Origin: an uncultured virus (IMG/VR IMGVR_UViG_2846613599_000004)
Lineage: Duplodnaviria; Heunggongvirae; Uroviricota; Caudoviricetes
Virus record (IMG/VR): IMGVR_UViG_2846613599_000004
Length of the DNA stretch: 20,000 bases
Direction: 5' to 3' (one strand)
The notes below the pieces were generated by a model. That model did no database searches, was not told where the DNA came from, and saw only the letters and a list, made by a program, of their open reading frames with translations. Below, one piece after another: positions 1-20,000 of the stretch (its first letter is position 1; every line of letters begins with the position of its first letter). The translations under genes and the position numbers were made by a program.

Positions 1-143
1 TTACTTCCTCGCTCTGCATTCTTTCGACCTCTCAGCCGATGCGGTTCGAGTCCCAGCCCTGCGGCGAAGTGACGAACTAGGCGGTATCGATAACAGGGGC
101 CGCCTCTGTAACCCTGTTACCTGCTCCTGCTTTTAACTGCCTG

Positions 144-183
144 AGCATATCACAAACTATACAGCTTTTAGGTGCAAAGCATA
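144..183 (-). promoter_or_regulatory. Probable late promoter (pR'-equivalent)
   Basis: Lies just downstream of the Q-like gene. The minus strand has TATAGT (156-161) and TATGCT (144-149) -10-like hexamers; the -35 assignment is ambiguous. Confidence 0.35.
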
Positions 184-226
184 ATAGTTTTCTCCTATTA
201 ATTATAATCACAGGTAAATAATTCTA

Positions 227-811
227 CTAATTACCGATAACTGTGGAATAAATCACATCTTCAATGATGGTATCAGCCCATCTGACCCTGCGCTTTGCTG
301 AGTCCATATCTATCCCCATCTCTCTGGCTAATGATTCGAGAACATTTTGCGGGCTTTTGCGGTTCTTATATCGTTTAATGACCACATCACGAAGCGGATT
401 ATTTAGCGGGAAAGCTTTGTTGATACAGGATTCAACGGCATCGGCGTCATCTTTTTCTTTGGCGAGTCGAAGTGCGCCGAGCGTTGAGTTGTTTGGTGAT
501 ACAATCTCCTTTACCTTTTCCAGTAGCTCGTTGCCGGAATATCCCTGTTTTTTGCAGTTACCAATGGTCACGCGGATCAGGGTGGCAGTTTCATCATCCC
601 ACTCGTCGCGCGACATCAGCTTTCCGATAATGTTTATTCCGCAATCACCAGGTGCCTCATCCCCGCGATAGTGCATTCCCCATAAAGTGAGAAGGTATCT
701 TGCCTGCGGTCTGTCCGATTTTTTTATTTTCCCTACTGATCCGCCCCACTTATCCCTGAGTTGCTTTTCAGTCCTGAAGCATGACAAATCTCTGAATGAA
801 CCTCTTTTCAT
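227..811 (-). CDS. Late antitermination protein Q-like (DUF1133-like)
   Basis: Occupies the Q position, coupled to ninH by an ATGA overlap. The LTLWG, KRY and RVRW..IIE..IY pattern resembles DUF1133-type Q proteins. Confidence 0.65.
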   Translation of the reverse strand: MKRGSFRDLSCFRTEKQLRDKWGGSVGKIKKSDRPQARYLLTLWGMHYRGDEAPGDCGINIIGKLMSRDEWDDETATLIRVTIGNCKKQGYSGNELLEKVKEIVSPNNSTLGALRLAKEKDDADAVESCINKAFPLNNPLRDVVIKRYKNRKSPQNVLESLAREMGIDMDSAKRRVRWADTIIEDVIYSTVIGN

Positions 812-1008
812 TGCCCTTTCCCCTGGTTGCCTTTCATCTTGGATTTGGTCATCAGCACGCCGTTGTAGATAACGTGCATTTCACACCGGGTATCACGGTG
901 AAACTTCCTGACTGTATGCCGGTTTATTCCCAGCTCGCTCGCCAGTGCAGTCATATTTCCGTGGTGCTTAATAAGCATTACCGGTATCGATGTGATTTCA
1001 GGTCGCAT
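808..1008 (-). CDS. ninH: NinH-like HTH protein
   Basis: SIPVMLIKHHGNMTALASELGINRHTVRKF...HVIYNGVLM is typical of NinH; located between ninG and Q. Confidence 0.85.
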   Translation of the reverse strand: MRPEITSIPVMLIKHHGNMTALASELGINRHTVRKFHRDTRCEMHVIYNGVLMTKSKMKGNQGKGQ

Positions 1009-1627
1009 TCTTCAGCTCCTTCACTTTGGCTCTGTACTCATCGCGGATTCTGATATAATCCTCCCGCTTCCAGTGCGGTATCTCATGCGGACCGCGCAAC
1101 CAGTCAACTAACTCCTGTCCAAACTTCTCAACCAACCGCAACTCGTACTGCTGCGTGACGGTGGCATTTTTTCGTGAGAATTTACCGGCACCGGCATTAC
1201 ATGATTTGCATTGCTTATATGCGTTGCGTTCATCAAATCTGAGCTCAGGATGCGACCCAACAGACAGGAAGTGACCACAATCCCACTGCCCACCATGTAA
1301 ATCAGGCGGATTGGTTTCACCGCAACTGATGCATGGCTCATCACGGTCTCTGAGTCGGATAAATTGGTTAAACGCTGTTTGGGCTTGCTGCCGAAAATAA
1401 GAGGTGGGCTTTACTGCTAACTTGCGGATTTTTAACTTATCTTTTTCTTCACGTTCCTGCTTCCTTCGCTCCTTCTTCAATTTTGCCAGTGCTTTTTCTG
1501 CTGCCTTTTGCCTTCGTCGCTGTGATAGCTCCAGCCCATGCTCAGGACAACACCACTCAATATTGTCATACTTCGGGTGAAACCATTCTCGGCATATCAG
1601 GCATTTTCGCCGCGGTTGCTTTGCCAC
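998..1627 (-). CDS. ninG: NinG/Rap recombination endonuclease
   Basis: RRKCLIC, FIRLRD..PCISCG, WDCGHFLSVG..PELRF..N..KQCKSCN motifs. GTG at 1627 has a well-spaced AGGAG; the ATG at 1636 is the alternative start. Confidence 0.9.
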   Translation of the reverse strand: MAKQPRRKCLICREWFHPKYDNIEWCCPEHGLELSQRRRQKAAEKALAKLKKERRKQEREEKDKLKIRKLAVKPTSYFRQQAQTAFNQFIRLRDRDEPCISCGETNPPDLHGGQWDCGHFLSVGSHPELRFDERNAYKQCKSCNAGAGKFSRKNATVTQQYELRLVEKFGQELVDWLRGPHEIPHWKREDYIRIRDEYRAKVKELKNAT

Positions 1628-1745
1628 TCTCACCATCTCCTTTTATCTTCTCGACTACTTCCAGATGCGGACATTCACTGGCGCACTGGTCGCACAACCA
1701 CGTTTCATCGTCAGCCAGTTCTTTACTGCACAGTTGGCATGTCAT
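1566..1745 (-). CDS. ninF: NinF-like zinc-binding protein, 59 aa (not in ORF track)
   Basis: Hand translation [28 protein letters not shown]... has two CxxC pairs. ATGA overlap with the phosphatase gene; nin synteny. Confidence 0.65.
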
Positions 1746-2401
1746 TGTATTTTCCTCAGCGTCAGGCCATAGCCGAATACTGCGCCTGTATCGATATATT
1801 CCTGGTTGGCTCGTTTCCCGATACCTTTAATCATCGGTGTGTGCCCGAAAATAAACAGGTCAGCACCTTTAATTTCCCGTGGCATGTCGTCAGCCACACG
1901 TTCACGGCTCCAGATGACGGCCTGCTCATCTACTGGTTTCCCGAACTCGTATTCATCTGATGGATAATCAGCATGGGAAATTACAACCTTCTTTCCGTTC
2001 GTGATGACCTCGATAATCAGGGGCAGTTTTTCGGCTTTCGCCAGACATGCCCGAGATAAAATCTCTTTGTCGTAGTCCTGAAGGAAAAACCAGTTCCCGC
2101 CGTTATACAGCCAGTTATTGACATCACCGCCATTGAACAGGGCATCAATCGCCATTTGCTCATGATTCCCACGAATAGCCGTAAACCACTTTTCATTGAG
2201 CAAATCTAAACACTCGACGTTTTGATCCCCCCTATCTATCAGGTCACCTACAGAAATGATTAGGTCAGTCTGTTTATCAAAATCAATTTGTTGTATCTTA
2301 CCAATCAGTAACTGATAGCATCCGTGCAGGTCGCCAACCACCCAAATATGCCGATATTGATCACCGTTGATTCGCTGGTATATTCCGTTTCTCTCACCCA
2401 C
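1742..2401 (-). CDS. ninI: Ser/Thr protein phosphatase (lambda NinI/PphA family)
   Basis: GDLHG, GDLIDRG, RGNHE, FGHTP and IDTGAVF metallophosphoesterase motifs. GTG start at 2401 follows GGGAGG. Confidence 0.92.
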
Positions 2402-2810
2402 AGCGTACCTCCCGCAGCATTGCGTCAATTTCATTGATGAACGACCACCCGAACCCAGGCTCAAACGGGCGTGTTCTGGATTTTGGACGCGATGCCTTCT
2501 CCTTGACTACCGTCATCCTTGCCTTAGCTACCGGGGTCGGCTTTTCGGCCAGGCTGCTGAAATGCGCCCTGACTTTGGATGCCGCACGGTCATCAAAGGC
2601 GTAATAAACCTGACTGCCTTTCCTGCGCACGGCGTGGACACTGCCGATATCCTGCAACAGCCGGACAAATTTAGCGTCTATCATGCTGCCAAGACCGGTA
2701 GCCTGCGAAACCATCCTGACCGTGAAGGTGTCATGGTGGCGAAGTGACCGGATTATTTTCAGGCACATGTCCTGCTTCTGCTCATTGGTGTGAAGGTATT
2801 GTCTTGCCAT
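2394..2810 (-). CDS. Hypothetical protein, possible winged-helix N-terminus
   Basis: ORF tiles between neighbouring genes; start adjusted to MARQYL at 2810. Confidence 0.6.
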
Positions 2811-2820
2811 GATTTTTCCC

Positions 2821-3267
2821 TCAAAAAAATGACAGCAACCGGTTCTCAGTGATGTCACTACATCCCCGGAAGATGTGTTTTAATGCGGCATTGACTATCG
2901 CGTGATAACAGCGTTCAAACTCGTCTGATTCCATATCGCCGTAAGCAAGGCTTTTAGCCTCTGTGCGGACACTTCCGTCTAACCTGACCGTTTGCTCATA
3001 GAATCCGGCAAGTATCGTCAGATCCTTCCTGAAGCGGTCAAATTGGCTGTGCTCATCCATATTCTCCAGTCCGGCGCGATTACCACACCAGTGGTCAAAG
3101 CAGAACTTGAAGAAAGCGAACATTTTTCGGTGAAAGGATGGATTGCGGGAAAGTTTGATATTGAAGGCGTACCATTCGCCGTTTTTGAACTTTGTTAATC
3201 GCGGTAGGTCGTGCTCAAATGCCGGTACAAATACGCCGTTAGCGCCTTTGACCATGCTTATTTCCAT
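2821..3267 (-). CDS. DUF1367 family phage protein
   Basis: RNPSFHRKMFA, FDRFRKDLTILAGFY and AKSLAYGDM...FERCY match DUF1367 nin-region proteins. Confidence 0.8.
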   Translation of the reverse strand: MEISMVKGANGVFVPAFEHDLPRLTKFKNGEWYAFNIKLSRNPSFHRKMFAFFKFCFDHWCGNRAGLENMDEHSQFDRFRKDLTILAGFYEQTVRLDGSVRTEAKSLAYGDMESDEFERCYHAIVNAALKHIFRGCSDITENRLLSFF

Positions 3268-3576
3268 TTAGCCTCCTAATTTACCCTCGCTGTACAGTGG
3301 CAACCAGACGCAGCGGTGTACAAACTGAATGAAGTGAAACAGGAACTCGCGGGTCTGTGATTCGCGATAGCCTGTTGCCTCATCGACCATGTTGATTATT
3401 GCGTTTTCGCTAAACCTCGGCAGAGACACACCGTAAATGCGCTGAAAATTGGAGACCAGCTCATCCTCTTCCAGGCAACGCTGAACGATACCGATAAACA
3501 CCGGATGTTCCGCTATCGTGCGCCGGATTTCGTCTGGTAATTTGTGAGGCTTAAGCTTCTGTGTTTTCTCTGTCAT
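3268..3576 (-). CDS. Hypothetical phage protein
   Basis: Start at MTEKTQ with an AGGAG RBS; abuts both neighbours. Confidence 0.6.
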   Translation of the reverse strand: MTEKTQKLKPHKLPDEIRRTIAEHPVFIGIVQRCLEEDELVSNFQRIYGVSLPRFSENAIINMVDEATGYRESQTREFLFHFIQFVHRCVWLPLYSEGKLGG

Positions 3577-3848
3577 TTCTGTAGCTCCTTCAATTCCTGA
3601 ATCTGCTCTTTGGTCAGGCTGTCCAGCGAATACCAATCAGTAAAATATGGGGTAATCGATTTCCAAGCGCTTGGAAAACCAACCATAAACGTTCCGATAA
3701 AAATAACCGGCAGGAACGACAGCACCAGAAACCATTTATCGTAATAGCACTCAAGATAGCCATCGTCCGACATAACCGAGTGCTGATAAAACGCCAGGCG
3801 GCGGGTGGGGAATAGTCGGTTGTGAATCTTCCGTTTTATTTTCATCAC
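3573..3848 (-). CDS. Hypothetical membrane protein
   Basis: Hydrophobic segment WFLVLSFLPVIFIGTFMVGF; 4-nt overlaps with both neighbours. Confidence 0.6.
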   Translation of the reverse strand: MMKIKRKIHNRLFPTRRLAFYQHSVMSDDGYLECYYDKWFLVLSFLPVIFIGTFMVGFPSAWKSITPYFTDWYSLDSLTKEQIQELKELQK

Positions 3849-4087
3849 TCCTCCGGTGGTTGTGGCAGTGGCATCCAGTGGGTAATATTGGAGTAATCGT
3901 CATCCTCAATAAACTCATCACCGAGGCTAATCATGTTGTCGCATGAAATCGCCCACACCCATCCATCGCCACAGGAATCTGACCGCATGAAAGCGTGGTA
4001 TGCAAACTCGCCTTTACGGTCAAACCATCCAGCCAATACCGGTACTTTGATTTCTGGCAGTTGCTCACTTGTCTTAATCCATTCCAT
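3845..4087 (-). CDS. DUF551 domain protein
   Basis: MEWIKTSEQLPE start and ITHWMPLPQPP end are DUF551 hallmarks. Confidence 0.85.
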   Translation of the reverse strand: MEWIKTSEQLPEIKVPVLAGWFDRKGEFAYHAFMRSDSCGDGWVWAISCDNMISLGDEFIEDDDYSNITHWMPLPQPPEE

Positions 4088-4283
4088 CTTCATCTCCTTT
4101 TGGCGGTGTCTGGTACGGCAGTCTGCTGCGAACTCCGGCCATGTAGGATCGATATCTACTTTCAATTCCAGAAAGTGCATAAGTCCAATGCCCATCCTGA
4201 TGCTCTCTCCTGAAGCTTGTGACCATACTGACGGGGACGTGAAGCTCTTTCGCGCACCACTTTTCAAAATCCGTTGGTTCCAT
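4074..4283 (-). CDS. Hypothetical phage protein
   Basis: MEPTDFEKW start, preceded by the GGAGGACTTTTGATT RBS. Confidence 0.6.
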   Translation of the reverse strand: MEPTDFEKWCAKELHVPVSMVTSFRREHQDGHWTYALSGIESRYRSYMAGVRSRLPYQTPPKGDEDGMD

Positions 4284-4481
4284 AATCAAAAGTCCTCCGT
4301 GCCCTATCCGCGAACCCGCGTTGCTGTTCTGATATTTTCGTATGCCTCAAATGCCTCCACGCGCTCAACGCCATCACACTCTTTTGCATAGGCATACATG
4401 GCCTTTTCAGCTTCACGGTGTTTTTCCAGTGCAATGCGTTTTAATTCTGCGAGTTGTTCTGTAGTCATAATCAAAAGTCCT
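4281..4481. repeat. 16-bp exact direct repeat CATAATCAAAAGTCCT (4281-4296, 4466-4481)
   Basis: Read directly; on the minus strand each copy is an RBS plus start codon (AGGACTTTTGATTATG). Confidence 0.9.
4304..4468 (-). CDS. Small helical protein, 54 aa (not in ORF track)
   Basis: MTTEQLAELKRIALEKHREAEKAMYAYAKECDGVERVEAFEAYENIRTATRVRG, with an AAGGA RBS; fills the gap after P. Confidence 0.65.
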   Translation of the reverse strand: MTTEQLAELKRIALEKHREAEKAMYAYAKECDGVERVEAFEAYENIRTATRVRG

Positions 4482-4492
4482 TCTGTCTTGGG

Positions 4493-5191
4493 TTATGCCG
4501 TCCGCGTCCGGAAACCGAACTTGGCCTTTAATTCTGCGATATGCGCCAGTGCTTTTTCCTTCGGTACTGGGATGTGTAGCTTAGGGATTTGCACACACGG
4601 TGCCGGAATTTCTTCACCGGATCGGATTCTGGATGCCATCACCGCCAGCTCCTGAGCACAGCGTTTTTTCAGTTCTGACTCGGTCAGGCCGGATGCGCGA
4701 CTCAGTGCGTGCAACTTCGTGACCATCCAATAACAGGCGTTGTTCTGCCACGGATAATCCTCTGCTGTCCGGTACATGCTGCGGTTAGCACTGAACTTCA
4801 TGATCATGTCGTAAAGCTCATCGGCATCAGGTAATCCAACACCAGTGGAATCATTCTGGCGGCACCCTTCGATAAACTGACCAGGTGACGGCCAGAACGG
4901 AGTTTTACTTGCCCGCGCCCAGCGCATCCCTGCGGATAGCTGCTCTTTGGTGCTAATCCCGTTTTCGGCAAATGCTGCGATCCACTGCTGCTTTGCGTAA
5001 CGCTCATCATCGGGTGATTTCAGGTTGGTTTGTGCTGCGGCAGGGAAAACCTGTTTTAATTGCCTGAACAAAGCATCAACCAATTGTTCTGCCTCTGGAT
5101 TTATAACTTTTCCTCTGGCAGGCATCTGAGACATTTTCGCCAGTGCTCCGGCATCACGATTGGCAATTGCAGTAACGATGTTTGGTTTCAC
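4493..5191 (-). CDS. P: Replication protein P (lambda-type helicase loader)
   Basis: LFRQLKQVFPA, KQQWIAAFAENGI, PFWPSPGQFI and GLPDADEL motifs. GTG start overlaps the O stop codon. Confidence 0.9.
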   Translation of the reverse strand: MKPNIVTAIANRDAGALAKMSQMPARGKVINPEAEQLVDALFRQLKQVFPAAAQTNLKSPDDERYAKQQWIAAFAENGISTKEQLSAGMRWARASKTPFWPSPGQFIEGCRQNDSTGVGLPDADELYDMIMKFSANRSMYRTAEDYPWQNNACYWMVTKLHALSRASGLTESELKKRCAQELAVMASRIRSGEEIPAPCVQIPKLHIPVPKEKALAHIAELKAKFGFRTRTA

Positions 5192-6165
5192 AGAAAGCCC
5201 TCCCATGATTCGGCAGTGTTCCAATCGACAGGCTGATCAGGTGTTGCGACACGTTGCGCTCTCCCCGGTTGCTGACTTTGGATCGCCAGCGTAGGCCACT
5301 TCTCGCGAAGCTTTGCAGGGCACAGGACATTCGAACACCAGAACGGATCTTTGTTCGCCCACTGGAATAACCGGCAGATTTCTTCGTGCGTCCTGCCGTC
5401 AATCTGGCGCATCAGGCGGATATCGTTCGCCCAATTGTGCCAGGCAGGTTCGGCTGCTGTCGGGCAGACGATTTGGATTTTGCTGTAAATCCATTCGGCG
5501 GCTTTCAGGTCGTCAGCAGTTCCCCACTTGTCACCTTTCGGTGAACTGACCTCGGCTTCCGGTTTTGCTTTGCGAGGCGAAGATTTTGACTTTCTCGGAC
5601 GATCATTAAATACGTTAGTATTTAATATATCTTGTTCATGATGTGCGGATGTATGTGCGCCTCCATGTGCGGCACCACCTCCTGAAGCCTTGCTATTACT
5701 GGCTTCATCATGTGCGGGTGTATGTGCGTTGTTATGTGCGGGTAAATTGTCCATATTTTGAGCATAATCACTGTAATTTGTGATGGTAATCACGGTGCCC
5801 TTATGCCTCTCCCCGGCAATTGAAATCATCCCATCGCGCACAAAAACATCGAGCATTCTGTTAACGGCATCACGGCTGGCTGGCTTGCCGTTACGGTCAC
5901 ACAGATTCTTTCCGAGATCCGCCGGTGTGGTGACCAGTTGCCCGGCTTTAAGTGACCATTTATTACCCTTAAAATCAGCAATATAATCACCCTTCTGTGC
6001 TTCAAAAAGCAGGTTTTCCCATAAGGTACGGAGAAAAACATCCTTGCCCCACGGCTTGTTTCTGATGCTCCTGTACAACAGGATGAAACCGAGTTTCTGG
6101 TTCTCCATCCGGTTGCTCCTCTGCTGTCTCGCTACGTTGATGTCATACAATTCCGCTGTATTCAT
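5188..6165 (-). CDS. O: Replication initiator protein O
   Basis: C-terminal WANDIRLMR..DGRTHEEIC.LF.WA..D.FW..NVLCPAKLREKW is lambda O-like. Contains internal iterons and has a GGAGG RBS. Confidence 0.9.
   Translation of the reverse strand: MNTAELYDINVARQQRSNRMENQKLGFILLYRSIRNKPWGKDVFLRTLWENLLFEAQKGDYIADFKGNKWSLKAGQLVTTPADLGKNLCDRNGKPASRDAVNRMLDVFVRDGMISIAGERHKGTVITITNYSDYAQNMDNLPAHNNAHTPAHDEASNSKASGGGAAHGGAHTSAHHEQDILNTNVFNDRPRKSKSSPRKAKPEAEVSSPKGDKWGTADDLKAAEWIYSKIQIVCPTAAEPAWHNWANDIRLMRQIDGRTHEEICRLFQWANKDPFWCSNVLCPAKLREKWPTLAIQSQQPGRAQRVATPDQPVDWNTAESWEGFL
5605..5740. repeat. Replication origin: six ATGTGCG iteron cores plus an AT-rich tract
   Basis: ATGTGCG at 5641, 5653, 5665 and 5710, 5722, 5734 (12-bp period), inside O and next to the AT-rich 5605-5632 segment. 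Confidence 0.8.
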
Positions 6166-6180
6166 AGCGACCTCCATGTC

Positions 6181-6209
6181 TTTGTTTCGTAATTACTTTC
6201 ATGTATAAT
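6181..6209 (+). promoter_or_regulatory. Candidate antisense (oop-like) promoter
   Basis: TTTGTT/TTGTTT, then 16-17 bp, then a perfect TATAAT (6204-6209), pointing into the cII 3' end. Confidence 0.5.
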
Positions 6210-6268
6210 TACTCCGTCGTTATCTGTATCAAAAAAGGGGAAACCGTATATTCCCCTTTCCTAAATCA

Positions 6269-6284
6269 CTGGTTATTGATACAG
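6269..6284. promoter_or_regulatory. LexA (SOS) box
   Basis: CTGGTTATTGATACAG is CTG-N10-CAG with an AT-rich core, between cII and O, where lambda has its oop LexA site. Confidence 0.65.
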
Positions 6285-6296
6285 TTTGAATGTAGT

Positions 6297-6632
6297 TCAG
6301 ATTGTTAACTCAATTTGATCCTGAGCCTCGGTTACAGCCGGGGCTTTTCTTTTTGGTGTTCTGATATGACCGAGCATCTGAATCAGTGCCCTGGCCTCAT
6401 CACCCTGCAACACAACCATGTCTTCCCCGCCCTCATATTCAATTGCCGCCAGTAAACGAGCGCAGCGCTGTATGAAGCTGAGATTTTCTTTATGTTGTGG
6501 TGACTGCCACCGGGAGATTTGAGATTCGTGTATGCCCGTTCTGTGCGCAATTTCACGCGCGCCGGTTGAATGAATCCCTTTGAGGATTTTTGTCTCGATT
6601 TCACGAAACTTGCGTTCGTTTGATAATCCCAT
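6297..6632 (-). CDS. cII: CII transcriptional activator
   Basis: IETKILKGI...REIAHRTGIHESQISRW HTH and ARLLAAIEY; located between cro and O. Confidence 0.88.
   Translation of the reverse strand: MGLSNERKFREIETKILKGIHSTGAREIAHRTGIHESQISRWQSPQHKENLSFIQRCARLLAAIEYEGGEDMVVLQGDEARALIQMLGHIRTPKRKAPAVTEAQDQIELTI
6324..6354 (+). terminator. oop-like intrinsic terminator (t0 equivalent) within the cII 3' end
   Basis: AGCCTCGGT-TACA-GCCGGGGCT hairpin followed by TTTCTTTTT, antisense to cII. Confidence 0.65.
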
Positions 6633-6725
6633 AATTCATAATGTCCTTATTGAGATACAGTTATTCACTCACTTCCTGTGAGGTGGCTGTGTTGAAAAAA
6701 TGTAATTTGGTGGGTTCTGCCTCTT

Positions 6726-6786
6726 CGGTACATTGTCTCCTTGGAGATACGCCGCCCGCCCGACAATATGCTGTGCCGTTCAGCTA
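6726..6786 (-). ncRNA. putR-like cis-acting antiterminator RNA
   Basis: Minus strand reads TA-GCTG-AAC-GGCA-CAGC-ATAT-TGTC-GGG-CGGGC-GGCG-TA-TCTC-CAAG-GAGA-CAAT-GT-A-CCG. Same architecture as the 9694 element; lies immediately after cro. Confidence 0.75.
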
Positions 6787-6802
6787 CTGATTTTTGGTTG
6801 TC

Positions 6803-7030
6803 TTATGCAGCAAGTTCAGGCCAGTTTTTTTCCCAGTCTTCTGGATATAAATGCTGGCGTTTAACTACTGAGTTGCTATTTTTTTCAATGAGCACACATA
6901 GCTCTGTGCCGAGTTTTGTGCCCTTTGAAATTGCCTTTCTCAGGTATCCGATAGTTGTTCCGCATTTTTTTGCGAAAGACTCTTGTTCTGATACTGAGAG
7001 CGCATTTAGGAAAATCCGTAATTGTTCCAT
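6803..7030 (-). CDS. cro: Cro-like repressor (YdaS family)
   Basis: FAKKCGTTIGYLRKAIS HTH and DWEKNWPELAA end; divergent from cI; ATG at 7030 follows AAGGA. Confidence 0.88.
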   Translation of the reverse strand: MEQLRIFLNALSVSEQESFAKKCGTTIGYLRKAISKGTKLGTELCVLIEKNSNSVVKRQHLYPEDWEKNWPELAA

Positions 7031-7061
7031 GCGTTGTCCTTGTTTACCTATGCGTGAGATA

Positions 7062-7118
7062 AATATACCTGTAGGTATACATTTAATCAATACCCGTAGG
7101 CAATTTACCGAAAGGTAA
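7062..7118. promoter_or_regulatory. oR operators and pR
   Basis: WTACC-N4-GGYAW palindromes at 7065-7078, 7090-7103 and 7105-7118. Minus strand has TTGATT (7085-7090), 17 bp, TATATT (7062-7067). Confidence 0.85.
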
Positions 7119-7138
7119 TTTTGTCGGATGATTTAGGT

Positions 7139-7837
7139 ATGAATGCTGAAAACGATTTATTTGAGAAAAGAAGGCAAAAGCTATCCGAACTTGTTTCCCA
7201 ATATGGGACGCAGGAAGAGTTTGCTCGCGCTATAGGGAAGGACAAATCTTACGTATCCAGAATGCTTTATCCTCCAGAAAAGAAGGGGTATAAGCGTATA
7301 GGGGACAAAATGGTTCTTGCTATTCAAGCCGCTTTAGGTCTGCCTCATGGCTGGCTGGATGGAATTGTAGGCACGGATATTCCTGCACCGTCGCCAAGTA
7401 CATCCTACAAAGTGGAAATCCTCGATGTTGAAGCCAGCGCTGGCCCTGGCGTTATGGTTTTAGATGATTTTATTGAAACCATCACGGCAATTGAGTATTC
7501 AGCGGAAGAAGCCAAGAGGTTGTTTGGCGGAAGGCCAGCTGATACCGTTAAGATGATCACTGTGAAAGGTGACTCTATGGCTGACACATTCGAGCCACGC
7601 GATCAGATATTCGTTGATATGAATGTTAACCATTTTGACGGTGATGGAATCTATGTTTTCATACTGGACAATCAGCTCTATATCAAACGCCTGCAAATGC
7701 AGCACAAGCGCCTTGCTGTGATATCAGATAACCCAAAATATGAAACATGGCACCTGCATGAAGATTCTATTGATGGTGTCTTCATACAGGCTAAGGTACT
7801 CGTGAGCCAGTCTATTAAGTATAAATTCCACGGCTAA
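7139..7837 (+). CDS. cI: CI repressor (HTH plus S24 autopeptidase)
   Basis: QEEFARAIGKDKSYVSRML HTH, ASAGPG cleavage site, VKGDSM catalytic Ser and YIKRL catalytic Lys. Confidence 0.95.
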   Translation: MNAENDLFEKRRQKLSELVSQYGTQEEFARAIGKDKSYVSRMLYPPEKKGYKRIGDKMVLAIQAALGLPHGWLDGIVGTDIPAPSPSTSYKVEILDVEASAGPGVMVLDDFIETITAIEYSAEEAKRLFGGRPADTVKMITVKGDSMADTFEPRDQIFVDMNVNHFDGDGIYVFILDNQLYIKRLQMQHKRLAVISDNPKYETWHLHEDSIDGVFIQAKVLVSQSIKYKFHG

Positions 7838-7861
7838 CAGTGGCCTGACGACACGTTTTAG
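7838..7861 (+). pseudogene. Vestigial 3' end of a lambda-type cI (QWPDDTF*)
   Basis: CAG TGG CCT GAC GAC ACG TTT TAG is in frame after the cI stop and resembles the lambda CI terminus QWPEETFG. Confidence 0.55.
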
Positions 7862-7944
7862 GGTGTGGTTGACATTCTTTACTTCAATATTTCTTGGTTT
7901 GCCGCACAAAATTGATAATGACACTACAGGTGATGTCATATAAT

Positions 7945-8250
7945 ATGTCCAGAACACAAGATGTAATCAACGAGCTAGTTAAGCGTAAAAAGTCCATATC
8001 TTGTAATGGCAGCAAAGGATTGTTGTTGTACTTAGAATCCTTGGGGTTTAAGCACAAGGAGGGGAAGACGGTAGGTCACAGAATTTTCACCCACCCTCAG
8101 CTTAGCTCTATATCTGACTACAAGACTCATTCGGTAGATTGTGGACACAAGCCGAACAGAGACATGAAGCACGCGTACATAACAAACACATTGCGCGTAC
8201 TTAATCAGTACAAGGATGAACTAGAGGAAATTGAAGCCAATGACAAATAA
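7945..8250 (+). CDS. hicA: HicA family mRNA interferase toxin
   Basis: LESLGFKHKEGKTVGHRIFTHP carries the HicA G-x-H catalytic His; upstream of HicB. Start may be 7933 or 7945. Confidence 0.8.
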   Translation: MSRTQDVINELVKRKKSISCNGSKGLLLYLESLGFKHKEGKTVGHRIFTHPQLSSISDYKTHSVDCGHKPNRDMKHAYITNTLRVLNQYKDELEEIEANDK

Positions 8251-8818
8251 AGTCTTTGATCCTGAAAAATATACAATATCAGTAAAGAAAACCACCGAAG
8301 ATGGTGAGGTGGTTTTTGTGGCTAGCATCGCCGAGCTTCCTGATATCAGAGAGTATGCAGATACTGCTGACTTCGCCAGAGAGTTAGCAATTGATTCAAT
8401 AGCCACCGCATATGAAGTTTTTGCTGAGCAAGGGATGATTTTCCCTAAACCAAGTGATGACTCTCAAATTGAAAGTGTCAGCGGAAGAGTAACTTTGCGT
8501 CTGCCAAAATCAATCCACGCCAAATGCATAAAAGCAGCGGAAAATGATGGTGTCAGTTTGAATTCATACTTAACAACCTGCATAACAAGCTACTCTGCAC
8601 AGAATGAAATTAAAGGCGAGATTCGCAGCCAGTTCACCCAGGTGAAGGCGCTAATAAAGTCTCACGGCAGATCAGATACCTATAGCGGAAGAATGGTTGA
8701 TAGAGGTGGGAACTCTTGGGTTTCATCACTGGATGCAAAATTTTCTAAAGAGAGTGACACCCTGGAAAGGGATAGTGAAATTCAATTATCTGGCTTTTAT
8801 TCGGAGTTCTATCAATGA
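8240..8818 (+). CDS. hicB: HicB family antitoxin with RHH domain and extended C-terminal tail
   Basis: FVASIAELPDI..YADT..A..LA..I...FPKP (partial RNase H fold), SGRVTLRLPKSIH...A..DGVSLNSY (RHH), then about 70 extra residues. Confidence 0.88.
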   Translation: MTNKVFDPEKYTISVKKTTEDGEVVFVASIAELPDIREYADTADFARELAIDSIATAYEVFAEQGMIFPKPSDDSQIESVSGRVTLRLPKSIHAKCIKAAENDGVSLNSYLTTCITSYSAQNEIKGEIRSQFTQVKALIKSHGRSDTYSGRMVDRGGNSWVSSLDAKFSKESDTLERDSEIQLSGFYSEFYQ

Positions 8819-9255
8819 GTATCATGTCGTCAGTCATATTAAAATCCGCAACGGTCACTTCTAACACCATGGATTTTGTAAGGCCAGATATTGATGTCGC
8901 CAAAGTGGCTGTAAAATTTAAACTGCACAACGCCTTAGAAGAAGATGAAGAGTGCAAATATTGCAGGTTAGCATTCTCCGGTGATGTTATTGGGAAGTTA
9001 ACCGATGAAGATGAACCTGATTTCGATTTAGTTGACCATGAGTTTAAGTTTAGCATCTCCGTTGATTATGAATTTGAAATCAACGATCTAGAGAAATATC
9101 TATCACTAACTAAAGATGAAAAAGCTGAATTGTGTGCAAATTTAGTTTATCTAGATTTTAGAAGGCGCATGACGCTAAATGCAAATAACATAGGGATAAG
9201 CAGCTTTAGAATGCCGCTATCGTTAATGACTCTAACAAAGAAATCAGAAAAATAA
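8815..9255 (+). CDS. SecB-like chaperone (putative)
   Basis: 146 aa and acidic, with alternating beta-strand patterns followed by LVYLDFRRRMTLNANNIGISSFRMPL, resembling the SecB helix and G.P...LP end. ATGA-coupled to hicB. Confidence 0.65.
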   Translation: MSIMSSVILKSATVTSNTMDFVRPDIDVAKVAVKFKLHNALEEDEECKYCRLAFSGDVIGKLTDEDEPDFDLVDHEFKFSISVDYEFEINDLEKYLSLTKDEKAELCANLVYLDFRRRMTLNANNIGISSFRMPLSLMTLTKKSEK

Positions 9256-9260
9256 CCCCC

Positions 9261-9283
9261 AGCCCTCCCGCGAGGGCTTTTTT
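9261..9283 (+). terminator. Intrinsic terminator closing the cI/hicAB/secB-like unit
   Basis: AGCCCTC-CCGC-GAGGGCT followed by TTTTT. Confidence 0.85.
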
Positions 9284-9287
9284 GTGC

Positions 9288-9488
9288 CTATCTCTCAACC
9301 ATCTTTATCGCATCATTCAGTAACGCCTTGATTTCCTTCGTCGGCGCTTCTTTCTTGTGCTGTCTGAGTTCGTCTATCAAATCATCCCGGCAAATGACAT
9401 CACCGCGACTGTGCAGTGTGTACATCAGCACTTTGCCAATCCATCCCATTACCTTCTCGTAATGCTCTCGCTGCTCTGCTTCGGTCAT
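9288..9488 (-). CDS. Small hypothetical protein
   Basis: MTEAEQREHY start preceded by AGGGGG; converges on the 9261 terminator. Confidence 0.55.
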   Translation of the reverse strand: MTEAEQREHYEKVMGWIGKVLMYTLHSRGDVICRDDLIDELRQHKKEAPTKEIKALLNDAIKMVER

Positions 9489-9620
9489 AAATCCCCCTGC
9501 TTTTTCGACATAATGGCGATTTATTAACCGCATCATTGTGATCTGCGTCCAATCGTGACGATTTTTTGAAAATAAATTACCTGCAAAATCAATCAGGTAA
9601 ACTTTTCTGCGCTACTTTGT

Positions 9621-9662
9621 TTACCCGTGGGTATTTACATTTAAATTACCCGCAGGTATATT
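9621..9662 (+). promoter_or_regulatory. oL operators and pL
   Basis: TTACCCGTGGGTAT (9621-9634) and TTACCCGCAGGTAT (9646-9659) have the same 25-bp spacing as oR. TTTACA (9634-9639), 17 bp, TATATT (9657-9662). Confidence 0.88.
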
Positions 9663-9693
9663 TATATCCATCGAAGGGCAACCAGAGATAACC

Positions 9694-9769
9694 ATAGTCG
9701 AACGGCGCGACTTTAAACCATGCGTCGGGCACTCGGCGGAACCAGCTAGTTAAGTGGTCAATGAGATGC
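9694..9769 (+). ncRNA. putL-like cis-acting antiterminator RNA
   Basis: ATAGTCGAACGGCGCGACTTTAAACCATGCGTCGGG closely matches the HK022 putL 5' half as I recall it. It is followed by a stem with a GGCGG/CAAT internal loop and a bulged base, about 25 nt after the predicted pL start. Confidence 0.85.
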
Positions 9770-9827
9770 ACTACAGATCACTTATGAAATACCAATATTT
9801 GCATAAGTCATTTGATAGGAGCGGCGC

Positions 9828-9980
9828 ATGAAAACGAAAGTTACCTGTCCGTTGTGTCTGAGGACATTTGACCCACGAATACCGGTAATGCACATCAGCA
9901 AGTATCACAAAGGCGCTACCGATGCTCAGTTAGCAAAAATAAGGAATGTTCGCAGAAAGGCAACATACGCAAGCAGCTGA
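9828..9980 (+). CDS. Small C2H2-type zinc-finger protein, 50 aa (not in ORF track)
   Basis: AGGAG RBS; MKTKVTCPLCLRTFDPRIPVMHISKYHKGATDAQLAKIRNVRRKATYASS. Confidence 0.65.
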   Translation: MKTKVTCPLCLRTFDPRIPVMHISKYHKGATDAQLAKIRNVRRKATYASS

Positions 9981-10065
9981 GAATGAACCGCAAGCCGATT
10001 ATGCCGAACGGTGGCATTACGGCCAGAGCATGACCTGATGGGTTGTGTGAGCGCAGATACTAATT

Positions 10066-10090
10066 ATAGCCCATTCGGTGAGTGGGCTAT
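10066..10090. terminator. Strong hairpin, probable terminator between convergent units
   Basis: ATAGCCCATTC-GGT-GAGTGGGCTAT, 6 nt past the stop of the 10097-10600 gene; U-tail is poor. Confidence 0.5.
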
Positions 10091-10096
10091 GGTGAG

Positions 10097-10600
10097 TTAA
10101 CCAGACTTCAACTTAGAAACCGGAGATAAATATACCGAACCACATGAATTGCATTTAAGGGTAGCAATATGAGCGCCAATACCAGGGATAGTTTTAACCG
10201 AATTAATGCTAAGTGCAGACGCCTTTCCAGACTCATAACAGTGAGCACAAAAGTAGGAATATTTGCTAATGGAGTTTTCGGGAAGATTCTTACGATAGAT
10301 CGTCGTACCAAGCATAGGGCTCCACGCTTCATAATCAACGGACTCTCTAAGCCATTTCTCTTTGTCAGCATTTTTTGCATTTGCTTCACTGAGAGACTCC
10401 TCAAGGAGCATTATCGACTTCTGCTTCTCATTTATGATCTCTAAAAGCTTAGTGTTTTCCATTTGAATATCATGAAGTTTTCTATTTATTTCATAGACTG
10501 CATTATCAATAACAGCCTGATTTTTAGCGTCATTAACGGCGTTAAATAGATTAAGGCTTTCTCTGATAGCAGCAATAGCCGCTGGAATTTCACCGAACAT
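10097..10600 (-). CDS. Accessory protein: coiled coil plus zinc ribbon
   Basis: N-terminal heptad region, CAHC and CNSC pairs; AT-rich and opposite to the pL operon. Confidence 0.75.
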   Translation of the reverse strand: MFGEIPAAIAAIRESLNLFNAVNDAKNQAVIDNAVYEINRKLHDIQMENTKLLEIINEKQKSIMLLEESLSEANAKNADKEKWLRESVDYEAWSPMLGTTIYRKNLPENSISKYSYFCAHCYESGKASALSINSVKTIPGIGAHIATLKCNSCGSVYLSPVSKLKSG

Positions 10601-10700
10601 AATTAACTTCCATATTGTGGGGGTGAGTTAATTATAACTGTTTTCTGTTGTGGGGGCACGACGGAACCACCTCGCCTGATGTGGTTAAAAGCAGGCATCC

Positions 10701-10869
10701 AGTCAGTATTGGGATTGGTGAGTGCGAGATGCTGACTCGCGGTCGATGTATAAACAGCGCTCATGATTGTCGTAACCACTCGACGTCTCAAGACAGTACC
10801 GCTGATAGTGAGGGCGCTCTAATCAGCAAGCAGGAAATCAGCACCTGCCACCAATCACCAATACTGACT
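10701..10869 (+). ncRNA. Candidate structured RNA (long closing stem, kissing hairpins)
   Basis: AGTCAGTATTGG-GATTGGTG pairs with CACCAATC-A-CCAATACTGACT; inner hairpin loops TGCTGA and TCAGCA are complementary. Confidence 0.6.
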
Positions 10870-10893
10870 AACAACACAATCAGGAGAAGCCGA

Positions 10894-11280
10894 GTGGAAG
10901 ATAAATTCTTTTATCGGTACTCAGCGATTGATTCAGAGGACGGAATTTATCTTTCGCTCAGTACATTCAAAATGGTTCGGGAAACGCCTTGCTACTACAT
11001 GGTAAGGCAGTTTTTTGTAACCAACGGTGGATTTAATCTGTTTTCAGGCAAGGAGCGCCGCGTGCCGAAATCTGAACTGCAATGCAGAACAATTTGCCAC
11101 ACAAAGGAACGGGCACTACATCAATTCAGGATGCGGCAAGAATACAGAATTGAGCATGCAAAACGGAGTGAGTTTATAGCCGGAAGATGCCTTGATTTTC
11201 TCCAGGCCAATAATTTCATACCTACCGCCGAATACACATTAATACTCGGCAGGTCTGGTATTAAAGCACTTGGATACTGA
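10894..11280 (+). CDS. Hypothetical phage protein
   Basis: GTG start after AGGAG; the upstream part of the tracked ORF overlaps the RNA structure and is probably not translated. Confidence 0.65.
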   Translation: MEDKFFYRYSAIDSEDGIYLSLSTFKMVRETPCYYMVRQFFVTNGGFNLFSGKERRVPKSELQCRTICHTKERALHQFRMRQEYRIEHAKRSEFIAGRCLDFLQANNFIPTAEYTLILGRSGIKALGY

Positions 11281-11347
11281 CTAACACCCCGCGGCGGGGA
11301 TAACTATTCGGACATCACGTAGCACAGGGAAGTGCATAGGAGGAAGT

Positions 11348-11551
11348 ATGACAGAGGAATACGAACACGCATCAATCCGTGTAGAAATGGCGAGCGATGC
11401 GACTATCAGGGATTATTTTGCAGCCAGGGCTATGCAGGGAATCCTGTCCAATAACTCAATGATTGACACCGCAACAGAATCAACATTTGAGTGGGTGACG
11501 AGAAATGCCTATCAGTTGGCAGATGCAATGCTCAGAGCAAGGGAGAAATAA
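11348..11551 (+). CDS. Conserved hypothetical phage protein
   Basis: RDYFAARAMQG...AYQLADAMLRAR is a common phage motif; AGGAGG RBS. Confidence 0.8.
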   Translation: MTEEYEHASIRVEMASDATIRDYFAARAMQGILSNNSMIDTATESTFEWVTRNAYQLADAMLRAREK

Positions 11552-11552
11552 C

Positions 11553-11852
11553 ATGGAGTTTAAAGGTACACCGGGGCCATGGTGGCTTGCGGCGATGGGA
11601 CCAAATGGTTGTCCAGTTGTTGGCGACAGAGCAACAATGGTTGCCATGCTAGCTCATACTGTAAATGAAGAAAGTCAGGCATTAGAAGCTATGTCAAATG
11701 CTTACTTAATATCTGCCGCTCCTGAGCTCCTGGAGTCGTTAATAACTCTTGTCGCTCAAGTGGAGTTATTTTATAGCAAAGAAAAGGACGACTATCTTCC
11801 GGAATACAAAGCCGCAAAATTAGCAATCAAAAAAGCACTTGGCCGCGAATAG
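11553..11852 (+). CDS. Conserved hypothetical phage protein
   Basis: KGTPGPW...NAYLISAAPELLESL...AIKKALG motif. Confidence 0.8.
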   Translation: MEFKGTPGPWWLAAMGPNGCPVVGDRATMVAMLAHTVNEESQALEAMSNAYLISAAPELLESLITLVAQVELFYSKEKDDYLPEYKAAKLAIKKALGRE

Positions 11853-11909
11853 CCGCCCTGCTCTCTTTCACACAGAAGTAACCCACCCTATAAATAAACG
11901 GAGTTAATT

Positions 11910-12851
11910 ATGGCAAACGAACTGGTCGTTATCGAACCAGCGACAGCGCTCGACCTTTTTACAGCGCCGGATAAGGTTCAGGTACTGCTGTCTGGTATCC
12001 GGGAGAAAGCGCTCGCAGAGCAGGCATTACTCGATACTGATTTATCGAAAGCCAAGAATCGCGATGCTATCAAATCACTGGCCTACAAAGTTACGCAGTC
12101 AAAAACATACATCGATAAAGCCGGAAAGGCTGTTGTTGATGAACTGAAAGAGCTGCCGAAAAAAGTGGATGCCAGTCGCAAACAGTGCCGGGATGAGCTC
12201 GACGCACTGAGCGATGAAATCCGCCAGCCGGTAACAGCCTGGGAAGATGCAGAAAAGGCGCGTGTAGCAGCGGAAGAACTGGTTAAGCAAATTGAGCGTG
12301 ACCACGAAGAAGCACTGCAGATGAATGAGTTGCACGACCTGCGTAAAGCCGAAGAAGAACGCAAACGCATTGAGCATGAAAACGAAATCAAGCGTCAGGC
12401 TGCAGAGCAGGCACGAATCGAAGCTGAACAGAAAGCACAGCGTGACCGTGAAGCGGCGGAGCTGAAAGCCAAACAGGAGCGTGAAGCGGCAGAATTAAAA
12501 GCACGACAGGAAGTCGAGGCGGCAGCTAAGCGAGAACGTGAGGCCAGAGAAGCGCAGGAACGCGCAGAACGTGAAAAGCAGGAAGCTATCGCGAAGGCTG
12601 AGCGTGAAAAGCTGGCCGCAGTGGAAGCGGAGCGGCGCAAGGCAGAGGAAGCCGAACGCGCACGACTGGCGGAGATTGAGTGCCAGAAGCAGGAAGAATT
12701 AAAGCGCCAGGCTGATACCGCGCACAGAGCTAAAGTGAATAACCAGGCGATGCAGGATTTAATCTCCGCAGGCATCCCCGAAGATTGCGCAAAGGCATGC
12801 ATCATTGCTATCGCCAAAGGATCCGTATCATCAGTAAAAATCAATTACTGA
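11910..12851 (+). CDS. Long coiled-coil phage protein (often labelled TolA-like)
   Basis: E/A/R/K-rich helical repeats and a GGAG RBS; common in lambdoid early-left regions. Confidence 0.8.
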   Translation: MANELVVIEPATALDLFTAPDKVQVLLSGIREKALAEQALLDTDLSKAKNRDAIKSLAYKVTQSKTYIDKAGKAVVDELKELPKKVDASRKQCRDELDALSDEIRQPVTAWEDAEKARVAAEELVKQIERDHEEALQMNELHDLRKAEEERKRIEHENEIKRQAAEQARIEAEQKAQRDREAAELKAKQEREAAELKARQEVEAAAKREREAREAQERAEREKQEAIAKAEREKLAAVEAERRKAEEAERARLAEIECQKQEELKRQADTAHRAKVNNQAMQDLISAGIPEDCAKACIIAIAKGSVSSVKINY

Positions 12852-12928
12852 TACCATGACCAGCGCATTCTACGCAGTCACCCTATTCATATCAGCATCA
12901 CTCATCTTACTAATTTTACGGTAATCAC

Positions 12929-13063
12929 ATGACTATCAATCAGAACGTTTTCCGTCTGGCGCAAGCACAGGCGCGGGTAGCTATACGCCAGAAATGCGAT
13001 GACATCTGGTGGTTAGCAATGGAATTACTCAGAGAAAGTTACGGGAGGCAGGAATGCAGATAA
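12929..13063 (+). CDS. Kil-like cell division inhibitor, 44 aa (not in ORF track)
   Basis: MTINQNVFRLAQAQARVAIRQKCDDIWWLAMELLRESYGRQECR; size, AQ..A..A.....W..A pattern and position upstream of the recombination genes fit Kil. Confidence 0.5.
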   Translation: MTINQNVFRLAQAQARVAIRQKCDDIWWLAMELLRESYGRQECR

Positions 13064-13299
13064 CTTGCGACCATTTCAGCGTTTCCGGCAGAACAGGTGA
13101 GCCGGTAATCACTACCCACGGACGGGTATTTATCACCGGACTTGATTCTGAAGCTATAGGAAATAGCGATGCCGACATACAGGAGTTAGTAGGTACTGAA
13201 TTACGGCGCATGGATGAGCAGTCAGTCGTTGAAACGCTACGGAAAGCAGGGTTCGACATGGACGTTATCGCACAGCTTGCAGGGAGGAGCGCAGCATGA
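13054..13299 (+). CDS. Hypothetical protein
   Basis: ATG at 13054 after GGAGG; overlaps both neighbours. Confidence 0.65.
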   Translation: MQITCDHFSVSGRTGEPVITTHGRVFITGLDSEAIGNSDADIQELVGTELRRMDEQSVVETLRKAGFDMDVIAQLAGRSAA

Positions 13300-13532
13300 A
13301 TGCATACGCAGCACAGGATGCTCAGGAAGATCGGCGTCTGGAGCATGCAGCATGGCAGGATGCCGTCGACACGGAAGTAAGCGAACTGACAACGAATGCT
13401 TTTAATAAACTCCCTCAGCGCCTTCTGGATGAAGTCAGCGATGAACTCCAAAACGAGATATGGAATTCTCTTTATGGGGTAACGGCGGAAATCAGGGATC
13501 ACTATGCTGCTATTTATCAGCAGCATCTTTAA
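13296..13532 (+). CDS. Gam-like host nuclease inhibitor (putative)
   Basis: MNAY..QD start and LPQRLL recall lambda Gam (MNAYYIQD...LPQHLF); acidic; directly upstream of the recombinase. Confidence 0.45.
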   Translation: MNAYAAQDAQEDRRLEHAAWQDAVDTEVSELTTNAFNKLPQRLLDEVSDELQNEIWNSLYGVTAEIRDHYAAIYQQHL

Positions 13533-13579
13533 CGACAGCATCTGCGAATGGAATCGCCATACAGGAAAGGACAGGAGAA

Positions 13580-14461
13580 ATGAGCACATCAATTATTGAA
13601 TTTGTACAACAGCAGGAGACGTTGTTCAGCAGCGCATTGACAGAGCAAACAATAACATGGGCTAAGGAAAGCCAGTTTGCTATTCAGGCATTCCAGAAAA
13701 ACGACAAACTGGCAGAGGCCGCGTTAAAAAATCAGGCCAGCGCACAGAATGCAATTATCAACGTTGCAGCCATCGGGATAACACTGAATCCGGCCAGCAA
13801 GCTCGCATATCTTGTCCCACGGAAAGGCGAGGTATGCCTCGATATCAGTTATATGGGCCTACTCCACCTAGCTCAGGCAACGAAAGCGATTATCTGGGGG
13901 CAATGCAAACTGGTGCATGAAAAGGATGTTTATGAGTCCAACGGACTGGAACTTCCCCCCACCCATAAATATAACGCGTTCGGAGAGCGCGGAGCGGTTA
14001 TCGGCGGGTATTGCACGGTAAAAACAGCGGAGGGTGACTATCTCACGGAAGAAATGACACTCGAAGATATCAAAGCTGTTGAGGCGACAAGCAAGGCAAG
14101 TAACGGGCCATGGAAGACCTTCTGGGAAGAGATGGCAAGGAAGACCATCGTCAAACGCGCCAGCAAATACTGGCCGCGCCGTGAAAGACTTGATCAGGCT
14201 ATCGAGTACATAAATACAGATGCCGGTGAAGGAAATGATTTTCAGGCACCGAAGAATCAGGAGCGAGACATAACACCGGCCAGCGAAGACCAACTGAAGG
14301 ATATATCTGATCTGATGATCAAAGTTGATGGTGAATGGAGTGAGGTTTTCATCGCCTTCATCAGCAAAAAATTCAACCGCCCTATCTCCCACCCGGAACA
14401 GCTCACCGTATTTGAGGCTAACACCATCATCGACATGCTCAGGAAAAAGGCAGGCGAATAA
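13580..14461 (+). CDS. recT: RecT family ssDNA annealing protein
   Basis: GITLNP...AYLVPR, ISYMGL..LA and GPW...[18 protein letters not shown] motifs. Confidence 0.92.
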
Positions 14462-15159
14462 TGATCAGTAACGACATCATTCTCAGCAAAACCGGCATCG
14501 ATTTATCAAAAATATCGCAGGGAAGCGAAGAATGGATGTCACTGCGCCTCGGGGTGATTACCGCCTCAGAGGTCTGGAAAGTGCTCACAAAACCACGCTC
14601 AGGGACGACATGGAGCGACACCAAAAAGACGTATTTCAATACGCTTATCGGTGAAGTCTGCACCGGCGTAAGCAAAGATGTTAGCGCCAGATCTCTGGAA
14701 TGGGGAAAGGATTACGAACTCGAAGCACGGATGACATTCGAGTTTTACAGCGGCCTGACGGTCACGGAAGACCCGATAATTTTCAGGGATGAATCACTGC
14801 GAACGGCCTGCTCTCCTGATGGCATTTGCAGCGACGGCGCTGGCCTTGAGCTTAAATGCCCAAAAACAACGGAAGTCTTTATCGACCTGGCTTTAAACGG
14901 AATTAAGGCCATGAAAAAGGAATACACCGCTCAGGTTCAGTATTCAATGTGGATCACCAGAAAGGATGTTTGGCATTTCGCAAACTACGACCCTCGCATG
15001 CCGGGAGGAAAGGAAATTGTCCACATACCGGTAGAGCGCGACGAAAAAATGATGCAGGAATTCGACCAACAGATACCAGAGTTTATTGAGGCAATGGATG
15101 CCGCATTAAGCACACTCGGCATTGAGTACGGTAATCAGTGGAAAGGATTTCAGCTTTAA
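14461..15159 (+). CDS. exo: Lambda-type exonuclease (YqaJ family)
   Basis: [34 protein letters not shown] and QVQYSMW motifs. Confidence 0.93.
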
Positions 15160-15211
15160 TAACCCACCGTTTCAGGATGAAGCGTAATGCAGGGATGCTG
15201 AGGAAATAACA

Positions 15212-16003
15212 ATGACTGCTTACTATAACGAAATCGAACCGTTCGCTGCTCAGTGGTTACGGAATCTCATTGCTGCCGGTCATATAGCGCCGGGTGTAGT
15301 GGACGAAAGGAGTATTGAAGATGTCACACCAGATGACTTACGCGGATTCACACAATGCCACTTCTTCGCCGGTATCGGAGTGTGGTCACTCGCCCTACGC
15401 CGTGCAGGATGGCCGGATGATAAACCAGTCTGGACAGGAAGCTGTCCGTGTCAGCCTTTCAGCGCGGCAGGCAAAGGAAATGGGTTTGCTGACGAGCGGC
15501 ACCTTTGGCCTGCATTCTTCCACCTCATCAGCGAGTGCAAGCCTGGCGTTATCTTTGGTGAACAGGTTGCAAGCAAAGACGGCCTCGGATGGCTCGATCT
15601 TGTACAAACTGACCTGGAAGCAAAGGACTACTCCACAGCAGCGGTCGATTTATGCGCTGCGGGCTTCGGTGCGTCGCATATCAGACAGCGATTGTTCTGG
15701 GTGGCCGACGCCGACAACCAGAGGCGGAAAAGACTGCGGAGATGTGAGTCAGTCATTCTTCCGGAAAGACGGGAGGATGCGGAACGACACGCTGTACCGC
15801 CAGTTGTGGCTACACATGTTTGGTATGGATGGCAGGCCGTCACGGGAGCAGATAAAAACTCTCGAATGCTTCCACCTGACTTTGGCGAGAGAACTGATGA
15901 TGCTGCCGGTCGAGTGGGAAAACTCCGCGCCTACGGAAATGCCATCGTCGCGCCGGTCGCGGAAGAATTCATAAGGGCTTATATGCTGATAACAGAGGAA
16001 TGA
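15212..16003 (+). CDS. DNA (cytosine-5) methyltransferase, main chain
   Basis: FFAGIG (motif I), GSCPCQPFS (IV), GEQV (VI), HIRQRLF (VIII) and LRAYGNAI (X); no motif IX is evident in this frame. Confidence 0.9.
   Translation: MTAYYNEIEPFAAQWLRNLIAAGHIAPGVVDERSIEDVTPDDLRGFTQCHFFAGIGVWSLALRRAGWPDDKPVWTGSCPCQPFSAAGKGNGFADERHLWPAFFHLISECKPGVIFGEQVASKDGLGWLDLVQTDLEAKDYSTAAVDLCAAGFGASHIRQRLFWVADADNQRRKRLRRCESVILPERREDAERHAVPPVVATHVWYGWQAVTGADKNSRMLPPDFGERTDDAAGRVGKLRAYGNAIVAPVAEEFIRAYMLITEE
15315..15974 (+). CDS. Nested +1-frame ORF, putative second methyltransferase subunit (true start uncertain, possibly 15480 or 15486)
   Basis: Stop-free for 219 codons inside the MTase gene; contains WPTP..R..KD and ARELMMLPVEW (motif IX-like). 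Confidence 0.55.
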   Translation: MKMSHQMTYADSHNATSSPVSECGHSPYAVQDGRMINQSGQEAVRVSLSARQAKEMGLLTSGTFGLHSSTSSASASLALSLVNRLQAKTASDGSILYKLTWKQRTTPQQRSIYALRASVRRISDSDCSGWPTPTTRGGKDCGDVSQSFFRKDGRMRNDTLYRQLWLHMFGMDGRPSREQIKTLECFHLTLARELMMLPVEWENSAPTEMPSSRRSRKNS

Positions 16004-16278
16004 ATATGTCGCGACCAATCGACTTAATAGCAGATATCACGGATGAATATATCGCTAAGCATTTTGAAGGGACGAACTACGGGCACACCAACTATCGTGA
16101 CATCGTTGGCAAAGGATGCCTGAATGCTATGGCCGGATATCACAACGGATATACCACGCAGTGCATATTGATAAAAATGGGGCTGACCACGGAGAAGTTG
16201 CGGCTGACGAAGCGCGGTCGTGAATTTCTGTTCTGGCACTTTAACTATCAGCCGGTTAATGGGAGGAAGATTGATTAG
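16000..16278 (+). CDS. Hypothetical phage protein
   Basis: ATGA overlap with the MTase; LTKRGREFL suggests a winged-helix-like end. Confidence 0.7.
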   Translation: MNMSRPIDLIADITDEYIAKHFEGTNYGHTNYRDIVGKGCLNAMAGYHNGYTTQCILIKMGLTTEKLRLTKRGREFLFWHFNYQPVNGRKID

Positions 16279-16361
16279 CCAGATACCACAATAGTGACGC
16301 ACACGGATGTGTTTAGTCACTTATGTGGGTACAATACACCGTCTTTTTATAAGGGGGGGTT

Positions 16362-16979
16362 ATGTCTGATTTTTTAACAGTAGTCAAAGATAATGCGTTG
16401 GCAATAACCACATTGGTTGGCGTATTTACCATTATGGGCGCTAGTATTGGTTTCTGGCTTAATTTTCGCCTTTCAAGAAAAAAACTAGAATCAGATAAAA
16501 AAGCCCTGCGCCAACAAATGATAACAAACAATATAGCTCCAATGAGGCAGGCATGGATTAATGATGTTAGGGAGCGAGCATCAAACTTCATTCATCAATC
16601 GAAAGTATTACGAATGATACTATTCTCAGCCATTTCTGATACGTTAAATCTCACCCAAGAACAAAAAAAAGAAAGAGAAAATAATGCCAGTATAATCTAT
16701 TACCAACTAAATGAATCCGCTCAATATCTAGACCTAATACTACCATACTCCATTGATGGTGACAGAAGTGAGACTGAAGCCGATAATTTAAGAAAAAACA
16801 TCATGGATATTATTGATATTTTTGATTCTATATTTATAAAAATTGACTCTAGAAATACAGGCGGCATAGATGATCATTTAAATAAAATACTTTCAACAAC
16901 TGAACTCGCTAGTAAAAATACTAAATCTGTTCTTCTAAAGGAATGGAGAGAGACAAAATCACTGAAAGAAATTGAATGA
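16362..16979 (+). CDS. AT-rich accessory membrane-anchored protein (moron)
   Basis: N-terminal hydrophobic helix ALAITTLVGVFTIMGASIGFWL, then RQAWINDVR and a helical body; has its own terminator. Confidence 0.75.
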   Translation: MSDFLTVVKDNALAITTLVGVFTIMGASIGFWLNFRLSRKKLESDKKALRQQMITNNIAPMRQAWINDVRERASNFIHQSKVLRMILFSAISDTLNLTQEQKKERENNASIIYYQLNESAQYLDLILPYSIDGDRSETEADNLRKNIMDIIDIFDSIFIKIDSRNTGGIDDHLNKILSTTELASKNTKSVLLKEWRETKSLKEIE

Positions 16980-16982
16980 ACC

Positions 16983-17007
16983 AAACCCTGCATTAGCAGG
17001 GTTTTTT
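16983..17007 (+). terminator. Intrinsic terminator
   Basis: AAACCCTGC-ATTA-GCAGGGTTT followed by more T. Confidence 0.85.
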
Positions 17008-17030
17008 ATACCTAAAATTCAGAGTTAACC

Positions 17031-17164
17031 ATGACAATCGGATTTGTATTACTGCTGTGCCTGTTACCGATGATATTTATACGCTCGAAGAATGTGAGAG
17101 CCACGCAGTGCAAATGAAGACTGTGCGGAATGTTGAATTAGTGTGTGCGGAGGTGGTGAGATGA
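17031..17164 (+). pseudogene. Probably frameshifted small gene
   Basis: MTIGFVLLL start frame stops early, while another frame (AVPVTDDIYTLEECESHAVQMKTVRNVELVCAEVVR*) runs to an ATGA overlap with the next gene but lacks its own upstream start. Confidence 0.4.
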
Positions 17165-17334
17165 AATTTAAGGTGGGCGATAAAGTTTATATTGAGTTAT
17201 GGGATGTTAATGGAACTATTTGCGCCATTGATGATAAGGATGTTGCATTGCCTTATTCCGTTGAAGATGAATACGGTGTGACATCATGGTGGCTTGAGGA
17301 TGAACTGGAGTTAATCGATGAACAAATATCGTGA
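17161..17334 (+). CDS. Small SH3/KOW-like beta protein
   Basis: MKFKVGDKV...GTI...YSV...W..EDELEL; GGAGG RBS. Confidence 0.65.
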   Translation: MKFKVGDKVYIELWDVNGTICAIDDKDVALPYSVEDEYGVTSWWLEDELELIDEQIS

Positions 17335-17662
17335 CAAATCAGACTTTGAGATTAATTGCCAAGTTCTGGCAACGTTTGAACCAGATATCGAACACATGTG
17401 CTTAAGCCATGATAAAAAGTCATTTTATCATTGTGGCTTTGATGGCAATGGATTCTATGAAACCACCATCCCAGACTATTGCAACAACCCGGCGGACGCA
17501 ATGCCTATTTTTATTGATAATAAAATGGGAGTTATATTTTTAGGTGACTTAGTTCAGATTAGTGACTTCTCTGGTGGTACTGTTAATTTTGGCAAAAATT
17601 TTTATCGCACAATAGCTGAATTATTCCTGATGATGAAGGATGCGGAGAATGAAAAAAGTTGA
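17318..17662 (+). CDS. NinX family protein (DUF2591)
   Basis: Y..KSDFEIN..V and DYCNNPADAMPI motifs. Confidence 0.8.
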   Translation: MNKYRDKSDFEINCQVLATFEPDIEHMCLSHDKKSFYHCGFDGNGFYETTIPDYCNNPADAMPIFIDNKMGVIFLGDLVQISDFSGGTVNFGKNFYRTIAELFLMMKDAENEKS

Positions 17663-17873
17663 AGCAGTAACGACCTTGGTTTTAATTAATGGCGAAACAT
17701 ATCAAATAGCACTACCGAAAAACATAGTCGCGCTTCAGGCAAAACAAGCATTAGCAATGGCTCAGGAATTTGGCGGGATAATAGTTCCTTGTAATTTCGC
17801 CAGCATCAAGCCAATGAAGGCAGATGGAATACCGTTCAATATAAATGACAGCAGGGGTAAGAATGAAAACTGA
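17649..17873 (+). CDS. Hypothetical protein
   Basis: Tiles between NinX and the adenine methyltransferase. Confidence 0.6.
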   Translation: MKKVEAVTTLVLINGETYQIALPKNIVALQAKQALAMAQEFGGIIVPCNFASIKPMKADGIPFNINDSRGKNEN

Positions 17874-18402
17874 CTACGGCGGGAGCACAACACCAAAGGA
17901 ATTGCGTGACTTGTGGCAAACTCCCCTACCGTTATTCTCAGCACTGGACGCTGAATTCGGTTTTTACCTTGATGCCGCCGCCGATAAAAATAATACCCTC
18001 TGCTCTCATTACCTCACCGAAAAAGACAACGCATTAAACTCCGCCTGGCAAAGCTACGGTTCTATATGGTGCAACCCGCCGTATAGCGACATACAGCCGT
18101 GGGCACGCAAGGCAGCAGAACAATGCAGGGTGCAATTGCAGCCGGTCGTGATGCTTGTTCCAGCGGATACTTCGGTGGGCTGGTTTAAATCTTCGCTGGA
18201 TACCGTTGATGAGGTCAGATTCATTACCGGCGGCCGGATATCGTTTATTAACGCCGGTACAAACAAACCGGTGAACGGAAACAATAAGGGTTCGATGTTT
18301 TTAATCTGGCGCCCGTTCACCCAGCCCCGACGGATAATTACCACAGTTAACCGTGATGACCTGATGGATATCGGCAACCGGTTACTGGAATCTCAAATCT
18401 GA
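17863..18402 (+). CDS. Phage N6-adenine DNA methyltransferase (Dam family)
   Basis: DLWQTP, F.LDAAA, WCNPPYS, VMLVPADTSVGWF and GRISF motifs. Confidence 0.92.
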   Translation: MKTDYGGSTTPKELRDLWQTPLPLFSALDAEFGFYLDAAADKNNTLCSHYLTEKDNALNSAWQSYGSIWCNPPYSDIQPWARKAAEQCRVQLQPVVMLVPADTSVGWFKSSLDTVDEVRFITGGRISFINAGTNKPVNGNNKGSMFLIWRPFTQPRRIITTVNRDDLMDIGNRLLESQI

Positions 18403-18410
18403 GGTGACCA

Positions 18411-18623
18411 ATGACACCACAGGAAGCAGAGAACGGACGCAGACGAATAGCAAGGGAATGCCTGAAGGAATTAATGCAGTACACATCAGACGAACAACAC
18501 ACCGCAATACTCGACAAATACACACCGAAATTTAAACCACTTAATCACCTGCGCTTTCCGGCAAAGAGAGTGCTCGGGTATTACGTGCGTACGTTACAAA
18601 AGGAGATGAGGGATGGATCTTAA
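18411..18623 (+). CDS. Hypothetical phage protein
   Basis: GAGG RBS; overlaps the xis start. Confidence 0.65.
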   Translation: MTPQEAENGRRRIARECLKELMQYTSDEQHTAILDKYTPKFKPLNHLRFPAKRVLGYYVRTLQKEMRDGS

Positions 18624-18972
18624 TGATGAGGTCTTTGATGTAAGGAAGGCCGCAGAGTTCCTCTGTAAATCACAGAGAAAGGTATACGAGCTGCTAAACA
18701 GCGGAAGGATTCGCGCCGCGAAAAGTAACGGTAAAAACGGAAGCTGGGAAATCCTGAAGTCATCTTGTCTTGAATATGTTCATAACAATCATCAGAATTG
18801 CAGAGCGAGTGATGATGATGCTGATAAATCGAAGGAGAGATTTAATCAATGTCAATCAAATTACGGTATGGCGTGTGGCACTGTGATTTCGTTTCCCCGA
18901 GTGGTAAGCGAATTAGACGAAGTCTTGAAACATCGGACAAAAGGCAAGCGCAGGAGCTGCATGACCAATTAA
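18613..18972 (+). CDS. xis: Excisionase (HTH_17/MerR-like)
   Basis: [30 protein letters not shown]...WEI; overlaps the int 5' end as in P22. Confidence 0.8.
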
Positions 18973-20000
18973 AGGCCGAGGCGTGGCGTGTCGAAAAGAT
19001 GGGAGACTACCCTTCTGTAACCTTTGATGATGCATGCCTCCGGTGGCTTCAGGAAAAGGAACATAAAAAATCTCTGGATGATGACAAAACCAAAATTGAA
19101 TATTTTCTTCAGTTCTTTTCCGGGAAATTATTGTCATCAATAACAGAGACAGACATCTTAAAAGCAACGTCAGGGATGATAAACAGGAAGCATAAGGAGG
19201 TGTGGGAAATAAAGGCGGCGTCAGCAAAGAAGAAAGGTGCCAAAATTGCGCCATACAAGCCAAAACCGGCAACTCAGGCTACAAAGGACAGGTATCTTGC
19301 CTTTTTGCGTTCTCTTTTCAGAGCGGCCGTTAATGACTGGAAGTGGATCGGAAAATCCCCAACAATCAAGGTCAGACAAAAAAAGGAAATACGGGTCAGG
19401 TGGCTGACAAAAGAGGAAGCAACAACCCTGATACAGTGTATGCCTGATGTAATGAAGCCTGTCGTTATGTTTGCGCTCGCAACCGGATTGCGCAGGTCTA
19501 ACATACTTAATCTCGAATGGACGCAAATAGACCTGCAACGGAAAGTTGCCTGGATTCATCCGGAAGATACGAAAGGCGGCAAGGCAATAGGTGTGGCTCT
19601 CAATGAAACAGCTTGCCGGGTGCTCAGGATGCAGATTGGAAAGCACCAGCAATACGTGTTTGTGCACACCGAGGCGTGGCACAGAGCAGACGGCTCACCA
19701 ACCGCAAAAGTAAGGAAGATGAGAGTCGACGATAACACGGCATGGAGCACCGGACTCCGGCGCGCTGGAATAACAAACTTCCGCTTCCATGACCTTCGGC
19801 ACACATGGGCGAGCTGGCTTGTTCAGGCCGGGGTTCCACTGACTGCACTACAGGAAATGGGGGGATGGGAATCGATAGAAATGGTTCAGAGGTATGCGCA
19901 TTTAGCCCCGAATCATCTTGTTGAACACGCGCGGAGAATTGATGAGGCCATGGGGATTAATGGCACGAATATGGCACGCGCACTAATAAAAGCGGTCTAA
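18849..20000 (+). CDS. int: Tyrosine integrase (P22-like)
   Basis: TGLRRSN (R), TKGG (K), [11 protein letters not shown] (HxxR), MGGW and RYAHL (Y); stop codon at the window end. Confidence 0.96.

Follow-up and report, generated by a model that had tools for sequence, protein, structure and literature searches.

How does RNA polymerase reach the distal genes of a lambdoid prophage whose early operons contain terminators and in which no N gene is recognised? The question is raised by the stretch of DNA analysed here (20,000 nucleotides, hereafter the window), which according to its gene content is the early region of such a prophage. Q, the nin genes, P, O, cII and cro are located on the minus strand, and cI, three added genes, pL and a recombination-to-integrase operon are located on the plus strand. 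Lysis, head and contractile-tail genes are present on the same contig beyond the window (28 selected proteins were scanned). In the case of lambda N/nut and P22 gp24/nut, antitermination requires the N protein, boxA/boxB and Nus factors. HK022-type put RNAs are expected to give read-through in cis with purified RNA polymerase, and the rpoC-Y75N mutant is expected to lose it; further put RNAs were reportedly described by King in 2011. Antitermination by put RNAs is established (PMC6256539; also the accessible parts of PMC9378689, PMC8632103, PMC12315714 and PMC4496710).

The preliminary description of this DNA placed a two-domain RNA just past pL. The RNA, a putL antiterminator, is present at 9694-9769 (+), about 25 nt from the predicted pL start, and A1 in the HK022 numbering corresponds to position 9694. 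Nucleotides 1-36 are identical to HK022 putL (GenBank; L001) at 34 of 36 positions, and both differences belong to a single compensatory pair, A5U/U17A. The claimed match of the 5' half, except for a change from AGACG/CGTCT to AGTCG/CGACT, is thus confirmed, and alignment shows that the A5U/U17A pair is common to HK639 and phiEt88. The runner-up 36-nt match on both strands of the 4.1-Mb host genome has 23/36 identities. Using the window segment 9560-9830 as the query, 26 of 50,697 phage records were matched. The best of the 26 align on the put segment and include the annotated putL of HK75, O276 and HK639; mEp390 was not among them.

The accessible text on the cryo-EM structure of HK022 putL (PDB 7XUE; PMC9378689) reports that 3-7 and 15-19 form a duplex, that A9 pairs with G35, that G42-U65, G43-A64 and C44-A63 are non-canonical pairs, and that U68 is bulged. 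According to the same text, changes at 3-7, U28, G35, G45 and A64 inactivate putL. The stem I pseudoknot of the window putL (9696-9728, +) pairs as in this model. The helices P1 (9696-9700/9708-9712) and P2 (9703-9707/9723-9727) have five of five pairs each, and the pseudoknot pairing (3-7/15-19 and 10-14/30-34) is complete. A9, U28, G35 (9728), G45, A64 and the 3-7/15-19 helix are all retained. The -10-like sequence at +23 to +28 (9716-9721, including U28) is also retained.

Stem II (9729-9769, +) was delineated from the fold, from covariation of the lower stem in 53 putL rows, and from an upper helix that is invariant in four clade variants. The description of this stem as rebuilt holds: the lower stem differs in sequence from HK022 with its pairs intact (6/6), and the core is kept. 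One A (9766) is bulged in the lower helix, one pair away from the HK022 U68 register. The non-canonical core is located at 9735-9738/9759-9762. The core pairs G42-U65, G43-A64, C44-A63 and G45-C62 on a paired lower helix are present in putL and also in the second site described below; the core motifs also formed part of the pattern by which relatives were collected. Above G45-C62, a 2-nt 5' bulge (9739-9740) and a 4-bp upper helix (9741-9744/9755-9758) are predicted, whereas HK022 putL has here an internal loop with unpaired G60-G61. The upper helix is unchanged in the four clade variants, which differ in the loop. G60-G61 is found in 46 of the 53 putL rows (script count, with three rows read by eye) and not in the window putL; the remaining rows are the four of the window's clade and three others that are non-canonical by eye. 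In the window putL, G60 is retained but predicted to be paired in the 4-bp helix, and position 61 is U, as in HK022 putR. Positions 59-61 differ from HK022 putL, and the strand containing them is central to the binding interface according to the accessible text of PMC9378689. Positions 60-66 are identical to those of HK022 putR, which itself already departs from the putL-form internal loop 46/60-61.

The second site, overlooked in the preliminary description, is a putR RNA in the cro-cII gap at 6725-6785 (-, read 6785-6725). HK022 has putR in the equivalent position. The site lies about 270 nt past the inferred pR start, and the HK022 pR-to-putR spacing is likewise about 270 nt in the accessible text of PMC9378689. 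The two stem I helices have 4/5 and 5/5 pairs, with compensatory changes relative to the putR of HK022, HK75 and phiEt88. In its lower stem II an A is bulged, with the same register as in HK022, and the rebuilt upper stem is shared with the window putL. The matching putR supports the assignment to the put-type antiterminators.

Relatives were collected with a pattern that gave 76 distinct matches, 53 with putL spacing and 18 with putR spacing; five with other spacings were excluded. The motifs in the pattern are invariant by construction, and some of them are common to the window. Since a joint MAFFT alignment misaligned the two kinds of site, separate models were built. Model R1 contains 46 of the 53 putL rows (the four clade rows, L073, L180 and L052 were left out), and model R2 contains 12 putR rows that are HK022-like and almost identical to one another. 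In an unfiltered search of the whole window, R1 gave 67.2 bits for putL (E 1e-14) and 26.5 bits for putR, and R2 gave 21.7 bits for putL and 32.3 bits for putR (E 3e-5), the E-values being rough. The next-best matches score at most 7.3 bits. Exactly two sites exceed this value, and both are at the HK022 positions. In the alignment of all 53 putL rows, 92% of cells are paired, and two-sided changes are seen in 8 of the 18 pairs; the covariation score was reached by none of 500 shuffles, and slid controls pair at 45% or less. For putR, 16 of the 18 matches were aligned (L051 and L097, with stem I unpaired, were excluded), with 95% paired and two-sided changes in 8 of 18 pairs. Because the relatives are not independent, these covariation figures are not probabilities.

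The pL promoter (9634-9662, +; -35 at 9634, -10 ending at 9662) is a consensus match only (10/12) and is the top of 18 promoter-like sites in the window. The transcription start is placed at about 9669-9670. The region 9622-9658 contains two oL operators, which are dyads of the form TACC-N4-GGTA (at 9622 and at 9647) and are unlike the HK022-type operators annotated in HK75. On the minus strand, pR and three oR dyads occupy 7062-7117 (-35 at 7090, -10 ending at 7062; dyads at 7066, 7091 and 7106). The cI repressor (7139-7837, +; phrog_4, HTH_3 and Peptidase_S24) is 51% identical to HK75 cI over residues 56-232, and its first 55 residues are unaligned. The genes cro (6803-7030, -; phrog_35) and cII (6297-6632, -; Phage_CII and phrog_191) flank putR. 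The operator specificity is indeed not that of HK022, as had been claimed, but this is unremarkable, as the put sites of HK639 and phiEt88 are also located behind other repressors. In relatives, three operator types are combined with the window's put variant, and the first gene after this put is of two kinds. The non-HK022 immunity is therefore simple module shuffling.

Two hairpins adjoin putL. The 5' leader forms a weak hairpin at 9670-9689 (+; -2.9 kcal/mol, z -1.3), and a similar leader occurs in relatives; a role for it is weakly suggested. An AU-rich hairpin with a weak T tail follows putL at 9780-9808 (+; z -3.9). Its stem is conserved and its loop is variable in L189, L196, L198 and L199, and it is possibly a pause site or weak terminator.

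Neither N nor nut was found in the prophage. Profile searches of the scanned window ORFs gave no match to N (phrog_271) or Nun (phrog_5632), and the best six-frame matches in the window had E 1.0 (N profile) and E 0.21 (N C-terminal profile). As positive controls, lambda N and P22 gp24 match phrog_271, and HK75 Nun matches phrog_5632. A pattern search of three regions (the pL leader, 9981-10650 and the cro-cII gap) found no boxA/boxB; in lambda and P22, the same search found four of four boxA sites and three of four boxB sites. Both absences in the preliminary description, that of an N-like ORF and that of a convincing boxA/boxB, are thus borne out. A very divergent N or nut could escape the profiles. 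Two window ORFs were considered and rejected. The 50-aa zinc-finger-like ORF (9828-9980, +; phrog_20899) occupies the usual N/nun slot and matches neither N nor Nun; it is present in four of nine related loci and absent from five, and its Atlas neighbours are unnamed proteins. The 91-aa ORF at 10169-10444, faintly N-like by eye, matches no family and is antisense to a real gene.

The whole host genome contains one N-like gene, G000:C9:893-1255 (phrog_271, E 8.5e-11). It belongs to a separate small prophage remnant on another contig (G000:C9:893-3616; L207), in which the N-like gene is accompanied by its own cI and lysis genes; no cro or replication genes were seen there. The gene was thus rejected as a part of the window prophage.

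Intrinsic terminators are present on both early transcripts. In the pL operon, they are found at 10986-11016 (+, by terminator scan) and before xis and int at 16983-17009 (+). The latter, named in the preliminary description and overlooked by a simple scan, is real: a 9-bp stem (16983-17004) is followed by a T run (z -4.2). The pR transcript has a terminator past putR, in the gap between cII and the replication gene O (6230-6262, -; z -3.3). In addition, a strong hairpin (10063-10090; z -4.95) is found where the reverse-strand gene 10097-10600 ends.

The sequence, the pairing, the position, the lack of N/nut and the E. coli-like target surface together support the earlier proposal of a divergent member of an RNA antitermination system. 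HK022 put binds the zinc-binding domain of beta' and the flap tip of beta (accessible text of PMC9378689). In the host, beta' 3-118 is identical to E. coli at 115 of 116 positions, with the zinc-binding domain unchanged, and beta 835-954 is identical at 118 of 120. By analogy with HK022, from which folding, binding and read-through are taken over, the prophage very probably uses HK022-type put RNAs instead of N/nut. Once cI is removed, each put RNA would fold while leaving RNA polymerase and dock onto the zinc-binding domain of beta' and onto the flap tip of beta. The docked RNA would keep the enzyme in the non-swivelled state and hinder terminator hairpins. Transcription from pL would thereby reach the recombination genes, xis and int, and transcription from pR would reach O, P, nin and Q.

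The likeness to HK022 comprises the two sites in the same positions, the 34/36 match of stem I, the pseudoknot, G35, A9, U28, the stem II core and the lack of an N gene, and for putL only, the -10-like sequence. The differences are that HK022 putL is at +1, whereas the window putL follows a leader; that the predicted bulge and 4-bp helix in both window RNAs replace the internal loop; that the lower bulge of putL is one pair over; and that the window has no nun, another repressor and operators, and contractile-tail late genes. HK639, phiEt88 and HK75 likewise have a leader before putL and put behind non-HK022 repressors, but keep the canonical G60-G61 upper stem. For HK639, the 16-kb region searched gave no match to putR, whereas the window prophage has both sites. 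The put sites occupy the same genomic slots as the nut sites of lambda and P22 (the pL leader and the cro-cII gap), with the same job.

The changed positions 59-61 and the shifted bulge A count against put antitermination in this prophage. It is conceivable, though unlikely, that the variant folds and binds polymerase with partial activity (suppression of the nearby pause or weak antitermination), and that internal promoters or an unrecognised phage or host cofactor also serve the distal genes. The upper stem II and bulge register unlike HK022 putL and the AU-rich hairpin directly past putL would fit this, as would the U68 deletion in HK022, which abolishes antitermination and spares anti-pausing (accessible text of PMC9378689). 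However, the bulge position varies widely in natural putL, the same register occurring in 10 of 53 rows, and positions 60-66 are identical in HK022 putR. A common first-slot gene is also lacking, with the zinc finger in four of nine loci and an HNH nuclease in others. Public RNA data, examined in 4 of 24 listed runs, consisted of assembled contigs giving neither strand nor level; none spans putL, and one low-depth contig spans putR.

Very improbable is the explanation that the put sites are relics and that read-through depends on a divergent N/nut of the prophage or on the C9 N-like gene in trans. The host does have that gene, and a highly divergent N or nut might evade profiles; but the C9 gene sits behind its own cI on another contig, the boxA/boxB search found its controls and nothing in three window regions, and both put sites are intact and better conserved than their flanks. 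Chance resemblance or an unrelated structured leader, suggested by ordinary folding energy (z +0.43) and the lack of an Rfam match, has a negligible probability and is refuted by the R1/R2 scores and by 34/36 against 23/36 identities, with two sites at expected positions, and HK022 putL likewise has ordinary folding energy (z -0.68) and no Rfam match. The folding z-score is uninformative as evidence for put, because stem I is a pseudoknot and HK022 putL scores no better. Rfam contains no put family.

What appears new among the put RNAs is a small clade, in Morganella and Providencia records, that has the predicted bulge and helix of upper stem II in both putL and putR. The nearest named carriers of the window's variant are such records (L169, L189 and L190), and in the host genus the putL model matches three of nine genomes, including the window's own. 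Both put sites are present in seven clade loci, with identities to the window of 92-100% (putL) and 95-100% (putR); in the loci that differ from the window, operators, cro or downstream DNA drop to 41-60% identity. The upper stem II of the clade is most likely an alternative construction of the same surface. Adaptation to the host polymerase was rejected as the cause, as the contact surfaces match E. coli; it is also disfavoured by L073, which has the same operators and lower stem, yet a canonical upper stem.

A wider proposal, which we regard as doubtful, is that the clade is a distinct put subclass with G60 paired, and that put is a mobile module. The mobile-module part draws on a fusion of stem I to boxA, N remnants, HNH nucleases and put before a lysis module. 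If the proposal were true, the subclass would have a different grip on RNA polymerase or depend on a Morganella/Providencia host factor; putL and putR, mutually as unlike as the HK022 pair, would both have moved to one upper stem II geometry; and put would have replaced N/nut repeatedly across enteric and bee-gut phages.

The locus offers putL and putR together, with natural changes in that part of stem II which separates anti-pausing from antitermination. The importance of single stem II features can therefore readily be tested on it. The put alignment in the accessible text of PMC9378689 has only ten known sequences and no Rfam model detects HK022 putL, so that the put RNAs go unannotated; the 53 putL variants collected here suffice for a family model. 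Titles and abstracts in the literature searched, to which most subscription papers do not belong, include none that deals with put RNAs of phages from Morganella, Providencia or Gilliamella, and an earlier listing of the variant is possible. Among complete E. coli genomes, 133 of 5426 carry putL, which also occurs in Morganella, Providencia, Erwinia, Pantoea, Brenneria and Gilliamella records. A metagenome scan gave three stretches, one known variant and two likely chance matches.

Across 97 distinct putL neighbourhoods, of which 90 extend 2 kb or more downstream, the inspected N-profile matches are C-terminal fragments without the arginine-rich motif, or Nun. Such fragments are found downstream of putL in 10 of the 97, four of which seeded the profile; they include L057:1894-2178, L094:2778-2978, L003:2156-2299 (phiEt88) and L192:5607-5753, and some are split in two frames. 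They represent decaying N or a retained mini-protein, and the window has none. In the Mixta records, at L179:4993-5085 (+) and L181:4944-5036 (-), an intact put stem I is joined to boxA-like sequence that replaces stem II. The L179 and L181 loci, which gave no N match, look like put/nut recombination joints. In L186 (Symbiopectobacterium), a full putL is in tandem with a boxA-like sequence about 70 nt upstream.

The first ORF past putL was inspected in 29 loci and is an HNH endonuclease in at least 8 (L169, L172, L175, L187, L190, L191, L192 and L200); it may home near put and help put to spread. L170:263-6012 (Winslowiella) has the order cI, pL, putL, holin, endolysin and a spanin-like gene, then a large ORF that by eye resembles a bacteriocin, followed by a small one, and its put apparently serves a domesticated lysis/release module. 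Clade-type putR sites with stem I only, stem II being replaced, are present at L073:6430-6460 (+) and L205:1714-1771 (+). The put-like RNAs at L093:586-653 (-) and L159:297-363 (+) are divergent, and their stem I shows compensatory changes; in the L093 phage region, cro and cII are not recognisable by eye. Bee-gut bacteria also carry putL (Gilliamella records L173, L180 and L188), and stem II is degenerate in L188 and L052.

Within the window, cI is followed at 7894-9255 (+) by a HicA-like ORF (by eye, without family match), an antitoxin of the HicB family and an ORF of 146 aa, which may be the chaperone of a toxin-antitoxin-chaperone defence module; HK639 carries three similarly sized genes at the matching place. 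A Kil-like 44-aa ORF is located at 12929-13063 (+; phrog_2180, weak phrog_2055), and the pL operon holds two DNA methyltransferase genes (15212-16003 and 17845-18402, +).
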